Shown: piece after piece, positions 1-64,000 of the stretch
How the letters are laid out: each line of letters opens with the position of its first letter
How positions within the stretch are numbered: position 1 is the first letter of the stretch
Assembly (NCBI GenBank): GCA_900088475.1
Contig: FLMG01002622.1
Span: 62,001-126,000 of the forward strand
Length of the DNA: 64,000 nt
Reading direction: 5' to 3'
Origin: Hyphochytrium catenoides
Lineage: Eukaryota; Protista; Hyphochytriomycota
Made by a program: the position numbers and the translations under genes
Notes under the pieces: generated by a model
Databases searched by the model: none
What the model saw: the letters and a program-made list of their open reading frames with translations, nothing else
What the model was told of the DNA's origin: nothing

Positions 1-189
1 TTCTGGCCTTACACCCTGGTACTTCATTGGCAATTCATGATGAAGAGGAGCAGGATCCCTTTGTTCTTCTTCTTCTGACAGGAGAAGAGTGAAGATCGTG
101 TTGGCTTGGTTCCTCTTCTTCTCGTCGTCGTCCTTCCTCTTCCTCCATTATTCTTCTGGGTGCGTGAGAAGAAGATGTAGTTTGTGAGA

Positions 190-615
190 CTGAGGCGGGT
201 CTCAAGAGAGAGAGAGTGAGAGAAGAAGGTGCTCTGTCTGTTCCTTGGCTGGCCAGGCCTCAGTTCAGACAACAAGCGCCAGGCAGAGGAAGACTTCGCG
301 AGAACACACTGAAGCAGCAAAGGGTCTTCTACTTCAGAAAGAAGTTTATTAACTGAAATATAGAGGGTAAGAGGGAGTCTCCCTTGCGAGAAGTAGTGTC
401 AACAGGCTACTCTAATAACATGAATGAGAGAGAGGGAAGAAAGGGAAAAGGAAGAGAGCATCCTTCGTCAGAGCCACTCGTTGCCGACTCTAGTCGGGAC
501 TACCTGCCTGAGAGTACTCTCAACAAAGAGGAGAGGCCACATCCCATACACCGGTCGATCCGTGTCCAGTGCGCAATTAGGTGGTTAGCAGCCGTCAGAG
601 GAGATATACATATAA
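190..615. repeat. Dispersed ~430-bp repeat, copy 1 (segments A ~190-440 and B ~440-615)
   Basis: The reverse complement matches 7094-7548 (e.g. ggctggccaggcctcagttcagacaa vs ttgtctgaactgaggcctggccagcc). Segment B matches 7551-7729 directly (catcccatacaccggtcgatccgtgtc). Confidence 0.9.
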
Positions 616-3600
616 GATGGGCTGACAAAGAAAGAAGAGCAAAGAGGTCCTCCCAGGAAAGATGATTCCCCGCCACTGCCATTGGGTGATGGTGCACTGG
701 CCCAAGGACGGGCACAAGGACTCTTCATCTCTTCTTGCCGCCTGACTCTTTCTGTAGGTAGCAGAAGAAGCATGCTTCCGCGCATGAGATGTGGTCTCAA
801 CTGCTGTTGTTCATGGCATAATAATCTTCTATCGTCGTGTAAGGCAGAAAGAAGGGAGGGCTTTCTTCAGAGGTTCTCTTCTCCTCTGGATCACCCGTGT
901 GATGTCCAACCATGGGGCGGTCTCTTCTCCCCTCATCTTTCTATTCTGCCATCATCTGCACTATTCCTCTTCACCAATTATTGGAGCACGACTACTAGGG
1001 AAGCAACAAAGGCAGAAGGAGGAAGAAAGATAAACAAGGCGCTTGCTGGCTGCTTGCAGAGACAAGACCACGAAGGAAGGGCTAAGTCACGACTGTTTGG
1101 TTGGAAATACGCATGTTAAAGTCCTTGACAGCTGCAGCGGTCAAGCAAGATGCATCAGAGCACTCTCCAGTCGCAGCGTTTTGAAGAAAGATGTTGAGAT
1201 AGTAGGGAAGAGGAAGCCTTTTCTTCCGCTTCTATCAGTAACATGAAGTTCATAGGTATGAGGGCAACAACAGCCAACAAAAGACAGGTCCTGAGAGAAG
1301 GGAACAGGCAGCAGAAGTAGAGCAGAGAAACCAAGCCACCAAAGGCCCTCGCTCGACTTCTCCCGAGGCCCGTTGTCATCATAGCCTTGACAGAGTAGGA
1401 GGAAAGACAGTGATAGGAGCTTTCTTAAAAGCGCTTCACCAAGAGAAAGAAAAAGCAGAAGAAGAAAGCGCGACCTACTCGTAAGTGGGCCACAAGAGGA
1501 GACAAGAAGAACAGGCCACGACAGTATAATCTCAAAGATACGGAAGAGTAGCAGCAGCACATCGGCGGTGCGGTGAGGAGAGAGAAAGTCATGAGGAGTC
1601 TCGGTCACCAACGACGCTAGCATCAGATACATCTTTCCTTCTCCCTCCTCCTAATCCCAGGACTTCAGCGTAGAACTGCTCGCTAGAGACGTAGTAGTTC
1701 CTCCATTTCTGGGTGTAATGGACTGAGCTCACGAAGCGCAAGAAGAAGCCAGAGTCTCTGGAGCTGCGAGAGACGGATCTGACAAGCCTGAGTCTTCATG
1801 TACAAAAGAAAATGTTGAGATCCTCCTCCATGTGCGCGGCAGCCCATCGCTTCGAGCGCAAAATGGTTCAGAGCTTGTCCGCAGGGATAATCGGTAGGCT
1901 TTCTAAGGCTCAAAGAAGAGTAAAAGGCTTGAGAGGGTACTGCCCGCTTGTTGCCAACGTAGGAGCTAGACCTCAAGGTCAAGGAAGGAAGAAGATAAAG
2001 AAGACTTGGATTGCTTATTATCTTCATAGGTTACTATATGAGATGATCACATGCATGGAACTCCCGACGGGACCGACGAGCAGCCCCGAGCAACAAGAAA
2101 GAAGCTCGGGACCTGCATGAGCGCCTCGCCTTGACTCGTGAAAGCTCCTATAGAAAGAGATGAATGTCACCGCTAAGAAGGCTACTGATCGGCTGCGGGC
2201 GGCGGCCCTACTTCTTGCTCTTGGCTTCACGAGGTGCAGCAGAGGCCAGATGGGCGGATGAAGAGGAAGATTTGAACCAGCTAGGAAGTACCCAGGCTTC
2301 CTTCTTCTTCCGCGCCGAGGATCCTCCTGCGCCACCTGCCTTCTCCGCGTCTTGTTCTTGTTGTTCCTTCCTCTTTCTCTCCTCCTCCTCCCGCTTCAAC
2401 TGCTGGACTAGTAGCCCGCTGAGTCCGGAGCCGCCACGACCCATTGTTCTCCTTCCTGTTCTGCTGTTTGACAAAAGAGAGGAGATGGAAGAGATATCCT
2501 TGTCTTGTCCTCGCTGTCTTCTTGTATAGTAGACGGAGCTGCTGAAGATTTCAGCAGGCTTGCTGCTGGGCAGGAAGAAGTAAAAGGCAAAGTGAACGGC
2601 GAGACGGGTGCTCGTTTCAAAATAGTCGACTGCTGTCTCCCCTTTGCTCTTCCGCCTTTGAAGTCTCGCACTCTCTCTCGCTTCTATATCAAACTAGGGC
2701 AGAAACCTCAGTCTTCCATCCTCCTCCTCTTCTTGTTCTTGGGTCGCTTTCTTCCCCTTTCTTGCCCTTGCTTTTCCTCCTGTTGACTGTGCTCAGCAGG
2801 CTGTTGAGGCCTTAGAACAGTCCTTCCAATCCATGCTGCCGTCTCCTGGTCCAAAATTATGAGTCAGACATCTTTCTTCTTCTTGTTCTGCATGTCCTGT
2901 CCTGCCTGCCTGTTGACGCTCTTCTTCCTCGTCTTTTCCTGCTTGCCGGGTGGTGGCAATCACTCGCTTGCACNNNNNNNNNNNNNNNNNNNNNNNNNNN
3001 NNNNNNNNNNNNNNNNNNNNNNNNNNNNNNNNNNNNNNNNNNNNNNNNNNNNNNNNNNNNNNNNNNNNNNNNNNNNNNNNNNNNNNNNNNNNNNNNNNNN
3101 NNNNNNNNNNNNNNNNNNNNNNNNNNNNNNNNNNNNNNNNNNNNGTGTTGCTTGCTTTCTAACTTCATCCATCGAACAAGCGGGGCCCCGTTTCCACTTG
3201 CACTCCTCTCTTCTCATCATAGAAGAAGAAGATGGATGGAGCCTCTCTTCTATCTCGTAGGAGACCACCACTGTGTTTGCTGCTGCTGCTCTTTAGAAAG
3301 AGAGGACAAAGCGAGAGGAGACAACCAACAACCCGGAGAAGCGAAGGAGGAGAGAGAGAGAGAAGAGAAAGGGAGAGGAGGGTTTTTGCCTTAGTGGGGA
3401 AGGCCGCTCGCTGTTCCGTCGTTATAAACAGCCAAAGACTGGATGGAGATGGAGAGAGAGACAGCGTGGCGGGGGCATGATGGAACATCGAAGTATGCTG
3501 GTTCGAAATAGGTAACGTCTTATGCCCTCAGTTTACGGCAGAACGGCGTGCAAATCAAGCATTTCCATATGAGCTTTTCTTAGGTCCTTTGCTTTCTTTT

Positions 3601-3653
3601 GGTTTGTCAAGCGGTTTGGGCCTGGGGGGGTTGGGGANNNNNNNNNNNNNNNN

Positions 3654-3835
3654 GAGAGAGAGAGAGAGAGAGGGAGAGAAAGGGAGAGAGAGAGAGAGAG
3701 GGAGAGAGAGAATGAGAAAAGAGAGAGAGAGAGGAGAGAGAGGAGAAAGAGAGAAGAGAGCGAGAAAGAGAAGAAAGAGAGAGAGGGGGAGAGAGAGAGA
3801 GATAAAAAAGGAGAGAGAGAAAGAAGAGAGACAGG

Positions 3836-3866
<31 letters not shown>

Positions 3867-4030
3867 AAGAGAGGAGAGAGAGAGAAGAAAAGAAAGAGAG
3901 AGATAAAACATGAGAGAAAGAGAGGAGAGAAGAAAGAAAACAGAGAGAGAAAGAGAGGAAAAGAGAGAAAGAGGAGAAGAGAGAGACAGAGAGACAGAGA
4001 CAGAGAGAGAGAGAGGGAGAGAAAAGACAG
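3654..4030. repeat. Long degenerate (GA)n polypurine tract, representative of dozens of (GA)n/(CT)n tracts across the window
   Basis: Directly visible. It accounts for the many spurious RERE/SLSL ORFs. Confidence 0.95.
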
Positions 4031-4187
4031 GAGCGGAGAACACAAAGGGTAGGAGGGTGGGGGTCCCCAGCCACTGAGGCTCTTCATGTCGTTGATGATG
4101 GCGGTCCTGACACCGACTCCTTCTTCCTCCTCAGCTTCAAGGCTCACAAGGGCAGGCAGGCAGGCAGGCAGGCAGGAGCAGGCTTCC

Positions 4188-4537
4188 TTCTCTGCAAGCA
4201 AGACACGAGCTTTAGTGGTAGATCTTCTCCAGAGATGCATCCGTCGTCGGTCCGAAGCTTCAGATTATCTGTCTTCACTTCCGTTCTTCTGCAGGCCCAT
4301 TGCCAAATGAAAAGCTCCTGGAACTATGATATTATGGCGCCGCTTAGAAGTATCTATCACAACTATTCTCTGCAAGACACGAGCTTTAGTCGTTTAGATC
4401 CCTAAGATGCATCCGTCGTCGGTCCGAAGCTTCAGATTATCTGTCTTCACTTCCGTTCTCTGCAGGCCCATTGCCAACTGAAAAGCTCCTGGAACTATGA
4501 TATTATGGCGCCGCTTAGAAGTATCATCTATCACAAC
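4188..4537. repeat. Tandem duplication, two ~175-bp units
   Basis: The block agatgcatccgtcgtcggtccgaagcttcagattatctgtcttcacttccgttc...ctatgatattatggcgccgcttagaagtatc occurs twice back to back. Confidence 0.9.
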
Positions 4538-5416
4538 CACCGTCCGTTAAAGTGGACTTCATGATGACTGATGACCAGAAGATAATAGACACAGAACAGG
4601 CAACAGCGGAGAACCTTCTTCTTCTTTCTTCGACCTCAACGTACTTCGTACCATCCAGCCTGCCTGCCTGCTTGCCATCAGAAAGAGGAGAGACTCTTCT
4701 TACAGCTCACACCGCATCTTGCAGTTATTTAATTCTTCAATAGAAATGGCGGAATGCTACCAGGCAACGTGCAGACAACATGACAAAAGCTACAAGGACG
4801 TCTCAGCAGATGGTGAGCTTTGATCCACGATAGGGAACAGTCATTGTACAGGGCAGCAGTATATACCAACGACCAGTTGCTGGAGTCTGGACTAGGACCT
4901 CTGAAGTTCCTTCCTGGTGGGATGGCGTTGTATGAAGACGGTTGCACCTGCATTGGGATCTCTGCTGCTGGTCTTACTTCGAGAGTATCTAGGGCCCTGA
5001 GTAACTTTCAGCATTGGATGGGTTACAGGCACGCTGCCGTTGATGAGGCTTTGCATGGTATGGGTCCTGGTATGGGTAGGTCCAGCAGGAGGTTGATGAA
5101 GCACTTTGCTCGGCTTGTTTGGGACGTAGTAGAGAACAAAGCGGATCCTTATCATCTGCTCAGGATACGAAGCGATGTAGCTTGCTTGCTTTTCCTACAA
5201 GTGAGAGTTGCGATGATCTCCAAACTCTGCCACCAGCTACCCTGGATTGTACTGCCATCATGTCTCGGAGCAGGACTATAATTCTTTGGCTATTACGTTC
5301 ATCAACAGCGGTGCAGATACGCCGGTTCATCTCCTAAGAACTTGCTACTACTGAAGGCTGGCCGGCCCTAGCTCATAATCGTCTGCACAGCAGCTTCACG
5401 AAAGCACCATCAGAAG

Positions 5417-5985
5417 TCAGGACGGTCCACTGCTAATGACTACTCTTAAGTGTGACGCAATGGGGCTAACTAAGTGTTCGTTATTAGAGTTGCTGCCAAA
5501 GAGGCTACACTCACTGTCGGCGTTAGGAAGCTTGGACTTGAAGGCTCTTGGGGCTACACTTGGGGCCTCTCTAGACAGCGACTTATCCCGCAAGACGGTC
5601 CTCTCGGTCTTCTTGCGTTGCATCTTCCTCCTCCTTCACAAGATGAACACGGCTCCTACACTAAGGAGAACTCCACCAACGACACAGCAGGTAATGACCG
5701 TATCCCTTGTGGAGCAAAACCTTGGCGCGAAGCCTGGAGCCTCTGATGGGAAGCAGGTGATGCCTGTGTCCTCAACATTTTCCAGGAAGATGCAGGAACT
5801 TCGAGGTCAAGCACAGATTGGCACGCTGAAAGGTTTTGATGGTTCGTCAGGAACACTCCTTTGGGAAGAGGGAGGTAGCGACGCCACTTCTTTCAGGATT
5901 ACCTTGGAAACACCTGAATAAGCAAAAGCTCGGACTAATGCAAGCACACGATTGAGAGTAGGGCGGGGAGACTCGCAGAAAAGTT
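5417..5985 (-). pseudogene. Possible decayed single-pass membrane protein gene fragment
   Basis: One minus frame reads ...ICA*PRSSCIFLENVEDTGITCFPSEAPGFAPRFCSTRDTVITCCVVGGVLLSVGAVFIL*RRRKMQRKK...: a hydrophobic helix plus a basic stop-transfer segment, interrupted by TGA codons. Confidence 0.3.
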
Positions 5986-7093
5986 AAAGAGATGAGATGG
6001 AGGAAAGTCTACGTTGATGCTGGAGAGGACGTTGTGCCTCAATGACAATGACCGGACTACGCTAGTAACAAACAAGGAGAGCCTGATCAGTCGCTTTCTC
6101 TTTTATATAAAGATCCACTTCGGAAGACAGAAGAGTCTCAACGCTTGCTAGAAAGATGTGATGAAAGGCTGGAGGTGGTAGGCAGATGCAAACAAGGACT
6201 AGAAGACAAGGGCAGCTATTACTTCTTCACCCTACTGATGATCTTCCTGGCCATGTCAAAAAGGAGAAGGAGATAGCAACGCCAGGAGGAGGCAACAGGA
6301 GTCTGGCCAGCCAATGCTTGCAGCTACTCAAGCGAGGCTGGGACCAGAGTATTGATGACTTCCGTGAGTCTGGAGAAGGTAAGGCTCCTATAGAGTCACG
6401 GCTTAGATTCTGATGTAGAAGGACGACGAGTGGGCAACAACGTTACGACATCCTCACTATAGTGCGAGGATGGACTCCATCGCATCGGCAATCTTCAACG
6501 TAGCTTGTATGATTCAGCGCGATGATGATGATGGTCTCGCCGCCACGCCCCTTTCTTCTTCTTCTTCTCCTCCGTCTCCTATCATCATTGCGGAAGAGTT
6601 CAACTATGGAGGAGAACGCGTTGTAGAGTCCAGGGCTTTGTAGCTCTCACCTCCTCTTCATTTCATTTCTCTTCTCCTTCTTCTTCTTCTTCTCCTTCGT
6701 CTTCTTCTTCTTCGTCTTGTTGTTCTCGTCCTTCTCTTCTCTTCTTCTTCTTCCTCTTTTGCTTCTTCATAGAATCAGTAGTAGCTATGATCTTCTCTAT
6801 AAAAATAAAAGAGATTGCCGCCTTCAGCGCCCTTCCTTGCCGCCTTTCATCCTTCTCTTCCTCTGCTCCCTTCTTCTGCTCTCCTTTCTGCCTCGTCTTC
6901 TACTCCTGCCGCCTGCTCCAGCTCCAGCTCCAGCAGCTCCTGACAATGCCCTTCCTTTAGTTGTCGGTCAGGAGGAAAGATCAAGACTTTTTTTTCTCTC
7001 GCATTATTGGAGAGGAGGAGGACGAACTCCTCCCCGCCACTTCCTCAGCGGCCCCACAACCGCCTCCGGCCAATGGCTGACCCTCAGGGACCG

Positions 7094-7548
7094 GGTGTTA
7101 TATGTATATCTCCTCCGACGGCTGCTAACCACCGGGTTGCGCTCTAGACACGGATCGACCGGTGTATGGGATGTGACCTCTTCTCTTTGAGAGTACTCTC
7201 AGGACGGGTAGTCCCGACTAGAGTCAGCAACGAATGGCTCTGAAAAGGATGCTCTCTTCCTTTTCCCTTTCTTCTCTCTTTCTCTTTGCATGTTATTAGA
7301 ATAGCCTGTTGACATTACTTCTCTTGCATGTTACTCTTCTATCTTTGCATTCTCAGGTAGACTGACTCTCTCGCAAGGGAGACTCCTCTCAGTCAATAAA
7401 CTTCTTTCTGAAGTAGAAGACCCTTTGCTACTTGCGTGTGTTCCCGCGAAGTCTTCCTCTGCGTGGTGCTTGTCTGAACTGAGGCCTGGCCAGCCAAGGT
7501 ACAGACAGAGCACCTTCTTCTCTCTCACTCTCTTGAGATCTGCATCAG
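7094..7548. repeat. Dispersed repeat, copy 2 (inverted relative to 190-615, with a ~45-bp insertion)
   Basis: Reverse-complement match to 190-615. Confidence 0.9.
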
Positions 7549-7550
7549 AT

Positions 7551-7729
7551 GAAAGGGAAAAGGAAGAGAGCATCCTTCGTCAGAGCCATTCGTTGCTGAC
7601 TCTAGTCGGGACTACCCCTTCCTGAGAGTACTCTCAAAGAGAAGAGGTCACATCCCATACACCGGTCGATCCGTGTCTAGAGCGCAACCCGGTGGTTAGC
7701 AGCCGTCGAGGAGATATACATATAACACC
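7551..7729. repeat. Third copy of segment B; forms a ~180-bp-arm inverted repeat with 7094-7271
   Basis: Near-perfect reverse complement of 7094-7271. The ORF track also shows the same peptide (RRLLTTGLRSRHGSTGVWDVTSSL) on both strands. Confidence 0.92.
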
Positions 7730-9186
7730 GGGTGAGGTTCCTCCTGCTTTGCTCTTCTCTTCTCTTTGGCCTGTTATACTTCTGTCCTGCTTCTCTTTTA
7801 TGTCTCCGTGGTGCATCTATTGCTCTTCAAACTGCAGTCGACTTCACACTCTCTACTAATGTCTGAAGACTAAAGGCCACATCAAGATAAAGGAAAGCCC
7901 GGCCATAATGCAATCAACTTTCTGCTGCTGGAGAGCTGAGAGTTCTTCTGCTGTCGACTTTCTTCCATGACATTCAAAGAAAGAGGAGGTGGCTGAGGAG
8001 TGTCCCAGGCGTTGCCACAGAGATGAATGACAACAAGGTAGATCACCAACATCACGTGGGTTATCTCGGTTGATGACCACATCATAGGATCCGACACGAA
8101 GTAAGTCACCTCCACACCGCAGAAGGAGGAGGGAAGCGTGCTCCTTTTGGTGGAGAACAGCTGTCAGCTCCCTCCGTCCGAAGGTTGGCTTTCATGACGA
8201 TCTTCGTCAAGCTTTTTACGTTCTAAAGCAGAGAGTAAAGCGCCTTGCTTTTCAAATCCTGAGTGAGAAGTCGACTCTCAATCCTTCTGGCGATCCTTCT
8301 GGTCGGATACCTCATCTTCTCATTGTTGGAGAGAAATGCCCTATTAAAGACAAGCATCATAGTGTTTGCACTCGAGATCCCCAAGAGAGTCCAAGGTCCA
8401 GTTGATCTCTAGCGCGATCACGAGCCAGCTTATCAGAGTAGGGGCGCGTTGATGGCCCGCTGTCCAGAGTACAAGGAGTTACCAGCGTGTGCCTCTAGCC
8501 TCCACCAATCGAGAACCCTCGTACTCCTTTCTAACCCTACTCTAACCCTAAGCCTTTCTCTTCAGCAAGAGAAATGATAGATGACGAAGATTCCTCATTG
8601 TGACGAAGAAGAGAGAAGAAGAAGAAGGACCGCCCGTTGGCTTGCTTAACCATCATCATCACTCCTGCGACTTACTTCTGAGGTAGGAAGAAGGAAGCAG
8701 GAAAAGCTTGAAGCCAAGAAATCAAGAAGAGCGATAGCAAGCAAGGAGGGACCCATCGACGATGTGCAGAGGAGGAGGCCGCACAAGCAGTGTCAGCAGC
8801 AGCAGCAGAAAAGAAGAATGAAGAGAAAGAAAAGACGAGGAAAGCTAAAGAGAAGTCCTCTCCGGGAGATAAAGAAGATCATCACGAACAAGAGACGTTG
8901 CCCAGCTTCTTCGATGATGTCTCTCCACGGCCGTGTCCATGAGCTAAGAGCTAGTCCCACCAAGAGGAAGACCCGGATTCCTCTAGCCTCTGACGATTAT
9001 TCCTCCTCCTCTATATATTCTCCTACTACCTCCTACTCTCTCCTTCCTCTCCTCTCTTTTCTTCGTCATCTTCCTTCTCTCTCTCTCCTCCCTCTCTCTC
9101 GCCTCTCTCTCTCTCTCTCTCTNNNNNNNNNNNNNNNNNNNNNNNNNNNNNNNNNNNNNNNNNNNNNNNNNNNNNNNNNNNNNNNT

Positions 9187-9218
<32 letters not shown>

Positions 9219-10544
9219 CTCTGTGTCTCCCTATCGCTCTCTATCGCTCTCCAATATTTTCCCTACCTCTTCTCGCTTTGCCGCGCCGTTTCCTCCTCTC
9301 TCCCTGGTTTTCTCCCTTTTCTCTCTCTTCCCTCTCTCTATCTCTCTCTCTCTCTCGTTCGCTCTGTCTCTTTATAGAAAATGGTACCCACCAGAAAAGT
9401 GTCTCTCGTGCATTGGACCGTGGTGGCTGCTTCTCAAAGCTTTCTGCTGCAGAGAAAACCATAGAGTTGCGCTCATCCAACAAGAAGAAGTAGCGGCTCT
9501 GTTTCGGTGTGCCAGGTTAAGGCCTCAACCCATTCTCTTCTCCGTGGTTCAGGACAAGAGAGCATAGCCACGCGAGACCCTGTCAGAGCTCTGCTAAGAA
9601 GAGTGACGAGCCTGCTCTCGATGCTGCGCCCTGCTCCGCAGCAATGACAGTTTCTCCATACATTACTATATTAGAAAGTGGTCTCTATCGTTTGAGGCTT
9701 CCATAAGTTATGAAAGCAGGAAGGCTTCTCCATCGTTCAATTCTCCACCATCAAAGCATCTGCTTTGTTGCTGGCGCCGTGAGAACCACTACTTTAAAAG
9801 GTGAAGCAGAGGAGGACAAAGTCTCTCTCTCTCTCTCTGCCCCTCCGCGCTCCTCGTTTTCTCCATTATTGGGAGCCTCTTCCCTGGTGTTTCCTTTCCT
9901 GCTGCCGGCTGTGACGTGCTCTCTTTCGTCCATTGGCTGTCTTTCCCAGCGTAGGAGTAGCTGACCCCTGGCTAGGAGAGGTGGAAATTGTCCCAAGATG
10001 AGAAAAGAAAGAAAGGCGAGCAGCCGGAGAGAGAAGTAAGGAAGAAAACAAGGACAAGAGAGCGATGCCGGTGAAGAAGAGAGAGAAATAGAAAGCGAGA
10101 AAGATAGGCAAAAAGGGAGAGACGGACAGAGAGAGACAGAGAGAGACATAGAACGCGAGAAAGATAGGCAAAAAGAGAGAGACAGACAGAGAGAGACAGA
10201 GAGAGACGGAGATCTTCCCGTGGAAAGAAAATAAGACGAATCTAGATGTCTCTCCTCCGTTCAAAGCTATCTCGGCAGAAGGTGCCATTCGTGAGCCTCA
10301 TTGAGGGGCGCTCGCCTTCTTCTTTCCCTCACTCCTCTCTCTTGCTATCTTCTCCTCTCCTGAGCTCTCTCTTCTCCCCCTGCAGCTTCCCTCTTCTATC
10401 CAAAGGATTGATCAGTCAGTCTCTGGGGAAGGACATAGAGGAAAGGTTTCGTAGCACGAAGTCTTGCTTTAGACATATTAAAAGAATAGAACACATTGAG
10501 CTGTACATGAGCCTGCTAGGGTACGTCGCCTAGACCAGAGATTT

Positions 10545-10581
<37 letters not shown>

Positions 10582-10709
10582 GCCTGTCTTTCTGCTGTGT
10601 AGCTATGTCTAAGGATAGGAAGGGCTTCACTTTCTCTTGCTTCTCTCTTCTTGTTTTGTTTTTCTCCCTGTCTCTCTCTTTCTCCTCTCTTCTCGCTTTG
10701 ATGGTCCGT

Positions 10710-11378
10710 TTACCAAGAGACCTTCTGCCCATACTCCGAGTAATAGGTAATGACTGGCTTCATCACTCGATTGGCGTCAGATGGGTCGAGCCAGATTCTG
10801 CATCTGTCAAATGGTGGAGCGTAAAGGTGAAGACTGATGGCGTTCTCTGAACCCTTGCAGCCAACTTTGTGAAAGCCCATGTAGTCTAGCATGAGACAGG
10901 AGGACGGTGCAGAGCAAGAAGTGAGACGAGAAATAAGTTATACGGGGGCGAGAGACAGAGAGAGAGAGTCAGTTACATGCAGGGGCGCGCCGCCCAGGAA
11001 GGAGGAAAGAGAATATTATAAGAACGGGCTCAACGTAGAGAGATACGCAAAAGTCGAAGTCGCGTGGAAAAACAGCAACGAGAGAGAGAGAGAGAAGAGA
11101 AAGATATGCGGAGAGAGAGATCAAGACAAAGAGAGCTAGTGAAGATCAACCAGCAGCTTGGTCCCTACCGTCAATGTATGCAACTTCTCCTGTGTTGACT
11201 AGCAGTCTAGATGTCTCCTTCATCTTCTCCTCTTTGCATTCATATCTGCACTCCTCCACACTCCCTTGCACAACCTTCAGCCAGCAGCCATCACAGGGAT
11301 GATCGTGGATTGGACTGCAGGACGCGATAACGGCGGGAGATGAATGGATTTGGGATATGAAGAGCCATACGTATGAGC

Positions 11379-11409
<31 letters not shown>

Positions 11410-11570
11410 ATTTGGCACAGCGAAAGAGGAAGAGTTAGCTTTTTATGCAGTGTCGGTTCGTGCTGTTCTCTATGCTTTTGCTTAGCAGGTTCTTTCTTTT
11501 CTCTCATTCACAATATCCTGGTGCTGCCCCAATCTCCTTTCATATTTGGTCTCCCCTCTCTAACTACCCG

Positions 11571-11604
<34 letters not shown>

Positions 11605-12129
11605 NNNNNNNNNNNNNNTCTCTCTCTCTCCCCCCCTCCTTTCTCCCCCTCTCTCACTCTCTCTTCCCTTTTCCTCTCCATGTCTACTTCCGTTCTCCAT
11701 TTGGCTGGCTGTTTCTCTTTGTCTTACCTGAACTTGCCCTCGTTCCAACAGAGGAGCATTAAAGTGTACGTCTGATTGTCAGTGGCGATGAGGTTCCTGG
11801 TGTAGTTCTTTCCGCTGTCGAAGAAGATGAACTGAGAGAGCTCCTCCATGTCAGGATCATACCTCCTGCCAGATAACGCCAGACGAACGAAAGAGGAAGA
11901 GAACGTCAGCCAGAGTTAAACGTAGGGAGACAACGACAGAGAGACAGGCCTCAGAACACACGAGAGAACGAGAACGCGAGAGAAGCAAAGAGAGAGAAAT
12001 GTGATCCAGGACGATGACTGCTACAACAACAAAGAAAAAGAGAGAAAGAGAGAGACAGAGAGAGAGAGAGAGAAGAGAAAGGAGCGAGAAGGGTGGGGCG
12101 GCGTAGAGCGGCAGTGAATTCTTGCAAAA

Positions 12130-12185
<56 letters not shown>

Positions 12186-12602
12186 CAGAGACAGGCCCAC
12201 GCGGAAGCACAGAGTCTTACTCCATGAGGCTCATGATTTGGTCTCTAAGTTCTTCCTTCGAAGCCCGCGCCAGGATTGCCTCAGCTTCTTCAATGAAATC
12301 TGCCATAGAAGAGATCCTCTGTGGCTCCTCTTGTTTCTCTCCTTCTGCCAGTCTTGCCTTGGACCTCTGACGGCCTTCTTCTTCTGGAGAAGAGGAAAAA
12401 GGATGAAGGAGGGCAGCCAAAGCGAGACATTGAGAGAAAGAGGCGCGTAAGTCGCGGCGATAGTCAGCCCGAAAGTAGAAGAAGAGTCCACAGCAAAGGT
12501 GCTCAAATGCGCCATCAGAGAGAGGAAAGGGAGAGGCAAAGGCTCTTCCTGGAGCTGCACAAAGATCTGACCCAACGAAGTAAGACCAATACAGAGAAAG
12601 AT

Positions 12603-12660
<58 letters not shown>

Positions 12661-12939
12661 CTTGATGGAGGAGCTAAGAGAGTGAAGCCTCTCTAGCAAC
12701 AGAGGGCGAGAGAAACAAAGATTTTCGAGCAGAAAGAGAGAGAGAAAGAGTGAGGAGTAGTTTCCTCGGTGATGGCCAAGAGAAGAAAGAGCCATGTAAG
12801 GAGGCGGCGGCGAGGAGATAGCCGCATTTCTCTCTTTCTCTCTCTCTCCTGTCATCTCACCTGTCGAGGGCAATAGGTGCTTCTTTCCCGTCATATGAGA
12901 GGAGCCTGATAATGCCGCGGTAGCCTCTCCGTCCTTCAT
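10710..12939 (-). CDS. CDO1: Cysteine dioxygenase type I (5 exons: ~12939-12861, 12383-12221, 11865-11728, 11314-11169, 10885-10710)
   Basis: GT-AG splicing with consistent phases gives FFDSGKNYTRNLIATDNQTYTLMLLCWNEGKFSPIHDHPCDGCWLKVVQG...AYIDDYMGFHKVG...AISLHLYAPPF. It has the YTRNL Arg, the HDH plus H iron triad, the SLHLY catalytic motif and the crosslink Cys. The first exon is the least certain. Confidence 0.93.
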
Positions 12940-13874
12940 CTTCCTCTTGCCCTTTCCAACTGTTCTCCACCGCAAAATTTTTCCTGCTACGACCGGCGTC
13001 TTCTCTTTTGCTTCTCTCTCTCTTTCAGCGTCTCGGGGAGTAGGAGAGCCAGACCTGATGTCCTCTAAAGAATCGAGGACGGAGGAAAAGGAGAGACTCG
13101 TTGCTGCTGGACGAGGGAGGAGAGACTGGGACCTCTAGAGACACCAAAGAGATTGACGTTGACTGATGATGGCAAAGCTTGGCTGCACTCAAGCACGGAC
13201 AATCGTATTGCACAGAAGAGAAGAGACACTTGCAGAGCTCGAGTATCGGAAAGGAGAGAGAGAGAGAGACCAGCAGAGAAAGAGAAGAGAGAAGAGAGAA
13301 ACCCAGAAAACTCTTCTTGCTCTTGCTTTCTTTCTATCTCTTTTCACTCTGTCTTCCAAACTATTCCCACGATACGGTTTCTAATTCTTACCTCTGTTGC
13401 AGTCTGTCTCTACTTTTTCAATAAATCTGCGGGTTGCTGTTCTGACTTTTTTCTGTCTGTCTCTTGTCTCAGTGTGAAGAAAACGACTCGCCTTCGGAAA
13501 GGTTTCAATAAGAGGAAATATTAACTCTGTCTCTCGGACGTTAAGAGCTCAACCCACCAGTACTGGTATGAAAGCTTCTGTATCTAATCTGCAATAATCC
13601 CAAGTGAAAGCTTCATTTTGCTCTACTATTACTAAAGCAAACCCTCAATTTGTGTTAGTTGAACTTCTTCTAGAGGGGCATATTATTACTTCACCTTATC
13701 AAAGCGACCAAGAAGGCGCTGGACCAGCTGGTGATCGCCTTTCCTTACAGCTGAGAGGAGGAGGAGACACACAGCAGCAAGCAGTCCATTGACAGTGAGC
13801 TGCTTGGTTGATCGCTGAAGCTTCAACAGCGGCTTCATCCTCATCATCAGGCACCAGCAGGCCAGAGTGTTCTC

Positions 13875-15000
13875 ATGGTTATCTAGAGAAAACGAGCAGT
13901 CAATGTTGCCTTGCAGGAGGAAGAAGGCAAGAAGATGCCACTGTTAATAATCAATATTCCTGCCTCCCAATCGTGGTTATCTAGAGAAGACAGGCAGGGG
14001 TCAGCAGTGTTGCCGCAGGAGGAAGAAGGCAAGAAGATGCCGCTATCTATGATCAATATTCCTGCCTCCCATCGTGGTTATCTATAGAAGACGAGAACGA
14101 AATCAAGTTGCCTTGCACGAGGAAGAAGGCAAGAAGATGCCACTGTTATTAATCAATATTTCTGCCTCCCATCATGGTGACCTATAGAAGACGAGAACGA
14201 AGTCAATGTTGCCTTGCAGAAGAAAGAAGGCAGGCAAGAAAATGCCATCATTAATAATCAATATTCCTGTCTGCCATCGTGGTTATCTATAGAAAAAACC
14301 GAGAACGAAGTCAATGTTGCCTTGCAGAAGAAAGAAGGCAGGCAAGAAGATGCCACTATCAACAGTAAATACTCCTGCCTGTCATCCATGGTGCGTGTTT
14401 GAAGACGACAAGTCAGTGTTTCCTTGCAGAAGAAAGAAAGAAGGCAAGAAGATGCCCCTATCAACAATAAATATTCCTGTCTCTTATCCATCCTGGTTCT
14501 TCATATACTAGAAGAGAGGAAGATCTCCCTATCACCAACCATAAATAACCTTGTCCCCATCCACCACGGTTCTTATCACTATAGAGGAGGAGGAAGGTTA
14601 ACTGTAAGCAACAGGTATTCTGCTGTCTCTCGTCACCGCTTATCTCTGCAGGAGAACAACAAGAGATGCCACTAAGCTATCACTGATACATCTTCCTGTT
14701 GTCTCTCATTCATGGCCCTTTCATGCTTATAGAGAAGGTCACACCGTCAACAACCGTCGTTCGTTCTCGCAATAATGGTTGTTTATAGGAGAAGAAGACT
14801 GCTGTCAACAGACATGCTTGTCTCCCATCACTACTCTTTGTTTATAGAAGGAAATCACTATGAGGAACGATGATGGATATTTGGTCTTTCATCGATGTTA
14901 AACGTCTATAGGAGGACAGAGGAATGCCACTGTCAGAAGGACCTTCAATCTTTCAACAATGATTGTTTGTGGGAAGAGAAGCCGCTGTCAACGACAACAG
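13875..15000. repeat. Degenerate tandem array: ~6 units of 100-108 bp (13875-14490), decaying rightwards into ~60-75-bp units
   Basis: Recurrent ttgccttgcag-aagaaggcaagaagatgcc-atcaatattcctgcctcccatcgtggttatcta, with anchors at ~13950, 14052, 14152, 14257, 14365 and 14467. Confidence 0.9.
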
Positions 15001-15639
15001 ATACTTTGACTCCCGTCTCTCTTCCTAAAGTACATGCAAGAAAATGTCCTTCTTTCCATGGGTTCAAAGTTTGGGGGCGAACAATCGATAGTAGCTCTAA
15101 TGATGACACAAGCGCGTAACGCAACTCATCATAGAAGCTCTCTAAAAAATGCAGCGATGTTTGTTCTAGGCTAGTAGTCATATCTGTCGATTGCCCTCTT
15201 TGCTCTATGCAACAGCATAATAGGGACTTGGTAACAAGGGCTAAAGGTACATAGGTAGATTTGTTCTTCCCTGCTCATCTGTCATCAGCTGCACCAAGAA
15301 GACGTAAAAGTAATGGACAAAAGGACTACTTATGAGCCGAAAGGAAACGATGGACAAGGAGATGATGGACTTACATCATCAACGCAGTCTTGGCCAAGAA
15401 AGCAGAGAGAAGGACGCAAATGGGGGGTCTAAGTAGCGGGCCTGAGAAGGCGACGAGCGGCCGAGAACCTCAAAAAGTGTGGGTCATTCCCGCAGAATCG
15501 AGCAAGCGACGAGGTTCACAATGTAACGACAAAGCAAAAGCGACATTAGCACTATTCCTGCGAGAAGTTAACTTTCTTTCACCAGAGAAGTGATGCAGAC
15601 TCTCGACGCAGCTGGACTGACACTGTGTACTCAGAAGGA

Positions 15640-15796
15640 GGAAAAAAGATAAAGAAGAAGAAAAAGAAGAAGAAGAGAGGAAGAAGAAGATGATGATAAT
15701 CAAGAAAAAGAAGACGAAGGAGAAGAAGAAGAAGAAGAGGAAGAAGAAGAAAAGGAAGAAGAGAAAGAAAAGGAAGAAGAAGAAGGAGAAGAAGAA

Positions 15797-15828
<32 letters not shown>

Positions 15829-15945
15829 GGAAGAAGAAGAAGAAGCAAAGAAGAAGGAGCAGGAGGAGGATAAGAACAAGAACAAGGAGAAGAAGAACAA
15901 GAAGAAGAAGAACAAGAAGAAGGAAAAGGAGAAGAAGAAAAGAAT
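15640..15945. repeat. (GAA)n-rich polypurine tract
   Basis: About 300 bp that is almost all A/G, dominated by the GAA triplet. Confidence 0.9.
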
Positions 15946-17344
15946 ATAGACGTGACGAAGGCTACAGAGTGCTGGAAACATTTCCAACACGGTCTCCTCC
16001 CTCCGCCATTCTTATCAGAAAAGGAATGATCATACCTGAACCTGTTTTTGAAAGAGCAACGCTTATAGTTCTAGTTCTACATATCTGAGGAGCAGTAGTG
16101 ACAAAGACGAAAAAAACTGTAGTGGAGTGAAGTGGAGCGCACCTTTTCTAGCCGTTAGCTCCACTACTCCACTCTACTGTACTTTGGCCTGTGTAGTCTT
16201 ATCGTACAAGAACAGGAACGGGAGTGAAGCGGTGGAGCAGGCCTCGAAAGCCGGTGAAGGAAAAATGGCGCGCACTAGGTTACACAAAGGTTCGCTCCAC
16301 TCCTTCCAATCCAGTAATCCATAGTGTCCAGCGGAGTACAAGTAGACTAGGAACTGTTATTCGACCGTACTTTCAAGGCGGATAGGCGGATACAAAAAAG
16401 AGGACGGAGTGGGACCTCCTAGCCCCACACCGTAAATTCAGATGGTGATCGGGTTCCTATGTTCTAGAACTCTGCTCACGTTTTTGTGCTATCTTGTTTA
16501 ACCCGCACGAAAGTACCACCAACCCTTAGATTATTAAACCTTATACCGAGACTAACTGATCTATGACTGATTGGCCCAGACATATATAGCTCTACAGGTG
16601 AGGTTTGGTAAACTAATGTGACCCTAGCAAGAACAAGATAGAGGTTGGCCGAAACCTAAGAAAATTTAGACCGTTATTCTATTAGGTTTGATAGCTTTGT
16701 TGACCACAAGATGCGCGGCCTGGCCCTAAATACTACAACAAGATAGGGGAGTTATTTAGGTACTAAATGGCTCTGTCTAGGGTTTGAAGAACTAGAAAAG
16801 GCGTCCAGCTTTCAGAAAATAGTAACTTGGCCTGGCCTTCCCTGTCTTTGCGCGTGTGCTAGAGACAGTGATAGACTACCGCCTGGACCACCAGCTGGAC
16901 CAGTGACCACTGTGACTCCTACCACAGTAATAAGAATCAGCTATCAAAGAGGTTTAGGATTTAGACAAGTGGTCACTGGTCATTCTCAGTCCTTTCTTGG
17001 CTTGTTCTAAATCCGTTCTCACCAAAGATCTGCCTAAGACAGAGTCAATAAAGAGATATCTTACTGTTGAGACAGAGCGTAAATGAGATAGGTAGAATAT
17101 AGTGTGTTAGACATGAAGGATGCATACACAGACTAGCCGTATAAATAACTGCTGATCGCGTGCGAGTGCATTAGAGTTTCGAAAGGTGAAAGGATGCAAA
17201 GTCGGGGCAGCCCCATCAAGTGTGGCCCTTGGCGTGAATAACTCATAGTTATATACAGGAGGAACGGCAAGGGCCAGCGACCCATAGACAAAAACAGGGA
17301 CAATTCGTCGCAAAGAAACTTCGCAACTTCTCTCCCACTTCCTT

Positions 17345-17396
<52 letters not shown>

Positions 17397-17818
17397 TTTT
17401 CTCTCTCTCTTTTTCTCTCTGTCTGTCTGTCTGTCTGTCTGTCTACTCTTTCTACTCTCTCTCTCTCTGTAACCTCTCTCTCTCCTCCTTTACGAGCTCT
17501 TTCTACGAGCTTCTTCCTCTCTCTCCCTCGCGCGCGTTCCCTCTCGCTTTCTCTCTCGTCTTTCTTCCTATTCATCACGGTCTGACAGTCTCTGCAAGCC
17601 CCTGACTGTTGAGTCGCTGTAAGGGCTGCTTTCTCATCTCATTCTCAAATCATCAGCCTCGGGCACAAACCAACTTCCAGCGCTACATCCAAGCCAAAGA
17701 ATCCAAGCACAAGCTACGTCAACAGGAAGAAAGAGACCAGCGCTGTCTTTCCCCTTAACAATCCCCTAACGCCAGCACATCAAGAAGTCTTCTGACTTTT
17801 CATCCAGCAACGAGAAAT

Positions 17819-18112
17819 ATGCATCCTACCGTCAGACTTTGGCTCTCAGACAAGGCCGCCTGGCCGATCATGGGCATTATCGGTGGTGCTCTTACCATGA
17901 TGACATTCGCTGGAAGCCGTTATGTACTTCGAGCTCCAGATGTCCGCTTTAGCAAAGAAGCAAGAGCAAACGGCCTCTACGAGAGAGAAAGAGAGGCAAA
18001 ACGGTTTGTCCAGCATAGAGAGAAGCTTGCCAACATCAAGGACAATCCTATCAACACCTACGCGGACCTGGGCTCTGCCTACTATCACCCTGAGCAGCAC
18101 AAAAAGCACTAG
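17819..18112 (+). CDS. NDUFA4: NDUFA4/B12D-family small mitochondrial membrane protein (intronless, 97 aa)
   Basis: WLSDKAAWPIMGIIGGALTMMTFAGSRYVLRAPDVRFSK: a Pro-initiated TM helix followed by R-x4-PDV, typical of the NDUFA4/B12D family. Confidence 0.8.
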   Translation: MHPTVRLWLSDKAAWPIMGIIGGALTMMTFAGSRYVLRAPDVRFSKEARANGLYEREREAKRFVQHREKLANIKDNPINTYADLGSAYYHPEQHKKH

Positions 18113-18802
18113 ACAACTCTCAGGAAATGGAAAGCAAAGACCAGATATGTCTCTCTTTCCTCGCTTTCCCGCCCTTAGCCGTATTTATTAGAAGCTTCAC
18201 AGACAGCAGTAGCACCATATGATAGCCTCCTAGAGAATCCCAATAACTATAAACTAGCATGATGTTCCCCTTTCTACCCATGTCGCTCTCCTAATCTTTT
18301 CCCTTGCTGGCGCTAATAACTCCATTTCTACTCAATTCTTTCTCATTCCTCTTGCTCGCGCTCAGTCTATCTCCCTCTCTTGCTGCCTCCGCACTTTCCT
18401 GGCGTCATAGATAGATCTTCAATTCTCTGCTATTTTCTCTCTCTTCCTTCTTATTTGTCTCTAAAAGATGGGCAGTAGAGGAACAATCAAAGGGTAAAGA
18501 GAAGCGAAAGTGAAGAAGCTGCGCTTCGATTCTCTCCTCTGTCTCCCACTTCCTCCAAACAGGGTTACCACGAATAAATTAGTCCAATAAATAAAGAAAG
18601 AAATGGGAACCGAGAGAGACGAGAGAAAGTTGCAGAACTAGAGAGAGAGCGAGATGAAAAGACATCCATAGAAGCAGGAATACCAAGAAACAAAGAGACA
18701 GGAAAGAGTCAACAGCTCTAAGAACGAATGGAAAAAAGTGCGACCAGGCGCCGAAGGAGCCCAAAGAAAAGAGAAAGCAAGAGAAGCGCAATGGAAACAA
18801 CG

Positions 18803-18843
<41 letters not shown>

Positions 18844-18891
18844 AGAGAAAAGGTCAAAAGCCCGTCTCTTGAGTTTTATCGTCTTTCGCCG

Positions 18892-19373
18892 TCATAGGTG
18901 TTGGTCCTGTCCAGCATAGAGCTCACAGTGTCTGTGGGCTCTTAGAAACTCTAAGAGAGAGAAAGGGGACGCGTCTGCAGGTCCCATGATTATCTCTCTT
19001 TTCTGTCTATCCCATAGAGGGACAGGAATAGGAGAAGAGATCTGTTGATGATGCTCTTCCTCTTCCATTTCTCTCTCGATTTCTGCCTCCATCTCTGCAT
19101 CTGAATCCTCTGCAGCGTCTCGGCGTTCATCTTCTGAATGTAAAGAGAAGATTAGCTAACAAAAAGAAGAGGCTGAAAGAGACAGGAAGAAACAGAGTGG
19201 AAGAAAGAAACATCATAGAGATAGAGAGAGGACAGAGAAGAGAAGAGGGATTAAGCGAGGATACACTGAGACGCGAGAGAAGCCAGACCGAGAGAGAAAA
19301 AAAGAGAGACAAACAAGGCTGGCAGACAATAGCCAACGTGGTCAAAGTTGCGAGGAAGGGAGGAAAAAAACAA

Positions 19374-19410
<37 letters not shown>

Positions 19411-20132
19411 CTACCTCTCTTTCTGATTTTCCACTGGCGATTAAGTGCCAAGAAAGCTGGACAATGAATCAACAAAGGCGCAGCGACTCCAACGAGAAGC
19501 TTTCCCGTCTCTCTCTCTTTCAAGGTCACTCTCTCTCTCAAACCTTTCCCTTCTCTCTGCATCTCTCTCAAGTCTGCGGCTATCTCGTGAAGCTCTGGAT
19601 CATTGGAAGACTCGAGGCGAAGAAGCTCTGTCTCCAGAGCCTCAATATCTTCTCTCTTCTTCCTCTCTTCCATCTCTCTCTCTCTCTCTCTCAAGCCCAA
19701 ATCTCCGAAATTGAGGTGCAGACTTTCCGAATCTAATTCCATGGCAATAACGCTTCCGTACTCTTCCATGTCTCGACCGCCGAAAATTGCTCTTAGCTCC
19801 TCTGTAATTTTCGGGATGAGTGCGGCAGTGCTGGTGTCTGGGCGGAGATCTATCGCCGAGACCAGAGATTTGACCTGCGCGACGAGCATCGGAAGAGAGA
19901 AAGGAAGAAGAGGAATAGAGTCTGGGGACAGAGGAGAAGAGAGAGAGAGAGAGAAAGAGAGAGTGAGAGACAGAGAAAGAGAGAAAGAGAGAGAAAGAAG
20001 GTATTAAGAGAGGGAATTAGGCGCAGACATATAAGAGAAAAAGAGAGAGAGAAAAAAAAAGAGAGAGAAAGAGAGAGAGAGAAGAGAGAGAGAGAGAAGA
20101 GNNNNNNNNNNNNNNNNNNNNNNNNNNNNNNN

Positions 20133-20166
<34 letters not shown>

Positions 20167-20436
20167 CAAAAGAGACAAGCAATAAGCAACATAGAGAAAG
20201 AGCATCAGCAGAAGAAAGAGAAGGCGAAAGAAGGCAAGGGAGAAGAAGAATGCCTTGTCAGTAAGGGGCCAAAAACGAGATGAAGAAGCGAGGTAGTTGA
20301 TATGGGAATTATCATTCAAGATCATGCACAGATCGAGAGAAGCACCCAGGGAGGGGGAGCAGAGAAAGAGAGAGAGAGAGGCAATAGTGAAACTTGAGAT
20401 CGAGAGCCTGAGCAGCTAAGACACAGACTGATGGAA

Positions 20437-20467
<31 letters not shown>

Positions 20468-21425
20468 GAGAGAGCGAGAGAGAGCGAGAGCGAGAGNNNN
20501 NNNNNNNNNNNNNNNNNNNNNNNNNNNNNNNNNNNNNNNNNTTGACGGGGACGGTACAGAGAAGGAGTGGGAAGAGAGACAGACAGTGATAGAGGGAGAG
20601 AGAGAGGGAGACATTAAAGAAATGTAGAGGGAGCACCTAAAGGAGGCATCTTACCTTTTCCCTCAGATCTGGCATGAGCTCCTTCCAGTCCTGTCCGACA
20701 GAGAGAGCGGACATATTCTTCGACTACCACGCCTGTAGCCAAACCGTGAGGATGGGACAAGAAAGGGAAGAAACCAAGAGAGAGACACAGAAAGAGAGGC
20801 GCGAGGGACGGTGAGCAAAGCCCTGTAACAGATATATTAGAATGAGAGAGAAAGAATAGAAGAGAGAGAGAGAGAGAGGGAGAGTACGAAAGAAAGAGAG
20901 AGAAACACACCTAGCGCTATTAAGCACGAAGGGTCTAGTGCGTGTTGCAGCTCTGGAAGGCTCTCTACTTTTTCACTAGCGATCTGAGCGATATATTGCA
21001 GAAGATCCTGTGGGAAGAGAAAGAGAGAAAAGAGAGAGAAAGAGAGTGAGCAACACTTACATTGACTATCAAGATCGAGAGTGAGAGAGAAGTGGCCACG
21101 TATACGACAAGCAGTGACAGGACCATACGGTGAAGGTTATGGAAGAAAAGAGGAGACAGAAGAATGGAGAGGGAAAGGGAGAACAAAGAGAGAAAGGAAA
21201 GAGAGAGAGAAAGGAAAGAGAGAGAGAAAGGAAAGAGAGAGAAGAAATGGAGGCAAACAGGGCCGAGGCCTATGAACTTACTTCGTTCCTAGGGGCGACA
21301 GCGTCTAGCTCTGAGGAAGCGACAGAGACGACAGACAAAGAAGAGACAATGTGTTAGGGTAACTGGGAGGGCACAGCTAGTGCGGAGAAAGGGACAGAAC
21401 GACAACGGCAAGATAGGGAAAAGAA

Positions 21426-21464
<39 letters not shown>

Positions 21465-22927
21465 GAATTACGGAGAGAGAGAGAGATGACGCTTACCTGC
21501 TAAGGTATCAAGAGCTTCCAGACTCTTCTCGACATTCCACATCTGTATATAAAGGCGGCCATTAGGTAAGAAGCAAACTAAGGGTGAGAGACGAAGGACT
21601 GGCATACAGAGCGCAGAAGAAAGAGAATGAAAGAGAGAGAGAGAGAAAGAAAGGAAGAGAATGCGCCAAGAGAGCATGCTGAATAGTTTTCATGCGGAGA
21701 GAAGAGACGAGAAAGGAATCCAAAGACAGAGAGATACAGGAAGGACCAGGTTCTAGTAAGAGAGGAGAGAAAGAGAAGGAAATGGAAAGATACGATCAGA
21801 GAGAGGAGAGAGAGAGAGAGAGGGAGACAGAAAGAGAGAGATTATGCTATGACAGGGCCTGTAGCGCACCTGGTCGGCTGTCCAAGGCCGTTCAATTCCT
21901 CCGTCTTGGCCGTTATAAGGCTCACAATCGGGATGACGAGCCAGAAAATTCGCAAGATGGGAGAGAGACGGGCAGAAAGGAAGAGAGAGTCTTTGCTTTC
22001 TCTTTCGGTTCCAGATGGCAACACGTTTCTCTCTCTTTCCTTTTCCTTTCTTTCTCTTCTCTGACTCCTCGTCTTCCTCTCCTTCTTCCTCGTCATCTTC
22101 CTCGTCGTCTTCCTCTTCTCCATCTTCTTCGTCCTCTGCTTCGTCGTCTTCTTCTCTCTCTTCGCTATCTTCTTTCTCCTCTACTTCTTCGTCTTCGTCT
22201 CTCTCTTCCTCTTCCTCGTCGAGTTCTTCTTTTTCCTGGTCTTCTTCTTCGCTCTCTTCTCCTTCTCTCTTTCCCTCATTTATTGGCTCATCCCATTCCT
22301 CTGTTTCTCTAAGAATGCTGGTGGGAGGAAAAACTCTTCTCCTCTTGCTCTTCGGCCGAATGGTTACGGCAGATGGCTGATGAGGGAAGAGAGAGAGAGA
22401 GGCAGCGAGAAAGAGGGAGAAGGAGGCATAGAGGGTTGGAGACAGAAAAGAGAGAGCGTGAGAGAGAGAGAGAGAGAGNNNNNNNNNNNNNNNNNNNNNN
22501 NNNNNNNNNNNNNNNNNNNNNNNNNNNNNNNNNNNNNGAGAGAGAGAGAGAGAAAGAGAAAACGAGGGAGAAAGAGAAAGAGAGAGGACCGGAGTATATC
22601 CATAGAGAAAGACGGCAAAGAAAGACGTCAGCGCTAAATAACGGAAAGAAGGGGAGAAGCAGGGAAAGTGACCACTCAGGGCATTGAGAAAGAGAGAGAG
22701 AGAGAAACGAACAGGAAGCGAGAGAGAAAGGAGGAGGGAGAGAGAGACAGAGACACACACAGAGAGAGAGAGAGAGAGAGAAGGGTAGAAGAGAACGAGC
22801 GGATACGGAAGGGAAAAGATGAGAGAGAAAGAGAGTGCAGAGAGAATGGCCTTACCAGTCTAGAAGAGGCAGCGCTACCCTCTTCTTCCCTTCTCTCTCT
22901 CTCTTCATCCCAGTTCCTTGTGTCCAT
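18892..22927 (-). CDS. Multi-exon nuclear/chromatin-type protein: acidic tract, BRK-like domain, Rrn10-like helical motif, coiled coil, second BRK-like domain
   Basis: Phase-consistent exons at ~22927-22856, 22376-21870, 21542-21497, 21309-21281, 21007-20911 and 20733-20654, then ~19874-19415 and 19133-18892. At least one linking exon is missing, probably in an N gap. Repeated module: RVAIWNRKRKQRL...LANFLARHPDCEPYNGQD and VPLWDRQKREII...LLEFLRAHRHCELYAGQD. Confidence 0.7.
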
Positions 22928-23313
22928 TGCTTCTGCAGTCCTTACCTCCTCCCCCGCCTCTCCTGCGCCTCGAGGCTCATTCCTTTCTTCTTAGGACGGC
23001 GTACTGGAGCCCCCGCTGGTCATCTTCCCGTCTCTCTGTCTCTCTCTCTTTCTCTCTCTCCTTTCTCTGTGAAATTGCTCTCCTTTTTTGCTCCTGCACT
23101 CTCTTCTTCTGCAAGTGTTCTGCTGTGGGTTCGACTAGGAAAGGCTTTTCATTTGCAGAGGCAGATTGGTAGTCGGGAGAAATGTCCAGATGATGAAAAG
23201 AGAAGAGAGTAAGAGAGAGAGAGAAAGGAGAGAGAGGGGAAAAGGGAAGAGGAGAGCGAGCGAGCGAGCAAGAGTGAAAGGAGAGAGAAAGGAAAGGGAA
23301 GGGAGAGTGAGAG

Positions 23314-23349
<36 letters not shown>

Positions 23350-23540
23350 AGAGATCATAACATGGTAAAGCGCCGCTGCACAGAGGATATTACCAATAAA
23401 TGTAAGCCTTTTTACATGATTTTAAGCGGTTCACTTGACTTTATTTGAGATATAGCCCCTCTAGCTGCTCCCTGGTAGTACTGTAGTGATAATGATTGTA
23501 TGTACTTGTAGGACCATTAACAGAGACGGAGGAATAGGCT

Positions 23541-23598
<58 letters not shown>

Positions 23599-23871
23599 AA
23601 AAGAGAGAGGGAGAAAAAGAGAACAAGAAGCAGAAGAGGATGTGACGAAGAAGAGGAAGTCCGAATGAAGAAGAGAATGAACAAAAGGGTAAAAGAGGAG
23701 GACAGAACGATGATGATGATGAATAAACAGATTTACTTTTGAAACGAAGAGGAGGAAACATAAGAAAGGGAAGTCATGGAAGGAGAGTAGAAAGCTATAA
23801 AGAAAGTAACAAAGAGAGAGGGGAGAAAGCAAGAAGCTGATGGAAGAAGGGGAAGAAGCTTCTCTCTCTCT

Positions 23872-23948
<77 letters not shown>

Positions 23949-24516
23949 GCTCCCTATCTATCTATTTTTATAGCTTATGGCATTTTTCAATATTGTTCCT
24001 CTCTTCCACTTCTCTCTCTTCTACTTCGCTGGTGTTGTCTCTATTGACCCTTCTCTTATCTCTCTCTCTGCTTACTAGCTCTCATCATCTCCTAGTCCTT
24101 TAGATTGATTCTCCTCTTCCCACTCGCTCTTTGTCTCTTCTTCTCTCTCTTTCTCTCTCTCTTTCATTATCGATCCTTCTCTTGCTCACTTTTCTCTCTT
24201 TCTCTTCCCAGCACCAAGGCGCCTAGTGATACCAAAAGGACAGGGATATCTACTAGTCTGTTCGAAACAGAGCGCCACCTGTCGAGGGTTAAGGAGGAGA
24301 GAGAGAGAGATTGAGAGAGAGACAGGCCCAGAGTTTCCCGCTTCTCTTATGATACGACGGGCTCTCTCTCTATCTTGAAGTTTTTGGTCTCTTCTCTGTC
24401 TTCTTCGATTTTGAAGCTTTCTTCTGCATGAGCGCTCTCTCTCTCTCTCCGTCGTCTTCACATTTTCTTCTCCGCCTCCGCTCATGATGCTCTCTTCTTC
24501 CTTTATCTTTTCTTCT

Positions 24517-24552
<36 letters not shown>

Positions 24553-24932
24553 TCCTCTTTCGCCATCAGCTCTGCTACGACCTCCGATGGACTCCGTCCG
24601 TCCAGTCTTCTTCTCTTATTACTCTTGATATTCCTCTGTCTCCCTCTTTCTCGTCCACTGTCTCTCCTTTTAGAAGTTCACGGGAGAGAGACCGAGAAAG
24701 CCTGCTAAGCCCTTATTTCCCTCTATGACCGAGTCAAAGAGAGAGGAGGACAGCCTATGTCTGTCCCTGCCACCACGACGACTGCGAGGAGGCGAAGAAG
24801 AGAGCAGGACAGATGATCTAATATCAGCCGGTTGCCAAGAACAGGAGGAAAGAGAGAGGATTAAGAAGAAAGAGAGAGAGAGAGAGAGAGAGAGTTAGAC
24901 TAAGTTCACCTTTTCTTCACTGTTCTTCGTTC

Positions 24933-25021
24933 TTATTAATATTCATGTTTCTCATCCCTTCTAGGAAAGCCCGTCGTAGCTCTCATTATCAAGAGGCTTA
25001 AAGGGAGAGAGAGAGAGAGAT

Positions 25022-25098
<77 letters not shown>

Positions 25099-25175
25099 CA
25101 CTAATTATTATTCATGTCTGTCTTCCTTTCTAGGGAAGCCCGTCGTAGCTCTCATTATCAAGAGGCTTAAAGGGA
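24933..25175. repeat. Direct repeat of ~75 bp separated by a (GA)n/(GATA)n microsatellite
   Basis: aagcccgtcgtagctctcattatcaagaggcttaaagggagaga occurs at ~24967 and ~25136. Confidence 0.9.
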
Positions 25176-25183
25176 GAGAGAGA

Positions 25184-25248
<65 letters not shown>

Positions 25249-25718
25249 GAGAGAGAGAGAGAGAGAAAGAGAGAGAAAGAGAGAGAGAAAGAGAGAAAAA
25301 GAGAGAGAGAAAGAAAGGGAGAGAGAGAGAAAATAGTGGCCTCTTAATCTATGGAAGAAGAGACAGATAGCACTCGGTCTCGCGGTACTCTAGGGCAAGA
25401 AGCCCTTATCTCTTATTACTCTTTATTATAAAGAATGTAAATTCATATGTATGGAGACACTGCGGCCATAACTCTTCCTCTTCCTTTCTCTCACTCGATC
25501 TCTCTCTCCCGCTTTTCTCTCTCTCTCTCTCTCTCTGTTTTTTCCTTGAGGAGAAGACTGAGAAGAGAGAGACTGTGATCGCTAGTGCATGATTTTCAAA
25601 GAGAGCAATGTGAATATTATTTATGGCAAAAGAGAGAGGAACAATCATCGAGAGAGAGGAGAGAGAGAGACGATCTTCCTTCTCGTTAAAAAGATGAGAG
25701 CCTTTCCGGCAGGGCTCC

Positions 25719-28271
25719 TTAGTCTCTTCTCAAGACTCTTCTCCGGCTACCAGCGCCTGCATAACTTCCTTTGTTCGTCGTTGTGGCTGGTCGCACCTGG
25801 GCTGCCTTGGCGCTGGAAGCACTGCTGGCGGCTGACTTTGGCCCTAAGTTCGTGGTCCTGAGTCCATTGCCAGCTCCTCCACTCTGTCCACGGACTGTTT
25901 GAGACTCTCTGGCCGCTCCACCAGCTGCTGACTGTCCGGCACTTGCTCCGCCGCTGTCATAGCCTTGCTCGCCACCGCCGCCAAGCACGCCACTTCCTCC
26001 TCCTTGCCCCGAACCTCCAACCATCCCGGTAAGAGCTTGACCTAAGTTCTGCAGTGGGTTTGCTCCTCCGCCGCCGCCGGCGCCGCCGCCCAGCAGACCA
26101 CCTAAGGCTTGTCCAAGGTTTCCAATGGGGTTACCGTCTCCTCCCCCAGCTCCTCCCCCAGCTCCTCCGCCACCTGTCGCTCCAGCGACAAGGTTGCTGA
26201 CGCCGCTAACTAGAGAACCGATAGCGTCCCCACCGCCGCCGCCACCTGTCGCTCCAGCGACAAGGTTGCTGACGCCGCTAACTAGAGAACCGATAGCGTC
26301 CCCACTGCCTCCGCCCGCAGCTGCGGCTCCGTTAGGATTGGTAGCTTGGATCACTGCATCTGCCAGCCCGGTAGCTAGAGGAGCACCAGCAGTTAGCGCC
26401 GCGCCAATGGGCGCCGCGCCAGGGATAAGAGACAGGACTGGGCCGGCGAGACTTGCGATAGTTCCGGCAGCCTTGGCCGCATTGCCAGCCACGTTAGCTG
26501 CTTGTTTCAAGGCGACCGCGGGGTCCTGAGCCGCCTGGCCTGGAGCGTTAGCAGTCCCAAGATAGCCCTGCTGCCCGTTGCCTCCTTCAGACATGTCACC
26601 GCTTGAAGTTGCTTCAGCTTCTCCCTGTACCTCTCCCTCATTGTACTCTCCTTGGCCCGTTGCCTGGCCGCCCACGGCGTTCTTTGACCGCTGGAAAGCA
26701 CCTGCTCCGGCACTGAGAGCACCGCCGCCTTGCTGCTGATCTGCGTACTCTCCTGTCAGTTCAGCCTGGCTCCCAGTGGCTGGAGAAGGACCTCGAACCG
26801 TCTCAGCAGCTGCGTTGGTTTGCAGTGCCGTGGATCCAGTTGCTGCAGAAAGCGAAGAAGCTTGTCCTCCTCCACCTCCATTGCGTCCACCGAAGAGACC
26901 GGACAAGAGTCCTCCTCCTCCTCCTTGATACCCCCCGAAGTTGATTCCTAGGGCACTCAGGACGTTCTTCTTTAGCTCCACCATCCTGCCCAATAGCCCA
27001 CCAATCCCTGACTGCTCTGGCTGCGGCTGAGGAGCTGGCAGAGAATCAGAGGCAAGCGTCTGCTGTTGTTGCCCAGGTTGGTGCCCGCGTTGATGTTGAC
27101 CCATGTTAGCAGCTCCTGTGCGCTGAAGTTGGTCTACATTCACGCCTCCAGCGGCTCCGGTAGAAATATCTTCAGGCACATTGTCCATGAGTGCTCCAGA
27201 AGCCCCGGCATCGGCTTCTAGGCCAGTGTTCTGCACTTGATGCACAGGGAGAGGCATCTCCTCTCCTTCTAGCGCCGCGCTCTCTCTCTTGACAGCAGAA
27301 GATGTCTCGGTGCGTAAGGAGGGCGAAGAAGGGGTTGGAGACGGAGAGATGATGGCTCTCTGGCTGTGTTCTCTCCTCGCCTGAATCTCCGCTTCCCTCG
27401 TTGTCTCTTCCTCGGACAGCACCTTCTCTTGAACGACAACCTGCGTCTTGGTCTCTGCTGGGCGCTCAGGCTCAATAACATACTCTGTTGCTCTCTCGAG
27501 GTCGCTCCCTTCAGCCACTGCTGTTGAAGCTTCTTCAACCAGCAGCTGCACAGCAGGGCCATTGACCTCCCCAGAGAAAGAGATGCTGTCCACCTGAGAG
27601 TCAGTAGAAGAAGAAGTGGAAGGGCTCTGTCCCTCTACCTCGAGCTGGCTCAGTCTGTCAGGAAGAGACCTTCTGAAATAACTATCGGCATTCACCAGCT
27701 CAGGAAGAGGAGGAAGAGGACCAGTCCCAGCCTTGTAAGGAAGTGTTCCGACCTCTGTCTGGACTGGAGCCCCAGTCTTTGAGGAAGCTGGGACCGTAGG
27801 GACGGTCTCTGAGATCCGTGTCAGAGTCTTGAACAGCGGATCTACGGCCACAATCGCTGCCACTCTGCAGGCTTCTCCACCGTCAGGGCTGGGGCAAGGA
27901 TCTCTTTGAAAGTACTGGACCCAAGCATTCTGCGCCCTCTCAAGATCACGCTGGATGTTCCACTCAATGAGCTTCCGCCAATCTTCTTTATCTTTCTCCG
28001 TCTGCGCATACTTTACGGCTTGGTTGACAGCATCTGCAGGGGCAATTTTCTCCACGTAGCGTGCAGCTTCTCCTCTCCATTGTGCTGCTTGCTCGGGGTT
28101 AGAACGGAGGATGTCATCCCAGGGTGAGCGGAGTTGCTCCTCCGTATAAAGCTGACCAGTGGTAGCGGATGGCGGTGGCCCTCCCATGCTCTGGGCATGG
28201 GTGGCGGCGGGGTGAAGGGAAAGTGCTAAGGTGATGACGGCCAAAACCGCCACGGCTCTAAAAACCTTCAT
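25719..28271 (-). CDS. Intronless 850-aa secreted Gly/Ala/Gln-rich protein of unknown function
   Basis: Long open frame with an N-terminal signal peptide (MKVFRAVAVLAVITLALSLHPAATHA). It contains a near-exact 72-bp tandem repeat (GDAIGSLVSGVSNLVAGATGGGG x2) at ~26167-26305. Confidence 0.85.
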   Translation of the reverse strand: MKVFRAVAVLAVITLALSLHPAATHAQSMGGPPPSATTGQLYTEEQLRSPWDDILRSNPEQAAQWRGEAARYVEKIAPADAVNQAVKYAQTEKDKEDWRKLIEWNIQRDLERAQNAWVQYFQRDPCPSPDGGEACRVAAIVAVDPLFKTLTRISETVPTVPASSKTGAPVQTEVGTLPYKAGTGPLPPLPELVNADSYFRRSLPDRLSQLEVEGQSPSTSSSTDSQVDSISFSGEVNGPAVQLLVEEASTAVAEGSDLERATEYVIEPERPAETKTQVVVQEKVLSEEETTREAEIQARREHSQRAIISPSPTPSSPSLRTETSSAVKRESAALEGEEMPLPVHQVQNTGLEADAGASGALMDNVPEDISTGAAGGVNVDQLQRTGAANMGQHQRGHQPGQQQQTLASDSLPAPQPQPEQSGIGGLLGRMVELKKNVLSALGINFGGYQGGGGGLLSGLFGGRNGGGGGQASSLSAATGSTALQTNAAAETVRGPSPATGSQAELTGEYADQQQGGGALSAGAGAFQRSKNAVGGQATGQGEYNEGEVQGEAEATSSGDMSEGGNGQQGYLGTANAPGQAAQDPAVALKQAANVAGNAAKAAGTIASLAGPVLSLIPGAAPIGAALTAGAPLATGLADAVIQATNPNGAAAAGGGSGDAIGSLVSGVSNLVAGATGGGGGGDAIGSLVSGVSNLVAGATGGGGAGGGAGGGDGNPIGNLGQALGGLLGGGAGGGGGANPLQNLGQALTGMVGGSGQGGGSGVLGGGGEQGYDSGGASAGQSAAGGAARESQTVRGQSGGAGNGLRTTNLGPKSAASSASSAKAAQVRPATTTNKGSYAGAGSRRRVLRRD

Positions 28272-31200
28272 TACTCTCTTTTATTCTCGACGCTTTCTCT
28301 CTCTCTCTCTCTTTCTTTCTCTTATTCAACGTCTTCCCTCCCTATCTGTTTGAAAAAAAAAGCACGCGGCTATGGTCGCTAATAGAGAAGGCCGATCATG
28401 ACCTGCGCGGCAAAGGGTTGAGATCGCTTCCAACTGTGAAGAAGTGGAAGTTTCCAGGCTCTCAATGTGGGAGCGAGAGCAATGAGTGGGAGAGAGAATG
28501 GCTGAACTCAAGAGAAGGAAACTAAAGGACTGTTGGCACTGCCGCGACCGCGGCGATGGCGAGCGACTTAGAGAAGGAAGACCACACAGGACGTCAGCTC
28601 GATATTGAATAGCCAGTTTGCAGCCGTGACTCATAAGGATCTTTGAGGATGCTGAGCCATTGCAGCCAGCACAAGGACAAAGTGAAGGCAAGAGAGAGAG
28701 AGAACGAGAGAAATAGAAAGACAGAGAGAGAGAGAGAGGCACATGAGGGAGAGAGGATGGAGTAGATGTAAAAAAGGAGGCGACAGAGAAGGTAAATGAA
28801 GAGAGTGATACAAGAGAGAAAGACGAGGGGACTGAGGAAAAATAAGAAGAAGAACCAGAAGGTGCACATGTGAAAAATTCTCCGGAAGGAGCAGCAAGTC
28901 GAAGGCAGAAGAGGCGGAAGGAAGCTCAGGACCTTTAACGTCTGGAGCAATCTCTTCTTGTCGCTTCTCGTGCTTTCTCTCTTGTTCATCCTCTCTCATC
29001 CCTGTTGCATCTCCCAAAATCTTCAGGGTTCCTCCATCTTCCTATCATGCCCTCACGCACGTACTCCGGTGTCTCTCCCTCTCTTTCTCTCTCTCCTCAC
29101 TCTGTCTCTTGAACGTTAGCTGCCTTTCGCCATTCTTTCCGCTCTCTTCCTCTCTCAAATACCTCCACTCTCTTCATCTCCATTCTCTTCATCTCCATTC
29201 TCTCTCTCTCTCTCTCTCTATTTTCTCTCTCTGTTTCTCTCTCTCTCTCTCTCTCTGTCCCTTTCTCCCAGGACCTTCTCCCCCTTTGCGTCTTCACATC
29301 GGCAACTTCAGCTGCTGCATCTTATGAGACGGCCTGGAGGTGTGAAGATGCTGTCAGGGTCGAACTGCGCATGCTCCGCTCTGTCTCGTCCGCGAGAGGA
29401 GACAGTCAGTCCATACACGTTACTTATAAGTCCACGACGCAGGAACTGTGACATTTCTTACATAAATATTTCCCTTGAAACCCGTCGCCAAGTCCCGAAA
29501 CGGTAGTTGTACTTGTAACAGTACTTACAACTTAAGGGAAACGGTAGACTGTCGTTTTTACCATCCTACTACCGTTTTGTGCTAGGTAACTGGGAAGTGA
29601 AGGAATAGAACTAGAAGTGAGAACTCCCCTAGGTTGCCATAATATTTATTAGTGGACTAGCTAACGACTGCTTCAATGTGAAGATGTGAGGGTAAGTCTC
29701 ACCATTTGAAAAAAGAAGGGAGTGCTTAGGGCTATCCATAATCCATAATAGTTAGGTGCCGCACTCTATACTACTGGCTGGAGAGCAGACAGAGAGCGTG
29801 GACATGGACACCTAATAAAAGCAATTAGTAGACGGCAAAGAACTGCAACCATGGTGCTTTTGAAGTATGCTATTGTTACGCTTTTCTACTGCCTATGCCA
29901 TTTCAAGTTAGCATGACCCACCCTTCAGCTCTTGGATGTCTAAGATGATGGCCACCATTTATGAGAATATTACATAAGATAAGAGACAGTTCGATTACTC
30001 CTATTGAAAAAATTTGAGTGGGTCTTCTTAGAGCTCTTCTTAGACTGATTTCATTCACCACAAAACACTAGCCAGTAAAGCCCCGATAGCACCCTAGAAC
30101 TCTGCAAACGTGGCTGGTCACTCCTTTCACCTTCACAGCTGATCAACAGTAGAAACAATTGAGCTCTTTACAACTGGGTATCCCATTCTGCAAATAGTTC
30201 TACTGCCGACTGGGCATGCTCTGCATTCACCATTGAATGGTGACTGACTGACTGACTTCCCGACCCTGACTGCCTTTTTTCGGGATCCTTTGCCTGCTTC
30301 ACGTTTCTAGCGCTCTTATTACCCATTTATCAGTAAACCTATGGGTGTGCCGTGCTGGACATCAAACGGTAGAACTCCAACTTATTATTCCTAGAGGGAA
30401 AAGGGATCTAACCATAACCATCACCGAGGGTTCTATGGTGCTAATGCGATTCTACTCCTGACCTCACATCAACCACGCTGAAAGCGGGTTGCTTTGTTCC
30501 TCAGTGCCGTCGTACTGCGGTGTAGTTCAATCTGAAGTGTTTGTCCTTGCGTTTCTTCGCCACAATCCAGACCCTTTCCACGTACTATCATCGGATGATG
30601 GAGCTTACTTGGGAGAAGTACAGCTTAGCATAGGTTCTATGGTGAGACCAAGTTCACTGTGGCGCGTTTGCCCCTGCTTGGCGGCTGTCTGTTTAATAAG
30701 GTGTACATTGGCACATTGGCGCCCGTGTCAATGGATGATCTATCCGTCGTTTCACTTTTCACTCGCTCCTATCTTCCTTAGTCTGCCGATCTTCATCTTT
30801 CCTATCTACTACGGGGACCTGTGAATCTCTTCGTCACCGCTCTAGGTTAACCGTCATTTGTGTTCTCCCTCTGTCTCTTTCATATATGTTATTGTACCTT
30901 GTGATCCCCTGCTTCTATCTCTCTATACATGGCAGTTCATTCCCTCATGAGCTCCATTCATTCCTCGAGGTACGACAACCGCTAAGCATCTCCCTTTATA
31001 CTGGGGAGAAGTAAGGTGAACAGACTCCTCTGCACTTGTGGGCTATCTATCTCTTTGAGCGTTATCGAAAGGTTAAGCGCTGTGAGTTAGGACATCTGGT
31101 TAGTTGGTCCTGTTTACCTAGGCCTGACCAAGGAGAGGGGAAGGCCCACTCTAACTGTTGGGCGGGGAAGCTTGATGGTAGAGGTCGCTTTCATCAGGGA

Positions 31201-32171
31201 CAATCCTTCTCGTACCTCTACTTCTTTGAATGCCGCTACAGGGATCCAAGCCAGATGGGCGTGGAGCCTTCCACCCTTCCCTGACATTGCACGTGAGACA
31301 TCTTCGTAGTCGCCTCTCTCTGGCCTCGGTACACGAGGAAGACTTTAGTCTCCTCCCAAACTCCTAACTTCGCTTTCCGCCTTCGTGCATCTTGATGCGG
31401 ACATCAGCTGCCCTAGCCAGCTTTTGATATCTACTTAGCAGGAGACAGGAGATGCCCTACTATTTGACATGAGAAGGGACTCTTAAAAACTCTCTTCGCT
31501 CGCTCCCTTCATCAATATCTCATCTCCCACTCGGCCTATGCGGTCTGTCCCTCGAGAAACGTCCTTCTATTTGGTCTGTCTTTCTCTCTTGCTTGACAAC
31601 TATAATAATAAAAGATAAAAGTAATGGCTTCTTCTCAATCAGTCACTGTTCTTCAATAAGTTGGTCGGGGGCAAGTGCACATTAAAAAGGAAAAAGAGAA
31701 CAAAGAGCTCTACGCGGGAGGAGGAAAGAGAAGATAAAACCTTGAAGAAGACGATGATGAAGAAGAGAAAGTTGATAAGAGAGACGTGGGACGGACGAGA
31801 AATGTGGGAGTTCAGAGCTGTTCGTTTGCTCTCCTTCTTCCACGTTTTCTGTGGTTAACCTCCTATCTATATAGTCAGTGTCTTTGCTTCTCTTATCAAA
31901 TTATTCAAAGCTTCTTTTCTCTCTCTCTTTGATGATTCTCTCTTGAAGAAGTTCTTTGGTCTCTGGTCTCTGTTGTTCCCCTTTTTTCCGGTTGGCTAAT
32001 CTTCTCTATGGGTAGCTTCCTCTCCTCCTGCCTCCCGTTTCCCGCTGTATAAATGTGAATCCTCTCTTTCGTGATCTGTCTCCCTCTTCGAGTTGTGCCT
32101 TCATTTCCAGATCAGGTTGACTGTTTCCTTCCTTCCTTCCTTCTCTGTCTCTCTCTCTCTCTGTCTCTCTC

Positions 32172-32202
<31 letters not shown>

Positions 32203-32593
32203 GGAAAAGAGAATAGTACGATAACAGTAAAGAGGGGCCGGCATCAGTGCAGCGATTCGATGATGGCTATAATGAATATACTTATGTTCTTAGCGTGTCT
32301 TCTCTAGGTCCGTGTCGTCTCTCTCTCTCTGTCTCTCTCTCTCTCTCTATTTGGTGTATAGGACGTTTGATGATCACACTTCGTCTCTCTTGGTGTGTCT
32401 CTTTGAACTAGTATATCTTTCTTTCTACTATAGTTCTACTATACATCATGTCTATGTTGTCTCTATCCATCGTCGTCTCCCCCTTTTTTTCTGTCTCTCT
32501 CTCTTTTTCTCCATGCAGCCTGCCCTCAGATTTGCCGCTCGCTCTCTTTTTTGACGTCGTCTATCTCTCTCTCATCCACATCTCTCCTCGTCT

Positions 32594-32639
<46 letters not shown>

Positions 32640-33454
32640 TTCTTTCTTTCTTTCTCTCTCTCTCACTTTCACTTAGCTTCTCTCTTAGTTCCTCTCATCC
32701 TCAAAAAGATAATGCTTCTTTAATATAATGAAGATGTTTCAACGCCTTCTTTTAATTGATGTACGGAGGAAAGAGCTCTTTTTATCTAGTAACTATCCAT
32801 TATGGAGAGCAACAGAAAAAGACAGAACAACAACAAAGTTTGCTACCGAGCAGTCCATCAAAGAGGAAGAAAGAGAAGGGTCTTTGAAGGTGAAAGAAGG
32901 TTCAGTAGTATAGAAGAGTGAAGCGGAAAGAAGGAGAGAGAAGAAGAGAGAAAAAGAGAGAAACAGAGGGAAATTTAAAGATTGAGAAAGAGGCAGAGGA
33001 AAGAGACGGAGAGGAAAGAGACAAGCAAGTCGCTGAATAATAGAGGGGATTGAGACGAAGGGATGTGCAGAAGAGAGTTCATGTAAGAGAGAAGTGAGAG
33101 AAGAGACAGAGAGAGAGAGAGAGAGAGAGAGGAAGAAAGAGAGAGAGAGGAAGAAAGAGAGAGAAAGAAAGAGAGAGGTAAGAGTGAGAGAGAGACAGAG
33201 ACAGAGAGAGAGAGAGCGAAACAAAGAGGCGACGACGAGAGAAGAGAGGAGAGAGGGAGAGGTGAGACAATAACTCTCCCTAGCTCTTCACTTCCGTTTG
33301 ATCAAGTATAGATACAGACAGACTCGGCCAAGTGCGGTACTTATGATCCTTGTCAGCATTAATTTGAGCGAAAAGTAGATTACCTAAGTAAAGCCACAAT
33401 CCGTAAGTACTTGTACCTGCTCCTATCCATCAGGCTTTCTACTCCTGCGAGTTC

Positions 33455-33704
33455 ATTGGACACGATGGGCCCTTAATCGTCAATCATTGGCTTAGAAACT
33501 CCTCCTCAACCAATCAGAAAGAAGAGGCTCCCTCTGTCACGACTCACAATCCAATCAAATACTTGACCAATAATTCACATAGGATAAACTGACAAATGGC
33601 AACTTTTCGCCAATTTGACAATGTCAATCATTCATATTTACATATTTACTCCCGTATTCTTCTCCCCGAAGCCTCATATGTGAATTAAGCGGTGAATTGA
33701 TTGG
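33455..33704. promoter_or_regulatory. Cluster of seven CCAAT/ATTGG boxes upstream of the CysH-Grx gene
   Basis: CCAAT or ATTGG at ~33455, 33486, 33510, 33551, 33567, 33610 and 33700, in a microsatellite-free stretch. Confidence 0.45.
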
Positions 33705-34136
33705 TGAATAATGTTAGTTTACACCACCCTTCAACTTATTGGGATATTCCATACATTTTCTATAGTAAACAGCCCACTACTGAGAAAGACAGAGCTGGAA
33801 GACGAAGAAACGAAGCTCATCGAGCTTTTTCTCTCTCATTCTTTGATCTTCAGTCTCTTCCATTGGCTTCCTTCTCCTCCGCGCAGCTCTCACTTCTCGC
33901 GCAGTCTCCCCTGTGTTTATTGGCATAACGGGCAGCTTCGTCTTCATCTCTGGTGGTCTTGGGAGTCTGGCGTCATAAGGCGTTTGGCTCTGCTGATCCC
34001 AAGGAGACTTGTCGCTTCTGCATCGTCTATCTGCCAGTCTCGTCCTTTGCCACATCTTGGTCTCCTGTCTCTCGCTGTCTGTCTCTCCGTGCTCCTGCTT
34101 CTCGATATTTTCTTAGCTATTGGACTGTAATCCATC

Positions 34137-35483
34137 ATGGCCTCGTGCTCAATGGAAGAAGCCAGGGGCGGAGGCTGTGCCATCTATCCGTCTCCACCTC
34201 CTCCTTCCGCAGCTCAGCCTATAGCTGCTGCTCCCTCTCCATCGCCTTCTGAGGATACGTGCCAAAGTGGAGAAAGCGGAGCTTGCAAAATTCAATGGAA
34301 GACGCGACGGAACGCCCCTTCTCCTTCCTCGTCTCCGGCTGCCTTGGCAAATGGACATGGAGCCTCTCAAGAAGAAGAAGAGAGAGAGGCTGAAGAGTGC
34401 ACGGAAGAAGGCTGCGCTCTTGTGAGTGTCGAACCCATAGATCCGAGGCTGGGCGCTCCTCTTCGCCTTATAAATAGCCAGCTCACGCTGAAGAGCCCAG
34501 AAGAGATCATCTTATGGGCTAAGGAAAAGTATGGGGATGGACTCATCCTAACCACGTCATTTGGCATACAATCGGCCGTCATGCTGCACATGGTCACGCG
34601 GCTTATCCCTAACATTCCTGTTGTCTGGGTTGACACTGGCTTTCTCCCTAAAGAAACCTATGTCTTCGCGCAAGAACTTATTGAGAGGCTCAACCTGAAC
34701 ATCAAAGTCTATCAACCGCAGCTTTCTGCTGCTCGTCTGGAAGCTCTGTATGGAAAGCTCTGGGAGGCTGAAGCTCCCGAAATGCATGAGTTATATGGAA
34801 CGATCACCAAGGTGGAGCCGATGAACAGAGCTATTGAGGAGCTTAATGCAACGGCAGTCTTTACGGGTCTTCGAGCTAAACAAACGGATCTTCGGAAGAA
34901 GATGCAGATTGTCAACAAGACAAAAGGGAAAGAGCATAAGGTCTGCCCCATTCTCTCCTGGACCGAGAAGGACGTAGATGAGTATCTCTCTCGACACAAT
35001 CTCCCCTACCATCCTCTGAAAGCTCAGGGCTATGAGACCGTAGGAGATGCACATTCTTCACGCCCTGTCAGAGAGGGAGAAACAGATGTAAGGGCCACGC
35101 GGTTCAATGGTAGAGCGCAAGAGTGTGGCTTGCATCTGAATGTTGACGCTGCAGACGCTGAAAAGGCCGGTGAAGAGAAACAGGGGAAGAACAATGTGGA
35201 CCTAGCGCACATTGAAAGGGCGCAGTCCATCCCTGGGCTGGTGCTTTATACACAGCCAAACTGCAAATTTTGCAAAGCTTCAAAATTGCATCTGAAGAAT
35301 CTGCAGATTGCCTTTTCAGAGTTTGGTGTTGGGGATGAAGTCTCTGTTGAGACTCTCATTGCCCGTATTGGACGCACAGTGACCACTGTGCCGCAGATAT
35401 TTATAGATGGCGAGTACTTGGGAGGGTACAAGGAACTTGTGCAGCGTTTCCCTGCTGAGAAGGAGGAGAAAGAAGATGCTTGA
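34137..35483 (+). CDS. cysH: PAPS/APS reductase of the Fe-S-less CysH type fused to a C-terminal glutaredoxin, with a Cys-pair N-terminal extension (intronless, 448 aa)
   Basis: Motifs TTSFGIQSAVMLH, VDTGFLPKETY, KVEPM, TGLR, PYHPL..QGYETVGD and catalytic ECGLH. The CC and CxxC cluster ligands are absent. The Grx domain has YTQPNCKFC...TVPQIFIDGEYLGGY. An in-frame TAA just upstream fixes the start. Confidence 0.95.
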   Translation: MASCSMEEARGGGCAIYPSPPPPSAAQPIAAAPSPSPSEDTCQSGESGACKIQWKTRRNAPSPSSSPAALANGHGASQEEEEREAEECTEEGCALVSVEPIDPRLGAPLRLINSQLTLKSPEEIILWAKEKYGDGLILTTSFGIQSAVMLHMVTRLIPNIPVVWVDTGFLPKETYVFAQELIERLNLNIKVYQPQLSAARLEALYGKLWEAEAPEMHELYGTITKVEPMNRAIEELNATAVFTGLRAKQTDLRKKMQIVNKTKGKEHKVCPILSWTEKDVDEYLSRHNLPYHPLKAQGYETVGDAHSSRPVREGETDVRATRFNGRAQECGLHLNVDAADAEKAGEEKQGKNNVDLAHIERAQSIPGLVLYTQPNCKFCKASKLHLKNLQIAFSEFGVGDEVSVETLIARIGRTVTTVPQIFIDGEYLGGYKELVQRFPAEKEEKEDA

Positions 35484-36140
35484 GGCGAGAAGGTCAGGAA
35501 AACTCAATGGGAAGCGAGATACCGGGAAGAAAGAGAGAAAGAGAACTTTTAGCGAAGAGGGCTAACGTGAGTGCTAGAGTGATCTAGTGGAGAAAGTCAA
35601 GCTTGCCGCCACTTTATTTATTGTCATAAAGAGAAAGTCGTTGTTCATCTTCTTGTCATCGTTTCCTCTCCTTCCATGGCTGTCCTATCGTCTTCTCTCT
35701 CTCTCTCTCACGGACCAGACGGTGGTGTTCAGCCGCTTCGCTCTCTTCCTCCCGTTAGCACAGGTTGGTTTCTTCCTCGCCGATGAAGGTGAGAGAGAGA
35801 GAGATTGAGGACAAACGAGTTTGCGTAGCAAAAGAAGTGAGAGATAGAGAGAAGCCGTTATAGAAGGACGCCCTCCTGTCATTGCAGGGCTGAACGAGGT
35901 ATAGAACTATATTAAACTAACAGTTGCAGACGTCTTGGTCTGGCTCTGTGATGGACCTATTTCTCTCCTCTCTCTCTCTCTCTCTCTTCTCAAAGTAAAC
36001 AGTGTTTTCCTTATGATCTTACATCCTTGTGTCGCCTCTCCTCGCCAAAGAGATCCCACATACCTTCTCCCCATGCCTGAGAAAAACTTTGCTACAAGAA
36101 CGTGTGCCTCTCGCCCAAAAATGACCTCACTCTATCTTTC

Positions 36141-36319
36141 TCATTGTGCAGCTGTCTTTTTCTCTTCTCCTTTCTTCTCTTTCTCTTGTTTCTCTCTCTC
36201 TTGCGCCTCTGTGTCGTAGGGCGCTGGAGTCTTGAAACACTCGCCCCATACGCAGAGATATTTGCTAGCGAGAATCTTCTGGAACTCTTCCACGGAATAG
36301 TGTGACGCTTGAGCCGAAC

Positions 36320-36355
<36 letters not shown>

Positions 36356-36674
36356 AAGAGAGAGACAAAGAGAGATGGGGAGAGAAAGAGAGACAGACAG
36401 AGAGAGAAAGAGGTAGCAGAGAGAAAGAAGAGAGGCAGGGGTAAGCGTGGCCGGCCAGAGGAGGGACAGAAAGAGAAAGCAAGAAATAGAGCAAAAGAGA
36501 CAGGAAGGGAATGTATGAGGTGAGAGACAGGCAGAAAGACAACGAAGAACGAGGTGCAAAAAGTTAGAGCCATGCATCCAAGAAAGGCAATCTAAAGGAG
36601 ATAGGCCGGTCCGCAAATGGCAAAGGACCATTGTTGAATGTAAAGAAGAAAGGGATCTCAAGGAGACAAAAGAA

Positions 36675-36708
<34 letters not shown>

Positions 36709-36739
36709 AGAGAGAGAGANNNNNNNNNNNNNNNNNNNN

Positions 36740-36774
<35 letters not shown>

Positions 36775-37644
36775 GACGAGGAGGGCGAGAGAGCGGGAAA
36801 TGAGAGAAAGAAAGACAGAAAGAGAGAAAGGTAGGGAGAAAGAGGCCGGCGATAGAGAGCAGACACAGAGAGAGAGAGCACAAGGCCCACCTAATCTCCT
36901 TTTTATTATCGAGAGAGAGCAGTGCCTGTTCCACGAGCTCCTCGGCTGTGCCCTCTTTGTACTCCATCGCTGGCCATTTCTTTCCCGATTCTACCACCCG
37001 TTTCTCGCTGGGAAGCTGGTAGCTCTGGAGAAGATACTCTACATAGGATCAGAGAGAGAGAAAGAGAGAGAAAGAGAACAAACAATCAACGAGCGCGCAG
37101 AGACATCGAGGTGCAGGAAAAAAGGTCAAAATACAAAAAGAGAGACAGAGTAAAGAGAACAAAAAAAAAGGGGGGTGGGGAGAGATGACGACCAAGAGAG
37201 AGGGGACCGAGAGAATGCAAGCTAGAAGGGAAGTGAATGGGAATCAACGAGGGAGAGAGAGAGATTCAAGTCATACCTACTAGCTCTACTATCTCCCGCT
37301 TCTCTATACCCTTATCAGGGTTGCGAGCTATCATCTTATAGAGATTCACCATACGATCCTGATTTTCAACAGAAGGAGAGATCGAGAGGAAGGGGAGAAG
37401 AGAGACACAAAAGAGAACAAAAGAGAGAGAGAGAGATGGGTGAGAAAGGACAGAGAAGAGAGGTTGGCAAAGAAGGAGAGAGAGAGTGGGAGATGGAGAA
37501 TAGGCGGAATGAAATTTTCGAAGACAACGATCCCCACTTCGCTTGCAAGAGGCCTTCTGCTCGTCCTCCCCTCTTTCTGTCACACAGAGTGCTCTCTTTC
37601 TTGCTTATTTCCACATTCAGTCCCTTCATTCCTTCATATCTCTC

Positions 37645-37677
<33 letters not shown>

Positions 37678-38021
37678 NNNNNNNNNNNNNNNNNNNNNNN
37701 NNNNNNNNNNNTCTCTCTCTCTCTCTCTCTCGCTATTTGGGCTGTCTCTCTCTGTCTGAGTAAGGTTTGACCTACTTACCGTTGGCTGTTCTCTGATGGC
37801 GAGAGCAAACGCTGTTAGAAGAGCCGGAAGAGGCATTTTCCCCTCCTCATCCGTTGGAAGACCCAAGAGAACCCGCTCTAGATGATTCTGAACCGGGAGA
37901 ATGAGCAGAAGAGAGACGCAGAGACGCAGCGCGAAAAGAATAGAGAGGAAGGGATAGAGATAGAGAGAGAGAGAGAGAGAGAGAAGGGAAGAGAGAGAGA
38001 GAGAAAGAGAGAGAGAAGGGA

Positions 38022-38061
<40 letters not shown>

Positions 38062-38317
38062 TACGAGGGGACGAGTGAGAAAGAAAAATGGTGTGCTAAC
38101 AAGAGCAAGAAAGAGAGAGAGAGAGATGTATCTAACATCAAAGCAGACTCAGTGATCAGGCTACGGGCAGGCGGCAGAATGTCTCAGACACATCTAAGGC
38201 ACAAGACGGCAGAGAAGGAGCGAAGGGTCTGGAGAGAAGAAAGAGAAAGAGGATATAGCGGGAAGAAATGGGAGACAGCAAACGGCATCTGAAGAAAGGA
38301 GAGGGGAGACAGCGTGT

Positions 38318-38354
<37 letters not shown>

Positions 38355-39325
38355 CGGTATAAGAGAAAGAGGAGAGAAAGAGAGAAAGAGAGAAAGAGGG
38401 GAAGTCTTGGCGTTGAAGGGAAGAGACGGAAGGCGTCCGAGAGAACAAAGCTGGTTCATCCTACTCCGTGTTTTATTCCTTTGGGGCAGACGTCTGCCAG
38501 CTTATACCCGAGATAACGGTTGAATTCGGGAAAGGAGGCCCTCCCAGACGGAAAAAAGGAGGGCAGATGCGCGGCCAAGTCATCGTAAATCTCTCCACTT
38601 TGGACCCGGCAAAGGTGGAGAGGGAGAGAGGGAGAAAGAGGATAGAGAGAGAGAAAGAAAGGGAGAGAAACGGAGAGAGAGAAGCGGGAGTGAGAGAGAG
38701 CAATGAGGAAAGGGAGACAGAGCAATGAGACAAGGGAGAGAGAGCCCGAGTACTCAACGAAGGGATTATATAGGTTTTAAGAAGAACGAGGGAGAAAGTC
38801 AGAGAGTAATGGTAGGGAGACAAAGGGGAAGAAGAGAGACAGAACGAGAGAGACAGAACTAGGCCGAAAAATAAAGCTCAGAGGGGCCTGTGTCTAGCCA
38901 CCATCTAGGCTTTTACATCGGTCACCCAGACAAGCATCAGCATAGCAACGAGCACCAAGAGAATAGACCGAGGGAAAGAGAGAGAGACCTGATGTTATTT
39001 CCGGTCCTCAGTTCCCAAGCTTCATAAGGCGCTATCACCGCTCTGTCTGCCACGTTGTTCTGCACTTCCTCGAAGTTTTTCTTAGAAGCGAAGGTTCTCC
39101 ATATATAAAAGCCTAAGAATCCCACTCCTAGCCCGAGAGGGATGAAAGGATTCCGAGAGAAGAATCCTGGCTGATAGGCCTCCTTCTCTCCTCCTCCAAA
39201 ACTCTCTCCTCCTGGCTGTTGAGCCACCTGCTGGTTCTTGGAGCCAGGGCAAGAGAGAGAGAGAGAGGGAGAGGAGAGGAAAAAGAGACAGAATGACCAC
39301 CCAGAGAGAAGAAAAAGGGCGCGCG

Positions 39326-39374
<49 letters not shown>

Positions 39375-39696
39375 AGGCATATAGTAGAGAGCAAGGCGTC
39401 CGCCGGAGAGGAGAAGCGGGAGGCGATGAAGCGGGCAGAGACAGAAAGAGAGTGTTGGAGAGGCCAGAGATAAAAATAGGGGAAAAGAAAGATGAAAGGA
39501 TTAAGGCTACGGTGAGGAGAGGAGACGAAGCTAGAATAGAACGTAGGAGAAGAAGTGACAGAGATAATGAAGTCTGCCAACGCCAAATTTCTGTGCCAAT
39601 GCAACTTACGAGTCTCTTCCCAGACGTCTGAAAGTGTCTTGTTTGTCTCACTCTCTGGAGTGTCCTGGGCCCAACCCGGCTGACGAAGAGGGGCAT
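36141..39696 (-). CDS. Uncharacterised protein with a mitochondrial-type presequence, one TM helix and a C-terminal CVWGEC motif (7 exons)
   Basis: Phase-consistent exons at ~39696-39610, 39236-38989, 38597-38466, 37887-37780, 37359-37278, 37039-36891 and 36318-36141. Arg-rich, acid-free N-terminus; TM segment FIPLGLGVGFLGFYIW. Confidence 0.78.
39319..39341. repeat. (GC)11 alternating tract abutting (GA)n
   Basis: Directly visible, in intron 1 of the 36141-39696 gene. Confidence 0.95.
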
Positions 39697-42155
39697 CTTT
39701 CTTTCTCTTCTATGACGCTACTCGACCCTGCTGTCTCCTCCTCAACACTAGAGACCGGAAGTGATCGAGAGGAGGGAGATGGAGCTCTGAAGAGATAAGG
39801 AGAACGGCGAGTCCTTGCTTAGGACTGAGCTAGAAAAATGGTAAAGAAAGGTGACGGGAGAGACAGGGAACTTTGTTGAAAGTTGTTGAGCGACTGTCGA
39901 GCTACCTTGACACAAGAGAGAAAGAGATTTAAAGACAACGAGCTCGGGAGGGAGGGGGAGTGAAAGAGAGGGAGGGACAGAGAGAGAGAGAGACCAAGAG
40001 GGAGAGAGAGACCAAGAGAGAGAAAGAACCAAGAGAGAGAGAGACCACGAGAGAGAGAGAGAGAGAATGCTGACCTTCTTTTGTCTCTTCCCCTCATTCT
40101 GAAGCTTTCTAGTTGGGGGAGAGAGACCCTGAAGAGATTCTCATTGTCAAGGAATGATTACTGCGCAATAATCAATCTGTGGTTCCAATTATCAGTGCTT
40201 TGTATCTGATCTTTCCTGCTATTAAGTAGGACTCCGCTATTTAGATTCTCAAGGATTTGTTACATATTGCTCACAAGGATTTTTTGGCGATAGGATACCG
40301 TTAAATAGGTAAAACATACCCTCCCTACAAATCACTCGATAGCGGACGTAGTACCCACTGACGAGGGGTGTGTCATATATACTTAAGGCTGTAATACATA
40401 AGGATCACTTTATTGGGGGATTGGCCTCAGTGGCTGCGAATCATTGGCTGGTGGCAGGGCTGCCAGTCATTTCTGTGGGGGAATTACAGAAAGTGGAGAG
40501 AGAGAGAGAGAAGAGAGAGANNNNNNNNNNNNNNNNNNNNNNNNNNNNNNNNGAGAGAGAGAGAGAGAGAGAGAGAGAAATAAGAGTCGGCACAAGCCGA
40601 AGAAATTGACTGATAGATGGACCGACAGAGGTATAATAGAGAGAAGACAGATTGATGGAGAGAGAGAAAGAGGAGCTGGGTGATCCAGAGAGAGAGAGAG
40701 ATACAGAGAGACACAAAGAGAGAGAGACTGGAAGAGAGAGATTAAGAGAGCATATCTCAGTGAGATGAAGGATGTTTGGTTGGTGAAGCTTCACAATCTC
40801 TTTCTCTCTCCGGAAAAATTAGCAGGCTCATCTTCACTTTGAAGATCAGTCTCTTTCTTAATAGAAACCATGGCCAAGCCTCAAGAGAAGCAACCGTACA
40901 TCGATAGTCGTGCCAGTCTGGCCTCTCTTGCGGGGCTGGAGAGAGAGAGAGAGAATCTCTTCCTCTCTCTCTCTCTCTCTCTCTGGCGCCCATGAGAGAG
41001 ACAGCGGTGCCTTGAATATGATGGAGAATGTCAGCAGCCCTTCAGGTCGAACTGGGATTGCCATTTTTCATCCCTTTCCTCCTCTTCTCTCCTGGCATAA
41101 GGGCGAAAGTGGAGAGAGAGAGAGAGAGACCATGCCGTTCTTCTCTCTCTCCTTGTCGAAAAGGGTAGAGAGATTAGAGAAAGACTCCCTCGTTTCTTTC
41201 TTCTGGAGTGGCAACCAGAGAAGAAAGCACAGCTCTAACCGGCTTGTGTGGAGTTTCTCTTCCTCTTTATCTCTTAAGGAGGGAGAGAGAGCGGTGTAGG
41301 TCTACTCTCTCTCTTCTTTCTCTCTCTTTCTTTTCTTTCTTCTGTCCCGTTTGCCCAGGAGAGAGAGAGAGGAAAGGAAGGTCCCTTGCTTGGACATTCT
41401 GGGTGAAAGTACTCTGCTTTCTATGGCGTTTCTCTCTCTTTCAGATCTCTCCCAGTGGGAAAAAAGATCTCTTCTTTCTTTCGTTTTTCTGTGCTTCCTG
41501 GGAAGATAGGGGAGAAGAGGAAAGAGAGGTTACGTTGCTGTCTGTTCTCTCTTGAAGACTCTCTCTCACTTCTTAGGCTCTCCTCTTCTTTTGTCTCTTT
41601 CTCTCTCCTCTTTTTCACTGTTTGCCACTTGTTGTATGAACGCAGAGCAAGGAGAAGAGAGAAAGAGGGCTGGGAACAGCTTTCTCTCTCTCTCTCTCTG
41701 CGCCTTGTGATGCATACCTGGTGGCTTCAAACGGAGAAAAAGAGACGAGGAAAGAAGACAGACCGAGGAAAGAGTCTATGAGAGAAGAGAGAGAGAGAAC
41801 AATGACGTTAAAAGCGCTGTAATCTTTCTCTTTCAATCTCTTCTCTCTTTCTCTCCTGGGGAAGGAGGTGAGAGTAAGGACTCTTTTTGGGTCTTTTCTC
41901 TCTAAATCTATGCGTTAGCGCCTGGTTAGAAATGACTGGGAAACCATAGCTGGCGCTTCTCTCAGTTTGTGGCAAGAGAGAGAGAGAAGAAGAGAGAGAC
42001 TTTCTCTCTCTTGCGTCTCTCTCTCTCTTCCAGCACTCTGAGGAACATGTTGTGTGTGGATACGTCTCATGTCACTGTTAGCCTAAGAGGGTTGCCCATT
42101 CTTTCTCCCTTCTCTCTTGTCCTCTCTCTCTTTCTCTCTCTCTTGGCTCCCTCAG

Positions 42156-43842
42156 GCTGTGGTGAAAAGACTCCACTCCAATGAAATGTATGCACTGGAG
42201 GACAGGGGAAGAGGGTTTCTCTCTCTCGCGAGAGAGTCTGATGGGTGGAGAGAAACTCCTAAGAGGCTTTACTGCCAGCAGCAGGAGGAAATCACACCTA
42301 CTCCCCCTCCTTCTCTCTCTCCCTGTTTTTTTCTCTCTCTCTCTTTCACTTGTAGGCTCGTCCCTGAGTCCGTGCTGAAGAAGCGCCGCACCCTTGACCA
42401 GATCAAGGCCAAGCGTGCTGCTCTTGCTCAGGCAGAGAAGAAGGTAGAGAAAGAGAGAGAGATGAATGTCTCTCCCTTTTTGTCCGTCTCACGCACTTCT
42501 GTCTCTTTCTCTGTCTCTCTCTTATAGAACCGCAAGGTCAAGCGCGAGATCGCCTTCAAGAGCGCTGAGAAGTATGTGAAGGAGTACCGCGCTGTAAGTT
42601 CCACTCTCATCCTCTTTCTTCTGTTCAGCCTTACTCTCTCTCTCTCTCTCTCTCCTTCCCGCACATATCTCTTTCATACGTACTGACTTTGTCCAGCTGC
42701 GTTCTCTCTCACTCATCGTTGCACAGAGTTATTGGTGTCTTCTCTCTCTCTTTTCTCATCATCACCAGTTAACCAATTTCTCTCTCTCTCTGACTCTTTT
42801 TTACAATGACCTCTCTCTTTCTCTCTCTCTCTCTCTCTCTTTTTTCAGATGGAGAACTCCATGATCCGCCTGCGCCGCCAGGCCAAGGCTGCTGGAAACT
42901 TCTACGTTCCTCCTGAGGCCAAGCTCGCCTTTGTCATCCGTATCCGCGGTATCATCGGCGTCTCTCCCAAGGTCAAGAAGATCTTGCAGCTTCTCAGATT
43001 GAGACAGATCCACAACGGAACCTTCGTGAAGCTCAACCAGGTGAGAGGGGAGAGGAGACAAGAGAGAGAGAGAAATGAGAGAGAGAGAGAAGAGTTAGCG
43101 AAACGCTATGGAAAGACGCCGTAGAATCTCATTTAAGATGTAGGAAGGGAGGGCCGATCTACCAACCTAACCCTTTTTGTCTCTCTCTCTCTCTTTATTT
43201 TCTACTCTCTCTCTCACGTGCGCTGTGCTTTATGTTCTCCCTCTCTTTCTCTCTCTCTCTCTCTCTCCTTCACAGGCCACCATTAACATGTTGAACTGGG
43301 TCGAGCCTTACGTGGCTTACGGCTACCCTTCCCTGAAGAGCGTGAAGGAGCTCATCTACAAGCGCGGCTATGGCAAGGTCCGCGGACAGAGGATCCCTCT
43401 CACTGACAATGCCATCATCGAGAAGCAGCTCGGCAGAAACGGTAAAGAAAGTCTCTCTCTCTCCCCCTCTCTCTCTTCTCCTGCACACATTCCCTCTTTC
43501 TCTTTCTCTCTCTCCCTATCCAAGGATTTTCTTTTCATGTTTATTTCTTTGTCGTTGTGAGCTTCCCTCTTCTTCTATTCTTTTCCCTAAACATCTTTCT
43601 TTCTTTCTCTCTCTCTCTCTCTCACACACTCTCTCTCTCTAGGCATCATCTGCATGGAAGACCTCATCCACGAGATCTACACCGTGGGCCCTCACTTCAA
43701 GGAGGCAAACAACTTCCTCTGGCCGTTCAAGCTTTCTTCTCCTAACGGAGGATTCAAGGAGAAGCTGCTGCACTTCAACGAGGGAGGAGACCACGGACAG
43801 AGAGGAGATGAGATCAACAAGCTCATCACCAAGATGCTATAA
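42156..43842 (+). CDS. RPL7: 60S ribosomal protein L7 (uL30); exons ~42156-42187, 42356-42443, 42528-42593, 42849-43040, 43276-43441, 43643-43842; exact start uncertain
   Basis: Spliced product [10 protein letters not shown]...[20 protein letters not shown]...[16 protein letters not shown]...[10 protein letters not shown]...[34 protein letters not shown]. Confidence 0.97.
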
Positions 43843-45053
43843 GAGAGAGACACAGAGAAGAGAAACGAGTGATGGAGAGAGAGAGAGAGAAATTGGTCTC
43901 TTTCTCTTTCTTGCACTTGTCCGTTCTCTTATTCTCAACTTATAAAGGAGAGAGAAGTATATATAATGAAGTCTGGCCGCTTCATAAACACCGCAGTGTT
44001 TGCGTCTCTCTCTATTTCTTTTCTCTCTCTCTCTCTCTACTTTCTTTTCTCTCTCTCTCTCACACCTAGTGATCCCCGTCCTAACCAGGGCCTGCAGAGA
44101 TATCCCACTCTCAGGTTCTCAAATAGACGGGGAAGAAGAAAGAAATGTCATTATCTAGCCGACTGTTCTCTCTCTTTGAACAGCTGGTTTGTTACGCATC
44201 CGACAGCTTCTCTCTCTCTCTCTTCCAAAAGCTTTCTCTCGCTTCAGCATCTTTCACTTGTCCAACTTTCTGTCTTCTGTGCGTCCTGACCGAGAGAGAG
44301 AGAAAGAATGCAAGAAATCAGGTTATTAAGACGGAACGGAACGTCTTTGAAATAAAAAAGAGATTAAAAAGACCTAGAGCAAGTTCCTGATGCGCCGCCT
44401 CGTCTCTCTCCTTCCTCAGCCGTTTGCCTTGATAGGACTTCTCTCTCTCTCTCTCTCCTACAAGTAATTAGAACTTCTCTATTAGCCTGTTGTCAACCTG
44501 ATTCCTTAGTCTCTGTTCTATCATAATCATTAGGAGAGGTCCTCTTTCTTTCTTTCTCTCTCTCTCTCTCTCTTCGCAGAGTTTATCGTGGCCCCACTGC
44601 TTTCTGCTATTACCGAAGGGAAGGGAGTGCTCACAGCAAGACAGAGAAAGAATCACATATATGCTTTGAACGCAATGATTTTTCTTCTCTCTTCCTCGTT
44701 CTCTCTCCTCACCGTGCATCTCTCTTTGTCTATTAGATTAGGGCTTCTACTCCCTCTCTTGTCTCTTGTTTCTCTCTCTCTCTTCCATTTTGCTACTTTC
44801 GAGAGCCCTTCATCAAATCCTTCTCTCTTTGTCCCTTTCTTCGCCTTGACCTGTCTGCAACTTTGTAGCTTATGCTTCCCCTTCTTTCTCTTTCTCTCTC
44901 TCTCTCTCCACCTTAACCTCTCTGAACTTTGTAGCTTATGCTTCCCCTTCTTTCTCTCTCTCTCTCTGTCTCTCTCTCTCTCTCTNNNNNNNNNNNNNNN
45001 NNNNNNNNNNNNNNNNNNNNNNNNNNNNNNNNNNNNNNNNNNNNNNNNNNNNN

Positions 45054-45093
<40 letters not shown>

Positions 45094-45100
45094 AGCTGGC

Positions 45101-45514
45101 TCAAGGCGCAACCTTCTGTGTGAATCTATTGAACGTGATGAGCAGGAAAGGGCTGAGCGCGTCCACCGCGGGCTTTCCAAGCGCGCTCTTCTCTAATCTC
45201 TGGAGCATTACGACAGTGTTATGCTGGACCGTCACTGAAGGATGGAGGAGGCCTACGGCCAGAGGATGGAGACCGCCTTGGGACTCGGGGAGGTAAGAGA
45301 GAGAGAGAGAGAGAGAGAGTTAAGGAGAGACAACCGCGGTGGAGAGAGAGAGAGAAAGAGGAGAGAGTGTGAGAGAGAGAGAAAGGGGGGGTTGAGGTTA
45401 TGAGGTGAAGAAAGAGAGACAGACAGACAGACAGAGAAGGTAGAATAGGGAGTTGCGCGAGCCTGATGAAGGGAAGAAAGAGAGAGAGAAGGATGAAAGA
45501 GCGAGAGAACACAC

Positions 45515-45562
<48 letters not shown>

Positions 45563-45619
45563 NNNNNNNNNNNNNNNNNNNNNNNNNNNNNNNNNNNNNN
45601 NNNNNNNNNNNNNNNNNNN

Positions 45620-45652
<33 letters not shown>

Positions 45653-46592
45653 AAGAGAGAGAAAGAAAGAGTCGATGGGTAGGATATGTAACATAGAAGC
45701 TCCTTGATGTCTTCTTCTTCCTTCAGAAGAGAGACAAAGTCCGTAAAGATTCTCTCCACTTCTTCCTCTCCCAGGCCCCGCCGGCTACTCAGCCGACGGA
45801 GGTGGCGGCGAAGATCTACACCCGCAACTGAGCGCTGAAGAGAGAGAACATGAGAGAGAGGGAAGAGGGATGTGAGAGAAAATTGAGGGAGAGAGAGGGA
45901 AACTGCGGGGAGAGAAAGAGAGAGTGAGAGACAGAGAGAGATGATGACCCGGGATAACCAGAGAGAAGGAGAAGGGCAGAGAATTTACAGCAGGAGAAGG
46001 AGGGTTGTGGGAAGATAGGTTGAAAGAGAGAGACACTGCAAAAGGAGAGAGAAGAGAGTGAGAAGACAGAAATGAGAGAGGGCGGGTGGAAGGAAGAGAG
46101 ACAGAAAGATGAGAGGGATACTAATGGGGAGGAGGAGAGAGAGAAGAGCGAGACAGATCATTCTCCTTACATTGAAGGCCTTCGAAGAGGACGCAGAAAG
46201 AGGAGAGGACGTAGAGGAGAGAGGAGATGAAGAGAGAGAGAGAAAGACGTTGTCATATGTGTTCGTCTGTTTCCAGGCCTCCACCCGCGGGCCGTTCACT
46301 TGCCACGCCATCTCTTTCACTTCCGGAGAAGAGAACTCACTGAGATCAAAGGCTAGCTCTACGATAGTCTAGAGACCGAGAGAGCGAGAGGCAAGAGAGA
46401 GAGAGAGAGAGAGGCAAGAGAGAGAGAGAGAGACACACACACAGAGAAGGGCAAGGAGAAGGGAGACAAAAGATGAGGGAGACAACGAGAGAGAGATTTG
46501 TTTAAGAGAAGGAGGAGGAAGCTTATATAATTACATAGGTAAAGAGATAGCTAGTAAAAAGAGAGAGGAAAACAGCTTAATAGTAAGAAAGT

Positions 46593-46657
<65 letters not shown>

Positions 46658-47161
46658 AGAGGGGCAGAGACAACCAGCGCACCGAAGGATAGAGAGGCGT
46701 TCAAAAATGCTTCAGAGATTACGGAGACGAAGGAGGACGAGAAAGAAAGAGCAAGAGAGGAAACAAACGAGAGAAAAGCGGAATCGACTGACAGAGAGAG
46801 AGAGAGAGAGAGAAAGAGAGTCTCTCGTTGGTACCTTCTCGGTGTAATAGTGGAACATATTCTTAGCCCAATCGACGCCGTGGCCGGCCTTCAGCCCTTC
46901 CAGGACGCGAGAGATAAAATCCTTGTCCAGCGCAGCGAAGGGAGGAGGATCATTTTCCTCCTGAGCTGAAGAGAGAAGCGAGGAGAAGGAAATAAGTTGC
47001 CGGAGTCTATAAGGGCGGGGGGAGGGGGAGAGAGAAAGAGAAAGAGAGAGAGGGAGAGAGAGAGAAAGAAACAGAGAGCAAGAGCGAAGGGGAGGCGCCA
47101 TCACACCCCCCGATAGAATGGGATGCGGGGCGGAAGAGAGAGAGAGACAAAGAGAGAGCGA

Positions 47162-47203
<42 letters not shown>

Positions 47204-47468
47204 AGTGGAAGAGCCGACCGTACCACTGGTAATAGTGCCTGTGTTTATGTCAGCGAGGATGTCCCACCACTCTTTCTTAGAGAGAAACATTGGGTTCGTC
47301 ACACCAGCGAGGTATCCCGGCACAGAAAGAAAGGAAAGATCTGTCAAGTGTGCGATCCTTGGGAGAGAAAGAGAGAACAGGAGGAGGAGAGAGGATATGA
47401 GGACAGAGACAGAGAGGATATGAGGACAGAGAGAGAGAGGATATATGAGAACAGAGAGAGAGAGAGAA

Positions 47469-47518
<50 letters not shown>

Positions 47519-47848
47519 TGTTAGAGCCGAAGACGGAGAGAGAGCAGAGAGGGGAGAAGAAAAGCTAGAGAAAGAGGAGAGAGAGAGAGGTAGGAAGAGA
47601 GAGGGGTGATAGGGAAAGAAGAGAGAAGACAGAGGTTTAGGAGGCAGAGAAGGTAAAAAGCTAAAAGGAGAACAGCTTTAGAACGCTGGACCCAGGCAAC
47701 CCATCATAAAAGATAAGGAAGCCTCGAGCAAAGGTAGTGAGAACACGGAGGAGACAATATGAGAGAGACAGAGAGAAAAGAGCAGAGAGATTCGAGACAA
47801 GAAATGAGGGAGAGAGAGACAGAGAGAGACAGAAAGAAAGAGAGAGAA

Positions 47849-47881
<33 letters not shown>

Positions 47882-49322
47882 ACAGAGAGAGAGAGAGGGA
47901 GATGGAATCAAGTGCAACACTTACGGGTACATCCTATGGATAATACCTTCCAACGGTGGACAGAGGAGAACCGCAGTCGCCATGACCAGAGAGCAGAGTT
48001 TCCCTGGATTTTCGATATTGAAAGGCCTTGTCAGCGGTAAGGCCGAGACACTCATTCTTTCTCTCTCTCTTCCCCTTTCTTCTCTTTCTTTCTCTCTCTC
48101 GCCGGCGCTGGTCGTTTGTCGCAAGTTTCCTAACCCTGCGCACTGTCTCTCTTGATAGTCTTTTCCAAACGTGTCTCTCTTAAAATCCCTCTGCTCGGTT
48201 GCCATTCTTAGACCATCCTCTTCTTATTCTTTCTCTCTCTTTCTCGCTCGCTCGCTCGCTCTCTCGTTTTCTCCCTTTCTCTTCCTCGTCTATCGTCCTC
48301 TCTCCCTCATTTCCCTTCTTCTCTCAAGCATTCCTGGTAGCTGACTTTCTCTCTCTCTTTGCTGATCTCCTCTGGACTTCCTTTCTCTCTTGGTCCTCTC
48401 TCTCTCTTGGCTCTCTCTCTCTCTCTCTTTCCCAGTTCTCTTCTTTCTCTCTCTGTCTCGTCTCTCTGGTTCTGCCTTTCTTTGTCCCACCTGCTGGTGC
48501 GTTGTGTCCTACAAAGAGGACTCTCTTCCCCATGAGAATGGCATTGTAGATCATCATCACATCCTCTCCAAACGTCTGAAGGAGGTCGACGAGAGACGCG
48601 TAGCCAACCTGGGAAAGAGAAATGGAGAGGAAAAAAGAGAGGGAGAGAGAGAGAGTAGCATATTCAAGAGAGAGAGAGAGTTGGAAAGTGTTACCCAAAG
48701 AGAGAAAGACTGGAGGTATTTCTCTCTTCCCTGGTAGGCAATGTCAATTCTAATCTCTCTCTTCAGTACCTTGCATTGCACTTTCTATCGCTTCAGCTCC
48801 ATGACAAGCGCGTTCTTGCTTGACCTTCGAAGTCTTCTATTTTCTCACTCTCTCTCTCTCTCTCTCTCGCTCCCCTCTCCGACTCTCGTACAGGTCACAG
48901 ATAAACTTCTCTCCCTCTCTGTCTCTAAAACCTCTGTCTCTCTCTCACTTCCTCTGAGCATGTCTGACTTCCTCTGAGCATGTCTGTCTTCCTCTTCATA
49001 GTTCTTCCCTATATTCCCTGTGCCTGAGTACTGTCTCTTTCTCTTTCTCTTTCTCTCTCTCTCTCTCACTCTCCTTGTCTGTCTCTCCGTCTCTTCCTCG
49101 CTCTTCTCCTCAGTCTCTCTCTCTCCTGTGTGTACGGTGTGTCTCTCTCACCTCATCTGGACTGCGATCGAGCGGGATCTTGAGAGGGACAAGAGAGCCT
49201 TCCCAATCCGCTGTCGTCTCGAAATATCGAGCCACAGGGAGCTTTCTCTCTCCTCCTGTTCCCTAGAAAGTGTACATAGGATAAAATTAGATTTTTCTTC
49301 ATCAGCGCACCCATTCGAGCCC

Positions 49323-49379
<57 letters not shown>

Positions 49380-50287
49380 CTCTCTCTCTCCCTCTCTCTC
49401 TCTCTTCTTTTTGTGCGAGCTCTAAGCTCCTGCATCCTGAAACACCCAATGCAGGCATTCATCCGCCCTAAACCCTTGCCCAGCTTTGATCTTCCTCTCT
49501 CTCTTCCGTTCTCTCTCCTTTTACTATCTCTCTCTTTCTTTCTCTCTTTCGCTTTTCTCTCTCCCAAACAAGATGTTTCTCTCTATCATACCATCGGAGC
49601 TGTACCCGGCGTCCATCTTCTAATAAAGAGACGGTCGATGGGAGATGAAGGAGGGAGAGAAGAGAAATCGATGGAGTTGAGGACTTTGAAGAGAGAAGCG
49701 AGTATCTCTCTCTGAGTCTCAACAGAAGAGGGAGAAGGGAGAGAGAACGCCTTGTCCAGCGCTTGTCGGATGATGTCACGGTATTCGAAAACCACCTGCA
49801 GAAGGCAGGGAAAGAAAGAGGGACAGAGAGTAGAGAGAAGAGAGAGAGAGAAAAGAAAGAAGGGGCGGAGCGAGAGGGCGAGAGCGAGAAGGGAGACAGA
49901 GAGAACAGACGGAGAGAGAGGGAGGGAGAGAAAGAGAGGAAGCCAGTGAAAGAATGAGAAAGAGAGGCATGTTAGAGAGAGCGAGAAAGCATCCGTGAGA
50001 AGAAGAAAGAGCCAGAGAGCGGTTGGCAGATAGGAACATGACTGAGAAAGCTTCAAGGAAGAGCGAGAGACAGACAGGTCAACTGAGATAAGGAATGGTG
50101 TGGGATGAGAGAAAAAGGAGAAAGAGAGATAGAAGAAAAAAGAAAAAGAGAGAGAGAGAGAAGTAAAGACAGAGTTGATAGCCAAAATGCTATAAAAAGA
50201 ACAAGAGCAACTGGCAGGAAACAGTATGTAAGAAAGGAGAGCGACAGTGTCAGCTACAGACTTTCTCCGTCTCCTCTGTTGGCCATG

Positions 50288-50319
<32 letters not shown>

Positions 50320-50505
50320 CTCCCCTTTTTGCTTTCTCTCTCTCTTCTCTTCCTGGAGACAATCGTGGCACCTGATCCTTGGCGCAGACTGCGATCGCTT
50401 TCACAGTTGCTCCTCTGCGGACGGAGCTGTCGTGCTTGGTTCGGACCAAATTCATGCAGTACAGCAGTTGTCCGCCTGAACAGAGAGAAGAGCGAGAGGG
50501 AGACA

Positions 50506-50562
<57 letters not shown>

Positions 50563-50726
50563 GTAAGAGAAGGCTAAAGACGATCATCGAAGGGGGAATC
50601 GCATAGAGGAATTTATGCCTTTCATAGAGGAGAAGGAAAAAGGATAGAGAGGATAGAGAGAGGCACACATAGGGGAAGAGAGAGAAAGAAGGAGACAGAG
50701 AGAGAGAGAGAGAAATAGAGAGAGAA

Positions 50727-50781
<55 letters not shown>

Positions 50782-51415
50782 AATTAGAGAAAGAGAGCAT
50801 AAGGCGGAGAGGCAGAAGCGGAACGCAGGCGGAGGGAAAGAGAGAACGAGTGACGAGAGCGAGAGAGAGAGAAAAAGAGATGTCATGAGCTGCACCGGTT
50901 GCTTTGTTCTCTCCCTCTGCACTTGGGACGTCAGCGCCAGCTGCTGCGGACTTCAATTGATCTACAGCCACAACTTTAGGGCGACTCTCTCAATCTCTCT
51001 CTTTCTCTGTCTCTTCACCTCTTTCTCCTGTCTCATCCAAAAATGAGGGTATTTCTCTTCGTCTCTTCTATTTCTCTTCGTCTCTTCCTCTTTTCTCAGC
51101 CTTTCTGCATCTAATGATGTCTTTTCCCTTCTCTTCACTTCTATCGAGGTGGGGCTCTTCTCTTCCTTGCTGTCTCCTCGTTCTTCTCGCTCCTCTTCCT
51201 ACACTTCCACTCACGTACAGATGGCCCCTCTTTTCTCTCTCTTTGTCCACTCTCTCTCTCTTTCTTTCTCTCTCTCGCTCACACACACATTGACACACTC
51301 ATTTCTCTTTTTTCTTTCTTATGTCCCACAATATTGATAATTCTTCTTTCTCCTGCCCTCAAGGTCTCTCTCTCGCCTTCCCTCGTCCTCCGTCCTCGCG
51401 CGTCTCTCGCGCGCT

Positions 51416-51466
<51 letters not shown>

Positions 51467-51673
51467 GATTGTCTCTCTTCAACTCCTTCCCTTACCTTTG
51501 TCTCTATTCAGCAGGAAAGCCGTCCAGTCTTCCTCTCGATTGTGCGCACCTTCTGGCAGCATACAATCCGCGAAGTATTCGTCGCTAACGTGCGGAACTC
51601 GGTCCGGGAAGGCGCAGCGCAGTGTGCTGCCCTTGTCAATGTCAAACTCAGCAAACAGGACGTAGGAAGCCAT
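45101..51673 (-). CDS. Afi1/MesA-like (Afi1 docking + SPA, DENN/AVL9-like) protein, ~12 exons
   Basis: Spliced motifs AEFDIDKGS...MLPEGAHNREEDWTAFLL, NLVRTKHDSSVRRGATVKAIA, IYNAILMGKRVLFVG, GYLAGVTNPMF..WWDILADINTG and LPESQGGLHPLAVGLLHP. Stop codon TGA at 45101-45103. Confidence 0.88.
45293..45687 (-). other. U12-type (minor spliceosome) AT-AC intron
   Basis: 5' end ATATCCTA; branch site TCCTTAAC at 45326-45319; 3' end TTAC 26 nt downstream of it. Removing the intron gives in-frame KELLCY|LPESQGGL. Confidence 0.85.
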
Positions 51674-52260
51674 TGGAACGAGAGAGAGAGAGAGACAGAG
51701 AGAGAGAGACAGAGAGAAAAAGAGTGAAGGAGAGAGAGAGAAGAGGAAATAGCGGAGAGACGAGCAGACGCACCGCGAAGATAGAGCCAGAGAGAGAGAA
51801 TGAGAGAGGACCAGAGGCGCGGCGTCAATGGTCCAGCTGTTGAGCGATTGCCTGACGCAAAAGCTTCCTTCTTTGAAGGTTGCTCCTTAAGTCAAAGAAT
51901 TCAACACACAGTTGTGGGAGAGGAGAGAGAGGTTGACGGAGGGAGGAACAGAGAGAGAGAGAGAACACGGGAAGAGAGAGAGAGGCAGCGAGAGAGAGAG
52001 AGAGAGAAGACAAGAGAGAGACTATTTTTTCCCTATGAGGAGAAAGATCTCAGTCTGGTGTGACCTTTGGCGAATACTATTCGTAATAACACAACACTCA
52101 TTCCATTATAATGTTACACCAGACGACATCGATTCCACATAATCCCTAACAGGGGCGGCACATTAACAAATCTGCAGATTAGAATCTGCAAACTCTGTCT
52201 GCAGATCTGCAGAGCGTCCGAAGTCTGAAGCTCTTCTGTCTTTGCGTCGTAGCTTTTCCA

Positions 52261-52543
52261 TCATCGAGTAAGATGGCTACGCCAAGGTCTAGGCGTCGTT
52301 CCAGGTGTGGACTGCGGCGTAGTTGTCCCGCTGCTAGAGGCACTGCGGGAGCGAGTTTTTACAAAGGCAGAGCGAGGACTGTCCCATCGCAAACTGTCGA
52401 TGGACTTTGATCTGTCTGGGGCATCAAGATAGCTGCACTCAGAGCCAGGGCTCCGTATCGCCTAAGAGAGAAGCTCCTTGTTATCACGTGCTGTCTCTGC
52501 ACTCTTTGAATCTCTCTCTCTCGACCTCGCTTCCTTCTGACTC

Positions 52544-52582
<39 letters not shown>

Positions 52583-52917
52583 TCTTTCTCTCCTTGAGCT
52601 TCTCTTGCTATGTACAAGACTCACCTCAACTCGTAGACTCTTGATTGTTTGCCGATCAACAATCCCCCGGACGGGATCCACAAGGTAGACTTGACTAGGA
52701 GGAGGAGATGGGTGCACAGACCTACATTTTGGGATGGAGAGAAAGATGAGAGAGAGAGAAAGAGAGAGAGAGAACAGGGAAAGTAAGAGACAGAGAAAAA
52801 TGGAAAGAGAGAGAGCTAAATGAAGAGGTAACTATTGCGTAACGTACTTCTTGTCTCTCTTCAGCCTTAGCATAATTTCATGACCTATGATGGATCTCCC
52901 TCTCCTTTCTCTTCCTC

Positions 52918-52970
<53 letters not shown>

Positions 52971-54273
52971 TCTCTCTTTCGGCTGTCAACCATAGGAATC
53001 CCCTGGTGCCAGCTTCAAAATACCTCTTTTGTCCAGCTCTCTCTTTGTTCTCTCTCTCTGTCCCTTGCACGAGGATCGGCTAAACAGACGTACCTGCTGA
53101 CATTCTCTCTCCAGTGATGAGGAGTGGCCGACCGTCTATTTCTTCCTTTCCCTCCTCCCCTCTCATAATCTTTCCTCTCTCTTTCTCCTCCTTTGGGAGA
53201 GAGAGACAATGTCTCAGCTCTTTTTTGAAGTTCTTCATAGGCAGAAAAGAACATCTTGCTCGTAGGCGCTCTTGCGCCCTAAAGAGAAAGGGAGAGAGAG
53301 AGAGACAGAGCGTGGCAAATAAACAATAATCGATCGATGGAATATGACAGTGTTCGCCCGACGGCACGAAAAGAGAGAGAAAGAGAAAGGGTGGAAAGAG
53401 GAAAAGAACGACACGAAGAAAGAGAGAAAAGATAGAGACTTCAAGCGCGGTGGGACCTACCAGCGCTCTCCCTGTTTGAGGAGACTGCGATGTGCGTGCG
53501 CTGTACGATCCAATGATAGATTTGTTAGAGAGAGAGAGAGAGTGTGTGTTTTGAGTGAGAGAGAGAGAAAGAGGGAGAGAAGAGTTAGTGAGCAAAGAAG
53601 AGAAGAGGAATTGACAGGAACAGGGAAATTGCCCATGTTTCCCCACTCACCATCACGTGTTTGTCCTCTCACTCATTCCTCTTTCTCTCCCTCTCTCTTT
53701 CTCTCTCTCTTTCTCCGTGGCTCTTTCTCGCTCCTCGTATCCCCTCCTTTACGCTGTTCAGCACCATCTCTTCTCCTCTGCCTCAGCTCCCAACTCACCT
53801 CTGTCTTTCCTGTATGGCCGTTATCTCCTGATCTATCTCATTGAGGTTCGAGAGCTTGTCATTAAGTTCTGCCAGCGGCTTCTTCTCCTGCACCGTGAAG
53901 ACAGATTCTACCGTCTCTCTCTCTTCGTCTCCCGCTGACCATACGGGGAGAAAGTAGGCGTTGGCTTTTTGGGTTGCCTCTCTTTCCCCTTTCTGTTCTC
54001 TCTCCTTCGTTCTTCCGCTCCTCGTCTCTTTCTCTTCTCTCTGGTTGACAACAGCCCCAAGGCCAAAGAGCTCTAGGTGCTGTCGTTCAAGAAGCTCTTC
54101 CAGTCTTTCAATGGATTCTAAAGAGTCCTTCCGCTGCAGTCTAAAAGGTGCACTCAGCGGTCTCTGTCTCAGATCTTCAGAAATCTGCAGATCGTCCGCA
54201 GAGGCCTGCAGATTATACGATACAATGGCAGATTCTAATTTTAGAGACCATATCTCATTTGAATAAGAGGAGG

Positions 54274-54314
<41 letters not shown>

Positions 54315-55582
54315 GTACCCAGCTTGGAAGAGCTAGAGAAAGAGAGGGAGAACATAAAGCAAGAGAGGTACCATGGACATGCAGAGCGCTGCCTCTATTT
54401 CAGGATCTTCCGCAAGAGCTTGAGAGAGACTAGGCTCACCGTCTCGCTCTAATAATCCCTGAAGATAGAACGGGGAGAGGGAAAGTGAAAGAGAGACCAT
54501 AAGATGAGAGGAATTAAAGGAGCAGTTAAGCGAGAATCAGTCTTATAGAGGCGATATGCCAGGGAAGGCAAGAAGGGGTAGTAGCAGATGCGACATGGAG
54601 TTCTTCTCTCTATTGGAGAAAACGTAAGAGAACAGCAGAGAGGAGCTAAGGAGACCATCGTGGAAGTAAGAATAAAGGAGAGAAAGAGAGAGAGAGAAAA
54701 AGAGGGAAGGAACGAGAGAGAGAGAGAGAAAACAGGGAGCCCGGGAAGATTTATTCTGCTACAGGTGGTTTGTCGTGGAAGTTGAGAGAGTAGGATGGGT
54801 GACACAGAGAAGAAAGAGACAGCTTTTTAACAGAAACAAGGAGAGAGAGAGAGAGAGAGAGAGAGAGAAGCAAAACCTTGGCGTCTAAGACGTGACATGT
54901 GAGACCCTCCGACTGATCCTGCCGCTGGACACTAGCCTTTTGCTGTGTAAACAACGAGCCAGGGGGAATAAATGTGAGTCAAAAAAAGAGAGAGAGAGAG
55001 AGAGAGAGAAGAACGAATAGGAGACTGGGCAAGATAAAGAGCCGGATAACTTTTCAAGTCTGTGACGCTCTGTCCTTACGGCGGATAGGACATCTCTGAG
55101 ATGCTGGAGAGCTTGCGAGGAGAGCCCAAGCCCTAAGAAGGAGGGAGAAAATTGTGAGAAAGATGCACAGCAGGAAGCGAAAGAAAGAGAGAGAAACCCC
55201 AGCGATGGGCACCTAGCGTCGCTGTCCTTTCTTCGTATCTTGCTGCTTCGTTTTCCCTCCATTCCTCACTCTCTTCATCTGTCAATTGTCTCTCTCTCCC
55301 TTAAAAGCCGTACCTTAAGTAGCAGAAACACACTCTCTCTCTCTCGTTCTCTCTACCCCTCTTCTCTCCTATTCCTGTGCCGGTCACTTTCTCTCTCTCT
55401 CTCGCTCTTTCTCTTCGCGTTGGGTTTCTACACATCTTTCTCCTTCTTCCCTGTTTACCTGGCGACTGGGAGTCACGCAGAGGTCCTTCCTCGTGCTTCT
55501 CTTCCTGCTTGCGCCCCTGACTTTCACCTTTACGTTGTGCTGAACTCCAAGATTGCCGGCTTCATAATATCGCCCGTGATTG

Positions 55583-55624
<42 letters not shown>

Positions 55625-56324
55625 TGGGGGAAGGATGGGAGAGAGAGAGAAGAGAGGCGGCCAGAAACAGAGCTACTAAGAAACAGAGCATGGATCTTAT
55701 GGAGAGGGAAAACTATGAGGGCTAATGCCATGGAAGAAGGGAGAGAGAGAGAGAGAACATAAAGAAAAAGAAAGGGAATAGAGAGAGAAAGTAAGATAGA
55801 GAGACTCCTGCCTACCTCAATTCTTTCTTCTCTGCGGTTGCCCCTTTTAGAGTCGCAGAAGCGGAAGGAGATCCCTTGCGTCGGAAGATATCTTGTCTTA
55901 GGAATTGAAGATCCAGAGGAGTCGGGTCTTGACGCAGTTCTGGAGAAAGACAACGGGGAAGAGAGAGAGAAAGAAAGAGAGAAAAACAAGGCAAAGGAAG
56001 AGAGAGAGAGAGAGAGAGTTAGCCTTCACTACGTCTGTTAGCTACTTCTCATCGTAATTGGTATGAGCTAGCTCAACTTGTCTATTAGTATTTCCCTCTC
56101 TCCTCTCCGCTTTTCACGGCGGTCCATTTCATGTGCCCTCTCTTTCCTTCCATCCCTCTCTCCTTTCTCTCTCTTCCCTTGTGCTCCTACCTCTCTCTCC
56201 CTATCTTCTTCTCTTTTTTACATCGCCATTACCTCCTCTTCCTCTACTCTCACCCCTCCTTATACATCCTTCTGTTCTCTCTCTTTCTCCTTCTCTTTCC
56301 CACCCGTACCCTCTCTCCCTTTTA

Positions 56325-56371
<47 letters not shown>

Positions 56372-57399
56372 TATTTCTCTCCTTCTCTCCTTCCCCTCTC
56401 TCACTCTGCCTCCCTCTCTCTTCGAGGTCTTATCCTCTCTCCCCTTCAATGCATTCTCTCTATCGCTCTATCTCTCCTTTCTTCTTCTCTCTTTCTCTCT
56501 CCTACCAGACTGCACGGCGGTCGTCTCTTCTCTTCCCTTTCTTGGCCTACTGCAGGTGGCTTTCTGCTCCTTGACCATGATTTCTACGCGCTTTGAGTTC
56601 TCTGGGTCCCGAAGAAGATCGACCAGAGACGAAGTGCATGTTTCTCTCTCTTGTTCTCTCTCTATCTTTCTACTTCTCTCTTCCCCACCCATGTTTTCTC
56701 TTTCTCTCTCTTCTCGAGGGCTTCTCATATTGAGCTTTGCCAGGCTTTGACCTTCTCTTCCTGTCGCTGCATTGAAAAGGAACGAGCAACAGCCCCTTCT
56801 TAGTAGCCGTAAGAAAAGAGAGAGAGAGAGAACGAGAGAGAGAGAGAAAGAGAGACAGAGAGAGGCACTATGTAGGGCGCAGAGACAGAGAGAGAAGGAG
56901 GAAAGAGAGAAAAGAGGATGGAGCTACTGGTAAGCTCTCATGCTTCAGAACGATCTTTTTACTTTCCGTAGTAATCTCTCTCTCTTTCTCTCTCTCTCTC
57001 TCCCTCCTTTCTTTTCTTCTGCTCTTATACCTGTGGCTCCTCTGGAGGGAGAGACGTCCGGTGTGTCCGGGAAAGACTTCAGATGGTTTGTCCCTGACAG
57101 TCTTTTCTTTCCTTTGAGGGAAAGAGATGAAGAGAGAGAAGGAGAGGAAGACTGGGTCTTGCTTCTCAGGGAAGTAGTAGAAGAACGAGGAGACGTGCTC
57201 GGAGGGCGGTGAGCGCGAGTTGATGATCTGAAATAATGGAAGAAAGAGAAGAGGGAGAGAGAGAAAAGAGAGAGAGAGAGAGAAAAAGAAAGAGGGAGAG
57301 AGATTAAGAAAAGGGAGAGGAGGGTGAGTGAGGGTGCAAGACAAGAGAGGAAGCAATCAATGGCATCGGTTAGCTTTTTGAGCCGCAATCGGATTATTC

Positions 57400-57430
<31 letters not shown>

Positions 57431-57922
57431 CCTCTCACTCGATAGTCTCTTCCGTCTCTCTCTCTCTCTCTCGCTCCCTCACTTGATAGTCTCTTTCGTC
57501 TCTCTCTCTCTCTTTTTCCCTCACTCGATAGTTTCTTTTGGAAAGGCAGGCCTCTCCCTAGTCTATTTTCTCTCAGTTGCTAGGCTCCTCCCAAAGATGT
57601 GAGACTCCCTCTTCTTCTCTCTTCTCTCTCCTCACCTTGGGCTTGGCTTTCGCTCAGCAGCACGAGGAGAGATCTGTGGCCGTCTCCCCTGGGCCATTCC
57701 TTCGGGAGAAGAAGAGAGAGGGAGAGAAGAGGAAGAGAGAGAGGGAGAGAGAGAGGAAGGAGCAGCTGCAGTGCTAATCTGAAGTTTGCTCGCGGCGCCA
57801 AAGAGAAAGCTGGGGACAGAGGAGGAAGAAGAGAGAGAAGGAGATCTTCCGGCCGCCCTCTCTCTCGCTTCTCTCTCTCCTCTTCCCATAGCACCAGTAC
57901 TATCAGAGGTATGGGAGGTCAT
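52261..57922 (-). CDS. Uncharacterised, largely disordered Ser/Arg-rich protein with coiled-coil segments (~13 exons)
   Basis: A chain of mostly phase-consistent GT-AG exons runs from MTSHTSDS (57922) through RKDSLESIERLEELLERQHLELFG to TTPRPWRSHLTR* (52261). Two middle junctions are ambiguous. No domain recognised. Confidence 0.6.
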
Positions 57923-58020
57923 TTCCCTGATCTCTCTCTCTCTCTTTCTTTCTCCTTAGCTCACTTCCTTCCACCTTTTCGCTCTTTTATTGAAGCAGAG
58001 CTATAGGCACGGTCATGGCT

Positions 58021-58084
<64 letters not shown>

Positions 58085-59189
58085 CGGGAGAGTTTGCACT
58101 AAGAGAGCGACAGAGAGAGAGCAGAGGCAGGCATGGCCCCTGAGTTCAGTCAACAAAGCAGCTATGGCTCTGTGCTTGCTGTCCCTTGTGCATTCAAGCT
58201 CTCTCTTCTCTCTCTCTCTCTCCCTCTTTCTCTCTTTCTCTCTCTTTCTCTTTCCCTTCCCCTCGTTCTTCTTGCTTTTCTCTTCTTATTCTCCCTAAGC
58301 TAGCCCTCCTGCTTGTCGTGCCTGTTGCATCTCCATTGTTTCACTTCTCATTCCTTGGGAGTCCACCACCCTCAACCTGAGATTTCCTCTTTCAGTCTCT
58401 CTCCTCTCTCTTTCCTCCACTCTCTCTCTCTCTCTCTTTCAGATCTGTCTCTCTCTCTCTCCCTCTTCTTATCAGTAGTATGCCTGGGTCTGCAGCACAG
58501 AGAAATTGTTTTGGGGGTTATTAGGTCAATGGAGGGGTCTGGAAAAGAGAGATGTGGACAGCGATGGGTAAGCGCGTATGAGGGACACGGAGAGGTGGCT
58601 GAAAGAGGAAGAGAGAAAGGAGAGAAGAGACAGAGAGCGAGAGCGAGAGAGAGAGCGAGAGAGAGAGCGAGAGAGAGAGCGAGAGAGAGGGAGAGAGAGA
58701 GAGAGAAAGAGAGAGAGAGAAAGAGAGAGAGAAAGATACATGCAGTTTCTCTTCTCATAAAAGCTCCCTTCTTCTTTCCCTTCGCTCTCTCCCGGCCAGA
58801 ACTCAGATACCCATATAGATGATCCATTTTGTTTTACAATACTACCAATTACTAGACATCTCCGCCCAACCCATAAGGTAAATTCTGTCTTAGCTGTGTT
58901 ACCCATAATAGTTGGGTCTTCGTGTCCGTTCTGCCGGCAAATTTACGAAAATGCGATGGCGGGAACTCCGTGAAGACTTTTCATTCTGAAGATTATTGGC
59001 CTTCTCTGCTGCTGCCGTCCCAGTGGCAGGATACGCTGTAGACTTCCCACTGCGGAGGGCTCAGACTACCTCTAAAGGTCTCTAGAAAGCTCAGAAAGGA
59101 AAGCTTGTTCGGCTGGTGATGTCTTTCGCATCTAAGCTTCTTCGAAAGAGCACATGAGCGCTTTCTGGACTTCCCTGCCATGCTGATCT

Positions 59190-59460
59190 CCTTGAAAAAT
59201 CGGCCAGATCTCGTCCGATGCGCCTCTGCCTAACGAGGCTTATTCATTGGTTGTGAAGATGAGCTCTTCAAGAACTTCTGTGAAGACTCACAACTTAGAC
59301 ACCCATCTGACCTGGGTGCAGCAGGTAGAAATGACACACTGGACCTGGAACTTTGATTTGGAGACTTCTCCTTACGTTAGATGTACTGATGACCGTCTAT
59401 TTCAAGAACTCTTGATCATAAAGCCACTTATGCCCCTCACTATCTTTCTGGCGTCCTTAT
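59190..59460 (-). mobile_element. Possible decayed hAT-like transposase fragment
   Basis: The stop-riddled frame KDARKIVRGISGFMIKSS*NRR...STCCTQVRWVSKL*VFTEVLEEL...DEIWPIF loosely follows the hAT order of helix, RWxS, then W. Confidence 0.25.
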
Positions 59461-59976
59461 CTGCCGACTTCTCTAGCCAATTTTCCATCTTCTCACCTCC
59501 GCTCTCTCTCCTTCTTCGGCTGCACTCTTCGCCATGATTCTCTAGTTCTCGAAGGATTATGGCGCTCCTGCTAGTCTTTGCTTCAGCACAGCTCGCCTCC
59601 AGCTGGCAAATGATAAAGAGAACAGGTAGGAGGCGATATTGTCCCTTCTCGCCCTCCTCTAGCTGTTAAGCGTGGCGTTTCATAGGTTGCCGCTGCAGTG
59701 CGTTTTCTGTGTCTTTGGCTAAAATAGTGTTTCTCTCTCGCGTGCTTGCTCTTTGTCTCTGTCTCTCTCGCTTCCCTAAATGGCGTCTACGCGACATTTC
59801 CTTTGCTCTAGCGGACTGGGGGACTTTTTCCTTTACGTTTTCTATTGCCGTCCCTCTCTCTCTCTAGCTCTGTCTCTCTGTCTCTCCCTTTATTTCTTCC
59901 CCCTTCACTCTCTAGGAGGATCTTCAAAAAGTTCCTCTCTCTCTATGTGTATCTAAGCCGTACATGTCTTCCCCAG

Positions 59977-62900
59977 AGAGCCAACAAGGCCCAGCAATAA
60001 AGCTTTGGACTTGAAAGCGCCAGGGGCCGCTCTGTCTCTCTCTCAACTGGAGAAATGTCTCTCTGCTGCTTCCAAGCTTAGCAAAGATCATAACCCTTTT
60101 CTCTCTAGGCGAAGACGGCCACTTCCCTCTCCTCCTGCACCTTTTCCATCACCTTCGTCTTCTTTCAATGCAGCTGGTCCCCAGTCCTCGGGCTCTGATC
60201 TGCAGAGAGGCTCTCTCTCCTCTTCTTCTGCGCTTACTAGACCGCCACTCTCCCTCGCCCCTTCTCCTCTTCCCCCTTCTTCTTCGTCGCTCTCCCATCC
60301 TTCACCTTTCTCTCCTCCTTCTACCCCGTTTTCGAGGCCCTTAGCGTTGAACCGAAGTAGCTCACAAAGTAAGCGAGAAGATTTTAAACTTGTTCTGTTT
60401 TCTCTCACTCCACCTGCACTCTCTGGTCTCTCTCACCCCTCTCTCTCCTCCTCCCCCACTCTTTTTCTTTCCCCTGTTGCCATCTCCCAGGCTGTTTATA
60501 TCTGTAGCAGTCAGTCTTCTTTATCATAAGCTTACCTCATCTTCTCCCGCACATGGGCGCCTTTTCAACCGCCGACCCTTTGTTTCTTTCTCTCTCTCTG
60601 TCTCTCTCTCTATGTGTCTCTCTCTTTGTCTCTTTTTCTCTCCCCTCTCACACACACACTTCCTTTTTCTTCCTAGCGATCGGTTCAGGACAAAGACCTC
60701 CTCTCCATCCTCCACCAGCGGCGCTACCTTCTCTTACAGCGCAGCAATCTAATAAAAATGCTGCGAAGGTGCATCCAGAGCTTGGGACAGTAAGAAAGAG
60801 ACAAGCTTTCGCTCTTTTTCGTCGTTTTGCTCTTTTCCTACTTTTGCTAGTGTCTCTCTTCTCCGGGCACTACTTCCTCATCATCCTGTCTTGCTTTGTT
60901 CTCCCTTTCTCTCTCTATCCTTATGTGCGTTCCTTGCTAGACTGCTTCATAGCCTTCTTATCTTTTGCCATTCAAATTGTCTTTTTACCCTCCTCCCGCT
61001 TTCTCATCGTTCTCCTCTCTTTTTCTCATTCTCCCTTTTCCTCTCTCTCTCTCTCTCTCTTTGAATCCTCTGTTCGCTCTCTCTCGTTCTGCCTGTTTCC
61101 CCTTTTTTCTGACTGTATCTTACCTCTCTTTGGCGACAGAGATTGGCTCCCGCCCCACGTCTTCCTTGTGATTCTCTCCCTCAGGAGCGCAGCAAGAGCC
61201 ACGATGAAAACTATGAGAGGTGAGGTTCTCGTGCTTGTTTTTCTACGCTTTTTCTCTTTCCCCCTTCTCTCTCTCTCTCTCTCTCCTTTCCTCTCTCTCT
61301 CTCTCTCTCTCTCTCCTGTTGCCCTTGAGCTGTCTAATCTTGTCTACCAATGGCAACGCTGATTAAAGAGTTCCTCCCTCTCTTTGATTCTGTGTTTCCT
61401 TCTCTCTCTATCTCTCTCTTCCTTCAGAGCTCTTCAGGAGTTGGAGTTGGTTCAACGCCAGATTAATGCTGCGAGAGAGGAAGGAGAGCTTCCTCTCTCT
61501 CTTGTCACAAAGAGAAATGCCCTTGAGAGCAAGATTGCAGCGCTAAACAAGCTCAGAAGAAAGGCAGCTCCGCCCTCCCTCTCTCCTTCCTCTTCCTCCT
61601 CCCGCGGCTCTTCTCCTCATGAAGATCCCTCCCTTCCTCCTCCTCCAGCTGTTTCGCTCTCTCACTCTTCTGCCTCATCTTCTTACCAGAAAAACTCATA
61701 CTCAGGTACGGAAAGCGTTTTTGGGCTAGTATTCTCTCTCTCTCTCTCTCTCTTTCTTCCTCTCCCTCTCTCTCTTTTTTTTTCTCCCTCCGTCCCCTGG
61801 TCACTTCCTCTTGCGCTATCCCTCCCTCTCCTTCTCTTCCTCTATCTATCTCTTCTCTCTCTTGGCCGTGGTTGAACACACGCTTTCGCCTGCAACGGGT
61901 TACCTTTGGCAACCTTGCACTCTAATCCCTCTATTTGAGTTTAAACTAAGTCTTTATCCTTCTCTGGCCGTCCCTCCCTCTTCCTTCTCACTTTCTCTCC
62001 TTTGAATCTCTCTCGCTGTCTCTCTTTCTCGCTGCCTTTTCCCCCTTCTCTATATTTCTTACTCTCGCTCTCTACGGCTGTTTTCCTAATCTCGCCAACT
62101 TCTCGGTGCTCTTCTCTCTTTCTTTGCTTCCTTTTTTTCTCTCTCTCTCTCGCGCGCTCGCTCTGTGCACTCACTCTCGCCCTCTTTTTAACTGTTTGTC
62201 GCTCTCTCTGTTTATCCCTAACACGTCAGCGATCACGGAAGAGATGTTGTCCGACGACATTCTCGCCAACTTTGACTGTGATGTCGACTTTCCTCCTCCT
62301 CCAGCCGCGCCCTCGGCTTCTCTCTCTTTCTCTTCACCTCGTCTTTCCTCTTATTTGCCTCCCAGACCACTGTCTGAAGAGAGAGAAGAAGAGAGAGAGA
62401 GAGACGACGACGTTCCTCTCTGTTCTGGCCATGGAGAGCCGTGCATTCTCCTCACTTCGAAGTCCCAACTGAATCCTGGCCGCCAGTTTTATAAGTGCAA
62501 ACATGACAGAAACTCTGGAGAGGCTTGTGACTTTTTTCAATGGGCTGAAGCAGGTGTGAACGGCCACGAAGAGGAGAAGAAGAGAGAGACGGAAGAGAGG
62601 CGGCACGTCTGGACGACCTGGGAGACGGAGACAGAAAGAAAGAGAGAGAGGACAAGTGGGAGAGACCGCTCGAGCAACAAAGAAGGAGGATGATACAGAA
62701 GAAGATGGTGGTTATAACAGAGAGTAATGGAGGTGTCGGACTTGTTCAGAGGGGACCCAGGAAAGAGAGAGAAAGAGAGAGAAAGAGACACACACAATAG
62801 GTTGGCAACCGCGAATCCATTCTCTTCCGCCCTTGCTCACCTCTTGCTCATTCGTTCCTCTCGGCCGTACCTCTGATGATCGACTGCTCTGTCTCGCAGG

Positions 62901-63610
62901 CTCACCAGGCGGCAACTCTTCCGCCTTTAGCTCCTCTTTCACGTCCAGCTCGGCGTCTTTCACTTCCGCCTTCCCTTCGTCCTCTTCTTCCTCTTCCGAT
63001 CCCTCAGCGCCGAAGTGCCCTAATCACGGGGTTCCGGCGCTGCGGCTGATCAGTAGAACACAAGGAGAGAACCATGGGCGACCGTTCTACACGTACGCTC
63101 TCTCTTTCTCCCTCTCTCTCCTTGTCTCTCTCTCTGTTATGCTCTCTCCGTTGTTGGCTCTTCTTTAGTCTTTCTTTTTCTCTTCGGCAGTGGTATCAGC
63201 GCTGTTTTACCTGCTCACTTTGCCTCTTTTTCCTAGCCTTCTGTCTCACATTCCGCGCGGCGCCCAAGTAGTTTGACGGGACTAAGCTTTACTCATCTCT
63301 CCTCTTCTCTCTCTCTCTCTCTCTTCCTCGTTCCTCTTCCTATTGTCTCTCTCTTTTCCTCGGTCCTTCTTTCCCCCGTTCAGGTGTCCTCATGGTCGAG
63401 AAGTCTGTGACTTCTTTATGTGGGCAGACACGGAGATATCCAGTTCTTTCTCGGTCTCTTCCTCCATCTCTCCGCTGTTGAACAAGGGCATTTCCTCTAT
63501 CGGGGAGATCAACCTGAAGATCTTTGGCCATAGAACCTTTAGACAGGGACAGAAAGAGGTCATCCAGGCAGCTCTGCAGGGGAGAGACGTCGTCGTCATC
63601 ATGCCAACAG
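59977..63610 (+). CDS. RecQ-family DNA helicase, 5' portion with two GRF zinc fingers; continues beyond the window, start uncertain
   Basis: Exons encode CSGHGEPC...NPGRQFYKC...CDFFQW and CPNHGVPA...NHGRPFYT|CPHGREVCDFFMW. These are followed by RecQ motif 0/I: IFGHRTFRQGQKEVIQAALQGRDVVVIMPTG. Confidence 0.9.
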
Positions 63611-63769
63611 GTAGGGAACAGGAAAGAAACGATTTTCTCTCTCTCCCTCTTGGTAGTACTGCTTACTACGGTTTATAACTCCCTTGTCTCCTTTCTGGAT
63701 CATAGAAAAGTTGTCTCAAGTCCATTCTGATGTGCAGGTCCTTTCTCTCTCTCTCTCTCTCTCTCTCTT

Positions 63770-63813
<44 letters not shown>

Positions 63814-64000
63814 CTCTCTCTCTCTCTCTCTCTCACACGCGTCGCCCGCGCCCGCCAATTTCTCGTTTCTCTTCGCTCTTTTTTCCAAGCAATCTGTCCC
63901 CTCTCTTTGCTTTCGTTTCCCCTCGCTTCGAGTTGCGCTCATTTCTATAAGAAGATGGCAAATGGTGGCGTTTCATTCTTCCCTTGGATTAAGAATGGCT

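Follow-up and report, generated by a model that had tools for sequence, protein, structure and literature searches.

The open reading frame at positions 34137-35483 (+) of the window, by which we mean the whole 64,000-nucleotide stretch of Hyphochytrium catenoides DNA that was analyzed, is an intronless eukaryotic gene in which a PAPS reductase is followed by a C-terminal dithiol glutaredoxin (Grx), a fusion of the stramenopile/oomycete type, and it is set apart by an N-terminal arm bearing three cysteine pairs. The second of these pairs ends in the residues that close E. coli NrdA, the catalytic subunit of class Ia ribonucleotide reductase (RNR). Our best reading of the arm, proposed tentatively and by analogy, is that its cysteine pairs may act as swinging dithiols that are reduced by redoxins and serve the catalytic Cys330.

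Translation of the window at this locus gives 448 codons and a protein of 448 residues, whose domains are well delineated by profile searches. Pfam places PAPS_reduct at residues 136-310 (170.8 bits for a cutoff of 22.5, E 3.6e-50) and Glutaredoxin at residues 369-427 (39.4 bits for a cutoff of 22.9, E 7e-10). Among the NCBIfam models, NF002537 (phosphoadenylyl-sulfate reductase) is matched with 255.4 bits for a cutoff of 154 and TIGR02057 with 253.0 bits, marginally below its cutoff of 254.2, while the Fe-S-type APS_reductase model TIGR02055 yields only 115 bits for a cutoff of 235 and the plant-type APS reductase model TIGR00424 is a weak match (42 bits versus a cutoff of 553). E. coli CysH (PDB 2o8v, residues 22-245) aligns with residues 110-336 of the query at an E value of 1e-54, and the C-terminal domain matches E. 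coli Grx3 (1fov, 3grx) and displays the Grx hallmarks, namely CKFC at residues 376-379, TVPQIF (the TVP cis-Pro motif) and GGY (the GG motif). Residues E329, C330, G331, and H333 of the catalytic ECGLH motif are invariant across 38 aligned family members. Outside the arm, cysteines are found at positions 270, 330, 376, and 379 and, because C270 is the sole core cysteine besides C330, the CysH core is devoid of an Fe-S motif. The CysH-Grx enzyme is Fe-S-less, with PAPS rather than APS as its putative substrate; APS-using enzymes without Fe-S also exist (APR-B type). An AlphaFold2 model built from a 38-sequence alignment is confident for the CysH core and the Grx domain (pLDDT 90-98, with about 90-96 across residues 361-440 of the latter) and of low confidence for the linker at about residues 333-352. 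Almost no other open reading frame in the window has family support. The features of the locus are collected in Table 1.

Table 1. Features of the CysH-Grx locus, with positions counted in the window
Feature	Position	Strand	Description
Putative promoter and leader	33455..34123	+	11 CCAAT/ATTGG boxes; role putative
In-frame TAA stop	34128..34130	+	9 nt upstream of the start codon, read from the sequence
N-terminal arm	34137..34451	+	residues 1-105, six Cys, predicted disordered, no homolog found
Cys pair 1	34146..34184	+	C4-x9-C14, residues 4-16, CSMEEARGGGCAI
Cys pair 2	34260..34292	+	C42-x7-C50, residues 42-52, (ED)T-CQSGESGACKI
Cys pair 3	34398..34421	+	C88-x4-C93, residues 88-95, (EAEE)CTEEGCAL
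CysH core	34458..35144	+	residues 108-336, Pfam PAPS_reduct 136-310; without Fe-S cysteine motifs
ECGLH motif, catalytic Cys330	35121..35135	+	residues 329-333
Glutaredoxin domain	35241..35417	+	residues 369-427; CKFC at nt 35262-35273, then TVPQ, GG

The closest relatives of the protein are CysH-Grx fusions of oomycetes (Globisporangium, Pythium, Aphanomyces, Phytophthora, and others), which share 48-52% identity with it and are 330-380 residues long, and the next matches are unfused cyanobacterial CysH proteins. In a maximum-likelihood tree, all fusions lie on one side of a branch with 99/96 support, and the query stands on a long branch outside the crown-oomycete clade (98/92). The first-pass annotation had taken the architecture to be undescribed among sulfonucleotide reductases. 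This holds for the arm, since a literature search gave nothing relevant on ESGACKI-type motifs or on N-terminal Cys extensions of PAPS reductase, but not for the CysH-Grx fusion, which was published for oomycetes in 2009 by Morris et al. (PMC2705460), who cite Patron et al. 2008. The novelty is thus limited to the arm, and the arm is known from a single genome.

A comparable arm is present in none of about 40 fusions, in which 40-60 residues with 0-1 Cys precede the SSFGIQ sequence; the query has about 85 residues more than the known fusions, and it is this surplus that carries the three Cys pairs. Longer N-termini do occur in P0094 (a transmembrane segment and a P/S-rich stretch) and in P0005 and P0042 (an extra N-terminal Grx), all unrelated to the arm. 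The Cys pairs, whose conservation in orthologs had been proposed as a check, are missing together with the arm from all detectable orthologs, these being distant relatives only (48-52% identity or less). As the nearest fusions work with short N-termini containing 0-1 Cys, a relay through such an arm is unnecessary for this type of enzyme. Furthermore, searches with the arm alone returned nothing at an E value of 10 or better in a word search of 5.8 billion clustered proteins, and nothing at 1e-3 or better in an exhaustive phmmer search of 1.84 billion cluster representatives. The JGI metagenomes, also queried with the pattern GACKIQWK, gave one distant Grx match and no relative of the arm, a search of the ESM Atlas by features gave no usable match to it, a 25-residue arm peptide had no match in the PDB, and none of the matches in Pfam, NCBIfam, and the PDB extends over the arm. 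This isolation, in every database searched and among all orthologs, is what would be expected if the arm were a neutral, fast-evolving, lineage-specific disordered extension that is translated and has no redox role, its motif having spread by duplication and its ESGACKI being coincidental. We regard this explanation as a real possibility and a close rival of the redox reading.

Both readings presuppose a translated arm, and the arm is probably translated from M1, as judged from the sequence around it. M1 and M6 are the only methionines that precede the conserved core, and the TAA upstream of M1 closes the frame, so that an upstream coding exon cannot run directly into the open reading frame at this point. 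The 11 CCAAT/ATTGG boxes, located between 33455 and 34119, form the densest 840-nt stretch of the window (mean 0.95), and this cluster fits a putative promoter placed directly upstream of the open reading frame. The 423 nt before the start codon (33714-34136) are devoid of ATG, as in 0.5% of shuffles.

Alternatively, the arm or its first part could be an open 5'-UTR or intron, with the protein joining further downstream, for instance at the 3'-splice-site-like CAG at about 34212, a possibility that we hold to be unlikely. The tract ending in this CAG does resemble a strong 3' splice site, the local C/T-rich sequence lowers the number of stop codons, and the 139-codon stretch upstream is likewise open in the same frame except for the TAA; the ATG-free leader gap is merely the 12th longest in the window, 11 longer ones lying elsewhere in this repeat-rich DNA. 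One public RNA run (5% of words shared) gave a single contig of 221 nt, which covers 34592-34812 in the conserved core with 7 differences and no part of the arm. Nevertheless, without the arm the core would have no start codon in the exon, there being no methionine between M6 and the core, and an upstream exon spliced near 34117 would run into a stop in every frame after at most about 120 nt. Moreover, the context of the M1 codon is good (A at -3 and G at +4), the frequency of G at the first codon position is similar in the arm (0.40) and in the core (0.36), and the arm frame is open in just 1.6% of composition-matched shuffles, the other two forward frames having 2-3 stops.

The first 105 residues are rich in Ala, Ser, Glu, and Pro (A16, S15, E14, P14, G8, C6), and AlphaFold2 assigns residues 1-104 a pLDDT of 32-41 with no secondary structure, in agreement with the flexible Pro/Ser/Glu-rich extension of about 100 residues that had been described. 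The three Cys-pair strings reported at the same time are all present in the translated open reading frame. The six cysteines are arranged as Cys4/14, Cys42/50, and Cys88/93, and every pair ends in [G/A]-C-x-[I/L]; Pro-rich linkers lie between the pairs, which are spaced 28 and 38 residues from each other, and the third pair, with its CX4C spacing, lies at about the position where E. coli CysH starts. Docking of the arm onto the enzyme, for which structure prediction had been suggested as a check, does not appear in the AlphaFold2 model obtained with the 38-sequence alignment. An organelle targeting or signal peptide is ruled out by the acidic N-terminus (MASCSMEEAR), and a twin-CX9C fold by the presence of a single CX9C and the lack of predicted helices.

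Cysteine is normally depleted in disordered P/S/E-rich segments. The arm shows instead a 3-4 fold enrichment, and the probability of finding six Cys among 105 residues is about 0.005-0.02 for a local background of about 1.2-1.7% Cys. Once six Cys are given, three tight pairs with 20 residues or more between them have a probability of about 0.013, and at least three [GA]C.[ILV] sites are found in about 1e-4 of shuffled arms. The pattern C.{2,9}[GAS]C[KRSA][ILV] occurs 3 times in the arm, as compared with 12 occurrences in the rest of the six-frame translation of the window (~128,000 residues) and a single one in 36,605 residues of family proteins; at least two copies are present in 1e-4 of shuffled arms. 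The triple motif is therefore above chance and very unlikely by shuffling, though these patterns are post hoc, having been tuned with the arm sequence already in view. As for ESGACKI, its expected count in the arm is about 1e-6 and its per-site probability about 1.2e-9. A single ESGACKI is unsurprising given the volume of protein screened; what is improbable is its conjunction with two echoes in the disordered arm of a Grx-fused, redoxin-dependent reductase.

The units carrying the pairs may have arisen by internal duplication, as their sequences suggest. Their DNA alignment reveals weak similarity only, and the same 19 nt recur after two of the TGC codons, in a different frame each time, which hints at recent and sloppy evolution. 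All three units retain the Cys, Glu, Gly, Cys, and aliphatic residues, the remainder having diverged. If the units are old duplicates, this retention would point to selection on these positions, with three short units as the whole sample. Internal duplication alone could yield repeats without selection.

The likeness to RNR was examined at the C-termini of NrdA proteins. The tail that had been described for E. coli NrdA was found in the genome record of strain K-12, where the nrdA translation ends in ...DDGCESGACKI immediately before the stop, and residues 46-52 of the query (ESGACKI) are identical to its last seven residues (7/7). Nine phage NrdA C-termini, chosen across the range of similarity, read DSDCESGACKI, DSADCAACKL, DDGCDSGACRL, AEDCSACKL, EEGCEGGCKL, DDDCDSCKI, DEGCEGGCKL, QQGCSSGGCSI, and EEDCDSCKV, so that these nine tails and that of E. 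coli share an acidic run, C-x2-4-C, [KRS], [ILV], and the chain end. By comparison, pair 2 (EDT-C-QSG-ESGACKI) is alike but for a 3-residue insertion and its non-terminal position, and pair 3 (EAEE-C-TEEG-C-A-L) but for an Ala at +1 and, again, its non-terminal position, whereas pair 1 has only its G-C-A-I end in common with NrdA. The acidic lead-in is found in pair 2 (ED.T) and pair 3 (EEEEREAEE) and is missing in pair 1. The residue at +1 is Lys in pair 2 alone and Ala in pairs 1 and 3, where the NrdA tails have K, R, or S, and the spacing is CX2-4C in all ten NrdA tails versus CX9C, CX7C, and CX4C in the arm. From the sequence, pairs 2 and 3 resemble internal versions of the NrdA tail motif. 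The possibility that the 3' end of an nrdA gene survives as a fused remnant upstream of cysH was considered and rejected, as the likeness to NrdA extends over about 12 residues at most and the region of the conserved YY motif is absent. The enzyme's own catalytic E-C-G-L-H shares the C-small-aliphatic flavor of the arm motifs.

The biochemistry of the enzyme family offers a framework for the redox reading. The E. coli PAPS reductase works with the single Cys of its ECGLH motif, which belongs to a flexible tail at the C-terminus and is returned to the reduced state by Trx1 or Grx1. The redoxins that can serve PAPS reductase and those that cannot form the same two groups when ribonucleotide reductase is the substrate (PMC5947528). 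In RNR, electrons from Trx or Grx are passed to the active site by a flexible terminal Cys pair (PMC4078304, PMC5704485). By analogy, Cys330 of the query would attack PAPS and be oxidized, as an S-sulfocysteine or a disulfide. The second Cys of an arm pair, in a G/A-C-x-I/L context similar to the catalytic E-C-G-L, would then be the resolving thiol, sulfite leaving as a disulfide forms between the arm and Cys330. The partner Cys would convert it into an intra-pair disulfide and free Cys330, and the arm disulfide could be re-reduced by the fused Grx (CKFC, with GSH) or by free thioredoxin. The presence of three pairs might provide a buffer for several turnovers or a thiol switch tuning activity to the redox state. 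The more specific version, in which the reductase would have acquired the Trx/Grx-docking dithiol motif of RNR threefold at its N-terminus and a self-contained relay would run from GSH to Grx, arm dithiols, and Cys330 and store reducing equivalents for several turnovers, seems doubtful to us; if it held, the NrdA-tail sequence would be a portable short linear motif of redoxin recognition. Orthologs do without the arm, and Cys330 already has a tethered Grx at a distance of about 40 residues, so that the arm, if functional, is more likely accessory than obligatory, for example as an electron buffer, an alternative entry for Trx, or a thiol switch.

In view of the non-random triple motif, a redox role of the arm is plausible at the level of its sequence, and the polypeptide carries its own Grx. 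Several observations speak against this reading. No ortholog or other protein was found with the arm, and Cys330, being itself part of a flexible tail, is already separated from the fused Grx by about 40 residues. The spacings of pairs 1 and 2 (CX9C and CX7C) are unlike NrdA and the motifs are not at a free C-terminus, and the arm is undocked in the AlphaFold2 model with a pLDDT of 32-41. The case for a neutral extension gains from the predicted full disorder and the low-complexity P/S/A/E composition, from the short DNA repeats within the arm, one pair of which lies in different frames, and from the fact that one ESGACKI is expected by chance in the roughly 1e9 residues screened. It has more difficulty with the enrichment of Cys where this residue is normally depleted and with a density of three motifs, sharing the same Cys/Gly/aliphatic columns, per 105 residues versus a background of about 1 per 10,000. 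It also has to accommodate a coincidence that happens to sit in a Grx-bearing enzyme sharing the reductants of RNR.

It is improbable, in our view, that the six Cys bind a metal (Zn, Cu, or an Fe-S cluster), making the arm a structural or oligomerization element or a metal/redox sensor. Six Cys in a paired arrangement would suit such a site, and there is a precedent in the CRD of class II RNR, in which six C-terminal Cys bind Zn and relay electrons (PMC5704485). The pairs of the query are nevertheless spread across Pro-rich linkers with no predicted fold, Pfam, NCBIfam, and PDB give no matches to the arm, and the CX9C, CX7C, and CX4C spacings are unlike classic zinc-ribbon knuckles. To other explanations of the arm we give a very small chance.

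If the arm is redox-active as in the reading that we prefer, the RNR tail motif (acidic run, C...G-C-x-I/L) would be a transferable redoxin-recognition motif and not a peculiarity of RNR. A single polypeptide could then contain a three-stage delivery of electrons to sulfate assimilation, which would make this protein a compact model for swinging-arm thiol relays and its motif a guide in searching for similar arms among other thiol-dependent enzymes. Should the arm be neutral, the lesson is one of caution, since disordered extensions that evolve fast do give rise to striking identities of short motifs.

Among known systems, NrdA and the query both have a flexible terminal segment in which a Gly/Ser-rich loop separates two Cys, the second being followed by K/A and I/L. 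Whereas the NrdA motif is the extreme C-terminus of the RNR catalytic subunit, those of the arm are internal, N-terminal, and in triplicate on a CysH-Grx protein, and a sulfonucleotide reductase, in contrast to NrdA, has no buried active-site disulfide to reach. The CRD of class II RNR is also a terminal six-Cys array that relays electrons to the active site, and between subunits as well (PMC5704485), but it is a folded zinc finger conserved in many NrdJ proteins, whereas the arm is devoid of sequence relatives and of a predicted fold. The FrnE tail cited in the first-pass annotation is borne out by the literature, where the CXXXXC found at the C-terminus of many FrnE proteins is proposed to restore the active site (PMC8945050). 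This tail of a DsbA-family protein is a flexible terminal Cys pair for which external re-reduction has been proposed (PMC8945050), and pair 3 has the same CX4C spacing; FrnE differs from the query by its host enzyme, its single pair, and the C-terminal location of this pair. The oomycete fusions (e.g., Phytophthora sojae Ps156997) and the query share the order CysH then Grx, conserve ECGLH and CK[FY]C, and lack the Fe-S cysteines. Finally, plant-type APS reductase is a sulfonucleotide reductase with a built-in GSH-dependent Trx/Grx-like C-terminal domain; it has Fe-S cluster cysteines, a plastid transit peptide, and no Cys-pair arm, the query being the reverse with regard to both the Fe-S cysteines and the arm.

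Among the approximately 40 oomycete CysH-Grx proteins compared with the Hyphochytrium fusion, seven, all Pythium/Globisporangium-like fusions (P0001, P0002, P0003, P0004, P0017, P0019, and P0032), have one Cys each among residues 1–7. The early Cys of P0001 lies 22 residues ahead of a near-invariant Asn, which corresponds to N113 in our protein, where C93 of the arm precedes it by 20 residues. Such an early Cys may represent a recurrent N-terminal resolving Cys. The arm itself contains a 19-nt direct repeat, the first copy of which begins immediately 3' of a TGC Cys codon and the second 5 nt 3' of such a codon. The reading frame differs between the copies, and this hints at a recent duplication accompanied by a frameshift within the arm.

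The nearest neighbor of the fusion in the CysH tree, albeit with a weak placement, is P0042, a 514-aa protein from a JGI metagenome (contig of 1691 nt) with the domain order Grx-CysH-Grx. Its two Grx domains are near-identical, each starting with MALP.GYVIFSKPNCK.CKAAKALLRK, and P0042 could be either a genuine double-Grx enzyme or the product of tandem gene copies read through. Furthermore, a 221-nt contig from a public sequencing run (X1; probably DNA, 2025, with low coverage) matches the CysH core at 34592–34812 with 7 differences, which indicates that a close strain or sister species is present in public data.

Features of the window discussed in the text
Feature	Position	Strand	Details
BRK domain ORF fragment	19251-19889	-	E 7e-5; 22.9 bits vs Pfam cutoff 23
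850-aa ORF	25719-28271	-	signal-peptide-like N-terminus; Cys 0.2%
CCAAT/ATTGG box cluster	33455-34119		directly upstream of cysH-grx start codon; n=11
19-nt direct repeat, copy 1	34149-34167		84% identity between copies; starts TCAATGGAAGA...
19-nt direct repeat, copy 2	34292-34310		
GRF zinc finger ORF fragment	62106-62693	+	E 2.5e-12

Elsewhere in the window, the nearly Cys-free 850-aa ORF, to which Pfam assigns no family, may encode a secreted orphan protein. The GRF and BRK fragments are probably exons of larger genes. Most of the remaining long ORFs are spurious and arise from (CT)n/(GA)n repeats, translated as SLSLSL. Finally, the CCAAT/ATTGG boxes span ~670 nt, and their density across the whole 64-kb window (mean of 0.95 per 840 nt) peaks in this very cluster, which may constitute an NF-Y-type promoter array for cysH-grx.

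What the first reader, a model, noticed from the sequence alone, without database searches (positions are those of the whole stretch)
45293..45687. U12-type AT-AC intron: evidence for a minor spliceosome in this organism
Seen: on the minus strand an exon ends TGT TAC, followed by ATATCCTA. A perfect TCCTTAAC lies 26 nt before ...CTCTTAC, and CTC CCC GAG TCC CAA GGC follows. No AG acceptor precedes these codons. Known: ATATCCTT, TCCTTAAC and a terminal AC are the U12 consensus signals, and LPESxGGL fits the Afi1/MesA C-terminus. Minor introns are patchily distributed in stramenopiles (known in oomycetes, lost in lineages such as diatoms). Inference: this genome keeps a functional U11/U12 system that standard gene finders would mis-splice. 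The (CT)n expansion has also invaded the gap between branch site and acceptor.
Basis: partly seen in the sequence, partly recalled or inferred. Interest (0 to 1): 0.85.

Follow-up and report, generated by a model that had tools for sequence, protein, structure and literature searches.

The report
Minor-spliceosome (U12) AT-AC intron
The last intron of a vesicle-traffic (Afi1/SPA, DENN-like) gene in this oomycete-related protist is a real minor-spliceosome (U12-type) AT-AC intron by sequence and by comparison with relatives. It is an expected find, because sister lineages and other genes of this genome already show such introns.

Summary
On the minus strand an exon ends ...TGT TAC. The intron runs 45687 to 45293 and starts ATATCCT. 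A perfect TCCTTAAC lies at 45326-45319, followed by 24 pyrimidines, mostly (TC)n, and then AC. The next exon starts CTC CCC GAG TCC CAA GGC.

The gene is an Afi1/SPA (DENN-like, Arf3-interacting) gene. Joining the two exons at AT-AC gives ...LLCY|LPESQGGL.... This aligns without a gap to 47 relatives, including transcript-derived ones, across the family's most conserved motif.

I scored 68 possible splice pairs on a profile of the relatives. AT-AC scores 135.6 bits and the best GT-AG pair about 103 bits. The intron holds one AG, 171 nt upstream of the exon. The N gap lies inside the intron and hides no codons.

The atypical point is spacing: the branch A sits 27-28 nt from the 3' end, against a known optimum of 11-13 nt.

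I found no RNA evidence, and there are no minor snRNA genes in this window. The organism groups with oomycetes, probably Hyphochytrium, where minor introns are expected.

The scan has noted this kind of intron before on other DNA of this genome: 42 notes match 'U12', and several were followed up. This is a real new member of a known kind, of low to moderate interest.

The parts
45101..51673 (-). Afi1/SPA-family (DENN-like, Arf3-interacting) gene, about 12 coding exons, from the start ATG at 51673 to the TGA at 45103-45101
   Evidence: Pfam Afi1 PF07792 E 2e-15 on the first exon; SPA PF08616 E 4.9e-10 and 8.7e-06 on middle exons. tblastn of five full-length relatives gives collinear blocks along 51676..45104.
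45688..45834 (-). Penultimate coding exon (49 codons, RSVAGVDL...KELLCY), preceded by an ordinary ...TCTTCAG acceptor
   Evidence: Translation; aligned to relatives; upstream acceptor seen.
45293..45687 (-). U12-type AT-AC intron in phase 0. Nominal length is 395 nt, including a 57-N gap of unknown true length. It is 88% pyrimidine.
   Evidence: It is the best-scoring of 68 candidate splice pairs (135.6 bits).
45681..45687 (-). 5' splice site ATATCCT (then A, C). Matches 7 of the 8 bases of the RTATCCTT consensus.
   Evidence: consensus from PMC10853781.
45563..45619 (.). Assembly gap (N) inside the intron, flanked by (CT)n arrays
   Evidence: No residues are missing in relatives.
45319..45326 (-). 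Branch-point sequence TCCTTAAC, 8 of 8 to the TCCTTRAY consensus. Candidate branch adenosines are 45321 and 45320.
   Evidence: These are the only A residues in the last 47 nt apart from the terminal AC.
45295..45318 (-). 24-nt all-pyrimidine spacer, (TC)11 plus TT, between the branch-point sequence and the 3' end
45293..45294 (-). 3' terminal AC of the intron
   Evidence: The exon resumes at 45292 with the Leu codon that aligns to the family's LPES motif.
45101..45292 (-). Last coding exon (63 codons plus TGA): LPESQGGLHPLAVGLLHP...
   Evidence: It has 54 relatives in the representative library, nearly all aligning from its first residue.

Best explanation
The stretch 45687-45293 (minus strand) is the last intron of an Afi1/SPA-family gene. 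It is a U12-type (minor-spliceosome) intron of the AT-AC subtype, in phase 0.

Inferred mechanism, from established knowledge of minor splicing:
1. The U11/U12 di-snRNP binds the 5' splice site ATATCCT through U11 and the branch sequence TCCTTAAC through U12, bulging one of its two adenosines.
2. U4atac/U6atac.U5 joins, and U6atac replaces U11 at the 5' splice site.
3. The branch A attacks the bond between C45688 and A45687.
4. Exon ligation then takes place after the first purine-containing site downstream of the branch, the AC at 45294-45293. This joins TAC to CTC and gives ...LLCY-LPESQGGL....

Shown here: the signals, their exact placement, and that only this junction reproduces the conserved protein. 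Inferred: actual use of the junction in RNA, the branch adenosine, and the presence of the minor snRNPs in the organism.
For: - Sequence signals sit at the exact borders.
- The gene's identity is established.
- Exon B finds 54 relatives, and nearly all align from its residue 1.
- Exons A and B joined at AT-AC align as one HSP across the junction. Several alignments have equal query and subject lengths: P0022 108 against 108, P0003 109 against 109.
- The multiple alignment of 47 relatives has no gap at the junction, and (F/L)LS(Y/L)LPE(S/A)QGGL is its most conserved block. The set includes transcript-derived proteins from Ancoracysta and Cyanophora and EukProt TSA entries.
- tblastn places relative P0002's Y717 on TAC 45690-45688 and its E720 on GAG 45286-45284. 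That leaves exactly two codons, L718-P719, to fall on CTC CCC at 45292-45287.
- Of 68 GT/GC-AG and AT-AC/AG pairs, AT45687-AC45293 scores 135.6 bits on a profile built without the window. The next best is 116.2, and the best GT-AG pairs score 102.7-103.8.
- Sliding the borders by 1-4 nt gives the same mRNA but the termini CA-TA, AC-TT, TA-CT or TT-TC. None of these is a known intron class (read).
- There is only one AG in the whole intron, 171 nt from exon B.
- The other introns of the gene whose borders I read start GT, and the intron just upstream of exon A ends in ...CAG.
- The branch-point position falls inside the 8-30 nt window used by SpliceRack (PMC1557818).
- The organism groups with oomycetes, which have minor introns (PMC10639083).
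- Earlier unchecked notes report an RNA-confirmed U12 intron in ICMT and an RNPC3 gene in this genome.
Against: - No transcript or own-organism protein covering the junction could be found.
- The branch adenosine is 27-28 nt from the 3' end, about twice the 11-13 nt optimum and beyond the classical 10-20 nt window (PMC3584512, PMC1557818).
- The spacer is a pure pyrimidine tract, whereas typical U12 introns lack one.
- Position +8 is A rather than T.
- No relative was found with an intron at the same position, so positional conservation gives no support.
- The intron contains an assembly gap.
Confidence: 0.9

Rival explanations
1. The intron is an ordinary U2-type GT-AG intron using the weak donor T|GTTACA (45692) and the AG inside exon B (CCCAAG|GC, 45277). 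This gives ...ELLC-GLHPLAV....
For: The pair exists and keeps the frame. Standard gene finders would tend to pick it.
Against: It deletes YLPESQG, the most conserved block of the family. It scores 102.7 bits against 135.6. The donor GTTACA is unlike the GTAAG/GTGAG/GTGGG donors of the neighbouring introns. It leaves the perfect U12 signals unexplained.
Confidence: 0.03
2. The intron is U12-type, but the main 3' splice site is the in-frame AG nine bases further on (GAG| at 45284), giving ...LLCY-SQGGL.... Alternatively, both sites are used.
For: It is in frame and second best on the family profile, at 116.2 bits. Selection of the U12 3' splice site is known to be error-prone (PMC3584512).
Against: It removes LPE, which is nearly invariant. 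It lies even further from the branch site, 36-37 nt. AT-AG combinations are reported as disfavoured (PMC3584512).
Confidence: 0.04
3. The apparent intron is an assembly artefact, or the N gap hides a further exon or mis-joined scaffold pieces, so the AT-AC borders are meaningless.
For: A 57-N gap lies in the intron. (CT)n arrays clearly troubled the assembler, and another gap follows the stop codon at 45036-45093.
Against: Both flanks carry consecutive, same-strand, collinear parts of one protein, with no residue missing at the join. Both U12 signals lie outside the gap, in unambiguous sequence.
Confidence: 0.02
4. The intron has AT-AC ends but is removed by the major (U2-type) spliceosome, like the rare U2-type AT-AC introns of SCN4A and SCN5A.
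For: Such introns exist (PMC1557818). A long pyrimidine tract precedes the 3' end, as in U2-type introns.
Against: U2-type AT-AC introns match the U1-type donor apart from position +1. Here the donor is ATATCCT, the U11/U6atac type, and a perfect U12 branch sequence is present. Pyrimidine-rich 3' ends are general to introns of this genome.
Confidence: 0.02

Closest known systems
Canonical U12-type AT-AC introns of animals and plants (5' RTATCCTT, branch TCCTTRAY, 3' AC)
   Same: AT-AC termini, ATATCCT donor and a perfect TCCTTAAC branch sequence near the 3' end (consensus in PMC10853781 and PMC3584512).
   Different: The branch A is 27-28 nt from the 3' end instead of the 11-13 nt optimum. The spacer is an all-pyrimidine (TC)11 microsatellite, whereas typical U12 introns lack a pyrimidine tract. 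Position +8 is A. The intron is in phase 0, the phase least used by minor introns in most species (PMC10639083).
Minor introns of oomycetes (Phytophthora: few; Saprolegnia: dozens) and of Blastocystis (hundreds, 77% AT-AC), PMC10639083
   Same: Stramenopile lineage: the neighbouring CysH-glutaredoxin gene is closest to oomycete proteins at 46-52% identity. Same intron class.
   Different: The host organism is not an oomycete and is probably a hyphochytrid. No paper in the searched library links Hyphochytrium to U12 or minor splicing. No orthologous oomycete intron was found for comparison.
U2-type AT-AC introns (SCN4A, SCN5A; PMC1557818)
   Same: Terminal dinucleotides AT and AC.
   Different: Those have a U1-type donor (ATAAGT-like) and no U12 branch sequence. 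This intron has the reverse.

Membership tests
U12-type (minor-spliceosome) intron, AT-AC subtype | 5' splice site matching RTATCCTT from the first intron base | tested here: met
   ATATCCTA at 45687-45680, 7 of 8 bases with +1 to +7 exact.
U12-type (minor-spliceosome) intron, AT-AC subtype | Branch-point sequence TCCTTRAY close to the 3' end | tested here: met
   TCCTTAAC at 45326-45319, 8 of 8 bases. Its two A residues are the only adenosines within 47 nt of the 3' end apart from the terminal AC.
U12-type (minor-spliceosome) intron, AT-AC subtype | Short branch-to-3'-splice-site distance (optimum 11-13 nt, classical window 10-20 nt) | tested here: inconclusive
   The distance is 27-28 nt. 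That is outside the optimum and the classical window (PMC3584512) but inside the 8-30 nt window of SpliceRack (PMC1557818). The length of the (TC)n spacer could also be polymorphic or mis-assembled.
U12-type (minor-spliceosome) intron, AT-AC subtype | Terminal dinucleotides AT...AC at borders fixed by independent evidence | tested here: met
   The borders are fixed by gapless alignment to 47 relatives and by the profile scoring of 68 candidate pairs.
U12-type (minor-spliceosome) intron, AT-AC subtype | No distinct polypyrimidine tract before the 3' splice site | tested here: not met
   A 24-nt all-pyrimidine run lies between the branch sequence and AC. This is a typical rather than a strictly defining trait, and CT-rich intron ends are general in this genome.
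U12-type (minor-spliceosome) intron, AT-AC subtype | Removal from RNA at these borders | not testable with these tools
   No transcript or own-organism protein of this gene was found.
U12-type (minor-spliceosome) intron, AT-AC subtype | Organism possesses U11, U12, U4atac and U6atac snRNAs and minor-specific proteins | not testable with these tools
   None lie in this 64-kb window and the rest of the genome is out of reach. An earlier unchecked note reports an RNPC3 gene.
Afi1/SPA (MesA, Arf3-interacting, DENN-like) protein family | N-terminal Afi1 domain and central SPA domain | tested here: met
   PF07792 E 2e-15; PF08616 E 4.9e-10 and 8.7e-06. The exons are collinear with full-length relatives.
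Afi1/SPA (MesA, Arf3-interacting, DENN-like) protein family | Conserved C-terminal block ...LSYLPESQGGL...LN.FL..(A/T)(Y/F).R | tested here: met
   Present once exons A and B are joined at AT-AC.

The most novel reading that the evidence does not exclude
The minor spliceosome of this lineage tolerates a branch-to-3'-splice-site distance about twice the animal and plant optimum. It would choose the 3' site as the first purine-containing dinucleotide after a purine-free microsatellite, not by a strict ruler. The length of the (TC)n spacer, which is mutable, would then tune or threaten splicing of this gene. Together with the other notes for this genome, the intron would also help document minor splicing in hyphochytrids, for which I found no published report.
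Probability: 0.25. Interest if true: 0.45.

Novelty: new member of a known kind. Interest (0 to 1): 0.27.

Why it matters
This adds one well-supported U12-type intron to a stramenopile lineage for which no report of minor splicing turned up in the searched literature (probably Hyphochytrium, sister to oomycetes).

It also matters for annotation. A GT-AG-only gene finder would drop or truncate the conserved C-terminal exon, or delete the LPESQG motif.

The unusually long, microsatellite-filled spacer between the branch site and the 3' end is a small natural test of how strictly the minor spliceosome measures that distance.

None of this changes the picture of minor-intron evolution. Presence in a close relative of oomycetes is expected.

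Tried and rejected
RNA or own-protein evidence, all negative:
- A word search with a stop-free ORF that contains a real exon found nothing.
- A profile search seeded with all window exons found only relatives at about 50% identity.
- An exact look-up of the neighbouring intronless CysH product is not on record.
- An exact 23-mer of exon B has no match in JGI metagenome contigs.

I did not type the joined protein into any tool, so no search was run with the spliced product itself.

Positional conservation of the intron, no support found:
- The relatives P0089 and P0007 are intronless at this site.
- Acrasis kona (P0068) has no intron there.
- Short relatives whose ORFs begin near the junction turn out to break 4-6 residues upstream or not at all.
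- A degenerate scan for branch sequence + AC/AG + LPExQGGL codons in metagenome contigs gave one hit (L005). It is a chance match in an unrelated ORF.

Ideas dropped:
- I first thought this intron differed from its neighbours by lacking a purine-rich 5' arm. The four preceding intervals between exon blocks are equally pyrimidine-rich at both ends.
- A second candidate, GTATCCT at 40298 (minus strand) with TTCCTTGAC 18 nt before a CAG, lies in sequence without a visible reading frame and was not taken further.
- The sub-threshold Rfam hits are all GA/CT low-complexity hairpins. No minor snRNA is among them.

Full report
**What is in the sequence.** Read on the minus strand, a coding exon ends ...GAG CTT CTA TGT TAC at 45688. 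The next bases, 45687-45680, are ATATCCTA. Further on, TCCTTAAC occupies 45326-45319. It is followed by 24 pyrimidines, (TC)11 plus TT, at 45318-45295, and then by AC at 45294-45293. At 45292 an open frame resumes with CTC CCC GAG TCC CAA GGC and runs for 63 codons to the TGA at 45103-45101.

The stretch between the exons is 395 nt as assembled and 88% pyrimidine. It contains a single AG, at 45464, which is 171 nt before the downstream exon. Its last 47 nt hold no adenosine except the two in TCCTTAAC and the one in the terminal AC.

**The assembly gap.** The 57 N at 45563-45619 sit between two (CT)n arrays, well inside the intron. The gap begins 68 nt after the 5' border and ends 270 nt before the 3' border. 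Relatives show no residue missing between the two exons, so the gap hides no exon. It matters only for the intron's true length.

**The gene.** The exons belong to a roughly 12-exon minus-strand gene running from 51673 to 45101. Its first exon matches Pfam Afi1 (E 2e-15), and middle exons match SPA (E 4.9e-10 and 8.7e-06). Five full-length relatives give collinear tblastn blocks along the whole span. Sources name relatives 'Arf3-interacting protein', 'UDENN domain-containing protein', 'mesa protein' and 'Stabilization of polarity axis'.

**Is the junction right?**
- A search of 1.84 billion representative proteins with the last exon alone gave 54 hits. Nearly all align from its first residue.
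- The penultimate and last exons joined at AT-AC align as one segment across the join. Several alignments have equal lengths on both sides.
- In a multiple alignment of 47 relatives there is no gap at the join. The window's ...ELLCY|LPESQGGLHPLAV... lies on the family's best conserved block, (F/L)LS(Y/L)LPE(S/A)QGGL.
- Some relatives come from transcriptomes (Ancoracysta, Cyanophora, EukProt TSA entries), so their continuity is at the RNA level.
- tblastn puts relative P0002's Y717 on TAC 45690-45688 and its E720 on GAG 45286-45284. That leaves exactly the two codons CTC CCC for L718-P719.

I then enumerated all 68 GT/GC-AG and AT-AC/AG pairs around the two borders. Each product was scored on a profile built from the relatives without the window.

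| Splice pair | Product at the join | Score (bits) |
|---|---|---|
| AT45687-AC45293 | CY-LPESQGG | 135.6 |
| AT-AG, 9 nt downstream | CY-SQGG | 116.2 |
| Another GT-AG pair, with a junk insert | not applicable | 103.8 |

TTAC ends both the exon and the intron, so the borders can be slid by 1-4 nt without changing the mRNA. The slid versions have the termini CA-TA, AC-TT, TA-CT or TT-TC. Only the unslid AT-AC belongs to a known intron class.

**More than chance?** Singly, the motifs are unremarkable in this CT-rich window. ATATCCT occurs 8 times against 4.0 expected, and three of those copies lie in one repeat. TCCTTAAC occurs twice against 1.7 expected. The joint event is very improbable: one motif starts exactly where homology ends, and the other lies within 30 nt of where homology resumes, with AT and AC at borders fixed independently. 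My estimate from the window frequencies is about 1e-8.

**What it is and how it works.** By the usual criteria this is a U12-type AT-AC intron: 5' RUAUCCUU, branch UCCUURAY, AT-AC ends (PMC10853781, PMC3584512). The other introns of the gene whose borders I read begin with GT (GTAAG, GTGAG and similar), and the intron just upstream of exon A ends in ...CAG.

The mechanism is inferred from what is known of minor splicing. U11 pairs with the donor and U12 with the branch sequence. U6atac then replaces U11. One of A45321 and A45320 acts as the branch. Ligation follows after the AC, the first purine-containing site downstream of the branch.

A U2-type AT-AC intron is unlikely, because those keep a U1-type donor (PMC1557818).

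**What is atypical.**
- The branch adenosine is 27-28 nt from the intron's end. The reported optimum is 11-13 nt, and older schemes required 10-20 nt (PMC3584512, PMC1557818). SpliceRack accepted 8-30 nt (PMC1557818).
- The spacer is a pure pyrimidine microsatellite, whereas U12 introns usually lack a pyrimidine tract.
- Position +8 is A rather than T.
- The intron is in phase 0.

These points lower confidence only slightly, because no other adenosine and no AG is available near the exon. They are the one mildly interesting feature of the intron. That the (CT)n 'invaded' the spacer is a fair description, but its history is untested.

**Organism and context.** The neighbouring intronless CysH-glutaredoxin gene (34137-35483) has oomycetes as its best full-length named relatives: Globisporangium, Pythium, Aphanomyces, Phytophthora, Saprolegnia and others. 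They match at 46-52% identity over 92-96% of the searched region. A diatom follows at 42%. This fits a stramenopile near, but outside, the oomycetes.

Earlier notes of this scan, which I did not check, name Hyphochytrium catenoides. They also report 42 notes matching 'U12' in this genome. Among these are an RNA-confirmed AT-AC intron in ICMT, several homology-backed ones, and an RNPC3 gene.

The literature reports minor introns in Phytophthora, Saprolegnia and Blastocystis and none in Ochrophyta (PMC10639083). The Hyphochytrium genome paper does not discuss them. No paper in the library couples Hyphochytrium with U12 or with the minor spliceosome.

**What could not be shown.**
- No transcript or own-organism protein for this gene was reachable.
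- No minor snRNA lies in the window.
- No relative with an intron at the same position was found.

**Verdict.** I put 0.9 on a genuine U12-type AT-AC intron. It is a new member of a known kind, in a lineage where it is expected, and this scan has already seen the same kind of intron many times in this genome. The practical value is for annotation. The only oddity worth a specialist's glance is the long microsatellite spacer before the 3' splice site.

Noticed in passing
window 47392-47444 (minus strand): Three copies of ATATCCT spaced 23 nt apart lie inside an upstream intron of the same gene, within an imperfect CT-rich repeat and 40-90 nt before the next exon. They account for 3 of the 8 ATATCCT hits in the window. 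They are probably just repeat units. Tandem U12-type donors are the known form of U11-binding splicing enhancers (USSE, PMC3584512), so I record them.
   Followed up: partly
window 40128-40298 (minus strand): GTATCCTAT at 40298 and TTCCTTGAC at 40154, 18 nt before a CAG, would make a U12-type GT-AG intron of about 170 nt. The flanks show no obvious reading frame, so this is either a UTR intron or chance.
   Followed up: partly
window 34137-35483 (plus strand): An intronless 448-codon CysH (PAPS reductase) fused to a C-terminal glutaredoxin. The same fusion is the top hit in many oomycetes at 46-52% identity, and bacterial (cyanobacterial) CysH proteins match the reductase part at 54-60%. The N-terminal 100 residues or so are low-complexity.
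   Followed up: partly
window 45036-45093: A second N gap lies a few bases after the gene's stop codon, embedded in a (GA)n array on the minus strand. (CT)n/(GA)n arrays seem to be where this assembly breaks.
   Followed up: no
window 25719-28271 (minus strand): An 850-codon intronless ORF in the only GC-rich stretch of the window (GC 0.59). It has a signal-peptide-like start and a long Gly/Ala/Ser/Gln-rich low-complexity body. I did not search it.
   Followed up: no
window-wide, e.g. 52748-52966, 57107-57531: Permissive Rfam scanning gives dozens of sub-threshold 'miRNA' and 'snoRNA' hits that all fall on GA/CT arrays able to fold back on each other. They are false positives typical of this genome's intron composition.
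   Followed up: no
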